Part shown: positions 1 through 64,000 of the stretch, one piece after another
Layout of the letters: each line of letters opens with the position of its first letter
Position numbering within the stretch: the stretch's first letter is position 1
Assembly: GCF_003334765.1 (NCBI RefSeq)
Contig: NZ_QOWT01000022.1
Source: Escherichia coli
GTDB lineage: Bacteria > Pseudomonadota > Gammaproteobacteria > Enterobacterales > Enterobacteriaceae
Reading direction: 5' to 3' (one strand)
DNA: 64,000 nucleotides
Translations under genes and position numbers: made by a program
Notes under the pieces: generated by a model
The model's input: the letters and a program-made list of their open reading frames with translations, nothing else
What the model was told of the DNA's origin: nothing
Database searches by the model: none

Positions 1-555
1 GCCGCCTTTCAGGACGCCAGTATGCTGATGCGCATCAACCACAATCCCGTTAGAGCTCATCGCTCCACCGCCCTGGGTAACGCCACCATTGATCACCACT
101 TCGCTGTTAATACGCGTGCGGTCAGCCTCCAGCATAAACTCACTGGTTTTCAGGGTGATATTGTCAGCGGCCTCAATGACCATTGATTTGATGCCCCTGA
201 CATACCAGCGCCCGGTGGCGGGTTCGTATTCAAACCAGCCGCCGTCAGGATGTTCTGTCACGCAGGCGTCCGCCGACGTCGAAGGTGGCGCGAACTGATT
301 CGAATAGATGGCGGGTAACGCAAAGGCGGTTTCCAGATTGCCGCCCAGACTCAGCAGCACCACCTGCTCACCTTCCGATGGTCGCCACCATGTGCGGGCA
401 TTACCCGCGCGCAGCGTCAGCCAGTTAATCCAGTTGGTTTCAAGGTCGCCCGTTTTCACCCGACAAAGCCAGTTTTCCCGGTCCACTTCGGTGACTACAC
501 CTATGCGGATCAGATTGGTGATAAGGCGCATGATTTCGGTTAGTTGTGCGTTCAT
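1..555 (-). CDS. Phage baseplate assembly protein V (gpV-like), N-terminal ~185 codons; 3' end lies beyond the window start
   Basis: Reverse-strand translation from ATG at 555-553 reads MNAQLTEIMRLITNLIRIGVVTEVDRENWLCRVKTGDLETNWINWLTLRAGNARTWWRPSEGEQVV..., typical of P2 gpV; absent from the ORF track because it has no stop in the window. Confidence 0.8.
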   Translation of the reverse strand, partial: MNAQLTEIMRLITNLIRIGVVTEVDRENWLCRVKTGDLETNWINWLTLRAGNARTWWRPSEGEQVVLLSLGGNLETAFALPAIYSNQFAPPSTSADACVTEHPDGGWFEYEPATGRWYVRGIKSMVIEAADNITLKTSEFMLEADRTRINSEVVINGGVTQGGGAMSSNGIVVDAHQHTGVLKGG

Positions 556-658
556 AGATATATGATGACAGCTGAAAACTTGTTTATAACTTCTTGCAAA
601 TTGTGGTATCGATGGTACAAATTGATAAAAGGATAAAAAACAACCAATAGGTGGATAA

Positions 659-1465
659 ATGAGTGTTATGAATCCAATAAGTTCTAATATATTTAATGCT
701 GAATTTTTAAACACCCCGGCAGCGGCACTTGCCGCATGGATTTCCATTATTGGAGCTGTTATAACTTTGGTGACGATAGTTATAAGAGCACTATTCAAAT
801 ATAGAAAATCTCATGATGTAATTTTGAAAAAATCAGGAATACCTGCGTTTATATTGAATTTTTTTCTTATACGAATATCATTAAAAAGGCTGCCTACTAT
901 CACATGGGCTGAAAAATCAATCACGGTTCTCTTTTCACTTCTTTTTTTGTGTGCAATTTATATTTTTGGTCCAGTTTTCATCCAAGCCATTAGAACCCCA
1001 CCAAATAGCACATTGCTTTATTGGATAAAATCCGGTGAATCATTTTATATGTCAAAAAAACTGGCGACTGCAGCTACAATATTAACCACTCCTGATTGGG
1101 AAATATCAAAGGATGATTGCGAAGAGTCATCCTCTGCCAGTACAGAGAAGTACAAATCATTAACTATCGAACATAAAGAAATTCTTTGTAAACTACTAAC
1201 CACTGATGAAGGGAATGCTTACATTGATGAAGAAGTCAAGAATTTCGTTAAAGACAAATTCTTTATCTATTCCTTTGCCCCAACAACCATATTTATTCTA
1301 TTATGGATTTCTTTGGGTTTTATACTGACCATTCACTATTCTAAAAAAGTTAGGAAATATATTCTGACTGAACAAAAAAATGCAATTCATTGGGCATATG
1401 GTGAATTCAAGACAGAAGGAATCTATTCAATATATCAAGAGTTAGAACGTAAGACTCACCATTAA
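659..1465 (+). CDS. Hypothetical polytopic membrane protein (268 aa), AT-rich cargo gene between S and V
   Basis: ORF with GGTGG Shine-Dalgarno 6 nt upstream; several hydrophobic helices; AT-rich; opposite strand to flanking tail genes. Confidence 0.5.
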   Translation: MSVMNPISSNIFNAEFLNTPAAALAAWISIIGAVITLVTIVIRALFKYRKSHDVILKKSGIPAFILNFFLIRISLKRLPTITWAEKSITVLFSLLFLCAIYIFGPVFIQAIRTPPNSTLLYWIKSGESFYMSKKLATAATILTTPDWEISKDDCEESSSASTEKYKSLTIEHKEILCKLLTTDEGNAYIDEEVKNFVKDKFFIYSFAPTTIFILLWISLGFILTIHYSKKVRKYILTEQKNAIHWAYGEFKTEGIYSIYQELERKTHH

Positions 1466-1853
1466 GACCCAACAAACGACGCTCTGCGTAACGCACTTCC
1501 GGTCCTTTGCGGCTGACGCGATCGCGCAGGCCATAATGGTGAACGCGGGCAATGCGCTGCACCTTACCTTCAAACTGCACGCTGGCAGAATCGGCGCTGG
1601 CGGCAGTTTTCAGGTATTTGGTGGTGCGCAGCTTTGCAAACATCTGACGTTTGATGCGGCCTTTTTTACTGCGCGCCGTGACCTTGCGCGGTTCATAACT
1701 GCTGCCATCTGGATTGCGCTGCATCCTGATATTCTGCTGCTGTGTCCGGCGCAGTTCCTGCGCCAGCTGGCGCATCATGCGGCTTCTTGCGACTGGTTCC
1801 AGATTCGCCAGTAAGGCACTAAGCCAGTCGTCCACCTTCTGCAGTTCAGCCAC
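1407..1853 (-). CDS. Phage tail completion / virion morphogenesis protein (gpS-like)
   Basis: 148-aa ORF with the sequence character of the phage virion morphogenesis family; lies between R-like and V as in P2. Confidence 0.7.
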   Translation of the reverse strand: MAELQKVDDWLSALLANLEPVARSRMMRQLAQELRRTQQQNIRMQRNPDGSSYEPRKVTARSKKGRIKRQMFAKLRTTKYLKTAASADSASVQFEGKVQRIARVHHYGLRDRVSRKGPEVRYAERRLLGLNGESYVLTLDILNRFLLS

Positions 1854-2304
1854 GTTTCACCGTCCACATTTCTTCAGGTTCATCGGGTTCTGCTACCGCT
1901 TCAACGCTCGACACACTGCCGTCAGTGCTGACCAGCACACGTTCCGTCAGTTGCAGGTTAAGGCTGATATCACAGACATCGTTGCGCAGAATATCCACCT
2001 CAAAGGTAAATAGTTTTTCCCGTAACGCCGGGTTATTGATGGCATCGGGCTGGTTATCCCGCAGCCACAGCAAAACCGGGGCCATCAGCAGATTCTGGTC
2101 GCCGCTGAAATCCTCAATCACCACGTTCAGGGTGTAACCACGCAGCCCTACGAGTTCACTAAAGGCAGTATCTTTCACCTGATGGAGCCGGACCTGAACC
2201 AGGAAATTTACGGCCTGCCGGAATATCTGTCCGCCATTCCGTCCGCCTTGCTGAACGAGTCCGCTACGCTGTTCCGGCGTAAATACTACATCAATGGCAG
2301 TCAT
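1846..2304 (-). CDS. Phage tail completion protein R-like; N-terminal portion probably not native (antisense to portal-derived sequence)
   Basis: 152-aa ORF; its stop overlaps the S start by 8 nt; its first ~40 codons overlap the portal fragment on the other strand. Confidence 0.5.
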   Translation of the reverse strand: MTAIDVVFTPEQRSGLVQQGGRNGGQIFRQAVNFLVQVRLHQVKDTAFSELVGLRGYTLNVVIEDFSGDQNLLMAPVLLWLRDNQPDAINNPALREKLFTFEVDILRNDVCDISLNLQLTERVLVSTDGSVSSVEAVAEPDEPEEMWTVKRG

Positions 2305-2712
2305 GCAGGGTTCATCATGTATATGACCGACGCCGCGCAGAACCAGGAGGACGTGAACAACATCCGCCAGGCCATGAAAAGCGCTAAAGGACCGGGCAAC
2401 TTCCGCAACCTGTTTATGTATTCACCCAACGGCAAAAAGGACGGGATTCAGATAATCCCGCTGTCAGAGGTAGCGGCAAAGGATGAGTTTCTGAACATTA
2501 AGAACGTGAGCCGAGACGACATGATGGCTGCACACCGCGTTCCGCCGCAGATGATGGGGATTATGCCGAGTAATGTTGGGGGATTTGGGGATGTGGAAAA
2601 GGCGAGTAAGGTGTTTGTCCGTAACGAATTGATACCGCTGCAAAAGCGAATTAAAGAAATTAATGAATGGTTGAGTGATGAAATAATTTCTTTCCAACCA
2701 TATGAATTATAA
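2182..2712 (+). pseudogene. Phage portal protein (gpQ-like) C-terminal fragment; 5' boundary uncertain
   Basis: Translation contains RRKYYINGSHAGF and MMAAHRVPPQMMGIMPSNVGGFGDVEKASKVFVRNELIPLQ, which I recognise as portal C-terminal sequence; far too short for a complete portal. Confidence 0.6.
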
Positions 2713-2733
2713 TAAAGTAGGGCAAATAATGCC

Positions 2734-3591
2734 CTACTTTAACCAAATATTATAATCCAATCTTCCTACGTATCTTGAAAAAACAGCCAGAGCAATTGCT
2801 TGCCCTACACTTGTTAATTCAATTCCTTGATAGTTGCTCTTTGAAAATTTTTCTAAAAATGCAGACACATGAGGGGCAACTAACTTAAGATTTGAAATAT
2901 ATGCACTCTTATCTTTTATATCAGTCGGATATTTACTCATAAAATAGTCTTCAACATCCATCCCTAAAAAAGTATTCCATGAACAAGCCCCTGCATATTG
3001 AATGTGATATATCTGGGCTTGAGACAAATTAAACCCATTAGTATACATTGATTCAAAGTTTCTAAAATTGTGCTCCAACAAATCCAATCGAACACCATTA
3101 ACAGGGTCTTTGATCTCAACATTCTTGAGAAGAAAAACTATCGTTATAAGTGATATTTGTTGCTGTGTTAACTTGGGAACGACGGTAACTGCCTCCGTTA
3201 AAACTATATCTCTAAAATCGTCATTGTTATTGGAGACTCGTTCAACTAACAACTGAGAAAGCACATCCATATTAGCTTTCTTTCCCTTCCTGGCTGATGA
3301 CTTTAATGCCTCAGTCAATGTAGCCTGAACGTCCGGATCGCAAAATTTATCAATAATCAATCTATCAACGTTTTTTGTTAAATCCGAAACGACACGCTCT
3401 TCAAAATCTTTTGCATTCTCTTGAGCTGCAGCATAAGCAACATCTTTCAATTTTGGAAACTGATTTTCGAAGAGAATGTTGAATAGTTCTCTAACCTCGG
3501 AAAACGACATCCCTGAAACATTTACATTATTTCCAGCTTGAATTGCATACGAATTATTACCTATTTGTTGCTTTTGCTTATCACTAAACAT
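2734..3591 (-). CDS. Hypothetical protein (285 aa), AT-rich cargo; second gene of a two-gene module
   Basis: Start is preceded by GGAGGA directly after the stop of the upstream small membrane protein gene; no family recognised. Confidence 0.6.
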   Translation of the reverse strand: MFSDKQKQQIGNNSYAIQAGNNVNVSGMSFSEVRELFNILFENQFPKLKDVAYAAAQENAKDFEERVVSDLTKNVDRLIIDKFCDPDVQATLTEALKSSARKGKKANMDVLSQLLVERVSNNNDDFRDIVLTEAVTVVPKLTQQQISLITIVFLLKNVEIKDPVNGVRLDLLEHNFRNFESMYTNGFNLSQAQIYHIQYAGACSWNTFLGMDVEDYFMSKYPTDIKDKSAYISNLKLVAPHVSAFLEKFSKSNYQGIELTSVGQAIALAVFSRYVGRLDYNIWLK

Positions 3592-3600
3592 ATATCCTCC

Positions 3601-3846
3601 TTATTTTTTATCACCTGTATTTATACAATCAATTTTAATATCACCTCTAGCCTGGACAGCAGTTGAATTATCACCAACTGATTGGCTCATAGAATTATAT
3701 TTATTTTTTGTAGTGATAAGTAATCCAGCTAAAGCGCTAACTGCAGCCAAAAATGCAACAATAGAATCAAAACCAGGATCCATATAAAGCCATAATCCTG
3801 CAATCGATGCCAGCATACATGTAATGACTATTGCAAAAATTTTCAT
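3601..3846 (-). CDS. Small membrane protein (81 aa, two predicted TM helices); first gene of the two-gene cargo module
   Basis: ORF with AGGAG upstream; hydrophobic N-terminal two-thirds, polar C-terminal tail. Confidence 0.55.
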   Translation of the reverse strand: MKIFAIVITCMLASIAGLWLYMDPGFDSIVAFLAAVSALAGLLITTKNKYNSMSQSVGDNSTAVQARGDIKIDCINTGDKK

Positions 3847-3914
3847 AAATTCTCCTTCTAATGGAAGTGGTTATACCGAAAACAATTTCCTTTTACAACC
3901 ACGCACAGCGCGCG

Positions 3915-3940
3915 CTCGTATCCCCGCCACGCCTGCCCGC
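3915..3940 (-). other. Candidate cohesive-end (cos)-like sequence of the P2/186 type
   Basis: Minus strand reads GGCAGGCGTGGCGGGGATA; the GGCGTGGCGGGGA core matches the 186/P2 cos overhang as I recall it, and it sits in a GC-rich island between AT-rich cargo. Confidence 0.3.
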
Positions 3941-3983
3941 TTTGTGTAGTGGTTTTCATGCACCTGCATGACATAAGTAAAAG

Positions 3984-4001
3984 CCCGCCAGAACTGGCGG
4001 G
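3984..4001 (-). terminator. Hairpin plus T-run on the minus strand (possible relic phage terminator beside cos)
   Basis: cccgcca-gaac-tggcggg stem-loop followed on the minus strand by CTTTTACTT. Confidence 0.35.
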
Positions 4002-4151
4002 ACTGAGCAAAAACGATCCTTTTGCGATCATTCATTTTCATGCGCTATAGTCATGCAACAAACGCATACGAACCATATGGTTAGATTACTCATCAAGTCA
4101 GATGGATTTTCAGGCAGATTGCCACAGCAATTGTAAAGGAGCGAGATTGAA

Positions 4152-5153
4152 ATGGGTGGAGAGACTTCGGCTATACAACGAGTCGCGGGTAAGATTTCTG
4201 ATGATATTTTCTCAGTGTTCAAATGGGATCGTGCCGCTAGAGCGGACATGAATTGGGATTGTTGCCAAGAGGCTCATTCCAAGAAAACACATCCAAGCGA
4301 TGTTGTATTTTTCTACATAGATCCATATGAGGAGGAAATGGTCTATCTCAACACAGACCTCAAAAGCTATGCAGAAGGTACTATTGGGAAAAAAATAGTC
4401 GAGGGAGCTTTAACATCGCTTGCTTTAGCTACCGAGTGTGCAAATGTCAGTGAAGAATGGCGATTGAAATATGTTCATGATGATTCTTTAGGTTATAACG
4501 TAAGAGGGTTATTATTCTTATATAACCATGATAATTTATATGATAAAGACTTCTATGAGAATATTACAAAAAAATTAGATCACTCATCTATAAATTGCCC
4601 TCCAAACATCAAACTACATTTGCTTGACCCTTATAAAATATCAGATTTGATAAACATATCTTCTGACATAACTAAGTTAATTGGTTCAGGCAAACTTCCT
4701 CAACCTGATAAGTTCACATATTATTATCCAGATCTTTCCCTAACAAGAATAAAGCACCCTATTAATCAGACAACACCTGCAACAATTGAATTATTAACAT
4801 CACCATACATTATAATAAAGCATGAGGCTTTCAGTTGGCTCAGGGATAAAAACCCTGAGGGATATGTTGTTTATTACAATCAACCGGGGGATTCAGTAGA
4901 CGAATTCGTTTACTTCTTTGATATGTTATCAACTTATCAGATATTAACCGAAGGTAAACCAATCGTATTACGCCATTGTCACATTCACCCAAATGAAAAT
5001 GCCATTCATCATTTTGAAAGAGCGAAAAAGAAATACAGCACAGACTGGCTCTTAGGCGAGGATGAAAGACTTTTTCTTAAAATTGACTTCGACAAGACAG
5101 ACAAAATTGTTGTTGAATATAATCTTGAACAAATCGGCATGGAGCAACGATAA
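4152..5153 (+). CDS. Hypothetical protein (333 aa), gene 1 of a three-gene cargo cassette; possible PD-(D/E)xK-like motif
   Basis: AGGAG upstream; AT-rich; FFYIDPYEEEMVYLNTDLK resembles a hhhD...(D/E)xK nuclease core; no Walker A. Confidence 0.7.
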   Translation: MGGETSAIQRVAGKISDDIFSVFKWDRAARADMNWDCCQEAHSKKTHPSDVVFFYIDPYEEEMVYLNTDLKSYAEGTIGKKIVEGALTSLALATECANVSEEWRLKYVHDDSLGYNVRGLLFLYNHDNLYDKDFYENITKKLDHSSINCPPNIKLHLLDPYKISDLINISSDITKLIGSGKLPQPDKFTYYYPDLSLTRIKHPINQTTPATIELLTSPYIIIKHEAFSWLRDKNPEGYVVYYNQPGDSVDEFVYFFDMLSTYQILTEGKPIVLRHCHIHPNENAIHHFERAKKKYSTDWLLGEDERLFLKIDFDKTDKIVVEYNLEQIGMEQR

Positions 5154-6232
5154 TGGCTAAAAAACTATATTTCGCAACTGATAAAAATATTTATGATGCA
5201 TTACATCATAAAAGGATAACCGCTGCAAAGTTGCATGAATTATTGTTGAATCGAGGTGTGTTTTTATCACCAGAACTCGACAAGGAAATACTAATCGAGG
5301 AAATATCCAAACTTCCTCACGGATTTAATGAATTAGAACACATAAAAAAACTGGTCAAAACATATGACCCAAGGGAAAGCACTACTAGTGTGAGCTTCCA
5401 AACCTCAACAAATCAGGCCGAATTAAAAAGTGCTGCTGAAGCACTAAAAAAAACATGCTCCCCTAGTAAAGGTCAAAGCCTGAATATTGTAGCTAAAAAA
5501 GATGGCTCGCTTACAGTAGAATACAAATATGAAGAAATAGACCTGTCTAAAACTGCATTACGTCAGATCGACAAGCGGAATGTTATAATAGAACTTCGCC
5601 CTGGAGCTGACAAAGTTGAAGTACGTATGCCTCAAAACCCCGAGGCAAAAAAAGTTATTGAGAGCTTGCAAAACGAGCTATCTAAAATCAAGTCCGAACC
5701 TATCGAGCGCTTCGAAATATCATTACTAGCAATAACTGATCCTACATTGCGAAGTCAGTTTTTTCAGGAATTAATGAATGGTCTACGCGGTTATGAGACT
5801 GATGACGTAACAAAAGTCGAATTAAATCGCAGTACTGATGCTAGTGAGGATGAAGACAAGGAAGAAACTATTGATACCGGATTTGTTAAGAAAGCCGTCC
5901 TTAATGGTGAAGGGGTAAATAGTTCAGCTATATTTTCTCAACTACATGAGAAAGGTTATTATATCGGGCGTATTGCATGGTCTTCAAAGCCGACAAGTGG
6001 AATTGGAGACAGAATCAACGTCGAAGCATTTTTCAAAGACTCAGAAAAATGCTGTGACTTTGCCTATCAAATTAAAGGTATAAACAATCAAAAAGAAGAC
6101 GGTTTCAATGTAACCATTCGCGCGGCAACGGCACAAGAGAAAAAACATATTAGTGAATTAATTGAGTCCGCCGCTGAAAATGCCTATAATATAATAATAG
6201 GATCAGAGGTGAACGAAGATGAAAAAGGTTAA
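5153..6232 (+). CDS. Hypothetical protein (359 aa), gene 2 of the three-gene cassette
   Basis: ATG overlaps the gene 1 stop (TAATG at 5151-5155); GGAG 8 nt upstream; acidic patch SEDEDKEE; no recognisable family. Confidence 0.7.
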   Translation: MAKKLYFATDKNIYDALHHKRITAAKLHELLLNRGVFLSPELDKEILIEEISKLPHGFNELEHIKKLVKTYDPRESTTSVSFQTSTNQAELKSAAEALKKTCSPSKGQSLNIVAKKDGSLTVEYKYEEIDLSKTALRQIDKRNVIIELRPGADKVEVRMPQNPEAKKVIESLQNELSKIKSEPIERFEISLLAITDPTLRSQFFQELMNGLRGYETDDVTKVELNRSTDASEDEDKEETIDTGFVKKAVLNGEGVNSSAIFSQLHEKGYYIGRIAWSSKPTSGIGDRINVEAFFKDSEKCCDFAYQIKGINNQKEDGFNVTIRAATAQEKKHISELIESAAENAYNIIIGSEVNEDEKG

Positions 6233-6902
6233 ATGGCTTAAGTTAAACATACGGCTTGAGTTTGAAACAGCCGTTAGACGTCTTTCTCTTGATTCTTTTA
6301 CAGAGGATAAAGGGAAAGGGTTCATTTTTGATAAAATACGCCATGATTTTGCAAATGGTCGCTTTGTCGAGCGTATTGTTTATCATGATAAAATATTAAG
6401 CTTTGACGGAAGCGAAACTACCGTTGAAAGAATCGAATATCGCACCACAAATTTTAGCGTGGCTTTAGACTCTCTTCCTGTAATGCAGATTACTAACCCA
6501 CCCAGAACTTTAAAGCCTTTTTCGCAGGCTTTGGTAAAAAATCTTGGCTTAGGTGTTAGTTTGGAAGAAATTGACATAAACCCTATAGACTGGCTTAATG
6601 AAATATCTTCAAGTGTAAATATCAATTTAACACAACTTGATATTTCAAGGGTTAGAGTTTCTGATTACGCCACAGCTAAAATGCAAATAATTGGCAGCAA
6701 TGATCTTAGGAAGTATTATAAAGAAGAATTAGAGGGTAAAAAAATAAGAATTGACAGGCTTGTTTGCTCTGTTAATTCATTAGAATATTCCGGTAAGCTC
6801 AAGATCACCAATAGCGGCCTTGCTTATATTGATGTTAGAAATGAGAATGAGTTTACGAAAATCGTTTTTGATACGTTAAAAAAAGTCACCCTTCAATCAT
6901 AG
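6219..6902 (+). CDS. Hypothetical protein (227 aa), gene 3 of the three-gene cassette
   Basis: Start lies 14 nt inside the end of gene 2 (translational coupling); GAGGTG upstream; no recognisable family. Confidence 0.65.
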   Translation: MKKVKWLKLNIRLEFETAVRRLSLDSFTEDKGKGFIFDKIRHDFANGRFVERIVYHDKILSFDGSETTVERIEYRTTNFSVALDSLPVMQITNPPRTLKPFSQALVKNLGLGVSLEEIDINPIDWLNEISSSVNINLTQLDISRVRVSDYATAKMQIIGSNDLRKYYKEELEGKKIRIDRLVCSVNSLEYSGKLKITNSGLAYIDVRNENEFTKIVFDTLKKVTLQS

Positions 6903-6958
6903 ATGGCTTATAAGGAGTTACTTCACCTAACGCCTCGCCTTACTCGTTGTTCAACCTC

Positions 6959-6989
6959 GTAGGCGTCAGAATCAAGTTCTGACGCCTAC
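6959..6989. terminator. Perfect 13-bp inverted repeat hairpin between the cassette and the convergent DinI-like gene
   Basis: gtaggcgtcagaa-tcaag-ttctgacgcctac; no strong T-run on either side, so function as a terminator is uncertain. Confidence 0.35.
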
Positions 6990-6997
6990 AATGTTTC

Positions 6998-7231
6998 TTA
7001 ATGCAGCCAGCTATCGTCCTCCCAGACCTGCTGCATTATTTCCATCACTCGCTTTTTGTCTTCATCCAGTTTTAACCCGCTCAGCTCAACGCCATTGGCG
7101 CTGCCCTTACGGATACGAATTGCTGTTTTGGGATACAGAGGGCGCAAATTACGGTAAAGCTCGGATTCAAGGGCGTCCAGGGTAGACTGGCTAATCTTCT
7201 GCTCTTTATCGATCATTATTTCAATGCGCAT
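6998..7231 (-). CDS. DinI-like protein (77 aa from the MRIEIM start), resembling the C-terminal part of a 186 Tum-type module
   Basis: MRIEIMIDKEQKISQSTLDALESELYRNLRPLYPKTAIRI...VWEDDSWLH resembles DinI; the track ORF (7303 start) is probably over-extended. Confidence 0.6.
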   Translation of the reverse strand: MRIEIMIDKEQKISQSTLDALESELYRNLRPLYPKTAIRIRKGSANGVELSGLKLDEDKKRVMEIMQQVWEDDSWLH

Positions 7232-7241
7232 AAAAGCCACC

Positions 7242-7430
7242 TCAGCTGATGACATCCATTGAGCGGTTGTATTCGTGGGTTCTGATTTTTGCCATGAGTT
7301 CATCTGTCAGTTCAGAAACCCACTGCAGAGCCAGCCCCTTCTCTTCATCACTACACTCACTAGCCGCTACAAGCTTAAGAAAAAAATCAATGCGCTGGAG
7401 CTTCAAAGACTCCAAAAAATAGTCCTGCAT
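7242..7430 (-). CDS. Small protein (62 aa), first gene after the LexA-controlled promoter; possible Tum-like antirepressor part
   Basis: AGGAGG 4 nt upstream of the ATG; directly downstream of the LexA box; different frame and overlapping the DinI-like ORF. Confidence 0.4.
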   Translation of the reverse strand: MQDYFLESLKLQRIDFFLKLVAASECSDEEKGLALQWVSELTDELMAKIRTHEYNRSMDVIS

Positions 7431-7471
7431 CTTTCCTCCTATGACACCAAAGCAACACTGTATACATAACC

Positions 7472-7489
7472 ACTGTTTGTATTTACAGT
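7472..7489 (-). promoter_or_regulatory. LexA operator (SOS box) overlapping the -10 of a strong promoter for the Tum/DinI-like genes
   Basis: aCTGT-ttgtattt-ACAGta, a perfect CTGT-N8-ACAG; on the minus strand TTTACA (-35) and TATACT (-10) flank it. Confidence 0.7.
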
Positions 7490-7581
7490 ATATAATAATA
7501 TTACTGATGTAAAACGTTTTTTACGTTCATCAGCCTGATATGCCTGGTATTATTAAGAGCACGAATTGTTAACCTGCGTAA

Positions 7582-17922: not shown

Positions 17923-18207
17923 ATGATTATGAAAAATTGTCTACTGTTGGGCGCGCTTTTAATGGGCTTTACTGGTGTGGCGATGGCGCAAAGTGTCACC
18001 GTCGATGTGCCGAGTGGATACAAAGTGGTTGTGGTTCCTGATTCAGTCAGCGTTCCACAAGCGGTCAGCGTCGCGACTGTGCCGCAAACCGTCTATGTGG
18101 CTCCTGCGCCAGCTCCGGCTTACCGCCCGCATCCTTATGTTCGCCATCTTGCCAGCGTAGGTGAAGGGATGGTTATCGAACACCAGATTGACGACCATCA
18201 CCATTAA
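17923..18207 (+). CDS. ybjH: Small secreted protein YbjH
   Basis: 94-aa ORF with signal peptide, in K-12 synteny. Confidence 0.7.
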   Translation: MIMKNCLLLGALLMGFTGVAMAQSVTVDVPSGYKVVVVPDSVSVPQAVSVATVPQTVYVAPAPAPAYRPHPYVRHLASVGEGMVIEHQIDDHHH

Positions 18208-18247
18208 TTCGAGAATGCCTGATCGCACAAAGCAGTCAGGCATTTTT

Positions 18248-19480
18248 TTACCCTTCGTGAGAATTTCCCATCTGTTTATCTTTTAAAAAGATAACCATCA
18301 GCGACAGCCACAAAATTCCGTTGACAAGGTTGAAGAGATTAAACAGTCCGTTGCCCCCGTTCAGCCAGGCATGTTTGCTGATTTCAATACCAACGGTAAA
18401 GATCAGCATTTGCAGCATTCCCATCGCGGCAGAAACCGTACCTTTACTCATATCGCTGGCAAACAGGGTTAATCGCACCAGTCCCGCATTCGCCAGACCA
18501 ATACCGAAAGCATAAATACTTAACCCGGCAGTCATCCATAAATACGCGTGCGATGAGATAACCGTTGCCGCAGCAGCGACCAATAGACCAATCATAATCG
18601 GCCAGCCGCCCATAATAATCAGCGAACGTACGGTGCGGCGCGAGGTCAGACGCGCTAACAGCAAGTTACCCGCAATTAACGCCCCGAAAATAGGCACTTG
18701 CAGCAAGCCATATTCATAGCTGCTCAACTGCTCGCCGGTAATGATGATAATCGGCGACTGGGCGATCCACGCCAGCAACGGCAGACTAACGAATCCCAGC
18801 GCCAGCGCCCCCGCCACAAAGCGGCCGTTCTTCAGCACCAGCTTATAGTCACGACCGAGTTCTTTCAGTGACAGTTTCTCGCCTATACGCGTGGCGGTTT
18901 CAGGCATGGCTCGTTGCAGACCGAAAAAGGAGATCGCTGCCAATGCGGCAAACAAAACAAACATCCCCTCCCAGGGCAGCACATGGATCCACGCCGCGCC
19001 CACCAGCGGACCAAGTAGCGGAGCAATCAGCGCCACGTTCGCCATCAGCGCGGTGATCTTGATACAAACCGCCTCTTCGAAGGATTCCTGAATTGCGGCG
19101 TATCCCACAGCGCCAATGAAACAGAGGCTTATGCCCTGCAAGAAGCGCAACAGGGTGAATTGTTCAATGTTTTGCGCCAGCAATATTGCCAGACAGGTGA
19201 CGATAAACCACACCACTCCCGCCAGCATCACCGGACGGCGACCAATACGATCCGACAGCGGCCCCAGCAGCCATTGTAAAAACATCCCGCCCGCCAGATA
19301 CGCGGTCATCGAAGTAGGAACCCAATCAATGCCCGCCTGATATTGTTCCACCACGGCCAACATACCGGGTTGAATCATATCGTTGCCGATATAGGTTGAA
19401 AATTCGTAAAGCACCAGACAGAGAGGGAAAAGTAACGCCTGACGTCCAAGCCTGGCACCGGAAGCTAATTTATTTTGCAT
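18248..19480 (-). CDS. mdfA: Multidrug efflux MFS transporter MdfA
   Basis: 410-aa ORF recognised as MdfA. Confidence 0.9.
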
Positions 19481-19764
19481 GCAATTTCTTCGCCAATAAT
19501 AATCGCGCAGAGTTTAATAAAAGCGCAGCTAACGAGAAAGCGAATTTTGTAGCTGAAACCACGGTTAAGCACATTCTTACATTATTACGAGTATAGCTAC
19601 GCTTTCTTTAAGTTTTATTTAACCTATGCCCGTTACAATCACCCACCGTAAACAGGCCGCTTGAGGGAAATAAGACGATGCCGCTTTACCCAGTTTAACC
19701 TGCACTTTATTCTCAACGACTTGCCTGTATTGGCTCCCTTTTAATCACTTTGCGTCGGGAAGTT

Positions 19765-20361
19765 ATGCTGGAAAATTTGAATCTCTCTCTATTCTCTCTT
19801 ATTAACGCGACGCCAGACTCGGCTCCGTGGATGATCTCGTTGGCGATTTTTATTGCTAAAGATTTGATTACCGTGGTGCCGTTGCTGGCCGTGGTACTTT
19901 GGTTGTGGGGGCTTACAGCACAACGGCAACTGGTGATAAAAATCGCTATCGCGCTGGCGGTCAGCCTGTTTGTGTCCTGGACGATGGGACATCTTTTTCC
20001 GCACGACCGACCCTTTGTCGAAAATATCGGCTATAACTTCCTGCATCATGCGGCGGATGACTCATTCCCAAGCGATCACGGTACGGTGATTTTCACCTTT
20101 GCACTGGCATTTTTATGCTGGCATCGCCTGTGGTCCGGCTCACTTTTAATGGTGCTGGCCGTCGTCATTGCCTGGTCGCGCGTTTATCTTGGCGTCCACT
20201 GGCCGCTGGATATGCTCGGTGGATTGCTGGCAGGTATGATTGGCTGCCTTAGTGCCCAGATTATCTGGCAAGCGATGGGGCATAAACTCTATCAACGTCT
20301 GCAATCGTGGTATCGCGTCTGTTTTGCATTACCGATCCGCAAAGGCTGGGTGCGTGACTGA
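19765..20361 (+). CDS. ybjG: Undecaprenyl-pyrophosphate phosphatase YbjG (PAP2 family)
   Basis: MLENLNLSLFSLINATPDSAPWM start; PAP2-type motifs. Confidence 0.85.
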   Translation: MLENLNLSLFSLINATPDSAPWMISLAIFIAKDLITVVPLLAVVLWLWGLTAQRQLVIKIAIALAVSLFVSWTMGHLFPHDRPFVENIGYNFLHHAADDSFPSDHGTVIFTFALAFLCWHRLWSGSLLMVLAVVIAWSRVYLGVHWPLDMLGGLLAGMIGCLSAQIIWQAMGHKLYQRLQSWYRVCFALPIRKGWVRD

Positions 20362-20418
20362 TCTCTGCTAAAAAGTGTAGTATTGAGCGGCTCGCTTCAA
20401 TAACTATTCAGAGGGATT

Positions 20419-21177
20419 ATGGAAACACGTCGCGAAGAGCGTATCGGGCAGCTGCTGCAAGAATTAAAACGCAGCGATAAGTTACATCTTAAAGACGCCG
20501 CCGCCCTGCTTGGGGTTTCGGAGATGACGATTCGTCGCGATCTGAACAACCACAGTGCGCCCGTCGTTTTGCTCGGCGGCTATATTGTTCTGGAACCGCG
20601 CAGTGCCAGCCATTACCTGTTAAGCGATCAAAAATCCCGCCTGGTGGAAGAAAAACGCCGGGCGGCAAAACTGGCTGCGACGCTGGTAGAACCCGATCAG
20701 ACCCTCTTTTTTGACTGTGGCACCACCACGCCGTGGATTATTGAAGCGATTGATAATGAAATCCCTTTTACCGCCGTTTGTTATTCGCTAAATACCTTTC
20801 TGGCGCTGAAAGAGAAACCCCATTGCCGCGCGTTTCTTTGCGGTGGTGAATTTCACGCCAGCAACGCCATTTTCAAACCCATCGATTTTCAGCAAACGCT
20901 GAATAATTTTTGCCCGGATATCGCTTTTTATTCTGCGGCGGGCGTGCATGTCAGTAAAGGCGCTACCTGTTTTAATCTTGAAGAGTTGCCGGTAAAACAC
21001 TGGGCCATGTCGATGGCGCAAAAGCATGTGCTGGTTGTCGACCACAGTAAATTTGGCAAGGTGCGTCCGGCGCGCATGGGTGACCTGAAACGCTTTGATA
21101 TTGTGGTGAGCGATTGTTGCCCGGAAGATGAGTATGTGAAGTACGCGCAGACGCAGCGCATTAAGTTGATGTATTAA
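20419..21177 (+). CDS. deoR: DeoR transcriptional repressor
   Basis: 252-aa DeoR sequence. Confidence 0.9.
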   Translation: METRREERIGQLLQELKRSDKLHLKDAAALLGVSEMTIRRDLNNHSAPVVLLGGYIVLEPRSASHYLLSDQKSRLVEEKRRAAKLAATLVEPDQTLFFDCGTTTPWIIEAIDNEIPFTAVCYSLNTFLALKEKPHCRAFLCGGEFHASNAIFKPIDFQQTLNNFCPDIAFYSAAGVHVSKGATCFNLEELPVKHWAMSMAQKHVLVVDHSKFGKVRPARMGDLKRFDIVVSDCCPEDEYVKYAQTQRIKLMY

Positions 21178-21223
21178 TGACGTATAACCGGATGACGTTT
21201 CGCGCCATCCGGTTATCAGAAGA

Positions 21224-22426
21224 TTAAGAGAACCAGCTGCCGAACCACTGATGGAATTTCATCATCACGAAATCCCACACCCGACCAAAGAATCCGCCCT
21301 CTTCCACATTTTCCATCACGATCAGCGGACGCTGCTCAATGGATTTACCGTTAAGCTGGAAATCAATGGTCCCGACAACCTGACCTTTTTTCAGCGGTGC
21401 GGTAAGCTGCGGTTCCGTTAACGTATAACTCGCTTTCAGGTTTTTCAGCTGCCCACGCGGTATGGTCACTGAGCCCGCTTCACCTGCCCCGAGATTCACT
21501 TCGCTCTTATCACCAAACCAGACGCGCTGAGTCACAAAGGTGGCATCAGGTTTAATTGGCGTCACGGTTTCAAAGAAGCGGAAACCCCAGGTCAATAATT
21601 TCTCAGACTCATTAAAACGGATACGGTCGGTTTTCGCCCCCAACACTACGGAGATTAAACGCATATCGCCCTGGGTAGCCGAAGCAACCAGATTATATCC
21701 CGCGCCTGCCGTGGTTCCTGTCTTCATGCCATCAACATTCAGATTGCTGCTCCACAGCAGACGGTTACGGTTAGGCTGACGAATTTTGTTGAAGGTGAAC
21801 TCTTTCTCTTTATGAATGGCGTACTCTTCCGGCACATCGTGGATCAATGCTTTACCCAGCAATGCCATATCGCGCGCGGTGCTGAACTGCCCCGGCGCAT
21901 CCAGGCCGTGCACCGTCTGGAAGGTAGTGTTGGTCAGACCCAGTTTTTTGGCATAACCATTCATCAGACCAATAAATGACTCCTGGCTCCCGGCAACGTA
22001 ATCAGCCAGCGCAATACAGGCGTCATTACCGGACTGGATAATCACACCTTTGTTCAAGTCTGCCACCGAAACCTGATCGCCCGGTTTGAGGAACATTACC
22101 GATGAACCACGCAGTGCCGGATTTCCCGTCGCCCAGGCATCTTTACCGACCGTCACCATATCGGTGAGTTTAATCTTATCGGCCTTAAGCGCCTGCCCAA
22201 CCACATAGCTGGTCATGATTTTAGTCAGGCTCGCGGGATCCAGTTTCTCATCCGCATTGCCTTCTGCCAGCACTTTACCGCTGGCGTAATCCATTAAAAT
22301 CCATGCACGCGCATCCACGCTCGGCGCTTCAACGGTTTGTTCCGCCGCGAATGCCGTTGGGGCAAAAAGGAATAAAAATGCAGAACCCGCTGCAAGACCA
22401 CGAAGGAGAGAGGAGTATTGCGTCAT
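21224..22426 (-). CDS. dacC: D-alanyl-D-alanine carboxypeptidase DacC (PBP6)
   Basis: Start at [19 protein letters not shown]; SxxK motif (ASLTKIM). Confidence 0.9.
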
Positions 22427-22672
22427 AAATGCCACCCGAGTATCCATTCAAAAAAAATACGTTATATCGCCGTATGATAAGTTTGGTGATTAATAACGCA
22501 CACACAAACTTAAAGAAACCGTAAGTTGGTAAAGTTTTTAAAGTTTATGCAATATCCTGCCGCTTCGCTGCTTCTGGTGTCATTTTTTTGCCAGCTGTTG
22601 CTTAAAAGTTAACTTTACTTCACCATCGGAGTCCTGTTCAGCCTGTGGCTGCCTGTCGGAAAAGGGGTGAGT

Positions 22673-23299
22673 ATGATTACGCTGTGGGGTCGGAATAATT
22701 CAACTAACGTAAAAAAAGTATTGCTGACGCTCGAAGAACTGGAACTACCTTATGAGCAAATTCTCGCGGGCCGTGAGTTTGGGATAAATCACGATGCTGA
22801 TTTTCTGGCGATGAACCCTAACGGGCTGGTGCCGTTGTTGCGTGACGACGAAAGTGATCTCATTCTTTGGGAATCAAACGCCATTGTCCGCTATCTGGCG
22901 GCACAGTACGGGCAAAAACGCCTGTGGATCGACTCACCGGCACGTCGTGCGGAAGCGGAAAAATGGATGGACTGGGCAAACCAGACGCTCAGTAATGCTC
23001 ATCGCGGGATCCTGATGGGATTAGTCAGAACACCACCGGAAGAGCGCGATCAGGCCGCCATTGATGCCAGTTGCAAAGAGTGCGACGCCCTGTTTGCCCT
23101 GCTCGATGCGGAACTGGCAAAAGTAAAATGGTTCTCTGGCGACGAGTTTGGTGTGGGCGATATCGCTATCGCACCGTTCATCTACAATTTGTTTAACGTT
23201 GGCCTGACCTGGACACCGCGTCCAAATCTGCAACGCTGGTATCAGCAACTCACTGAACGCCCCGCAGTGCGCAAAGTGGTGATGATTCCCGTTAGCTAA
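22673..23299 (+). CDS. gstB: Glutathione S-transferase GstB (YliJ)
   Basis: [16 protein letters not shown] start; GST fold. Confidence 0.85.
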
Positions 23300-24411
23300 T
23301 TGCGTGGGCTAACTTTAAGTAATTCCCCACTGGACTCGTCGGTGAGAACGTATAAATAACCGTCGGGTCCAGTGCGAACATCACGAATTCGCTGCCCTCT
23401 GTCCGTTAAAATACGGCCATCTTCTGTCACTTTGTCGCCGTTGACGCTCATCACAATGACATCTTTATCTTTCAGCGCGCCAATAAATAATTTTTGCTGC
23501 CACTGGGGGAATTTATCGCTGTTATAGAAGGCCATGCCGCTCACAGCGGGCGAATCTTTCCAGTAAAAAACAGGTTGCTCGGTCCCGGCGACGATCTCCC
23601 CTTTCGCTTCCGGTATCTTAAAGCCTGAATAGTTGATTCCCCAGGTTGCCAGCGGCCAGCCGTAGTTTTTGCCTTTTTGCGGGATATTAATTTCATCACC
23701 ACCGCGCGGGCCATGTTCATTCAGCCACAGTGCATTACTCCACGGATTCATCGCCATTCCTTGCGGATTACGAATGCCATAAGACCAGATCTCGGCGCGC
23801 GCACCGGATTCCTTTATAAAAGGATTATCATCCGGGATTTCGCCCTGGTCGGTCAGACGCACCAGTTTGCCCTGTAATTTATCCAGATCCTGCGCCGTCG
23901 GGCGCTGATTGTTTTCGCCCAGAGCAATAAAAAGATAACCTTTACCGTCGAATACCAGCCGCCCGCCAAAATGGTTGCCGGTAGACAGTTTTGGCATCTG
24001 GCGAAAGACGGTGCGGAAGTCGGTCACTTTTGAGAGATCATCACTTAAGCGGCCATAACCCACAGCAGTTCCGGCTTTGCCATCATCGCCAACTTCGGAA
24101 TAACTTAACCAGATGCGGCGAGACTGAGCAAAATCAGGCGCTAAAACCACGTCCAGCAGGCCGCCCTGCCCGTGCGCCCAAACGTCCGGAACTCCGGAAA
24201 GCGGCGCAGATAATCCTTTTCCTGCTTGCCAGTGACGCAACTCGCCGCCGCGCAGAGTGATTAACATACCGTGATTATCGGGTAAAAAGGCCAGTGCCCA
24301 GGGATGGTCGAGTTTGTCTTGCAGTACTTCGACATTTACCGTTGCAGGAGCCGCCCAGAGAGCGGAAGAAAGACAAATAAGGGGCACAAGGAAAAAGGAT
24401 TGTCGATGCAT
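23296..24411 (-). CDS. yliI: Soluble aldose sugar dehydrogenase YliI
   Basis: 371-aa secreted beta-propeller protein in K-12 synteny. Confidence 0.85.
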
Positions 24412-24521
24412 AACGCCTCCGGATTGACTCTGGCTTAAAGCGTAGTCAGTGGAGGAGATAACAAATTCATTTTTACAAAAACTTAAACATGAAGGGGGAG
24501 ACGCTTTCTCCCCCTTAGTTT

Positions 24522-24905
24522 TCAGGCCTTCTCAAGCATGGCGTGCTTCTGCAGGCTCTGGATACTCAGCGTTAAGCTCATCAGACAATTTTCAAGCTTA
24601 TCGGCGTTGACGGTAATAACAGTCGGGCAATCATGGTGCCCACTCATCAAACATACTGCGGCTGTCGCTAATGCTTCTTCAGCATGATGAAGAGCACTCC
24701 ACTCTTCCTGATCCAGATGAAGATTCAACCGCAGCGATTTATCGTGCAGTTCGCGATTCAGTTTAAAAAAGTTATCTCGTAGATGATTGCTTTCGCTGAC
24801 GGACATGTATCCTTTTGCCTTCCTCAGTTGCACGTATGCGGCGAGGTCAACGCGTGCGTCGATCAACCGGTTCAGCAGATCGATTCGCTGTCTGTCAACG
24901 AACAT
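24522..24905 (-). CDS. bssR: Biofilm regulator BssR (YliH)
   Basis: Start at MFVDRQRIDLLNRLIDARVDLAAY. Confidence 0.8.
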   Translation of the reverse strand: MFVDRQRIDLLNRLIDARVDLAAYVQLRKAKGYMSVSESNHLRDNFFKLNRELHDKSLRLNLHLDQEEWSALHHAEEALATAAVCLMSGHHDCPTVITVNADKLENCLMSLTLSIQSLQKHAMLEKA

Positions 24906-25117
24906 ACTTCGATCCTCCTCTTCCCAGCCTTGTTGCAATTAAATAGTATGGCTATTTTTTGAGCAAAATGCTGTCCAGGATCAATTCTTCACGCCGAATT
25001 AACAAAATTTACATTTCCTTCGCCTCCGCCAGCGAATGAGATTGCGATACAAATTTTATCCAGAACTCTGTAGAATCCCTGCCCTGACCTTTCCTGTAAC
25101 TGAATATTTTTTAAGCT

Positions 25118-26443
25118 ATGAGCAAAGTAACTCCCCAGCCGAAAATCGGCTTTGTTTCCCTTGGCTGTCCGAAAAACCTTGTTGATTCAGAGCGTATTCT
25201 CACCGAACTCCGCACTGAAGGTTATGACGTGGTACCGAGCTATGACGATGCGGACATGGTGATCGTCAACACCTGCGGCTTTATTGACAGCGCGGTACAA
25301 GAATCACTGGAAGCCATTGGTGAAGCGTTGAATGAAAACGGCAAGGTTATTGTGACCGGTTGTCTGGGGGCAAAAGAAGATCAGATCCGCGAAGTCCACC
25401 CGAAAGTGCTGGAAATCACCGGGCCTCATAGCTATGAGCAGGTTCTGGAGCACGTTCATCACTACGTGCCAAAACCGAAACACAACCCATTCCTGAGCCT
25501 GGTGCCAGAACAAGGTGTGAAACTGACGCCGCGTCATTATGCCTATCTGAAAATTTCTGAAGGCTGTAATCACCGCTGCACCTTCTGCATTATTCCGTCT
25601 ATGCGCGGCGACCTGGTGAGCCGTCCGATTGGCGAAGTGTTAAGTGAAGCGAAACGTCTGGTAGATGCGGGCGTTAAAGAGATTCTGGTGATCTCGCAGG
25701 ATACTTCCGCCTATGGCGTTGATGTTAAACATCGTACTGGCTTCCACAACGGCGAGCCGGTAAAAACCAGCATGGTCAGCCTGTGCGAACAGTTATCGAA
25801 ACTGGGGATCTGGACACGTCTGCACTACGTTTACCCTTATCCGCATGTGGACGACGTCATCCCACTGATGGCAGAAGGCAAAATCCTGCCGTATCTGGAC
25901 ATTCCGTTGCAGCACGCCAGCCCGCGCATTCTCAAACTGATGAAGCGTCCGGGTTCTGTAGATCGCCAACTGGCGCGCATCAAACAGTGGCGCGAAATCT
26001 GCCCGGAACTGACCCTACGCTCAACCTTTATTGTCGGCTTCCCTGGCGAGACAGAAGAAGATTTCCAGATGCTACTCGACTTCCTGAAAGAAGCGCGTCT
26101 GGATCGCGTTGGCTGCTTTAAATACAGCCCGGTTGAAGGTGCAGACGCCAATGCCCTGCCTGACCAGGTTCCGGAAGAAGTTAAAGAAGAACGCTGGAAC
26201 CGTTTCATGCAGCTGCAGCAGCAGATTTCCGCCGAGCGCCTGCAAGAGAAAGTGGGCCGTGAAATTCTGGTGATTATCGACGAAGTGGACGAAGAAGGCG
26301 CGATTGGTCGCAGCATGGCAGATGCACCGGAAATCGACGGCGCGGTTTATCTCAATGGTGAAACCAACGTTAAGCCGGGTGATATCCTGCGTGTGAAAGT
26401 CGAGCACGCCGATGAGTACGATTTGTGGGGTAGCCGGGTTTAA
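25118..26443 (+). CDS. rimO: Ribosomal protein S12 methylthiotransferase RimO
   Basis: Radical-SAM CxxxCxxC (CNHRCTFC) and TRAM domain; 441 aa. Confidence 0.9.
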
Positions 26444-26489
26444 TTAATTCAGGCCGGGCAAAATCATTTGTCCGGCCTGCGAATAATGA

Positions 26490-27818
26490 TTACTGCCAGC
26501 TAATCTGTGCCCTGCCGTTTTTCTTACTCTTATACAGCCGCTCATCCGCCAGCATTTTCAAGCGTTCGACGGTAGGACATTCATTTGAATGTGCTACACC
26601 GATACTGGTACTTAAATTAATGCTTCCCACCTGGAAATGAACGATTTCTTTTAGAATCGATAGCAACTCTTCCAGCGTTCCACCCGTATAAATCACCGCA
26701 AATTCGTCACCGCCGAAGCGGTAGACTTTACCTTTATCTACCGGGATCTGTGATTTAAGGATTTTCACCACTTTCATCAACACTTCATCGCCCAGCAAAT
26801 GACCGAAGGTGTCGTTAATGTTTTTGAATTTATCGACGTCAAACAGGCACAAATAACCGCCTTTTTCCGGCAGCGCTTTTAAATCTTCGTCAAAGGATTT
26901 TCTGCCCATTGCTTTGGTCAGGTCGTCCAGGAACGCCGAGTTATACATACTGTAGAGTTTTTTGACATCGGCAGCCGAAAAGAAAAGCCCGCCATCCAGT
27001 ACGCGTTCAAAATGGTTATTAATGATGGCTTCTTTCTCCACAATACCACGATTAATCACTCTGCGTACCAGATAGAGGCAACTGGCACCCGATATCACTG
27101 CCACCAATGCGGCAAAGAAAATAATCAATGTACAAACCCGCAAATAAACATCTTTTTTATACGCAAATACATACAATCCGGTCGGCAAATAGGCGAAGTG
27201 CTCCATCGCTTCCGAAACGGTGAAGATGGCGTTTTTAGCATTATATTCATCACCGGTCACCGGTTTACCGTTCTTAAATAGAGAGAACATCAGGTTCTCG
27301 CTGTCCATCGCCAGCGATTTTGACAGTAAAGAAAAACGCTCCAGACCAAGCAAAAATATCAGACTACGATTGTGAGTTACCGGATAGAGGTAATAGACGA
27401 AGGTTTTACCGTCAAAAGAGATAAACCCTGTATTTTTGACATGTCGATACTTCACAACCTGCATAATATCTGCACAATAATTTTTCTCGAACTCCTTTAC
27501 CTGAATACATTCGTCACTGGAAATCAGATAAGGACCGACATCGTACAAATAAGAGGGGGAAACCGAGTCGGCGTAAGCTGTGCGCAAACCAACCAACAGC
27601 TGTTCCTCCGTGGGATTTAGCGTGTTGATAAGATCAATTGCCACGCTACGCCGATATTCAGCAATATTTGCCACCGCAAAAGCAGTATCAATAACGGACT
27701 GTTTCAGGCTATACACCCGTTCCTTTACCATTTGAGTGTAGATCCCGCAGGCAACTGCTGAAATCATGATAAAAATCAGCAGACTGACTGTAAGTACGAA
27801 CTTATTGATTCTGGACAT
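26490..27818 (-). CDS. dgcI: Diguanylate cyclase DgcI (YliF)
   Basis: Membrane N-terminus and GGDEF domain (RFGGDEF). Confidence 0.85.
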
Positions 27819-27825
27819 ACGTAAA

Positions 27826-30174
27826 CTACTCTTTTACTAATTTTCCACTTTTATCCCAGGCGGAGAATGGCATGGGTTTCTGGTACAGATACCCCTGAGC
27901 CTGAACACATCCTAATTTGATTAATTCGCGCGCAACGTCTTCGCTCTCTACGCCTTCCGCAATCACCGGGATCCGGTTATAGCGTGCCAGGTCGAAAATA
28001 ATGCGCACAATTTTTCCCGCAGTACCGAAAATATCGCCGGTGAATTGCGAGTCCACCTTTATGCTGTCTGGATTAATTTCATAAAAACGTTTCAGGTTTG
28101 ACAAACCGGTGCCAAAGTCATCAATCGATATCCGTACCCCTTGTTTACGCAGTTGTTCAATATTGAGATAAAAATGTTCATTAATTCGCTCGATCACGGT
28201 TTCAGTGATCTCAACACAGAGGCTGTTCGCCTTCAGGCCATTTTCTTTCATGATGGTGGTAAAACGCTCATGAAAGTGTGGTTCGTTTAACTGCCAGGGC
28301 GAAACATTAATATGCAGTAAGAAATCATCCTTCAGCGACGCACGCTGACTAAAATGTCTGAATTCACCCATTGCCGTTTTAATAATCTGATAACCCAGCT
28401 CATTGATAAACCCGATATCTTCAGCAATGGTAATGAACTTCAGCGGTGAAATGATCCCCCGCTCCGCAGACACCCAACGGCACAACGCCTCCGCGCCCAG
28501 AATGGCGCGGGTGTTAATATCAACGATCGGTTGATAGACGAGGAATAGTTCGCCAATTTCCATTGCATGGCGAATATTACGCGCAATCCAGATATTCTCT
28601 TCTATTTCGTTGAGTTTCGCGTCATCACAGAAAATAAACTCTGAGAACATATGGTCACGGATACTGGAAATCGCCAGTTTCAGTTTTTCTGCGTAACTCC
28701 AGGCGTTTTCCCCCTGCAAAGGTTCACAAATGGCAGACTTATGGATGCGCAGATTGCGGTAGCCAAAGCTGCTGTCAAAATCGTTTACCATCGCTATTTT
28801 ACGGGTAAATGTCTGTACATTTTCCCGACACAGAAGTAAATAGAGATCGGCATTGAATGTCACGATATCGCAGCATTGCGCATATTTCTCGGCAATTCGC
28901 TGACACAATTTCCTGACGATTTTATTGCGCTCATCAACACCAAACACCGCTTCCACGGCTTCCAGACCACACAGTTTGATGATCCCCACAGCCAGATACT
29001 GATTATTGTTAGACTCAATAATCGCCATATTTTTAATAAAACCACTTTCCTGATCGTAAGAGATCAGTGAGAGCAATTTATTTGACCGTTCAATTTCGGC
29101 ATCTTTCATTTCCGCGATCGAATTTTTGATGCTGATAATCTCTTTCGCATCGCCTTCACGAATTTTCAGAGCCTCGATTTGATCCGTTGAGTCAGGCAAA
29201 AACGCCAGCGTATTAACCAGCTCTGTCATTTCAGAAAATTGCCGACGGAACACACGAGTGGTCATTAAATAAACCACCAGCAATACGATAATAATGAACG
29301 CAAACGGCAGATAAAAAAGTTTATCTGATGCGTTCAATAAATTACCGCCAGGATAATAAAAATAGATTTCGAATAATGCGTTGTTTGGCACCGCTGATGT
29401 TTTTTCGATATATTCAGTATCGACAGAATCAATAATATTATAATTACCTTCGCTATTATAAATAATCAGTTTTTCACGAGCGAGTTGATTCTTGGCAATG
29501 ATCTCATGGCCTTGTTTCAAAAATAGAACTTCATCATTAGCGCTGATTTGATCAAGATACTCGTTCAGATATCGCCAGTTTAAATCGACATGAATTTTAT
29601 CCACCGCTAACAAATCGTGATCTTTGCCGTTGATGTGTAGCGTAAAAGAGATACATTTTTTACCCGGACGATCAAAGCAATTGTATGCCGGATTCCAGCT
29701 GTTGTTAGAGTCATCTGAAGCCACCGACCACGGTCGTTTCGATGGGTTAAAATCGGCAAAAATAACCCGCCCTGACTCGTCGACAAGCGGTCCATTTACT
29801 TGTTCCTGATGATAAACAACGATTTTATCATTCGCCCTCCGCGAAAAAAGATAATATTTATTATCATCAAGTACCAGTCCCACCGAGTCTAAAAATGGCA
29901 TCATTTCCATTTTAAGAATCACGGCGCGTTGAATCTCCTCTGTATTTTTTAATAAATACAGTGAGTCCTTTAATGTCAGGGCCGAACGTTCAATATCTTT
30001 AAAGAAATAGCCAACGTTTTTCTGAATAAGTTCAAAGCGGCTATCGGCACGTTTTACCGCGCGCTCCGATACCAGTTGATAGTTAATGATGAAAAAAAGA
30101 CCAATAAATGACAGTGCTGCCAATAAAAATAAAATTATCAGCCTTATCTTTATCTTTTCGTATAAACTCAGCAT
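27826..30174 (-). CDS. pdeI: c-di-GMP phosphodiesterase PdeI (YliE)
   Basis: Start at [16 protein letters not shown]; EAL-domain C-terminus. Confidence 0.85.
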
Positions 30175-30351
30175 GTTAATACATTTAACAAAATAACTAT
30201 CTGAACGCTGTGCCGCTGCAAAAATTGTCCCTTGCTGCGGCTTTTTAACCAAATTACCCGATTCTACAAAATCAGCAGAAAGTTACAACACTTGCTTAGG
30301 GCAATAATTTCCTGTGAGGTGATTACCCTTTCAAGCAATATTCAAACGTAA

Positions 30352-31263
30352 CTATCCTTTAATTTTCGGATCCAGCGCATCGCGTAAACCATCGCCCAAC
30401 AAATTGAACGCCAGTACGGTCAGAAAAATAGCCAGGGCCGGAAAAACAGCGACATGCGGCGCGATAACCATATCCGCTCGAGCCTCATTGAGCATTGCTC
30501 CCCACTCTGGTGTCGGCGGCTGCGCACCGAGGCCGAGAAATGAGAGGCTGGCGGCAGAGATAATCGAGGTACCAATGCGCATGGTGAAAAACACCACGAT
30601 AGAAGAGACGGTCCCAGGCAGGATATGACGCAACAAAACGGTCATATCGCTGGCACCAATACTGCGTGCTGACTCAATAAAGGTTTGCTGTTTCAACACC
30701 AGCGTGTTGCCGCGCACCAGGCGGGCAAACGCGGGGATGGAAAAAATGGCGACTGCAATAATCACGTTAGCAATGCCGCTTCCCAACACCGCAACAACAG
30801 CGATCGCCAGTAAAATACCCGGGAAGGCAAACAGCACATCGCAAATGCGCATGATCAGCCGATCCCACCAGCCTTCATAATATCCAGTGAGCAAGCCCAG
30901 CAACGTCCCGATCGCCGCACCGATAAACACGGCAAACACGCCCGCCGCCAGCGAGATTTGCGCACCAACCAGGACACGGCTGAAAATGTCACGCCCCAGT
31001 GAATCGACGCCAAACCAGTGCTGCAAAGAAGGTCCGTTATTCAGATTGTCATAATCAAAATAATTTTCGGCGTCATAGGGAGCGATCCAGCGTGCAAAAA
31101 TGGCCACCACAATCAATAAAATAACGAATAATGCGGCGGTCATCGCCATATGCTGACGGCGAAATCGTCGCCAGAATTCATGCCACGGTGTACGTACCTG
31201 GTCAGGTTTGACCAGTGGCATGGCGTTTAACACCGCCTGACGTCGCCAGTTAAATAGTCGCAT
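30352..31263 (-). CDS. gsiD: Glutathione ABC transporter permease GsiD
   Basis: 303-aa permease in gsiABCD synteny. Confidence 0.85.
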
Positions 31264-31265
31264 CC

Positions 31266-32186
31266 TTACTTGTACCTGATAGCCGGGTTAATGGCGGCGT
31301 AAAGCACATCCACCACTAAGTTGATAAGAATAAATTCCAGCGAGAAAAGCAGAATTTCCGCCTGAATCACCGGGTAATCACGCATTTCTACGGAGTCAAC
31401 GAGTAAGCGTCCAAGTCCCGGCCAGTTGAAAACTTTCTCCACAACGATGGAACCACCGAGCAAAAAGCCAAACTGTAAGCCCATCATGGTCACTACCGGG
31501 ATCATCGCGTTACGTAGCCCGTGTTTGAGGACAACCCAGGTTTCGCTCACCCCTTTCGCCCTCGCGGTACGCATATAATCTTCGCTTAAAACATCGACAA
31601 ACGACGCGCGGGTAAAGCGCGCCATCACGGCGGCCACTGCCGCGCCGAGCGTCAGGGAGGGTAAAATGTAGTGCTGCCAACTGTCTGCTCCCACGGTAGG
31701 CAGCCAGCCCAGTTCAACGGAGAATACCTGAATTAAAAGCATCCCCAGAGCAAATGCCGGAAACGAGATCCCCGACACCGCAATGGTCATACTCAATCGA
31801 TCCGGCCAACGGTTACGCCAGACGGCGGCGATAATTCCCGCCGCCATACCAAATATAACCGCCCAGACCATACTGGTTATGGTCAGCCACAGCGTTGGCA
31901 TAAAGCGGCTGGCAATCTCATCGGCAACCGGACGACGCGACACCATCGACAGGCCAAAATCCCCCTGCACAGCATTGCTGATATAGTGCCAGAACTGGTG
32001 ATACAGCGGCTGATCCAACCCCAGCTGCTGACGCACCAGTTCTATAACCTGCGCATCAGCTTCGGGCCCGGCAATCAATCGCGCCGGATCGCCGGGCAGC
32101 ATATGGACAAATAAAAACACCAGCACCGAGACGATAAACAGCGTCGGAATCAACCCCAGTAAGCGTTTGATAACGTAATTAAGCAT
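31266..32186 (-). CDS. gsiC: Glutathione ABC transporter permease GsiC
   Basis: 306-aa permease. Confidence 0.85.
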
Positions 32187-32203
32187 TCCACTCCCTGCGT
32201 TGC

Positions 32204-33742
32204 TTATTGCAAATCCGCGTCTTCAAAGCTGAAGCCGGTGTCTGGCATGATCCAAAAACCGGTCAGGTTTTTACTGTGTGCCGACACCAGTTTTTCTACC
32301 ACCAGCGGGATCCACGGCGATTCTTGCCAGATGATATCCTGCGCCGCCTTATATAAGCGGGTCTTTTCCGCCGGATCATTAGTTTTCAGTGCCTGAGCCA
32401 GGAAGTCATCCACCTGTTTATTGCTGTAAAACGCGGTATTAAACAGCGTCGGTGGCCAGTTCTGCGAGGCAAACAGCGGCGATAGTGCCCAGTCCGCTTC
32501 GCCGGTTGAAGCCGACCAGCCAGTGTAGAACATCCGCACGCCGCTCTCTTTTTGCCCTTTACCTTCAACTTCTGCCGCCCGCTGTCCGGCATCCATCGCA
32601 GTCACCTGGGCTTTAATCCCGACCTGCGCTAACTGCTGCTGGGTAAATTGCAGCACTTTCTGCGCGGTGCTGTGGTTATGTGACGACCACAGCGTGGTAC
32701 TGAAACCGTTGGGATATCCCGCCTCTTTCAGTAATTCGCGCGCTTTCACTGGATCGTAAGGCCACGGTTTATAACTTTGCGCGTAGGCGATACTTGGCGG
32801 TACCACACCAGTAGCTGGCGTTGCATAGCCCGCAAAGGCAACTTTCACCAGCGCCGGACGGTTAATGGCGTAATTCAGCGCCTCACGGACCTTCGGGTTA
32901 TCGAACGGCTTTTGCGTCACGTTCATACTGATATAACGCTGCATAATTGACGGACTGGCCATCAACTCGATATTTTTGTTTTTCTCCAGCAGTGTGGCCT
33001 GCTCGTAAGGAATGGGGAAAGCAAACTGCGCTTCACCGGTTTGCAGCATTGCCGCGCGGGTGTTGTTATCCGCCACCGGACGCCAGGTTATGCTGTCCAG
33101 TTTGGGCAATCCTGGCTGCCAGTAACCCGCGAATTTTTTCACCTTCACAAAATCGGTCTGATTCCAGGTATCCAGTTCATACGGTCCGGTTCCCACCGGA
33201 TAAAAACCAATCTCCTTGCCATATTTTTCCAGCGCTGCCGGTGAAATCATCGCGGTCGCCGGATGGGCAAGAATATTAATAAACGCTGAGAACGGCTGTT
33301 TGAGGGTAATCTTTACCGTTGTCGGATCGATCGCTTCCGTTTTAGCAATATTCTTATACAGGTTATAGCGTTTAAGATGATTCGCCGGATCGCTGGCCCG
33401 GTCCAGATTCGCTTTCACCGCCGCGGCGTTGAAATCGGTGCCATCCTGGAATTTAATGCCTTCCCGCAATTTCACGGTGTAAGTAATGCCGTCATCGGAA
33501 ACGGTATAACTCTCCGCCAGCACGTTTTTCAGTTTCATCTCTTTATCCAGACCGAACAGCCCCTGGTAAAACGATTTCGCTACGGCCTGAGATAACGTGT
33601 CATTTGCGTCATACGGATCGAGCGTGGTGAAATTCGATCCTACCGCCACCACCACATCTTTGGCAGCGAATGCACAAGATGCCATCAACGCTGTCGCAAT
33701 GCCCAGCGCCACTAACCCACTACGGTGTACAGCTCTTGCCAT
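32204..33742 (-). CDS. gsiB: Glutathione-binding periplasmic protein GsiB
   Basis: Start at [26 protein letters not shown] (512 aa); track ORF is over-extended. Confidence 0.85.
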
Positions 33743-33761
33743 TTTATTCTCCGCCTGAATG

Positions 33762-35633
33762 TTATCTACGCATGAATGCGTATTCTGATTGTGGTTGTGC
33801 GACGTAATGCCCCGGCCCGACGCATTGCAACGAGACGGCTGCCACCTCTTCGCCACGCAGATGAATATTGCTGGGAAGATCGTCCGACAGCAGTACACGC
33901 TGCGGTCGTTGTCGGGACGGTTCAGCGACCGGAACTGCCGCCAGTAATTTACGCGTATAAGGATGCTGCGGGTTTTCGAAGACCGCGCGCCGTGGACCAA
34001 TTTCAACAATTTGCCCGAGATACATCACCGCCACACGATGACTAATCCGCTCTACCACCGCCATATCGTGGGAGATAAACAGATACGCAATGCCGAAATC
34101 ACGCTGGAGATCGAGCAACAAGTTGATAATCTGCCCGCGAATAGAAACATCCAGCGCCGAAACGGCTTCGTCGGCAATGATCACTTTTGGATTCAATGCC
34201 AACGCGCGAGCAATGCAGATGCGCTGGCGCTGACCGCCGGAAAACTCATGCGGGTAACGCCAGGCATGTTCAGGTAACAGGCCCACGCGCTCCAGCAACC
34301 ACGCAACGCGTGCAGCCGCGTCTTTACCTGGCAATAAACCGTGTACACGCAGCGGTTCGATAATCGAATCACCGATGGTCTGACGTGGGTCCAGCGAAGC
34401 GTAAGGGTCCTGAAAAATAAACTGAATATCCCGGCGTAATGCCTGAAGTTTGCCGGGTGACAAGGTATCGATTCGCTGACCGTTAAAGATAATTTCGCCG
34501 CCCTGCGATTCGACCAGGCGCAGCAACGCCCGCCCGGTAGTGGATTTACCGCTGCCAGACTCGCCCACCAGCGATAGCGTTTCGCCAGGCCAGAGATCAA
34601 AACTGACTTTCTCAACGGCATGCACTTCCCGCGTTACGCGATTCAACAAACCGCTGCGCAAAGGGAAACGGGTGACAAGATTACGCACTCGTAAAACAGG
34701 TTCGCCATCCACCACCGTTTTCTGCTCGATGGGGGGGGCCTGTTTCGCTGGATGTTCAAGCGATATCAACGGGAAACGTCGGGGATAATCTAACCCTTTC
34801 ATCGCACCAAGTTGCGGAACAGCAGCTAACAGCGCACGGGTGTAAGGATGTTGCGGTGCATGAAAAATCTGTTCGACGGTACCCGTTTCCACCGCCTCGC
34901 CCTGATACATCACCAGTACCCGATCGGCAATCTCTGCCACCACGCCCATATCGTGAGTGATAAAGATAACGCCCATCGACATCTCTTTTTGCAATACTTT
35001 GATTAATTGCAGGATCTGCGCCTGAATAGTGACATCCAGCGCGGTGGTTGGCTCATCGGCAATCAGCACCGCCGGGCGGCATGACAGCGCCATCGCAATC
35101 ATCACTCGCTGGCGCATCCCGCCAGAGAGTTGATGCGGATAACGTGAAAGAATGGTTTGTGCCTCAGGAATGCGTACCTGATCCAGCATCCGCTTCGCCT
35201 CGACCATCGCTTCTTCACGACTGGCGTTCTGATGCAGACGAATTGATTCGGCAATCTGTTCACCCACAGTAAATACCGGGTTCAGCGATGTCATCGGCTC
35301 CTGAAATATCATCGCCATATCCGCACCGCGAACATGGCGCATTTGTGCAGCGTTCTGCTCGCTAAGTTCAATCACTTCGCGACTGCGCCGCTGCAACAGC
35401 ATTTTATCGCACTGTACTAAACCGCCCGCCTGTTCCAACAGGCGCATCAATGCCAACGCAGTCACTGACTTACCGGAGCCGGATTCGCCAACAATTGCCA
35501 GCGTCTCACCGCGTTGCAGACTAAAAGAGAGATTGCGGACCGCAGCTATTTTCTGCTGGTCCTGCATAAAGGCAATATTCAGATTTTCAACCGCCAGCAC
35601 ATTACCGGCATCAAGTTCATCACTGTGTGGCAA
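33762..35633 (-). CDS. gsiA: Glutathione ABC transporter ATPase GsiA (two ABC domains), probable TTG start
   Basis: Two Walker A motifs (GESGSGKS); N-terminus [14 protein letters not shown] implies a TTG start at 35633. Confidence 0.85.
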
Positions 35634-36585
35634 CGGTGTCCCCTTTTTCACGGTAGATACCGGTGGTTGGCGTATCGCCTGCGTAGCCCCAGGCGCGATA
35701 CATTCCTTCGGTGTTAAACGGTAGCGCGACATTCCCTTCATGGTCGATAGCGATTAAGCCACCGCTACCGCCAAGCGCAGGGAGTTTTTCCATTACTACC
35801 CGCTCGCAGGCTTCCGCGAGACTTAATCCGCCGTAATCCATTAACGCGGCGATGTCATATGCCGCCAGCGCGCGGATGAAGACTTCGCCCGTGCCGGTAC
35901 AAGAAACCGCCACACTGGCGTTATTGGCGTAGCATCCGGCACCCACTAAGGGACTATCGCCAACTCGTCCGGGTAATTTATTGGTCATTCCGCCTGTGGA
36001 CGTGGCTGCCGCCAAATTGCCGTCTAAATCCAACGCCACGGCCCCCACGGTGCCCATTTTCTGTTTTTCATCCAGTGGCGCACCGCTATGGTCGAGGACG
36101 GTTGCCCCTTCCTTGCGCGCTGCCAGTAGTTGTTCATAACGCAAAGGCGTGGAGAAAATCTCCGGCGAGACGCGCTCCATGCCACGAGCAAACGCAAAAT
36201 TTTCTGCCCCTTCGCCAATCATCATCACATGCGGGCTTTGCTCCATCACCAGCCGGGCGGCAAGAACCGGATTACGCAGATGACTAACGCCCGCCACCGC
36301 ACCGGCTTTCAGGGTGTTACCATCCATCACACAGGCGTCCAGTTCATGGGTTTCATCACGCGTAAAGACAGCGCCAATTCCGGCGTTAAACAGTGGACAC
36401 TCTTCCAGCAGACGCACCGCTTCCGTCACCACATCCAGCGCACTTTCGCCCGCTTCCAGCATTTTCTGCCCGGTTTCAACAATGGCAGACAACGCCTCGA
36501 TGTAGCGTAATTCCTGTTGCAGACTCATCTGCGCGCGGCTAATTGCACCTGCGCCACCATGAATTGCAATGACTGCTTTGCCCAT
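35620..36585 (-). CDS. iaaA: Isoaspartyl dipeptidase / L-asparaginase IaaA
   Basis: 321-aa Ntn-hydrolase; overlaps the gsiA start. Confidence 0.85.
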
Positions 36586-36788
36586 AGTATTCGTCCATTA
36601 AGGGTGGTTCGCCACTTTTGCTATAAATATCAGAATTTTTATGAATTACTCATTCAATTTTTGAATATAGAAAGATGGATATGGCATGTAAAGGCAGGAC
36701 CCAGCGCTACGCCCGAGGTGGCATACAGTCTGTGGCGTTTTTCTGACATAATAGGCAAATTCGATTTTGCCTCCGCAGGAGTGTTTTC

Positions 36789-38024
36789 ATGGAATTTACC
36801 ACCGGATTGATGTCGCTCGACACCGCGCTTAATGAGATGCTTTCTCGCGTCACCCCACTGACCGCCCAGGAAACGCTGCCACTGGTACAGTGTTTTGGTC
36901 GTATTCTGGCGAGCGATGTCGTTTCGCCGCTTGATGTTCCGGGGTTTGATAACTCCGCAATGGACGGCTACGCGGTGCGTTTAGCCGATATTGCCTCCGG
37001 GCAACCGCTGCCCGTTGCCGGTAAATCCTTTGCCGGTCAGCCATACCATGGTGAATGGCCTGCGGGTACCTGCATTCGTATTATGACCGGTGCGCCGGTG
37101 CCGGAAGGCTGCGAAGCGGTGGTGATGCAGGAGCAGACTGAACAAATGGACAATGGCGTGCGTTTTACTGCTGAAGTGCGTAGCGGGCAAAATATTCGCC
37201 GTCGCGGTGAAGATATCTCTGCAGGTGCGGTTGTTTTCCCGGCGGGAACTCGCCTGACTACCGCAGAGCTGCCAGTAATTGCTTCACTGGGGATTGCCGA
37301 AGTTCCGGTGATTCGTAAAGTGCGTGTAGCGCTTTTTTCTACCGGTGATGAACTCCAGTTGCCCGGTCAGCCGCTGGGCGACGGCCAAATCTACGATACC
37401 AACCGTCTCGCCGTACACCTGATGTTAGAACAGTTGGGATGCGAGGTAATTAACTTAGGGATTATCCGCGACGATCCCCATGCCCTGCGCGCCGCATTTA
37501 TTGAAGCCGACAGCCAGGCGGATGTGGTGATCAGTTCCGGCGGTGTTTCAGTGGGTGAGGCGGATTACACCAAAACGATTCTTGAAGAGCTGGGGGAGAT
37601 CGCCTTCTGGAAGCTGGCGATTAAACCAGGTAAACCGTTCGCGTTCGGTAAACTCAGCAATAGCTGGTTCTGCGGCCTGCCGGGCAACCCGGTTTCAGCG
37701 ACGCTGACCTTCTATCAACTGGTACAGCCTTTGCTGGCAAAACTAAGCGGTAACACCGCCAGCGGCCTGCCCGCGCGCCAGCGCGTACGCACAGCGTCCC
37801 GCCTGAAAAAAACGCCAGGACGTCTTGATTTCCAGCGCGGCGTGCTGCAACGCAACGCCGATGGCGAACTGGAAGTGACGACCACCGGACATCAGGGTTC
37901 ACATATATTTAGCTCCTTTAGCCTCGGCAACTGCTTTATCGTGCTGGAACGCGATCGCGGCAATGTGGAAGTGGGCGAATGGGTGGAAGTAGAACCGTTT
38001 AACGCGTTGTTCGGAGGCCTGTAA
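36789..38024 (+). CDS. moeA: Molybdopterin molybdenumtransferase MoeA
   Basis: 411 aa, recognised. Confidence 0.9.
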
Positions 38025-38773
38025 TGGCGGAACTCAGCGATCAGGAGATGCTGCGCTACAACCGGCAAATCATTCTGCGCGGCTTTGATTTTGACGGCCA
38101 GGAGGCGCTGAAAGATTCTCGCGTGCTGATAGTGGGCCTGGGCGGCCTCGGCTGTGCAGCCTCGCAGTATCTGGCAAGCGCCGGTGTCGGTAACCTGACG
38201 CTGCTCGACTTCGACACGGTTTCGCTCTCGAATCTGCAACGCCAGACACTGCACAGTGATGCCACGGTCGGGCAACCGAAGGTGGAATCCGCCCGTGACG
38301 CCCTGACGCGGATCAACCCACATATCGCGATTACGCCAGTCAATGCACTGCTGGATGACGCAGAACTTGCAGCATTGATTGCTGAACACGATCTGGTGCT
38401 CGACTGTACGGATAACGTTGCGGTACGTAATCAACTGAACGCAGGCTGTTTTGCCGCGAAGGTACCGCTGGTTTCCGGCGCGGCAATTCGTATGGAAGGT
38501 CAAATCACCGTCTTTACTTATCAGGACGGTGAACCGTGCTATCGCTGCCTTAGCCGTTTGTTTGGTGAAAATGCATTAACCTGCGTGGAAGCAGGCGTAA
38601 TGGCACCGTTGATCGGCGTAATTGGTTCGTTGCAGGCAATGGAAGCGATCAAAATGCTGGCAGGTTATGGCAAACCGGCCAGCGGGAAAATCGTCATGTA
38701 CGATGCGATGACCTGTCAGTTTCGCGAAATGAAACTGATGCGTAATCCGGGGTGTGAGGTGTGTGGGCAGTAA
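38024..38773 (+). CDS. moeB: Molybdopterin-synthase adenylyltransferase MoeB
   Basis: ThiF-type GLGGLG motif, CxxC pairs. Confidence 0.9.
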   Translation: MAELSDQEMLRYNRQIILRGFDFDGQEALKDSRVLIVGLGGLGCAASQYLASAGVGNLTLLDFDTVSLSNLQRQTLHSDATVGQPKVESARDALTRINPHIAITPVNALLDDAELAALIAEHDLVLDCTDNVAVRNQLNAGCFAAKVPLVSGAAIRMEGQITVFTYQDGEPCYRCLSRLFGENALTCVEAGVMAPLIGVIGSLQAMEAIKMLAGYGKPASGKIVMYDAMTCQFREMKLMRNPGCEVCGQ

Positions 38774-38848
38774 TTGCCACCTCCAGGCCTGATAAGACGC
38801 GGCACTCCGCCACGTCATCAGCAATTTATGAGGATGCAGAACGTCCGG

Positions 38849-39511
38849 TTAAATCGACGTTCTGCCAAACGCTCCCTGCCAGTCCTGCTCAAACTTCGCC
38901 ACAGCGGCATCAACCGCCGGATAGCTAATCATCTGTTGTGCCACATCCAGTGGCAGAGTAATTGATTCACATCCTGCCAGTAAGCAGTCCAGCGCCTGAC
39001 GCGGGGTTTTGAAACTCGCTGCCAGCACTTTCGCCTGCGGCGCATGCATTTTCAATAACTGGTGTAAGTCGGTCACAGTCTGAATGCCGCTACCGCCCTG
39101 AGCATCAATACGATTAACGTAAGGCGCAACATATTCCGCACCTGCCAGCGCCGACAGCAGCCCTTGTGCTGCGCCATATACCGCGGTTCCCAGCGTCGGA
39201 ATCCCTTCCGCTTTTAACATCTTAATAGCTGCCAGCCCCTCGGCGGTCACCGGAACTTTCACCACGATATCCGCAATAATAGAACGCAGCTTAAGCGCGT
39301 CATTAACCATCCCTTCGGCAGTGGTAGCCATTACCTGGGCAAACAGACGCCCCTGACCGCCCATCGCTTCATGAAGTTGCGGAAGCACAACATCCAGCGG
39401 TTTTTTACCCGCGGCGATAATGCTTGGGTTAGTGGTCACACCCGCCAGCGGAAAAATACGTGACAGCGCCTTCACCGCAACAACGTCTGAAGTATCCAGA
39501 TACAGTTCCAT
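38849..39511 (-). CDS. fsaA: Fructose-6-phosphate aldolase 1
   Basis: Start at [17 protein letters not shown] (220 aa). Confidence 0.85.
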
Positions 39512-39641
39512 AACCATCCTCAAAATGTACTTTTTGTCTGAATGTAGACTATCACGGGAAAACTCTCTGAACAGTTGACGCACATCAATCTAACTTTCAT
39601 TCGAAAGTATTTTAATGCTTGAACGAAATAGAGAGGCAACT

Positions 39642-40541
39642 ATGATTTTCAATATTCAGCGCTACTCGACCCATGATGGCCCCGGTATCCGCACGGTCGT
39701 ATTTCTTAAAGGCTGTTCGCTGGGCTGCCGCTGGTGTCAGAACCCGGAAAGCCGCGCCCGCACGCAGGATCTGCTGTATGACGCACGACTGTGTCTGGAA
39801 GGCTGCGAGCTGTGCGCTAAGGCCGCGCCGGAAGTGATTGAGCGCGCGCTGAATGGTTTGCTTATTCATCGGGAAAAGTTAACCCCGGAGCATCTGACGG
39901 CGTTAACCGACTGCTGTCCGACACAGGCATTAACCGTGTGTGGTGAAGTGAAAAGCGTTGAGGAGATCATGACGACCGTTCTGCGCGATAAACCGTTTTA
40001 CGATCGCAGCGGCGGCGGTTTAACGCTTTCGGGTGGTGAGCCCTTTATGCAGCCGGAAATGGCGATGGCGCTACTGCAAGCCAGCCACGAGGCAGGCATT
40101 CATACTGCGGTAGAAACCTGTCTGCATGTGCCGTGGAAATATATCGCCCCTTCTCTGCCCTATATCGATCTGTTTCTTGCCGATTTAAAACACGTTGCCG
40201 ACGCGCCGTTTAAACAGTGGACCGACGGTAACGCCGCCAGAGTGCTGGATAACCTGAAAAAACTCGCCGCAGCGGGCAAAAAAATCATTATCCGCGTGCC
40301 GCTGATTCAGGGCTTTAATGCCGACGAAACCTCTGTAAAAGCCATTACCGATTTTGCCGCCGACGAGCTGCACGTTGGCGAAATTCATTTTCTGCCCTAC
40401 CACACGCTGGGCATCAACAAATATCACTTACTTAATCTGCCCTATGACGCCCCGGAAAAACCGCTTGATGCGCCAGAACTGCTCGACTTTGCCCAGCAGT
40501 ATGCCTGCCAGAAAGGGTTAACCGCGACCTTACGAGGATAA
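39642..40541 (+). CDS. pflE: Glycyl-radical enzyme activating protein PflE (YbiY)
   Basis: Start [18 protein letters not shown]; CxxxCxxC radical-SAM cluster. Confidence 0.8.
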
Positions 40542-40546
40542 CAACC

Positions 40547-42979
40547 ATGACCACACTGAAACTGGACACGCTCAGCGACCGCATTAAAGCGCACAAAAAT
40601 GCGCTGGTGCATATTGTGAAACCGCCAGTCTGTACCGAGCGCGCGCAGCACTATACCGAGATGTATCAACAACATCTCGATAAGCCGATCCCGGTACGTC
40701 GCGCGCTGGCACTGGCGCATCACCTGGCGAATCGCACCATCTGGATCAAACACGATGAGTTGATCATTGGCAACCAGGCAAGCGAAGTTCGCGCCGCGCC
40801 GATCTTCCCGGAATATACTGTCTCGTGGATCGAAAAAGAGATTGATGATCTGGCAGATCGTCCCGGTGCTGGCTTTGCGGTGAGCGAAGAGAACAAACGC
40901 GTTCTGCATGAAGTGTGCCCGTGGTGGCGCGGTCAGACCGTACAGGATCGCTGCTACGGCATGTTTACCGATGAGCAAAAAGGTCTGCTGGCGACCGGAA
41001 TCATTAAAGCGGAAGGCAATATGACCTCCGGCGATGCGCACCTGGCGGTGAATTTCCCGCTGCTGCTGGAAAAAGGGCTTGATGGTCTGCGCGAGAAAGT
41101 AGCGGAACGTCGCTCGCGCATCAACCTGACGGTGCTGGAAGATTTACACGGTGAGCAATTCCTGAAAGCGATTGATATCGTGCTGGTGGCAGTCAGTGAA
41201 CACATTGAACGTTTCGCTGCCCTGGCGCGTGAAATGGCCGCGACCGAAACCCGCGAAAGCCGTCGCGATGAACTGCTGGCGATGGCAGAAAACTGCGATC
41301 TTATCGCCCACCAGCCGCCGCAGACTTTCTGGCAGGCGCTGCAACTGTGTTACTTCATCCAGTTGATTTTGCAGATCGAATCTAACGGTCACTCAGTATC
41401 GTTTGGTCGTATGGACCAGTATCTCTACCCGTACTATCGCCGCGACGTTGAACTCAACCAGACGCTGGATCGCGAACACGCCATCGAGATGCTGCATAGC
41501 TGCTGGCTGAAACTGCTGGAAGTGAACAAGATCCGCTCCGGCTCACACTCAAAAGCCTCTGCGGGAAGTCCGCTGTATCAGAACGTCACTATTGGCGGGC
41601 AAAATCTGGTTGATGGTCAACCAATGGACGCGGTGAATCCACTCTCTTACGCGATCCTCGAATCCTGCGGTCGCCTGCGTTCCACTCAGCCTAACCTCAG
41701 CGTGCGTTACCATGCAGGAATGAGCAACGATTTCCTCGACGCCTGCGTACAGGTGATCCGTTGCGGCTTCGGGATGCCGGCGTTCAACAACGACGAAATC
41801 GTGATCCCGGAATTTATTAAACTCGGTATTGAACCGCAGGACGCTTATGACTACGCAGCGATTGGTTGTATAGAAACCGCCGTCGGTGGCAAATGGGGCT
41901 ATCGCTGTACCGGCATGAGCTTTATCAACTTCGCCCGCGTGATGCTGGCGGCGCTGGAAGGCGGGCATGATGCCACCAGCGGCAAAGTGTTCCTGCCACA
42001 AGAAAAAGCGTTGTCGGCAGGTAACTTCAACAACTTCGATGAAGTGATGGACGCGTGGGATACGCAAATCCGTTACTACACCCGCAAATCAATCGAAATC
42101 GAATATGTCGTCGACACCATGCTGGAAGAGAACGTGCACGATATTCTCTGCTCGGCGCTGGTGGATGACTGTATTGAGCGAGCGAAAAGTATCAAGCAAG
42201 GCGGCGCGAAATATGACTGGGTTTCTGGCCTGCAGGTCGGCATTGCCAACCTCGGCAACAGCCTGGCGGCAGTGAAGAAACTGGTGTTTGAACAAGGTGC
42301 GATTGGTCAGCAACAGCTTGCTGCCGCACTGGCAGATGACTTCGACGGCCTGACTCACGAGCAGCTGCGTCAGCGGCTGATTAACGGTGCGCCGAAGTAC
42401 GGCAACGACGATGATACTGTCGATACGCTGCTGGCTCGCGCTTATCAGACCTATATCGACGAACTGAAACAGTACCATAATCCGCGCTACGGTCGTGGTC
42501 CGGTTGGCGGCAACTATTACGCGGGTACGTCATCAATCTCCGCTAACGTACCGTTTGGCGCGCAGACTATGGCAACACCGGACGGGCGTAAAGCCCACAC
42601 CCCGCTGGCAGAAGGCGCAAGCCCGGCCTCCGGTACTGACCATCTTGGCCCTACTGCGGTCATTGGCTCAGTGGGTAAACTGCCTACGGCAGCGATTCTC
42701 GGCGGCGTGTTGCTCAACCAGAAACTGAATCCGGCAACGCTGGAGAACGAATCTGACAAGCAGAAACTGATGATCCTGCTGCGTACCTTCTTTGAAGTGC
42801 ATAAAGGCTGGCATATTCAGTACAACATCGTTTCCCGCGAAACGCTGCTGGATGCGAAAAAACATCCCGATCAGTATCGCGATCTGGTAGTGCGTGTCGC
42901 GGGCTATTCCGCGTTCTTCACCGCGCTCTCTCCAGACGCTCAGGACGATATCATCGCCCGTACTGAACATATGCTGTAA
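40547..42979 (+). CDS. pflF: Glycyl-radical enzyme PflF (YbiW), pyruvate formate-lyase-like
   Basis: 810 aa; C-terminal glycyl-radical motif RVAGYSA. Confidence 0.85.
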   Translation: MTTLKLDTLSDRIKAHKNALVHIVKPPVCTERAQHYTEMYQQHLDKPIPVRRALALAHHLANRTIWIKHDELIIGNQASEVRAAPIFPEYTVSWIEKEIDDLADRPGAGFAVSEENKRVLHEVCPWWRGQTVQDRCYGMFTDEQKGLLATGIIKAEGNMTSGDAHLAVNFPLLLEKGLDGLREKVAERRSRINLTVLEDLHGEQFLKAIDIVLVAVSEHIERFAALAREMAATETRESRRDELLAMAENCDLIAHQPPQTFWQALQLCYFIQLILQIESNGHSVSFGRMDQYLYPYYRRDVELNQTLDREHAIEMLHSCWLKLLEVNKIRSGSHSKASAGSPLYQNVTIGGQNLVDGQPMDAVNPLSYAILESCGRLRSTQPNLSVRYHAGMSNDFLDACVQVIRCGFGMPAFNNDEIVIPEFIKLGIEPQDAYDYAAIGCIETAVGGKWGYRCTGMSFINFARVMLAALEGGHDATSGKVFLPQEKALSAGNFNNFDEVMDAWDTQIRYYTRKSIEIEYVVDTMLEENVHDILCSALVDDCIERAKSIKQGGAKYDWVSGLQVGIANLGNSLAAVKKLVFEQGAIGQQQLAAALADDFDGLTHEQLRQRLINGAPKYGNDDDTVDTLLARAYQTYIDELKQYHNPRYGRGPVGGNYYAGTSSISANVPFGAQTMATPDGRKAHTPLAEGASPASGTDHLGPTAVIGSVGKLPTAAILGGVLLNQKLNPATLENESDKQKLMILLRTFFEVHKGWHIQYNIVSRETLLDAKKHPDQYRDLVVRVAGYSAFFTALSPDAQDDIIARTEHML

Positions 42980-43124
42980 TCTCCTCGGCCCGGCGGCGTC
43001 GTCGCCGGGCTAAATCATTCACATCATCAATTTCATCCTTACTTTCATTCGAAATATAATTTGTGCTCTGCGTCACATTGTTATTACACTGTTACGGTTT
43101 CATTTTCGAGCCAGGAGCACACCT

Positions 43125-43940
43125 ATGAGCGTAAAAGTTATCGTCACAGACATGGACGGTACTTTTCTTAACGACGCCAAAACGTACAACCAACCACGTT
43201 TTATGGCGCAATATCAGGAACTGAAAAAGCGCGGCATTAAGTTCGTTGTTGCCAGCGGTAATCAGTATTACCAGCTTATTTCATTCTTTCCTGAGCTAAA
43301 GGATGAGATCTCTTTTGTCGCGGAAAACGGCGCACTGGTTTACGAACATGGCAAGCAGTTGTTCCACGGCGAACTGACCCGACATGAATCGCGGATTGTT
43401 ATTGGCGAGTTGCTAAAAGATAAGCAACTCAATTTTGTCGCCTGCGGTCTGCAAAGTGCATATGTCAGCGAAAATGCCCCCGAAGCATTTGTCGCACTGA
43501 TGGCAAAACACTACCATCGCCTGAAACCTGTAAAAGATTATCAGGAGATTGACGACGTACTGTTCAAGTTTTCGCTCAACCTGCCGGATGAACAAATCCC
43601 GTTAGTGATCGACAAACTGCACGTAGCGCTCGATGGCATTATGAAACCCGTTACCAGTGGTTTTGGCTTTATCGACCTGATTATTCCCGGTCTACATAAA
43701 GCAAACGGTATTTCGCGGTTACTGAAACGCTGGGATCTGTCACCGCAAAATGTGGTAGCGATTGGCGACAGCGGTAACGATGCGGAGATGCTGAAAATGG
43801 CGCGTTATTCCTTTGCGATGGGCAATGCTGCGGAAAACATTAAACAAATCGCCCGTTACGCTACCGATGATAATAATCATGAAGGCGCGCTGAATGTGAT
43901 TCAGGCGGTGCTGGATAACACATCCCCTTTTAACAGCTGA
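43125..43940 (+). CDS. ybiV: HAD sugar phosphatase YbiV
   Basis: [12 protein letters not shown] motif; 271 aa. Confidence 0.85.
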
Positions 43941-44091
43941 CCTCTCTACCGGAGCCGTGCGCTCCGGTTTTCCCTTCTTTTTACATCCTGTACATCACAT
44001 CAAATCATTAAACTTGCATTAACTTATTTATAACTTATATTGTCACATGCAAATCAGAATGGTTTCGAATGAAAGTTAATGAGAGGTGGTT

Positions 44092-45357
44092 ATGGCTTCT
44101 ACTTTTACCAGCGACACATTGCCTGCCGATCACAAAGCAGCTATCCGTCAGATGAAGCACGCGCTGCGGGCGCAGCTTGGCGACGTCCAGCAGATCTTTA
44201 ATCAGCTAAGCGATGACATTGCCACGCGAGTGGCTGAAATCAACGCACTCAAAGCACAGGGCGATGCCGTCTGGCCGGTGCTGTCTTATGCCGATATCAA
44301 AGCAGGTCATGTTACTGCAGAGCAGCGCGAACAGATTAAACGTCGCGGTTGTGCGGTGATAAAAGGCCATTTCCCCCGCGAACAAGCGCTAGGCTGGGAT
44401 CAGTCGATGCTGGACTATCTGGACCGCAACCGCTTTGACGAGGTCTACAAAGGCCCCGGCGATAATTTCTTCGGGACGCTCAGCGCTTCACGTCCCGAGA
44501 TTTACCCCATCTACTGGTCGCAGGCGCAAATGCAGGCCCGCCAGAGTGAAGAAATGGCGAATGCGCAGTCGTTTCTCAATCGTCTGTGGACATTTGAAAG
44601 TGATGGAAAGCAATGGTTTAACCCGGATGTGAGCGTCATCTACCCTGACCGTATCCGCCGCCGTCCGCCCGGAACGACCTCCAAAGGTCTTGGAGCGCAT
44701 ACCGACTCCGGGGCACTGGAACGCTGGCTGCTTCCAGCGTATCAGCGCGTTTTCGCCAACGTCTTTAATGGCAATCTGGCGCAATATGATCCCTGGCATG
44801 CGGCACATCGTACGGAAGTTGAAGAGTACACGGTGGACAACACCACCAAATGTTCCGTGTTTCGGACATTCCAGGGCTGGACAGCGCTCTCTGATATGCT
44901 GCCTGGTCAGGGGCTGCTGCACGTCGTGCCCATTCCTGAAGCTATGGCGTACGTACTGTTACGTCCGCTGCTTGATGATGTGCCGGAGGATGAACTGTGC
45001 GGCGTAGCGCCCGGAAGAGTATTGCCGGTATCAGAGCAATGGCATCCACTGTTGATTGAGGCGTTAACCAGCATTCCAAAACTCGAAGCCGGAGACTCCG
45101 TCTGGTGGCACTGCGACGTCATCCATTCCGTTGCCCCCGTTGAAAATCAACAAGGTTGGGGCAACGTGATGTACATTCCTGCGGCACCGATGTGCGAGAA
45201 AAATCTTGCCTACGCGCACAAGGTGAAGGCCGCACTGGAAAAAGGCGCATCGCCGGGCGACTTCCCGCGCGAGGACTATGAAACAAACTGGGAAGGACGC
45301 TTTACGCTTGCCGACCTCAACATTCACGGTAAGCGAGCGTTGGGCATGGATGTTTGA
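44092..45357 (+). CDS. ybiU: DUF1479-family protein YbiU
   Basis: Start at MASTFTSDTLPADHKAAIRQ. Confidence 0.75.
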   Translation: MASTFTSDTLPADHKAAIRQMKHALRAQLGDVQQIFNQLSDDIATRVAEINALKAQGDAVWPVLSYADIKAGHVTAEQREQIKRRGCAVIKGHFPREQALGWDQSMLDYLDRNRFDEVYKGPGDNFFGTLSASRPEIYPIYWSQAQMQARQSEEMANAQSFLNRLWTFESDGKQWFNPDVSVIYPDRIRRRPPGTTSKGLGAHTDSGALERWLLPAYQRVFANVFNGNLAQYDPWHAAHRTEVEEYTVDNTTKCSVFRTFQGWTALSDMLPGQGLLHVVPIPEAMAYVLLRPLLDDVPEDELCGVAPGRVLPVSEQWHPLLIEALTSIPKLEAGDSVWWHCDVIHSVAPVENQQGWGNVMYIPAAPMCEKNLAYAHKVKAALEKGASPGDFPREDYETNWEGRFTLADLNIHGKRALGMDV

Positions 45358-45439
45358 GAATTAATGGAAGTGAATTGATGTGGGATTAAGAAAATCGATT
45401 CGACGTTACTCAGATTGCTGACAAATGCGCTTTGTTAAT

Positions 45440-45537
45440 GCCTGATGCGGCGTTAACGCCTTATCCGGCCTACAAAGTCCTGCAGATTCAATATATTGCA
45501 GGTACTGCGTAGGCCTGATAAGCGTAGCGCATCAGGC
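45440..45537. repeat. REP/BIME element (two inverted REP units) between ybiU and ybiT
   Basis: gcctgatgcggcgttaacgccttatccggcctac and the inverted copy gtaggcctgataagcgtagcgcatcaggc. Confidence 0.6.
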
Positions 45538-45597
45538 TATTTTGCATTTGTCATCAGCCGCCGTCACCCCGACAGTATCGGGGTGACGGATAATCAC

Positions 45598-47190
45598 TTA
45601 CTCGATCCCTTTACTACGCAGGTAATCTTCGTAATTACCGCTAAAGTCGATCACGCGTTCCGGGGTGATTTCCAGAATGCGGGTCGCCAGGGAGCTTACG
45701 AACTCACGGTCGTGTGAAACAAAGATCAGCGTGCCCTGATACAGTTCCAGTGCCATGTTCAGCGACTCAATGGATTCCATATCCAGGTGGTTGGTCGGTT
45801 CGTCCATGATCAGAATGTTCGGCTTCTGCATCATTAACTTACCAAACAGCATCCGCCCTTTTTCCCCACCGGAAAGCACTTTAGCTGGCTTTTTGATGTC
45901 GTCCTGGCTGAACAGCAAACGACCGAGAATACTGCGTACCGCCTGCTCGTCATCGCCTTCCTGCTTCCACTGGCTCATCCATTCGAACACGGTCAGATCA
46001 TTTTCAAACTCATATTCGTGGTCCTGAGCATAGTAACCAATGCGCGCGTTCTCAGACCATTTTACGGTGCCGCTGTCCGGTTGCAGATCGCCCACCAGCG
46101 TTTTCAGCAGCGTTGATTTACCGACGCCGTTGGTACCCAGTACCGCCAGTTTTTCACCCACTTCCAGCAGCAGGTTGAGATTTTTAAACAGCGGACCGTT
46201 ATCAAACCCTTTGGTCAGACCTTCCACTTCCAGCGCGTTACGGAACAGTTTCTTATCCTGTTCAAAACGGATGAACGGGTTCTGACGGCTGGAGGCTTTC
46301 ACCTCTTCCAGTTTGATTTTATCAATCTGGCGCGCGCGCGAAGTTGCCTGGCGAGATTTCGAGGCGTTGGCGCTAAAGCGGCTAACGAAAGATTGCAACT
46401 CAGCAATCTGCGCTTTCTTCTTGGCGTTATCGGCCAGCAGACGTTCACGCGCCTGGGTCGCCGCCGTCATGTACTCATCGTAGTTACCCGGATAAACGCG
46501 CAGCTCGCCGTAATCCAGATCCGCCATGTGGGTACAGACCATGTTAAGGAAGTGACGGTCGTGCGAGATGATGATCATGGTGCTGTCACGCTCGTTCAGC
46601 ACCTGTTCCAGCCAGCGAATGGTGTCGATGTCGAGGTTGTTGGTCGGTTCGTCGAGCAGGAGAATATCCGGATCAGCAAACAGCGCCTGCGCCAGAAGCA
46701 CACGCAGCTTCCAGCCAGGAGCAACTTCACTCATCGGGCCGTAGTGCTGTTCCACTGGAATTCCCACGCCAAGCAACAGTTCACCGGCGCGAGCTTCCGC
46801 AGAGTAACCGTCCATTTCGCCGTATTTAACTTCCAGATCGGCCACTTTATAGCCGTCTTCTTCACTCATTTCCGGCAAAGCATAGATGCGGTCGCGCTCC
46901 TGCTTCACTTCCCACAACTCTTTATGCCCCATGATCACCGTATCCAGCACAGTGAACTCTTCAAAGGCAAACTGATCCTGACGCAGTTTACCAATGCGCT
47001 CGTTGGGATCGAGGGAAACGTTACCCAGCGTCGGCTCAAGGTCGCCGCCGAGGATCTTCATAAAGGTGGATTTACCACTACCGTTCGCGCCAATCAGGCC
47101 GTAACGGTTGCCGCCGCCAAATTTGACGGAAATGTTTTCAAACAACGGCTTACTGCCGAACTGCATGGTGACGTTACTGGAAACTAACAC
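45598..47190 (-). CDS. ybiT: ABC-F family ATPase YbiT
   Basis: Two ABC domains ([18 protein letters not shown]); 530 aa. Confidence 0.85.
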
Positions 47191-47408
47191 AGGCGTATCC
47201 TGAAAAGAGATATGACAAACCGCGCATTATGCCATAAGTCTGAAAGAAGATCCTGCTCCTCGCTTAAGGTCTACACTCAAGCCAAAGGCAAAAAATGTGA
47301 TTTCGTACACATCTGATTTCACTGTGAGCTGGAATGAACTTATAATGCGCTTCCAATACTCTAATATTCTCAACCCAATGGCCTGCCAGGCACAAAATCT
47401 CGCTTAAC

Positions 47409-48329
47409 ATGAATATGAAATTGAAAACATTATTCGCAGCGGCCTTCGCTGTTGTCGGCTTTTGCAGTACCGCCTCTGCGGTAACTTATCCTCTGCCAAC
47501 CGACGGGAGTCGCCTGGTTGGTCAGAATCAGGTGATCACCATTCCTGAAGGTAACACTCAGCCGCTGGAGTATTTTGCCGCCGAGTACCAGATGGGGCTT
47601 TCCAATATGATGGAAGCGAACCCGGGTGTGGATACCTTCCTGCCGAAAGGCGGTACTGTACTGAACATTCCGCAGCAGCTGATCCTGCCGGATACCGTTC
47701 ATGAAGGCATCGTCATTAACAGTGCTGAGATGCGTCTTTATTACTATCCGAAAGGGACCAACACCGTTATCGTGCTGCCGATCGGCATTGGTCAGTTAGG
47801 CAAAGATACGCCTATCAACTGGACCACCAAAGTTGAGCGTAAAAAAGCAGGCCCGACCTGGACGCCGACCGCCAAAATGCACGCAGAGTACCGCGCTGCG
47901 GGCGAACCGCTTCCGGCTGTCGTTCCGGCAGGTCCGGATAACCCGATGGGGCTGTATGCACTCTATATCGGTCGCCTGTATGCTATCCATGGCACCAACG
48001 CCAACTTCGGTATCGGCCTGCGTGTAAGTCATGGTTGTGTGCGTCTGCGTAACGAAGACATCAAATTCCTGTTCGAGAAAGTACCGGTCGGTACCCGCGT
48101 ACAGTTTATTGATGAGCCGGTAAAAGCGACCACCGAGCCAGACGGCAGCCGTTATATTGAAGTCCATAACCCGCTGTCTACCACCGAAGCCCAGTTTGAA
48201 GGTCAGGAAATTGTGCCAATTACCCTGACGAAGAGCGTGCAGACAGTGACCGGTCAGCCAGATGTTGACCAGGTTGTTCTTGATGAAGCGATTAAAAACC
48301 GCTCCGGGATGCCGGTTCGTCTGAATTAA
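47409..48329 (+). CDS. ldtB: L,D-transpeptidase LdtB (YbiS)
   Basis: Signal peptide; catalytic HGT...SHGCVR motif. Confidence 0.85.
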
Positions 48330-48387
48330 TCTTCAAAACTTAAAGCAAAAGGCGGACTCATAATCCGCCTTTTTTATTTGCCAGACC

Positions 48388-49506
48388 CTAGTTGGCCGGG
48401 AGTATAACTAACAAAACATATCCCACCAACGCCGCCCACAACAGCATCGGTATTGAATAGAGATGGAAACGCCACCAGATGCGGCGATCGTTCGCCATAC
48501 GTAGCGCAATCAAATTTGCCAGCGATCCGGGTAATAACCCAAAGCCACCTACGTTTACCGCCCATACCAGTAATAAAGACGGCGGCACATAGTTCAGCAA
48601 CAATATGGTACTCGGCACGTTACTGATCACCTGCGATAAACCGATTGCCGTTAACCATAACCCGGGTTCAGATAGATGACTCACGTTACCCAACACGCCT
48701 TGCAACGCTGGAAGCTGGGTCAGTAAATGGACGTCGATAAACATCGCCATAAACACCAGCAGCAGCGTCCAGTCCACACTGAGCACCACGCGACGTGCCA
48801 GCAGCGCAAAGCCTGCCGCCACAATCACCAGTCCCCACAGCTCTTGTTTGAACTCCAGCGCCGTCAGAAAGACGATATACAGCCCCAGACAACTCCACAC
48901 CAGCCGCGGTTTCCACTCCGGTGTTTGCACCCCCGTATGGTATTGCATCGCCTTTCCAGGGAAACAACACCAGCACAGGAGCAGGAGCGTCAGCATCATT
49001 GCGCCAGCCAGCGGTGCCATTTGGGCAATAAATCCGGCAAACGAAAGACCAGAACGTCCCCAGATAAGAATATTTTGCGGGTTGCCAATTGGCGTCAGTA
49101 GCGAACCAGCGTTGACTGCCAGCGCCTCAAAAATAATCAGCCGATTAACCGGGATCTCACACAGTCTTTTTAGCGTGATAGTCAGCGGAACAACAATAAA
49201 CAGCGCGACATCGTTGGTCAGAAAGGTAGAAAGCAGCGCCGCCGCCAGCACCATAAACATCGCCAGCCGACGCTCCGTAGCAAAGCGGCGCACCATTTTG
49301 CGCCCCAGCACATCAAAATAACCGCTTAACTCCACACCTTTGGTCAGCAGCATCAGGCCGCTTAAGGTGATGATGGTGTGCCAGTCGATAGCAGCAGGCC
49401 AGGATTTCGGTGCAAAGGGCACGAAAAAGCTTAATCCGATACCAACAAGAATTAATAACTGAAAAAAACGATCGCCTTGCAGCGTGCGTAAAAAAGGCAG
49501 GCTCAT
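48388..49506 (-). CDS. ybiR: Putative transporter YbiR
   Basis: 372-aa polytopic membrane protein in K-12 synteny. Confidence 0.8.
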
Positions 49507-49970
49507 TTGGCACCGTGTTTCTGGGTAAACAAACGAAAAGCGTCGAGCGTCTCTTCACTAACATGGTGCTCCATGCCTTCCGCGTCGCGACGGGCGATTT
49601 CCGGACTGACGCCCAACACCAACAAGAAATTTTCGACTATCTGATGTCGCTCGCGGCTTTCCTGCGCCAGCTTCTCTCCTTCTGCCGTTAAAAACACGCC
49701 ACGCCAGGGGATCATTTCAATCAGCCCCATGGTTGCCAGCCGCTTAAGCATTTTAGCCACCGTCGGTTGCGAAACTCCCAGACGAGCAGCCATGTCCACC
49801 TGACGAGCTTCCCCCACTTCCCTGATCAAGTCAGAAATCAGCTCAACGTAATCATCAATAAGCTCGCGCCGATGCGCCTCTCTGACCTGGCGGAACCCTT
49901 CAACGTGCTCTTCCACGTTCACTAACTGCGTCACTTTTTTTGCTGTTGGCGTACCTGCGCGACGACTCAT
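49503..49970 (-). CDS. mntR: Manganese-responsive regulator MntR
   Basis: 155-aa DtxR-family sequence. Confidence 0.85.
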
Positions 49971-50063
49971 TGTGCTTCCTCATTATGGTGACGCATACAT
50001 AGCGTTCTCATTTCGTGCGCACATTGTAAACCAGAGTTGCGAAGGTACAAAAAATTAACGTTT

Positions 50064-50096
50064 TAGCAATAGCTATATAATATAGCCTGTGCTATA
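50064..50096. promoter_or_regulatory. Candidate MntR operator(s) in the mntS promoter
   Basis: tagcaATAGCtATAtaaTATAGCctgtGCTATA palindromic repeats upstream of mntS. Confidence 0.4.
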
Positions 50097-50155
50097 TCTG
50101 TATGTAATGCAATCATCCCTCAAGGATCGACGGGATTAGCAAGTCAGGAGGTCTT

Positions 50156-50284
50156 ATGAATGAGTTCAAGAGGTGTATGCGCGTGTTTAGTCATTCTCCC
50201 TTTAAAGTACGGTTAATGCTGCTCTCTATGTTGTGCGATATGGTCAACAACAAACCGCAGCAAGATAAACCTTCCGATAAATAG
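50156..50284 (+). CDS. mntS: Small protein MntS (42 aa)
   Basis: AGGAGG then ATG; translation MNEFKRCMRVFSHSPFKVRLMLLSMLCDMVNNKPQQDKPSDK; below the ORF-track size cut-off. Confidence 0.7.
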   Translation: MNEFKRCMRVFSHSPFKVRLMLLSMLCDMVNNKPQQDKPSDK

Positions 50285-50555
50285 CGGCGTCGCGGTACGC
50301 CGCTTCACTCCTGCTTTCATGCAGGCATAACGCGTTTTGGTCTGAAAAACCCCACTTTTTGTCGGATTTGCAATCCCCTTCGCAAAAGATTTGTTCGTCA
50401 GTAGTTGACCTGAACGGCGGCTCGCTCTATCTTCTTGCAGCCCTGCGTATATTGCGGCTCGCGGATGCGGACCCCTTTCCACTCTTCACGCACTCTTGCA
50501 GGTATTGACCCTTGACGCCAGGGTAAGCACATGGCGTTTGTTACGATAGTGGCAT

Positions 50556-52139
50556 ATGAATTTAACCCTCAAAGAATCGCTTGTTACCCGTAGCCGGGTA
50601 TTTAGCCCGTGGACTGCGTTCTACTTTTTACAGTCGCTATTAATTAACCTCGGCTTAGGTTACCCCTTCAGTTTGCTCTACACCGCTGCGTTTACGGCTA
50701 TTTTGCTTTTGCTATGGCGAACATTGCCTCGCGTACAAAAAGTTCTGGTCGGTGTCAGTTCGCTGGTGGCGGCTTGTTATTTCCCTTTTGCTCAGGCCTA
50801 CGGCGCGCCTAATTTCAATACATTGCTGGCATTGCACTCCACCAATATGGAAGAGTCGACCGAAATCCTGACGATTTTTCCGTGGTACAGCTACCTGGTC
50901 GGCTTATTTATTTTTGCGCTCGGCGTAATAGCAATCAGGCGAAAAAAAGAGAATGAAAAAGCGCGCTGGAATACCTTCGACAGCCTGTGTCTGGTATTCA
51001 GTGTGGCGACATTTTTTGTTGCTCCCGTGCAAAACCTGGCCTGGGGTGGCGTATTTAAACTGAAAGATACTGGCTATCCGGTATTTCGTTTTGCTAAGGA
51101 TGTCATCGTCAATAATAACGAGGTGATTGAAGAGCAAGAACGGATGGCAAAACTTTCCGGAATGAAAGATACCTGGACGGTCACTGCCGTTAAGCCGAAG
51201 TATCAGACCTATGTGGTGGTGATCGGTGAAAGCGCGCGTCGCGATGCCCTCGGTGCCTTTGGCGGTCACTGGGACAATACCCCGTTTGCCAGCAGCGTTA
51301 ACGGTTTGATATTTGCTGACTACATTGCCGCCAGTGGCTCCACGCAGAAATCGCTTGGCTTAACGCTCAATCGCGTTGTCGATGGCAAACCACAGTTTCA
51401 GGATAACTTTGTCACCCTGGCAAATCGCGCGGGCTTCCAGACCTGGTGGTTTTCCAACCAGGGTCAAATCGGCGAATACGATACCGCTATCGCCAGCATC
51501 GCCAAACGAGCAGATGAAGTGTACTTCCTGAAAGAAGGTAATTTTGAAGCAGATAAAAACACCAAAGACGAAGCGTTACTGGATATGACCGCTCAAGTGC
51601 TGGCGCAAGAGCACTCGCAACCGCAGCTGATTGTTCTACATCTGATGGGCTCACATCCGCAGGCCTGCGACAGGACACAAGGAAAATACGAAACCTTTGT
51701 GCAATCGAAAGAAACGTCGTGCTATCTCTATACCATGACGCAAACGGACGATTTACTGCGCAAGCTGTACGATCAGTTACGCAACAGCGGCAGCAGCTTC
51801 TCGCTGGTTTACTTTTCTGACCACGGTCTGGCCTTTAAAGAGCGCGGTAAAGACGTGCAATACCTTGCCCATGATGATAAATATCAGCAAAATTTCCAGG
51901 TGCCTTTTATGGTCATTTCCAGCGACGATAAAGCGCATCGTGTGATTAAAGCCCGCCGCTCAGCCAATGACTTCTTAGGCTTTTTCTCCCAGTGGACGGG
52001 GATTAAAGCGAAGGAAATTAACATCAAATACCCGTTTATATCTGAGAAGAAAGCCGGGCCGATATACATCACCAACTTCCAGTTACAGAAGGTGGATTAC
52101 AACCATCTCGGAACCGATATTTTCGACCCGAAACCTTAA
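50556..52139 (+). CDS. opgE: Phosphoethanolamine transferase OpgE (YbiP)
   Basis: 527 aa; membrane N-terminus plus sulfatase-like domain. Confidence 0.8.
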   Translation: MNLTLKESLVTRSRVFSPWTAFYFLQSLLINLGLGYPFSLLYTAAFTAILLLLWRTLPRVQKVLVGVSSLVAACYFPFAQAYGAPNFNTLLALHSTNMEESTEILTIFPWYSYLVGLFIFALGVIAIRRKKENEKARWNTFDSLCLVFSVATFFVAPVQNLAWGGVFKLKDTGYPVFRFAKDVIVNNNEVIEEQERMAKLSGMKDTWTVTAVKPKYQTYVVVIGESARRDALGAFGGHWDNTPFASSVNGLIFADYIAASGSTQKSLGLTLNRVVDGKPQFQDNFVTLANRAGFQTWWFSNQGQIGEYDTAIASIAKRADEVYFLKEGNFEADKNTKDEALLDMTAQVLAQEHSQPQLIVLHLMGSHPQACDRTQGKYETFVQSKETSCYLYTMTQTDDLLRKLYDQLRNSGSSFSLVYFSDHGLAFKERGKDVQYLAHDDKYQQNFQVPFMVISSDDKAHRVIKARRSANDFLGFFSQWTGIKAKEINIKYPFISEKKAGPIYITNFQLQKVDYNHLGTDIFDPKP

Positions 52140-52143
52140 AAAC

Positions 52144-52172
52144 AAAAATCCGCCCCGAGAGGCGGATTTTTT
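52144..52172. terminator. Bidirectional rho-independent terminator between opgE and ompX
   Basis: aaaaa-tccgcc-ccgagag-ggcgga-tttttt. Confidence 0.6.
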
Positions 52173-52187
52173 ATATCACCAAAGTGA

Positions 52188-52703
52188 TTAGAAGCGGTAA
52201 CCAACACCGGCAATCCAGGTGCCTACGTCAACGCTACGAATACGGCTCTGCTCGTAAGAGAAGTCCAGAGCAACGTTTTCCATCGGGTTGAACTGCAGAC
52301 CCGCACCGTAGGAGAAACCGTAGTCGCTGGTGTCGTGTTTGTAGGTCGGGTATTCAGTGGTCTGGAATTTACCATAACCCACACCCACTACACCGTAGAT
52401 GCTTGCCCAGTCGTTAATGCGGTAAGCCGGACCAGCAGTGATGCCGTAGTACTGGTTTTTGTTGTAGTCACCAGAGCTTGCAGTACGGCTTTTCTCGGTG
52501 TAAGTGAAAGAACCGATCACACCCAGCGGGCTGTTGTCTTCTTCATAGCGGTATTTCAGGTTGAAACCGCCCATTTTGTTCATTTGGCCCTGAGCGTCGC
52601 TCTGTGCGTAACCGCCAGTTACAGTAGAAGTCGCAGCTACGGAAGTACCTGCGGTGAAAGCCAGAACTGCGGCCAGTGCTGAAAGACATGCAATTTTTTT
52701 CAT
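52188..52703 (-). CDS. ompX: Outer membrane protein X
   Basis: MKKIACLSALAAVLAFTAGTSVA...GVGYRF, 171 aa. Confidence 0.9.
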   Translation of the reverse strand: MKKIACLSALAAVLAFTAGTSVAATSTVTGGYAQSDAQGQMNKMGGFNLKYRYEEDNSPLGVIGSFTYTEKSRTASSGDYNKNQYYGITAGPAYRINDWASIYGVVGVGYGKFQTTEYPTYKHDTSDYGFSYGAGLQFNPMENVALDFSYEQSRIRSVDVGTWIAGVGYRF

Positions 52704-53055
52704 AACCACCTCAAATGTGATTCAAATAAGTCCTAAGTTTTAAATATATCAAAAATTAATGGGAAACTCTTCGCGATTTGTGATGTCTAACGGGCCATTT
52801 CATGTAACAGAACGTTTCCATACACCGCTATCCATCTAAATTTAAATCACTTTTTCAGAGAACTGCGTAAGTATTACGCATGTTTTCCCTGTCATTCATC
52901 CAGATTATTCCTAATCACCAGACTAATGATTCCATCAATCCTGGCGCATTTTAGTCAAAACGGGGGAAAATTTTTTCAACAAATGCTCAACCAGCATTGG
53001 GTATATCCAGTACACTCCACGCTTTACTTAAGTCTAGATATTTGTGGGAGAAAGG

Positions 53056-53943
53056 ATGCCTGGTTCATTACGTAAAATGCCGGTCTGGTTACCAATAGTC
53101 ATATTGCTCGTTGCCATGGCGTCTATTCAGGGTGGAGCCTCGTTAGCTAAGTCACTTTTTCCTCTGGTGGGCGCACCGGGTGTCACTGCGCTGCGTCTGG
53201 CATTAGGAACGCTGATCCTCATCGCGTTCTTTAAGCCATGGCGACTGCGCTTTGCCAAAGAGCAACGGTTACCGCTGTTGTTTTACGGCGTTTCGCTGGG
53301 TGGGATGAATTATCTTTTTTATCTTTCTATTCAGACAGTACCGCTGGGTATTGCGGTGGCGCTGGAGTTCACCGGACCACTGGCGGTGGCGCTGTTCTCT
53401 TCTCGTCGCCCGGTAGATTTCGTCTGGGTTGTGCTGGCGGTTCTTGGTCTGTGGTTCCTGCTACCGCTGGGGCAAGACGTTTCCCATGTCGATTTAACCG
53501 GCTGTGCGCTGGCACTGGGGGCCGGGGCTTGTTGGGCTATTTACATTTTAAGTGGGCAACGCGCAGGAGCGGAACATGGCCCTGCGACGGTGGCAATTGG
53601 TTCGTTGATTGCAGCGTTAATTTTCGTGCCAATTGGAGCGCTTCAGGCTGGTGAAGCACTCTGGCACTGGTCGGTTATTCCATTGGGTCTGGCTGTCGCT
53701 ATTCTCTCGACCGCTCTGCCTTATTCGCTGGAAATGATTGCCCTCACCCGTTTGCCAACACGGACATTTGGTACGCTGATGAGCATGGAACCGGCGCTGG
53801 CTGCCGTTTCCGGGATGATTTTCCTCGGAGAAACACTGACACCCATACAGCTACTGGCGCTCGGCGCTATCATCGCCGCTTCAATGGGGTCTACGCTGAC
53901 AGTACGCAAAGAGAGCAAAATAAAAGAATTAGACATTAATTAA
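53056..53943 (+). CDS. rhtA: Threonine/homoserine exporter RhtA
   Basis: Start MPGSLRKMPVWLPIV; DMT-family membrane protein. Confidence 0.85.
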   Translation: MPGSLRKMPVWLPIVILLVAMASIQGGASLAKSLFPLVGAPGVTALRLALGTLILIAFFKPWRLRFAKEQRLPLLFYGVSLGGMNYLFYLSIQTVPLGIAVALEFTGPLAVALFSSRRPVDFVWVVLAVLGLWFLLPLGQDVSHVDLTGCALALGAGACWAIYILSGQRAGAEHGPATVAIGSLIAALIFVPIGALQAGEALWHWSVIPLGLAVAILSTALPYSLEMIALTRLPTRTFGTLMSMEPALAAVSGMIFLGETLTPIQLLALGAIIAASMGSTLTVRKESKIKELDIN

Positions 53944-54097
53944 ATTTACATTTCTGCATGGTTATGCATAACCATGCAGAATTTCTCGCTACTTTTCCTC
54001 TACACCGTCTTTATATATCGAATTATGCAAAAGCATATTTATTCCGAAAATTCCTGGCGAGCAGATAAATAAGAATTGTTCTTATCAATATATCTAA

Positions 54098-54745
<648 letters not shown>

Positions 54746-54976
54746 ATCCATCGCTGATGGTGCAGAACTTTAGTACCCGATAAAAGCGGCTTCCTGACAG
54801 GAGGCCGTTTTGTTTTGCAGCCCACCTCAACGCACTTATTTAGTGCATCCATCTGCTATCTCCAGCTGATTAAGTAAATTTTTTGTATCCACATCATCAC
54901 ACAATCGTTACATAAAGATTGTTTTTTCATCAGGTTTTACGCTAAATAATCACTGTGTTGAGTGCACAATTTTAGC

Positions 54977-55095
54977 GCACCAGATTGGTGCCCCAGAATG
55001 GTGCATCTTCAGGGTATTGCCCTATAAATCGTGCATCACGTTTTTGCCGCATCTCGAAAAATCAAGGAGTTGCAAAACTGGCACGATTTTTTCAT
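54977..55095 (+). promoter_or_regulatory. glnHPQ control region: two NtrC-like sites and a sigma-54 promoter
   Basis: GCACCAgattGGTGC and ccagaaTGGTGCAtc; TGGCACgatttTTTCA at 55079-55094. Confidence 0.45.
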
Positions 55096-55133
55096 ATATG
55101 TGAATGTCACGCAGGGGATCGTCCCGTGGATAG

Positions 55134-55895
<762 letters not shown>

Positions 55896-56033
55896 TAACG
55901 CTACACCTGTAAAACGCACTGGCAGTTCCCTCTCCCCTATGGGGAGAGGATTAGGGTGAGGGGCGCAAACCCGCTCCGGGGCCATTAATTACCCTGAATT
56001 TGATTATTTACACCACGGTAACAGGAACAACAT

Positions 56034-56693
56034 ATGCAGTTTGACTGGAGTGCCATCTGGCCTGCCATTCCGCTTCTGATTGAAGGTGCCAAAATGACCC
56101 TGTGGATTTCGGTCCTCGGTCTGGCAGGCGGTCTGGTAATCGGATTGCTGGCAGGTTTTGCACGCACCTTCGGAGGTTGGATAGCCAACCACGTCGCGCT
56201 GGTCTTTATTGAAGTGATCCGCGGCACACCTATCGTCGTCCAGGTGATGTTTATTTATTTCGCCCTGCCGATGGCGTTTAACGACTTACGCATCGACCCA
56301 TTTACTGCGGCGGTGGTCACCATCATGATCAACTCCGGCGCGTATATTGCGGAAATCACGCGTGGTGCGGTGCTGTCTATCCACAAAGGTTTTCGTGAAG
56401 CAGGACTGGCGCTCGGTCTTTCACGTTGGGAAACCATTCGCTACGTCATTTTACCGCTGGCACTGCGTCGTATGCTGCCGCCGCTGGGTAACCAGTGGAT
56501 CATCAGCATTAAAGACACCTCGCTGTTTATTGTGATCGGCGTGGCGGAACTGACCCGTCAGGGGCAAGAAATTATTGCCGGTAACTTCCGCGCCCTTGAG
56601 ATCTGGAGCGCCGTGGCGGTGTTCTATCTGATTATTACCCTGGTGCTGAGCTTTATTCTGCGTCGTCTGGAAAGAAGGATGAAAATCCTGTGA
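56034..56693 (+). CDS. glnP: Glutamine ABC transporter permease GlnP
   Basis: 219 aa. Confidence 0.9.
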
Positions 56694-57412
56694 TTGAATT
56701 TAAAAACGTCTCCAAGCACTTTGGCCCAACCCAGGTGCTGCACAATATCGATTTGAACATTGCCCAGGGCGAAGTCGTGGTGATTATCGGGCCGTCCGGT
56801 TCCGGTAAATCGACCCTGCTGCGCTGCATCAACAAACTGGAAGAAATCACCTCCGGCGATCTGATTGTCGATGGCCTGAAGGTTAACGATCCGAAAGTTG
56901 ACGAGCGCCTGATTCGCCAGGAAGCAGGTATGGTGTTCCAGCAGTTTTACCTCTTCCCGCATCTGACAGCGCTGGAAAACGTCATGTTTGGCCCGCTACG
57001 CGTGCGTGGCGCGAACAAAGAAGAGGCGGAAAAACTGGCACGTGAGCTGCTGGCGAAAGTCGGTCTGGCAGAACGTGCACATCACTACCCTTCCGAACTT
57101 TCTGGTGGTCAACAGCAGCGTGTGGCGATTGCCCGCGCGCTGGCGGTGAAGCCGAAAATGATGCTGTTTGATGAACCGACTTCCGCTCTTGACCCGGAAC
57201 TGCGCCATGAAGTGCTGAAGGTTATGCAGGATCTGGCTGAAGAAGGGATGACGATGGTGATCGTGACCCACGAAATCGGTTTTGCCGAGAAAGTAGCTTC
57301 GCGGCTGATCTTTATCGACAAAGGCCGGATTGCGGAAGATGGCAATCCGCAGGTGTTGATCAAGAACCCGCCGAGCCAGCGCTTGCAGGAATTTTTGCAG
57401 CACGTCTCTTAA
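56690..57412 (+). CDS. glnQ: Glutamine ABC transporter ATPase GlnQ
   Basis: Walker [10 protein letters not shown]; 240 aa. Confidence 0.9.
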
Positions 57413-57423
57413 TAAGACACATT

Positions 57424-57521
57424 GCCTGATGCGCTACGCTTATCAGGCCTACAGGATATCTGGCAACTTATTAAAATTGCATGAACTTGTAGGACGGATA
57501 AGGCGTTCACGCCGCATCCGG
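57424..57521. repeat. REP/BIME element downstream of glnQ
   Basis: gcctgatgcgctacgcttatcaggcctac and gtaggacggataaggcgttcacgccgcatccggc. Confidence 0.6.

Positions 57522-64000: not shown

Follow-up and report, generated by a model that had tools for sequence, protein, structure and literature searches.

Organization of the iaaA–gsiA junction

The window, a stretch of 64,000 nucleotides of Escherichia coli DNA, carries iaaA and gsiA on one strand, and the ORFs of gsiB and gsiC lie downstream of gsiA; the annotated operon is iaaA-gsiABCD. The span 33762-36585 comprises the long gsiA ORF together with iaaA, and the features of the junction are collected in Table 1. Read on the minus strand in the iaaA frame, the junction runs ...cgt gaa aaa ggg gac acc gTT Gcc aca cag TGA, and in the gsiA frame it reads TTG CCA CAC AGT GAT GAA CTT GAT, which corresponds to (M)PHSDELD. 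The TGA of iaaA lies 11 nt downstream of the first base of the gsiA TTG. Counting from this TTG at 35633 to the end of iaaA at 35620 gives 14 nt, as the earlier note had claimed when it placed the gsiA start inside the 3′ end of iaaA.

Table 1. Position of genes, start codons and predicted signals at the iaaA–gsiA junction (window coordinates)
Feature	Position	Strand	Remarks
gsiA CDS	33762..35633	-	TTG 35633 to TAA 33764-33762; 623 aa; glutathione ABC transporter ATPase with two fused ABC domains
gsiA initiation codon TTG	35631..35633	-	sequence, TetRP, cross-genus comparison
Shine-Dalgarno (SD) AAGGGG	35640..35645	-	6-nt spacer ACACCG before the gsiA TTG; anti-SD duplex -7.8 kcal/mol
iaaA CDS	35620..36585	-	ATG 36585, TGA 35622-35620; 321 aa; isoaspartyl dipeptidase / beta-aspartyl-peptidase proenzyme
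iaaA/gsiA overlap, 14 nt	35620..35633	-	sequence and MG1655/RefSeq annotation
Longest ORF containing gsiA	ATG 35741 to TAA 33764-33762	-	659 aa vs 623 aa from TTG
GTG at gsiA codon 12	35598..35600	-	start in the 2006 K-12 annotation (U00096.2), since abandoned
36-codon extension of the longest ORF	35634..35741	-	non-coding in the gsiA frame
AAA, Lys314 of IaaA	35644..35646	-	place of the iaaA stop (TAA/TAG) in other genera
Predicted local hairpin	35634..35662	-	iaaA codons G-I-Y-R paired with gsiA SD and spacer; weak, not conserved
Sigma-70-like promoter match TTTACA-17-TATATT	36664..36692	-	consensus scan only; upstream of iaaA; candidate operon promoter

Both products match their protein families over the full length. 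GsiA aligns with the NCBIfam equivalog NF007613 from residue 1 to 623 over profile positions 1-623 (1376 bits, cut-off 1077), and this model, which is 623 positions long, begins at the residue encoded by the TTG; models of single ABC domains match two stretches of the protein, at about residues 12-277 and 309-591. IaaA aligns over residues 1-321 with positions 1-321 of the equivalog NF007589 (714 bits, cut-off 567), a model that is based on E. coli and so includes the derived KGDTVATQ tail of IaaA discussed below. An Rfam search of window positions 33000-37000 gave no match.

Among the in-frame start-like codons scanned from -123 to +120, the gsiA TTG has the strongest anti-SD pairing (-7.8 kcal/mol), and the runner-up among the ATG, GTG and TTG candidates reaches -3.0 kcal/mol. 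The values at other in-frame codons are -1.5 and +0.2 kcal/mol for two upstream ATGs, -2.3 kcal/mol for a GTG at codon 12 and +0.4 kcal/mol for an ATG at codon 23. The AAGGGG motif, located 6 nt upstream, directs initiation at the UUG, and gsiA, with its SD inside the range of 5-9 nt upstream and no better in-frame candidate, behaves in this respect like other SD-directed UUG starts of E. coli. Since the TTG combines the strongest in-frame SD with a position that is conserved across genera (see below), it is not a chance match.

Reference annotation and published initiation data

The TTG start of gsiA and its overlap with iaaA are already known from the reference annotation and from published initiation profiling. 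In MG1655, gsiA (b0829, formerly yliA; NP_415350.2) is annotated at 867520..869391 with TTG as its first triplet at 867520, and iaaA extends to 867533. U00096.3/NC_000913.3 has the same junction sequence, TTG start, 14-nt overlap and 623-aa product as the window; MG1655 differs nowhere at the junction, and residue 147 of IaaA is P in the window and S in MG1655. Comparison with K-12 GsiA, one of the checks suggested in the earlier note, therefore leads to the identical TTG, and the RefSeq PGAP annotation of other strains places the start at the same codon.

The second suggested check, ribosome profiling, has been published and also favours the TTG. Nakahigashi et al. (2016; PMC4909307) mapped initiating ribosomes by tetracycline-inhibited ribosome profiling (TetRP) and list for yliA, in their Table S2, a new TTG start at U00096.2 position 866743, shifted by -33 from the 2006 start. 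The TetRP depth in three samples was 46.3, 140.5 and 70.6 at the TTG versus 0, 0 and 3.0 at the 2006 start (PMC4909307). The TTG agrees with the 2014 re-annotation, and Table S3 of the same study equates it with U00096.3 position 867520 (PMC4909307). In Table S2 the column “N-peptide found” is empty for yliA, gsiA is absent from the TRAINSPOTTER supplements, and in-vivo Ribo-RET shows no gsiA peak. As there is neither an N-terminal peptide nor a Ribo-RET peak, and INRI-seq gave 0 CPM (see below), direct in-vivo support for the TTG comes from one data set, TetRP. Overall, the sequence, the MG1655 and RefSeq annotation, NF007613 and TetRP agree on what the earlier note had proposed, namely that the GsiA N-terminus is preceded by a TTG start and not by ATG.

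Conservation of the non-ATG start

We compared the junction DNA of 15 loci besides the window, namely MG1655, two other Escherichia lineages, Citrobacter werkmanii, Salmonella enterica (Heidelberg and arizonae), S. bongori, Klebsiella pneumoniae, a K. michiganensis-like contig, an Enterobacter-like genome, Leclercia, Enterobacter sp. Bisph1, one genome assembly and two metagenome or read-assembly contigs. With the window included, the homologous gsiA codon is TTG or GTG in 15 of the 16 loci, which represent at least six genera. In these loci an SD precedes the codon by 5-8 nt and the N-terminus is of the MPHS.E.D type; the SD found at the homologous place in the relatives is TAAGGAG, AAGGGAG or TAAGGGGG. 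The remaining locus, that of Enterobacter sp. Bisph1, has an ATG at nearly the same place, and its GsiA N-terminus is diverged and two residues shorter. In Salmonella, Klebsiella, the Enterobacter-like genome and Leclercia the gene order is the same as here, with the divergent moeA followed by iaaA-gsiA-gsiB, and gsiA starts, as here, at the homologous non-ATG codon (GTG or TTG). GsiA proteins from JGI whose first residue is written as L or V are likewise consistent with a TTG or GTG start. This conservation of a non-ATG start across genera, as read from the aligned junctions, is an addition beyond the existing annotation.

Within E. coli, the 501-nt junction region was found in all complete genomes (5426/5426), and for a 61-mer centred on the TTG, 5130 E. 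coli records showed 100% identity along the aligned stretch. When the TTG of the 61-mer was replaced by GTG or ATG, no E. coli record matched at >=99%, and the two variant strains that we inspected had kept the TTG. Many of the database gsiA proteins used for comparison are split or shortened gene calls, for example ORFs of 173-306 plus about 320-450 aa, which suggests frameshifts or assembly errors in the records rather than biology.

Origin of the iaaA/gsiA overlap

Unlike the start of gsiA, the end of iaaA differs among genera. In every locus with a preserved iaaA 3′ end other than those of Escherichia and C. werkmanii, nine in all, ...GIYRE is followed directly by a stop codon: Salmonella (including a remnant in arizonae), Klebsiella, two Enterobacter-type loci, Leclercia and two others. 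The stop is TAA, or TAG in K. pneumoniae, and it usually coincides with the first bases of the gsiA SD (gaaTAAGGAG), so that the genes do not overlap. In Salmonella, Klebsiella, the Enterobacter-like genome and Leclercia, the iaaA stop thus lies inside or just before the SD and the two genes are apart, whereas E. coli has AAA at this place and an IaaA tail of eight residues. AAA is the codon of all three Escherichia lineages and also of C. werkmanii. The IaaA tail beginning with this codon, KGDTVATQ(R), passes through the SD and the start codon of gsiA and comprises eight residues in E. coli and nine in C. werkmanii; the TGA that ends it is formed by gsiA codons 4-5 in E. coli or 5-6 in Citrobacter.

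Klebsiella, Enterobacter and Leclercia were taken as outgroups in the enterobacterial phylogeny. Because these outgroups and also Salmonella have the stop, the distribution of this codon shows the overlap to be derived by loss of the iaaA stop codon. The TAA contained in the gsiA SD (gaaTAAGGAG) changed to AAA, after which IaaA reads through the SD and start of gsiA up to the TGA. The tail of IaaA, eight residues long in E. coli and nine in C. werkmanii, is accordingly a by-product of reading through the ribosome-binding site of gsiA. E. coli and C. werkmanii share the spacer GAC/GAT ACC G, which suggests one origin of the stop loss rather than two. In S. arizonae, S. bongori (a MAG) and GCA_045622145, iaaA is deleted between moeA and gsiA, with the gsiA SD and start kept; the remnant in S. 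arizonae ends in ...GTGIYRE-TAA directly before the gsiA SD.

The origin of the overlap by stop loss is, like the cross-genus conservation of the start, an addition beyond the known annotation. Taken together, we consider it very probable that gsiA is translated from the UUG at 35633-35631 under control of the AAGGGG SD, that this yields the 623-aa product, and that the start has come to lie inside iaaA through an ancestral stop loss.

Does the overlap couple translation of the two genes?

Classical coupled overlaps in enterobacterial operons have the form ATGA or TGATG, for example in trpE-trpD and trpB-trpA. The iaaA-gsiA junction resembles these in that the two genes share a strand and an annotated operon, the stop is a few nt from the start and the SD is located inside the upstream CDS, with the coupling itself being putative; it differs from them in its overlap of 14 nt instead of 1 or 4 and in its UUG start. 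A stop codon close to an SD-preceded start is an arrangement known in general to allow re-initiation, and terminating iaaA ribosomes are released 11 nt from such a start. The translational coupling which the earlier note read from the overlap is plausible, and we regard it as about evenly balanced. Ribosomes that finish iaaA may help initiation at gsiA by melting a weak hairpin that occludes the SD; alternatively, they may re-initiate 11-14 nt upstream of their stop.

The alternative is that the overlap does not matter for expression: gsiA would initiate independently, driven by its own SD, and the 14-nt overlap would be a neutral by-product of the stop loss. We give this view a substantial weight that stays somewhat short of an even chance. 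It is favoured by the strong and correctly spaced SD, and by the fact that the same start and SD serve genomes in which iaaA is deleted or ends before the SD. However, initiation data obtained on the isolated gene point in the other direction. INRI-seq, a cell-free translation of isolated -30..+150 fragments without the upstream gene, detected the starts of gsiB, gsiC and gsiD, whereas the gsiA fragment gave 0 CPM in five of five replicates and no alternative site, with the RNA present (PMC9825163); in vivo, the TTG is occupied according to TetRP. As INRI-seq misses about 30% of annotated starts, its negative result for gsiA is weak evidence either way.

Predicted RNA structure can be read on both sides as well. 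At gsiA the region -30..+15 folds with an MFE of -9.7 kcal/mol, more stably than any other of the five operon starts, and in this fold the SD is paired with iaaA codons, which speaks against an independent initiation. Yet the predicted structure around the ribosome-binding site is weak and not significant, the wider 110-nt fold at the gsiA start lacking significance against shuffled sequences (z = -1.37), and it is not conserved even within Escherichia: sequence variation within E. coli and in other Escherichia and Citrobacter disrupts both the local hairpin at the SD and a stem of longer range. Because the fold is not significant and the stems are broken by natural variants, we keep an RNA-structural basis of coupling only as a weak hypothesis. 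Regarding transcription, a consensus scan revealed no promoter-like site between the match upstream of iaaA (Table 1) and the gsiA start, and the terminator-like matches that a sequence scan found inside iaaA and gsiA are without a continuous T-run tail.

Coupling could also be part of a wider scenario. Among the 16 loci, TTG and GTG have been exchanged for each other repeatedly, with ATG in only one, and a conserved weak non-AUG start would keep synthesis of the ATPase low. The non-ATG start might thus have been selected for a low level of the ATPase, and the stop loss of the Escherichia type might have made gsiA initiation depend on iaaA-translating ribosomes, a combination that we find conceivable but rather unlikely. 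Such a dependence would explain why an initiation signal is seen in vivo and none on the isolated fragment in vitro. The iaaA-gsiA junction could offer a convenient natural setting in which to study coupling and the tuning of weak starts in ABC-transporter operons.

The INRI-seq supplements also contain an observation on the upstream gene. The annotated iaaA ATG (window 36571-36585 region; MG1655 866568-866582) is without a peak, at 0/0/0/0/6.4 CPM, and an alternative in-frame ATT is reported 15 nt downstream of the ATG (MG1655 866582).

Alternative start codons of gsiA

Initiation at the GTG of codon 12 (35600) would result in a 612-aa protein and no overlap with iaaA. GTG is a legitimate start codon, and alignment to the structures of Mycobacterium DppD and Rv1281c, which are the nearest ones, there being no solved GsiA structure from which a construct N-terminus could be taken, indicates that the conserved ABC domain starts near residue 9-12, so that the 612-aa form keeps a complete domain. 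Since the ABC fold begins only at about residue 9-12, domain logic cannot choose between the TTG and this GTG, and the choice of the TTG rests on TetRP, the SD and conservation. The TetRP depth is 0/0/3 at the GTG versus 46/140/71 at the TTG (PMC4909307), and the SD pairing of the GTG is poor. Furthermore, codon 12 is GTT or GTA, which are unable to initiate, in Salmonella, Citrobacter and the K. michiganensis-like locus, and residues 2-8 (P-H-S-x-E-x-D), which the shorter form would lack, are conserved as amino acids with synonymous changes at third positions. We reject a start at codon 12 on the grounds of TetRP, the weak SD and the non-start codons in relatives, and consider it highly improbable.

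The longest-ORF call, as the earlier note stated correctly, adds 36 residues that overlap iaaA further, since 108 nt (36 codons) separate the upstream ATG at 35741 from the TTG. The corresponding protein from an upstream ATG (35741 or 35732) would have 659 aa, with its first 36 residues encoded in an alternative frame of iaaA and an overlap of 122 nt. The ATG at 35741 does give the longest ORF, and part of the extension is present in a few automatic calls on short Logan contigs (P0001, P0002 and P0041). Against this, both upstream ATGs are without an SD, the upstream ATG is not conserved, in-frame stops occur at -15, -18, -30 and -51 in four relatives, and the GsiA family model NF007613 begins at the TTG residue. 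TetRP reports the TTG as the only new start, within a 60-nt search range that does not reach the ATG at 35741.

The codon-position pattern points in the same direction. We examined 102 nt of the extension ending at the Glu codon of GIYRE, where 29 of the 41 variable alignment columns fall on the third codon position of iaaA. Between Citrobacter and the window, the iaaA frame has 15 synonymous codon changes and 1 non-synonymous one, the frame of the extension 0 and 15, respectively, and the remaining ten loci show the same pattern; across genera, the substitutions are thus almost all non-synonymous in the extension frame and synonymous in that of iaaA. With this pattern, the in-frame stops and the SD-less ATGs, a coding extension of GsiA is effectively refuted and its probability negligible. 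What the gsiA case chiefly confirms is that choosing the longest ORF would misplace the start at this locus, which in itself matters little.

The surrounding window

The first part of the window (1-15163) represents one end of a P2-family prophage with genes for integrase, replication endonuclease, portal, terminase and capsid. Its junction with the chromosome falls within the 3′ end of rybB, an sRNA gene, and collinearity with MG1655 begins at window position 15164, which corresponds to K-12 position 887,989. The best matches of the prophage, which are 99.9% identical, are found in E. coli Z1322HEC0001 and HSP425. In these strains the match spans about 22.4 kb for a query of 15.4 kb, and they thus carry about 7 kb extra between two aligned pieces.

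At the other end, the last 77 nt (63924-64000) share 100% identity with the right end of IS186 (MG1655 IS186B), which indicates an IS186 insertion in the fiu-ybiX intergenic region, a place where MG1655 is without IS186. Between these mobile elements, positions 15164-63926 are collinear with K-12 MG1655 over 48.7 kb and contain six SNPs, none of them in gsiA. Four are amino-acid changes (GsiD A126T, IaaA S147P, YbiW E184K and Fiu Y521N). Of the other two, one is a synonymous change in ybiO and the second is located 44 nt ahead of the start codon of dps (window 54198).

Follow-up and report, generated by a model that had tools for sequence, protein, structure and literature searches.

mntS, a 42-Codon Gene of Escherichia coli, and the Candidate MntR Boxes in Its Promoter

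Introduction

Upstream of a 42-codon open reading frame (ORF) in Escherichia coli lies a cluster of ATAGC/GCTAT palindromes, and the pair raises a simple question: is this locus a translated, manganese-controlled gene, or are the ORF and the repeats to be explained separately, the former as an incidental part of a regulatory RNA and the latter as chance palindromes or as operators serving the divergent gene mntR as much as the ORF itself? We addressed this question in a window of 64,000 nucleotides (the whole stretch of DNA that was analyzed, from contig NZ_QOWT01000022.1). The answer that we favor, with a probability of about 0.95 as the whole explanation, is that the locus is E. coli K-12 mntS, with a sigma-70 promoter, two MntR boxes, repression by Mn-MntR and a small protein product, MntS, that inhibits MntP. 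This gene is already present in the current RefSeq annotation and has been studied experimentally in K-12, so that nothing in the identification is new.

Identity and Context of the mntS ORF

The coding part of the locus consists of two elements.

50156..50284, + strand: mntS coding sequence, 42 codons plus TAG, K-12 b4705 (ORF translation, NCBIfam match and K-12 identity)
50146..50151, + strand: Shine-Dalgarno sequence AGGAGG of mntS, read directly, with 4 nt separating AGGAGG from the ATG

An earlier note, made from the sequence, had claimed a 42-codon ORF with AGGAGG upstream and had recognized its product as MntS; both statements are borne out by our analysis. The ORF begins with ATG and encodes a product of 42 amino acids, MNEFKRCMRVFSHSPFKVRLMLLSMLCDMVNNKPQQDKPSDK, which equals the translation quoted in that note, and AGGAGG is found at 50146-50151. 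The protein scores 96 bits on the NCBIfam equivalog small_MntS (NF033226), whose cut-off is 36 (E = 6.3e-28; positions 1-40 of the 41 in the profile are covered), and the K-12 annotation gives the gene as mntS (b4705). A Pfam-A scan of the 42-aa protein returned zero families at E <= 10, the scanned copy of the library possibly predating the recent PF26599 model. The alignment to K-12 mntS, which had been proposed as a check, gave 100% identity, the coding sequence corresponding to NC_000913.3 852869-852997; indeed, the reverse complement of positions 849500-857000 of K-12 MG1655 (NC_000913.3) equals positions 46153-53653 of the window without a single mismatch over ~7.5 kb (100% identity). 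A 611-nt query spanning the ORF matched 5422 of the 5426 complete E. coli genomes; among the matches listed all are annotated as mntS and opgE, plus mntR where the match reaches that far.

The gene was presumably overlooked by the ORF track, as the earlier note states, for one reason only, namely that its ORF is shorter than the typical length cut-off: the default minimum of the open-reading-frame listing is 60 aa, and the 42 aa of mntS fall under it. The sole ORF of at least 60 aa that overlaps mntS is antisense and encodes 89 aa (50213-50482, - strand). We judged it spurious as a gene, given that it overlaps both mntS and a conserved hairpin and that K-12 has no gene annotated there.

The genes around mntS are the following.

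49503..49970, - strand: mntR, manganese-sensing regulator of the DtxR family, K-12 b0817 (NCBIfam equivalog NF008273, score 269 bits, cut-off 153)
48388-49506, - strand: ybiR, K-12 b0818 (annotation transferred from NC_000913.3)
50556-52139, + strand: opgE, K-12 b0815 (annotation transferred from NC_000913.3)
52188-52703, - strand: ompX, K-12 b0814 (annotation transferred from NC_000913.3)

The position of mntR on the minus strand, with mntS on the plus strand, confirms the divergent arrangement described in the earlier note. The order ybiR-mntR <> mntS > opgE seen in the window recurs in all 8 loci from other genera. The stop of mntR and the start of ybiR overlap by 4 nt (49503-49506), an overlap also present in the eight other genera examined and consistent with a translationally coupled operon. 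On the other side, opgE is preceded by TTGACC-17-TATCTT (50405-50433), a promoter-like site that is conserved, and by the conserved leader elements CCCTTGACGCCAGGG at 50509-50523 and GCACATGGCG at 50527-50536; an upstream ORF starting from a conserved ATG at 50531 was considered and ruled out, since a 1-nt indel shifts its frame and length between genera. Farther downstream, the 21-codon yliM (K-12 b4736; 52756-52821, - strand; product METFCYMKWPVRHHKSRRVSH) lies upstream of ompX and is another annotated small protein gene in the window under the 60-aa ORF threshold.

Promoter of mntS and Its Candidate MntR Boxes

The features of the promoter are given here together with the transcript to which their positions refer.

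50089..50428, + strand: RybA RNA (b4416), equivalent to the mntS mRNA (exact identity with NC_000913.3 852725-853064, annotated as a 340-nt ncRNA)
50055..50060, + strand: -35 hexamer TTAACG of the mntS/rybA promoter (PMC3946193), invariant in 9 genera
50076..50081, + strand: -10 hexamer TATAAT of the mntS/rybA promoter, read directly, its last base 7 nt upstream of the RybA 5' end
50063..50076, no strand assigned: candidate MntR box 1, TTAGCaataGCTAT, with one mismatch, at -26..-13 of the annotated RybA start, its centre 19 bp from that of box 2
50082..50095, no strand assigned: candidate MntR box 2, ATAGCctgtGCTAT, a perfect inverted repeat, at -7..+6 of the annotated RybA/mntS start
50079..50108, - strand: promoter-like site ATTACA-18-TATATT facing mntR-ybiR, from a consensus scan, overlapping both boxes

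The mntS promoter has been given as TTAACG-16-TATAAT (Shimada et al. 2014, PMC3946193); by direct count its spacer is 15 nt (50061-50075) rather than 16. A consensus promoter scan did not report this promoter on the plus strand, as the scan needs a spacer of 16-18 nt and the actual one has 15. The pentamers that compose the boxes are ATAGC at 50069-50073 and 50082-50086, GCTAT at 50072-50076 and 50091-50095, and TTAGC at 50063-50067; the start of the locus in the earlier note, 50064, lies 1 nt inside box 1. The two boxes flank TATAAT and cover the annotated transcription start, and this overlap with core promoter and start is compatible with repression.

Comparison across 9 genera shows that the block 50046-50109 has a mean column identity of 95.5%, versus 76% and 70% in its intergenic flanks, and that the boxes themselves reach 96-99% versus 70-76% for the flanking intergenic DNA. 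Invariant columns amount to 13/14 in box 2 and 12/14 in box 1, the variable ones falling in the 4-nt spacers; the half-sites are thus invariant in all 9 genera, whereas the spacers and the -10 hexamer vary. From motif identity, position and conservation we infer, with considerable strength, that MntR occupies precisely boxes 1 and 2.

Possible Face-to-Face Promoters and a Prophage in the Operator Region

The boxes might also have a second role, as shared operators of overlapping face-to-face promoters that would serve the autoregulation of mntR as much as the repression of mntS. The promoter-like site ATTACA-18-TATATT, predicted by the consensus scan at 50108..50079 on the minus strand, overlaps both boxes and is given as the mntR-ybiR promoter in PMC3946193, and its -35 region (TGTAAT on the plus strand, 50103-50108) falls within the conserved block; however, the same conserved bases constitute positions +8..+20 of RybA, which is another possible cause of their conservation. 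We consider this sharing of operators a real possibility, albeit one that we would not bet on, and it supplements the main explanation rather than competing with it. The same scan found a further promoter-like site on the minus strand, ATGAGA-18-CATAAT, at 50011..49982.

A separate observation concerns the isolate AHB29 (NZ_OZ547246.1), which carries a ~32-kb prophage of the P2 family between mntR and mntS. Alignment of its two junctions (positions 7548-7780 and 39360-39546 of the extracted locus L013) shows that they share the core GCT(A/T)TATAATATAGC, equivalent to ~50072-50086 of the window, so that a P2-family attB appears to lie within the region of the mntS -10 hexamer and MntR operator. 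On the mntS side of AHB29, TATAAT and box 2 are kept while the -35 hexamer and box 1 are lost; on the mntR side, box 1 is kept. The junction between integrase and mntS recurs in 23 of the 5426 complete genomes of E. coli, and the CI/integrase module of the prophage has no close match among deposited phages. Combining these data with the predicted face-to-face promoters, one may speculate that the 33-bp stretch with the two boxes mediates MntR autoregulation of mntR-ybiR and doubles as a prophage attachment site that rewires manganese control, a combined proposal that we regard as rather unlikely. If it were true, mntS would have its -35 hexamer and box 1 replaced on lysogeny, and mntR the right half of box 2 together with the -35 region, and manganese control could be rewired in lysogens. 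That a few strains have a prophage in the operator offers a modest lead on how manganese regulation varies in nature.

RybA RNA and the Coding Constraint on mntS

The K-12 annotation of a 340-nt ncRNA, rybA, across the ORF invites the view that RybA is mainly a non-coding regulatory RNA, with the mntS ORF incidental or secondary to base-pairing. RybA has been described as seven species, from 205 to ~400 nt, with a common 5' end and each containing the mntS ORF (PMC4361602). It is said to regulate genes of aromatic amino-acid biosynthesis under peroxide stress (Gerstle et al. 2012, as cited in PMC4361602), and Martin et al. (PMC4361602) leave possible an sRNA role in other contexts. Conserved elements beyond the ORF, namely a hairpin that follows the stop codon and some stretches of the 3' region, could be accommodated by the same view.

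50283..50304, + strand: 8-bp GC-rich hairpin over the mntS stop codon (from folding; GCGGCGTCGCG is invariant in 9 genera)

This hairpin is, nevertheless, the only clearly conserved structure in RybA. The fold of a 232-nt transcript does not show unusual global structure relative to shuffled sequences (z = -0.72), a search of Rfam over 49000-51500 at E <= 1 gave no family for RybA, and conservation within the region is lowest in the leader at 50110-50145 (70% across 9 genera). The sequence following the hairpin (to ~50312) is TTCATTTT in most other genera and TTCACTCC in E. coli, the T tract of the latter being degraded in comparison. Although a consensus scan around mntS called no terminator, we consider it probable, judging from fold and conservation, that the hairpin is a weak terminator or 3'-end element of the ~205-nt RybA species; the degraded T tract makes the putative terminator of E. 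coli look weakened, in agreement with the ladder of RybA species from 205 to ~400 nt. The annotated 3' end of RybA (50428), for its part, lies inside the promoter-like site TTGACC-17-TATCTT that precedes opgE.

The ORF, in contrast, bears the marks of a translated gene. Its frame is kept in 9 genera without frameshifts, at a length of 41-43 aa, and a GGAG-like purine-rich stretch ahead of the ATG is retained in all of them. Nineteen residues are invariant, including E3, C7, H13 and C27, and the variable columns are distributed as 12/6/27 over codon positions 1/2/3. This predominance of third-position substitutions, together with the kept frame, is what purifying selection on a translated gene would be expected to leave. 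Among 5.8 billion proteins searched there were 136 relatives; nearly all of those with a source name are named MntS, and a precomputed match to PF26599.1 is present in all 120 relatives listed of the 136. The genera represented are Escherichia, Shigella, Citrobacter, Salmonella, Klebsiella, Kluyvera, Kosakonia, Enterobacter, Trabulsiella and Silvania, in agreement with the published finding that the mntS ORF is recognizable only in close enterobacteria (PMC4361602). The coding signature, the score of the ORF above the NCBIfam equivalog cut-off and published genetics, in which the phenotypes of MntS overproduction are Hfq-independent and credited by the authors to the protein instead of the RNA (PMC4361602), all speak against a mainly non-coding RybA, which we consider very improbable; in the form of an 'RNA only' function, coding signature and published genetics already contradict it. 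A further role at the level of the RNA may exist next to that of the protein, the hairpin after the stop being the one structural feature found in its support.

The ATAGC-N4-GCTAT Motif in Other MntR-regulated Promoters

To return to mntS as a gene controlled by MntR, the motif of its boxes also occurs at the other known targets of the regulator. Within the window, an exact box, ATAGCcggtGCTAT, is found in the dps promoter at 54179-54192, its end lying 50 nt ahead of the start codon of dps (54242, + strand); the gene has been published as a target of MntR (Yamamoto et al. 2011, as cited in PMC5553809) and this box is probably its known operator. In K-12, mntH has the motif just upstream, ATAGCctttGCTAT, while mntP has two upstream copies, TTAGCcaaaGCTAT and ATAGCttagGCTAT. 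The mntH box (positions 3224-3237 of the extracted K-12 locus L010) lies inside the annotated small ORF ypeD (b4819; 3188-3277 of the same locus), which overlaps the 5' end of mntH in K-12. ATAGC-N4-GCTAT is therefore common to all four promoters published as MntR-regulated, namely those of mntS, mntH, mntP and dps (regulatory list in PMC4207228). Both mntP and mntS have two boxes, one of which is a TTAGC variant; however, the centres of the mntS boxes are separated by 19 bp, with the -10 hexamer between the boxes, a geometry of repression, whereas the mntP boxes stand 40 bp from each other and are situated ~370-420 bp upstream of the ATG of mntP, a gene that is activated by MntR (PMC4207228).

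How often the motif would arise by chance was estimated with shuffled windows. For exact ATAGC-N4-GCTAT, the expectation is 0.06 copies in a shuffled window; the actual window has two, a number reached in 0 of 100 shuffles. When one mismatch is allowed, the 3 copies found are not above chance (1.69 expected; 22 of 100 shuffles reach 3). Because the one-mismatch count alone is not significant, the significance of the boxes rests on exact matches, positions and cross-genus conservation. That the repeats are a product of chance in an AT-rich promoter, with a TATAAT that is near-palindromic with its neighbours, or the sites of another regulator is the least probable of the readings considered here, and a most improbable one: the one-mismatch count would suit it, but both exact copies are in promoters of published MntR targets, the motif recurs upstream of mntH and mntP, the half-sites are those that stay invariant where spacers and -10 hexamer vary, and repression of mntS dependent on manganese and MntR has been published. 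The suggestion of the earlier note that the upstream palindromes fit MntR operators is accordingly supported by a motif that is shared with mntH, mntP and dps, overlaps the -10 hexamer and start, and is near-invariant in nine genera.

Proposed Mechanism of Manganese Control

What was computed in the present work comprises the identity of the ORF and its coding substitution pattern, as well as the motif, where it lies with respect to the promoter and how far it is conserved; repression dependent on manganese and MntR, action at the level of the protein, and binding and inhibition of MntP are taken from the literature. MntR:Mn acts as a repressor of mntS transcription (Waters et al. 2011, as cited in PMC4361602, PMC9315381 and PMC4207228), and in the RegulonDB curation table MntR is entered as repressing mntS, with manganese treatment as the condition (PMC4207228). 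The MntS protein is conserved and expressed (PMC4361602), and it binds and inhibits MntP (bioRxiv 10.1101/2023.06.02.543501). Raised cellular manganese via MntS has been published for the identical K-12 protein.

Integrating these results with the architecture of the locus, the following sequence of events may be proposed. The sigma-70 promoter (TTAACG, 15 nt, TATAAT) would direct synthesis of RybA RNA from ~50089, the only conserved coding content of which is the 42-codon mntS ORF with its strong Shine-Dalgarno sequence. When manganese is plentiful, Mn-MntR, the product of the divergent neighbour gene, would sit on the boxes and block RNA polymerase, repression thus being most likely exerted by promoter occlusion from two adjacent boxes, as their placement suggests. 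When manganese is scarce, MntR would leave the DNA and MntS would be made; binding of MntS to the MntP exporter would then inhibit efflux, and cytoplasmic manganese would rise. A manganese-dependent self-association has been proposed to switch MntS off (bioRxiv 10.1101/2023.06.02.543501).

Since mntS/RybA, its repression by Mn-MntR and the action on MntP are all already known from publications, the discovery value of the locus is small. Its value is rather that of a control case, in which a functional gene of 42 codons escapes an ORF track with a length threshold and yet is recognizable from sequence alone; the 21-codon yliM of the same window is likewise invisible to such a track.

Comparison with Known Systems

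The closest known system is K-12 MntS itself (b4705, YP_009029995.1), encoded within RybA (b4416), and between it and the locus analyzed here there is no difference in DNA, protein or gene context. By its mode of action MntS resembles MgtS, AcrZ and KdpF, proteins of fewer than 50 aa that are stress-induced and act by binding a larger membrane protein; the sequences, however, are unrelated, and MntS inhibits an exporter. A relationship in sequence has been reported instead for signal peptides from one SitA subclade (SitA being the periplasmic component of the manganese importer SitABCD), which are described as homologues of MntS with similar length and a link to MntR, and as able to replace MntS (bioRxiv 10.1101/2023.06.02.543501). 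MntS differs from SitA in being a free-standing cytoplasmic regulator of 42 aa, without the mature SitA domain.

Follow-up and report, generated by a model that had tools for sequence, protein, structure and literature searches.

glnHp2, the nitrogen-limitation promoter upstream of glnHPQ in Escherichia coli, and the conservation of its weak -12 element

Relatives of glnHp2 and the glnHPQ locus

The glutamine ABC-transporter operon glnHPQ of E. coli is preceded by the sigma-54 promoter glnHp2, which has a well-described relative in glnAp2. Like glnHp2, glnAp2 is activated by phosphorylated NtrC (NtrC-P) from two strong sites more than 100 bp upstream and stands in tandem with an upstream, CRP-activated sigma-70 promoter (PMC1865078, PMC3870243). 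The two promoters differ in several respects. The NtrC sites of glnAp2, at -140 and -108, do not overlap (PMC1865078), whereas those of glnHp2 overlap and lie 13 bp apart; glnAp2 lacks an obvious IHF site and does not need IHF (PMC2709558), whereas glnHp2 has such a site; glnAp2 has extra low-affinity 'governor' sites (PMC3870243); and the -12 element of glnHp2 is weaker than that of glnAp2. With its upstream activator sites, a looped segment that holds an IHF site, and a sigma-54 core dependent on the IHF-induced bend, glnHp2 resembles Klebsiella nifH/nifU and Pseudomonas Pu (PMC2709558), although the activators there are NifA and XylR and the physiological signals are different ones. In Salmonella Typhimurium, the orthologous sigma-54 site of glnHPQ, TGGCATGATTTTTTCA, has the same TTTCA -12 element and is bound by sigma-54, and glnHPQ expression is 7.1-fold higher in the wild type than in an rpoN deletion. 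This site differs from that of E. coli by a C to T change at the sixth base of the -24 element, a change that is also common in the cross-genus set described below.

The closest system is E. coli K-12 glnHp2 itself, the downstream member of the tandem pair glnHp1p2 (PMC1865078), and what we found is the same element, with no difference in the finding itself. We analysed a 64-kb stretch of E. coli DNA (hereafter the window), in which the dps-glnH spacer (54746-55148) is 100% identical over its full length to that of E. coli K-12 MG1655. A 551-bp query spanning the glnHp2 region found matches in 5,422 of 5,426 complete E. coli genomes, annotated dps and glnH. The open reading frame list gives the gene order ompX (minus strand), rhtA, dps, glnH, glnP, glnQ and ybiO, and this order agrees with the RefSeq annotation of two identical or near-identical loci. 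The genes of the regulated operon are as follows.

55149-55895, plus strand: glnH, first gene of the regulated operon (open reading frame and RefSeq annotation)
56034-56693, plus strand: glnP, regulated operon (open reading frame and RefSeq annotation)
56690-57412, plus strand: glnQ, regulated operon (open reading frame and RefSeq annotation)

The original prediction, made from the sequence alone, had described the region as the nitrogen-regulated control region of glnHPQ. The K-12-identical spacer, the motifs and the published sigma-54, NtrC and IHF data all bear this out, and the comparison with characterised glnHp2 that it had proposed returned the same element, with a core 17-mer that is site OS06 of a sigma-54 ChIP-seq study. 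We conclude, with a probability of about 0.97, that this is glnHp2, from which the glutamine ABC-transporter operon glnHPQ is transcribed under nitrogen limitation, a promoter of the NtrC-enhancer type with IHF. With its NtrC sites, IHF site and sigma-54 core, glnHp2 has long been characterised and is already known.

Two side observations concern spacers within and behind the operon. The glnH-glnP spacer (55896-56033) is presumably the home of the published target of GlnZ, an NtrC-dependent sRNA that represses glnP by pairing close to the ribosome-binding site. If so, the operon would be under both NtrC activation and NtrC-linked post-transcriptional repression. The glnQ-ybiO spacer (57413-57672) is 260 nt long in the window and in K-12, and 116 nt long in strain 503025 (L001, 5714-5829); the difference probably reflects the presence or absence of a REP-type repeat.

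Promoter motifs, published binding data and a model of activation

The motifs of glnHp2 lie in the spacer as listed here; positions with a sign are relative to the glnHp2 start.

55079-55094, plus strand: sigma-54 core of glnHp2, TGGCAC-N5-TTTCA, TGGCACGATTTTTTCA, from -27 to -12
55106, plus strand: transcription start +1 (G) of glnHp2, accurate to about 1 nt
54976-54992, no strand assigned: NtrC (NRI) site, upstream member of the pair, CGCACCAGATTGGTGCC, two mismatches to TGCACC-N5-GGTGCA, centre -122
54989-55005, no strand assigned: NtrC site, promoter-proximal member of the pair, TGCCCCAGAATGGTGCA, one mismatch, centre -109
54963-54979, no strand assigned: weaker NtrC-like 17-mer, TGCACAATTTTAGCGCA, three mismatches, centre -135
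55060-55072, plus strand: IHF site, AATCAAGGAGTTG, a perfect match to WATCAANNNNTTR, from -46 to -34, between enhancer and core

Compared with the consensus TGGCAC-N5-TTGCW, the core has a perfect -24 element and the exact spacing of 10 bp from its GG (55080-55081) to the -12 element, where TC (55092-55093) replaces the consensus GC, with T55092 in the position of the consensus G. Both the location of the core and its weak -12 element, TTTCA rather than TTGCA, are as originally predicted. TTTCA is a known natural variant of the -12 element that is bound by sigma-54 in E. coli (PMC4591121) and in Salmonella. We placed the transcription start at 55106 from both ends of the PCR fragment described as '-289 to +63 of glnHp2' (PMC1865078), with primers at 54817 and 55168; site OS06, listed with a 'distance 44' (PMC4591121), would put it at 55105. 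A start at 55106 lies 43 nt ahead of the glnH ATG, and the position of the core suits both this start and the downstream gene.

Upstream of the core we found the two NtrC-type sites that had been predicted, which overlap by 4 bp and lie 13 bp apart. The NtrC consensus that we used for the palindromes is TGCACCAnnnTGGTGCA (PMC8743547). Two palindromes that fit it stand roughly 100 bp or farther ahead of the core, with their centres at -122 and -109. These centres agree with the values reportedly given for the glnHp2 NtrC sites by Claverie-Martin and Magasanik in 1991. The weaker 17-mer TGCACAATTTTAGCGCA is one more 13-bp step upstream of the pair; the stretch 54949-54975 is poorly conserved outside Escherichia (0.33), and a function of this third 17-mer is doubtful.

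Taken singly, these motifs occur at about chance frequency in the 64-kb window, and sequence alone would not prove their function. The window holds four matches to the sigma-54 consensus with at most one mismatch (3.44 expected), three NtrC-type 17-mers with at most two mismatches (2.83 expected) and eight matches to the IHF consensus WATCAANNNNTTR (2.9 expected). TGGCACGATTTTTTCA is its sole exact match to TGGCAC-N5-TTTCA, for which 0.05 are expected by chance. A composite of a core with at most one mismatch and at least two NtrC-type sites 40-220 nt upstream was found once in the window and in none of 300 windows simulated by a first-order Markov model, and the combination of core and paired NtrC sites exceeds chance. 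A separate sigma-54-like match, TGGCACGTGAGCTGCT, lies in sense orientation within glnQ (57036-57051). We rejected it as a promoter: it falls within chance expectation, and the sigma-54 ChIP-seq study does not name it in its main text.

Published experiments have established that sigma-54, NtrC and IHF all bind at this promoter and that it depends on the first two; our own analysis adds where the sites lie, how conserved they are and that their geometry is fixed. Sigma-54 ChIP-seq reported precisely the 17-mer CTGGCACGATTTTTTCA ahead of glnH as its site OS06, with a confirmed flag, and glnH is among only five genes with intergenic sites that rose upon sigma-54 overexpression (PMC4591121). In an rpoN deletion glnH went down 8.3-fold, with this promoter listed (PMC2831329), so that the sigma-54 dependence on which the original prediction hung is on record. 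NtrC ChIP-seq gave a peak with 74.8-fold enrichment that was assigned to glnHPQ, with direct binding cited. If that paper uses older K-12 coordinates, as we infer, the bin of the peak corresponds to about 55035-55115 in the window, 30-100 bp downstream of the palindromes and within ChIP resolution. Genomic SELEX found both the RpoN holoenzyme and NtrC in the dps-glnH spacer, and glnHp2 has been described as NtrC-P-dependent (PMC1865078). As for IHF, the bend that it induces is required for looping at glnHp2 (PMC2709558), and its binding at glnH was observed by in vitro footprint and by ChIP-qPCR (PMC8407004), with an amplicon that maps to 54998-55102 and covers the IHF site. A GeF-seq study reported IHF occupancy at glnH under its high threshold, and glnHp has been described as a weak, IHF-bound promoter (bioRxiv 10.1101/086108).

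In the activation model that best fits these data, in which glnHp2 works as a bacterial enhancer system, NtrB would phosphorylate NtrC when nitrogen becomes limiting, and NtrC-P on the overlapping palindromes at -122 and -109 would assemble into the active oligomer. RNA polymerase-sigma-54 would wait as a closed complex on TGGCAC-N5-TTTCA, and IHF at -46 to -34 would bend the intervening DNA to allow the activator to contact it. ATP hydrolysis by NtrC would then open the promoter, with transcription from 55106. The T in place of G in the -12 element would weaken the closed complex, such that efficient activation would need the IHF bend and the right helical face. That the weak -12 element is what makes IHF necessary is our inference from the work of Claverie-Martin and Magasanik in 1991 and 1992, which reportedly provides the basis for tying the two together at glnHp2.

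To our knowledge, no sigma-54 promoter works without an activator, be its -12 element strong or weak, and since this dependence is common to all of them the weak -12 element does not explain it. The original prediction had read the weak -12 element as fitting a promoter that depends on both an activator and DNA bending. Its second half agrees with the report of a weak, IHF-bound promoter, whereas its first half falls away as a universal property of sigma-54 promoters. Dependence on the IHF bend and a low basal occupancy are plausibly explained by the weak -12 element.

Conservation and geometry across Enterobacterales

For comparison we collected 120 loci from one-genome-per-species contigs, anchored by a degenerate coding pattern inside glnH. 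An anchor in the coding sequence is unbiased toward the promoter; the loci were oriented and their identity to E. coli GlnH was checked. A sigma-54 core upstream of glnH was present in 51 Enterobacterales loci, and its -12 element read TTTCA in 46, TTCCA in three and the consensus TTGCA in two, both from Rahnella (L072 and L053). In this set the non-consensus -12 element is conserved and no accident of K-12, and its weakness looks selected. An NtrC-type site started 88-91 nt before the core in 43 of the 51 loci, and a second one started 101-104 nt before it in 33. In Yersinia aldovae (L005) and Yersinia artesiana (L041), 275 and 133 nt separate the core from the glnH ATG, compared to about 70 nt elsewhere, which means that the leader has gained inserted sequence; the spacing from NtrC sites to core is unchanged in Yersinia (89 and 102 nt) despite the shifted core. 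In GlnH-like loci of alpha- and beta-proteobacteria and of Pseudomonas (52-70% identity, orthology uncertain), we found no core pattern within 420 nt upstream.

Column identity across the dps-glnH spacer was calculated for 30 Enterobacteriaceae aligned with MAFFT. No 16-mer of the spacer is better conserved than the core, which has a mean column identity of 0.95 (rank 1 of 388 windows) compared to a spacer mean of 0.53. The NtrC half-sites GCACCA and GGTGCA reach 0.95 and 0.93, and the IHF block AAAACAA-N4-TTG reaches 0.74, other genera being one mismatch from the consensus; the stretches between core, half-sites and IHF block fall to 0.2-0.4. Phytobacter (L115) and Pluralibacter gergoviae (L049) have a deletion of 10-11 bp between the NtrC pair and the IHF site and core, while the enhancer-to-core length is constant within 1 bp in the remaining Enterobacteriaceae. 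A deletion of this size is about one helical turn and would fit looping in which both distance and helix face matter.

The transcribed leader and the far end of the spacer hold three further features.

55106-55148, plus strand: leader of glnHp2, with a small GC hairpin and the Shine-Dalgarno sequence AGGA at 55139-55142
55112-55128 (extendable), plus strand: leader hairpin, stem GGGG (55114-55117) with UCCC (55122-55125), variable loop
54783-54818, no strand assigned: dps terminator, strong hairpin with a fold z of -3.81, then TTTTGTTTTG

Leader column identity is 0.82 among the 30 Enterobacteriaceae, above most of the promoter. The E. coli leader by itself folds unremarkably (z = -1.5, or -0.24 when the beginning of the coding sequence is included) and covariation in the hairpin is minimal, with a compensatory change in one of four pairs within Enterobacteriaceae; given this fold and this single pair, we stop short of calling the leader a structured regulatory RNA. 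GC hairpins with unrelated stems stand at the leader position in several loci of Pantoea, Mixta and Erwinia (L038, L102, L059, L099), with z from -2.3 to -4.0 for the Erwiniaceae hairpins, and the leader hairpin is absent in Serratia, Hafnia and Rahnella. A consensus terminator scan of 54600-55300 missed the dps terminator. An Rfam search of 54500-56200 at a permissive threshold placed ctRNA_p42d (26.9 bits, gathering threshold 50) and STnc70 (19.2 bits, gathering threshold 40) on this terminator; both matches were chance-like and were discarded, and a literature search for STnc70 returned STnc700 only.

glnHp1, further NtrC-like elements and rival explanations

Upstream of and within the classical promoter region lie the tandem promoter glnHp1 and two more NtrC-like elements.

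54883-54955, plus strand: glnHp1, tandem sigma-70 promoter upstream of glnHp2 (CRP site from the literature, hexamers read from the sequence)
54883-54904, plus strand: CRP site of glnHp1, ttgTATCCacatcaTCACAcaa (sequence and position -61.5 from PMC1865078)
54919-54924, plus strand: -35-like hexamer of glnHp1, TTGTTT (read from the sequence)
54943-54948, plus strand: -10-like hexamer of glnHp1, TAAATA (read from the sequence)
54831-54847, no strand assigned: distal NtrC-type palindrome, CGCACTTATTTAGTGCA, a candidate site with its centre at -267 from glnHp2 and -116 from glnHp1
55018-55035, no strand assigned: conserved TGCC...GTGCA (TTGC...GTGCA) block flanked by the NtrC pair and the IHF site, TGCCCTATAAATCGTGCA, centre about -79

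With the CRP site at -61.5, the start of glnHp1 would be at about 54955, which would place the NtrC pair at +22 to +51 of glnHp1. The blocks of glnHp1 are conserved at 0.68-0.74 among the 30 Enterobacteriaceae, and weak E-sigma-70 binding has been reported there (PMC1865078). A sigma-70 consensus scan of 54600-55300 found no strong promoter at glnHp1; the scan also missed the dps terminator and is thus uninformative on glnHp1.

The distal palindrome, which was absent from the list of sites in the original prediction, begins 13 nt past the dps terminator, upstream of glnHp1. Its GCAC-N7-GTGC is retained in essentially all 30 Enterobacteriaceae, whereas the flanks are not. In other genera the palindrome is nearer the consensus, with no mismatches in Superficieibacter (L008, TGCACCTTAAAGGTGCA), and in 27 of the 51 loci it lies 247-250 nt before the core. 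Across Enterobacteriaceae it keeps fixed distances of 145 and 158 bp from the known pair. Within the block at about -79, column identity is 0.95 for GTGCA (55031-55035) and about 0.88 for TTGC. The block may be an NtrC-like site of low affinity whose spacer is longer by 1 bp, comparable to the 'governor' sites of glnAp2. A full-text literature search for the site sequences found the core 17-mer only, in two papers, the distal palindrome and the NtrC pair not being printed, and the literature searched contained no mention of the distal palindrome (-267) or the block at about -79.

Could the motifs be a chance cluster, with glnHPQ driven solely by the sigma-70 promoter glnHp1? Each single motif is at chance frequency in the window and a CRP-activated glnHp1 does exist (PMC1865078), but the composite arose in none of the simulations and no 16-mer is more conserved than the core, so that we give this explanation virtually no weight; it is already refuted by sigma-54 and NtrC binding in vivo and in vitro and by the rpoN dependence of glnH. 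Slightly less remote, but still highly improbable, is a genuine sigma-54 promoter that owes its activation to some enhancer-binding protein besides NtrC. Cross-activation of sigma-54 promoters can occur, and a promiscuous DctD variant turns on Salmonella glnHPQ. However, the palindromes fit the NtrC consensus, NtrC was bound in both ChIP-seq and genomic SELEX, and in a synthetic system glnHp2 was not cross-activated from a distant upstream activating sequence (bioRxiv 10.1101/086108).

A third explanation is that the NtrC sites serve mainly as operators that block or loop out glnHp1, the activation of glnHp2 being secondary. NtrC blocks glnAp1, which is the model for such a role at glnHp1. In line with it, the NtrC sites lie downstream of the presumed glnHp1 start, the architecture of the glnH promoter has been called very similar to that of glnA (PMC3870243), and a conserved NtrC-type palindrome is located at -116 of glnHp1, with the result that both sets of sites bracket this promoter. 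Against it, the literature searched yielded no data on repression of glnHp1 by NtrC, and the site-to-core spacing is fixed even where leader length varies, which argues for selection on the activation geometry. We consider this explanation rather unlikely, and the operator function would be an additional role more than an alternative to NtrC-dependent activation of glnHp2, which we prefer.

The distal palindrome, the -79 block and the leader hairpin are hypothetical functional elements. In combination with the pair, the first two could enable NtrC-P to loop out glnHp1 and silence it while activating glnHp2. Alternatively, they could contribute an extra dimer to the assembling oligomer or play the 'governor' part known from glnAp2. 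It is a tentative suggestion, to which we assign well under even odds, that the classical description of glnHp2 is incomplete in that it leaves out roles of the distal palindrome and the -79 block; a -12 element that is kept weak by selection is a separate part of this suggestion.

Enhancer-type activation and IHF-assisted looping have a model system in glnHp2, which several genome-wide datasets have confirmed, and its recognition here has little discovery value; what the check does show is that the original prediction got all of its elements right from sequence alone. The comparative gain is modest: conservation extends to the weak -12 element and to the enhancer-to-core distance. Beside glnHp2 stand two more conserved NtrC-like elements of putative function, at -267 and about -79. 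If the T of the -12 element is under purifying selection, the promoter would be kept weak, which may enforce its dependence on IHF and helical phase and may block cross-activation.
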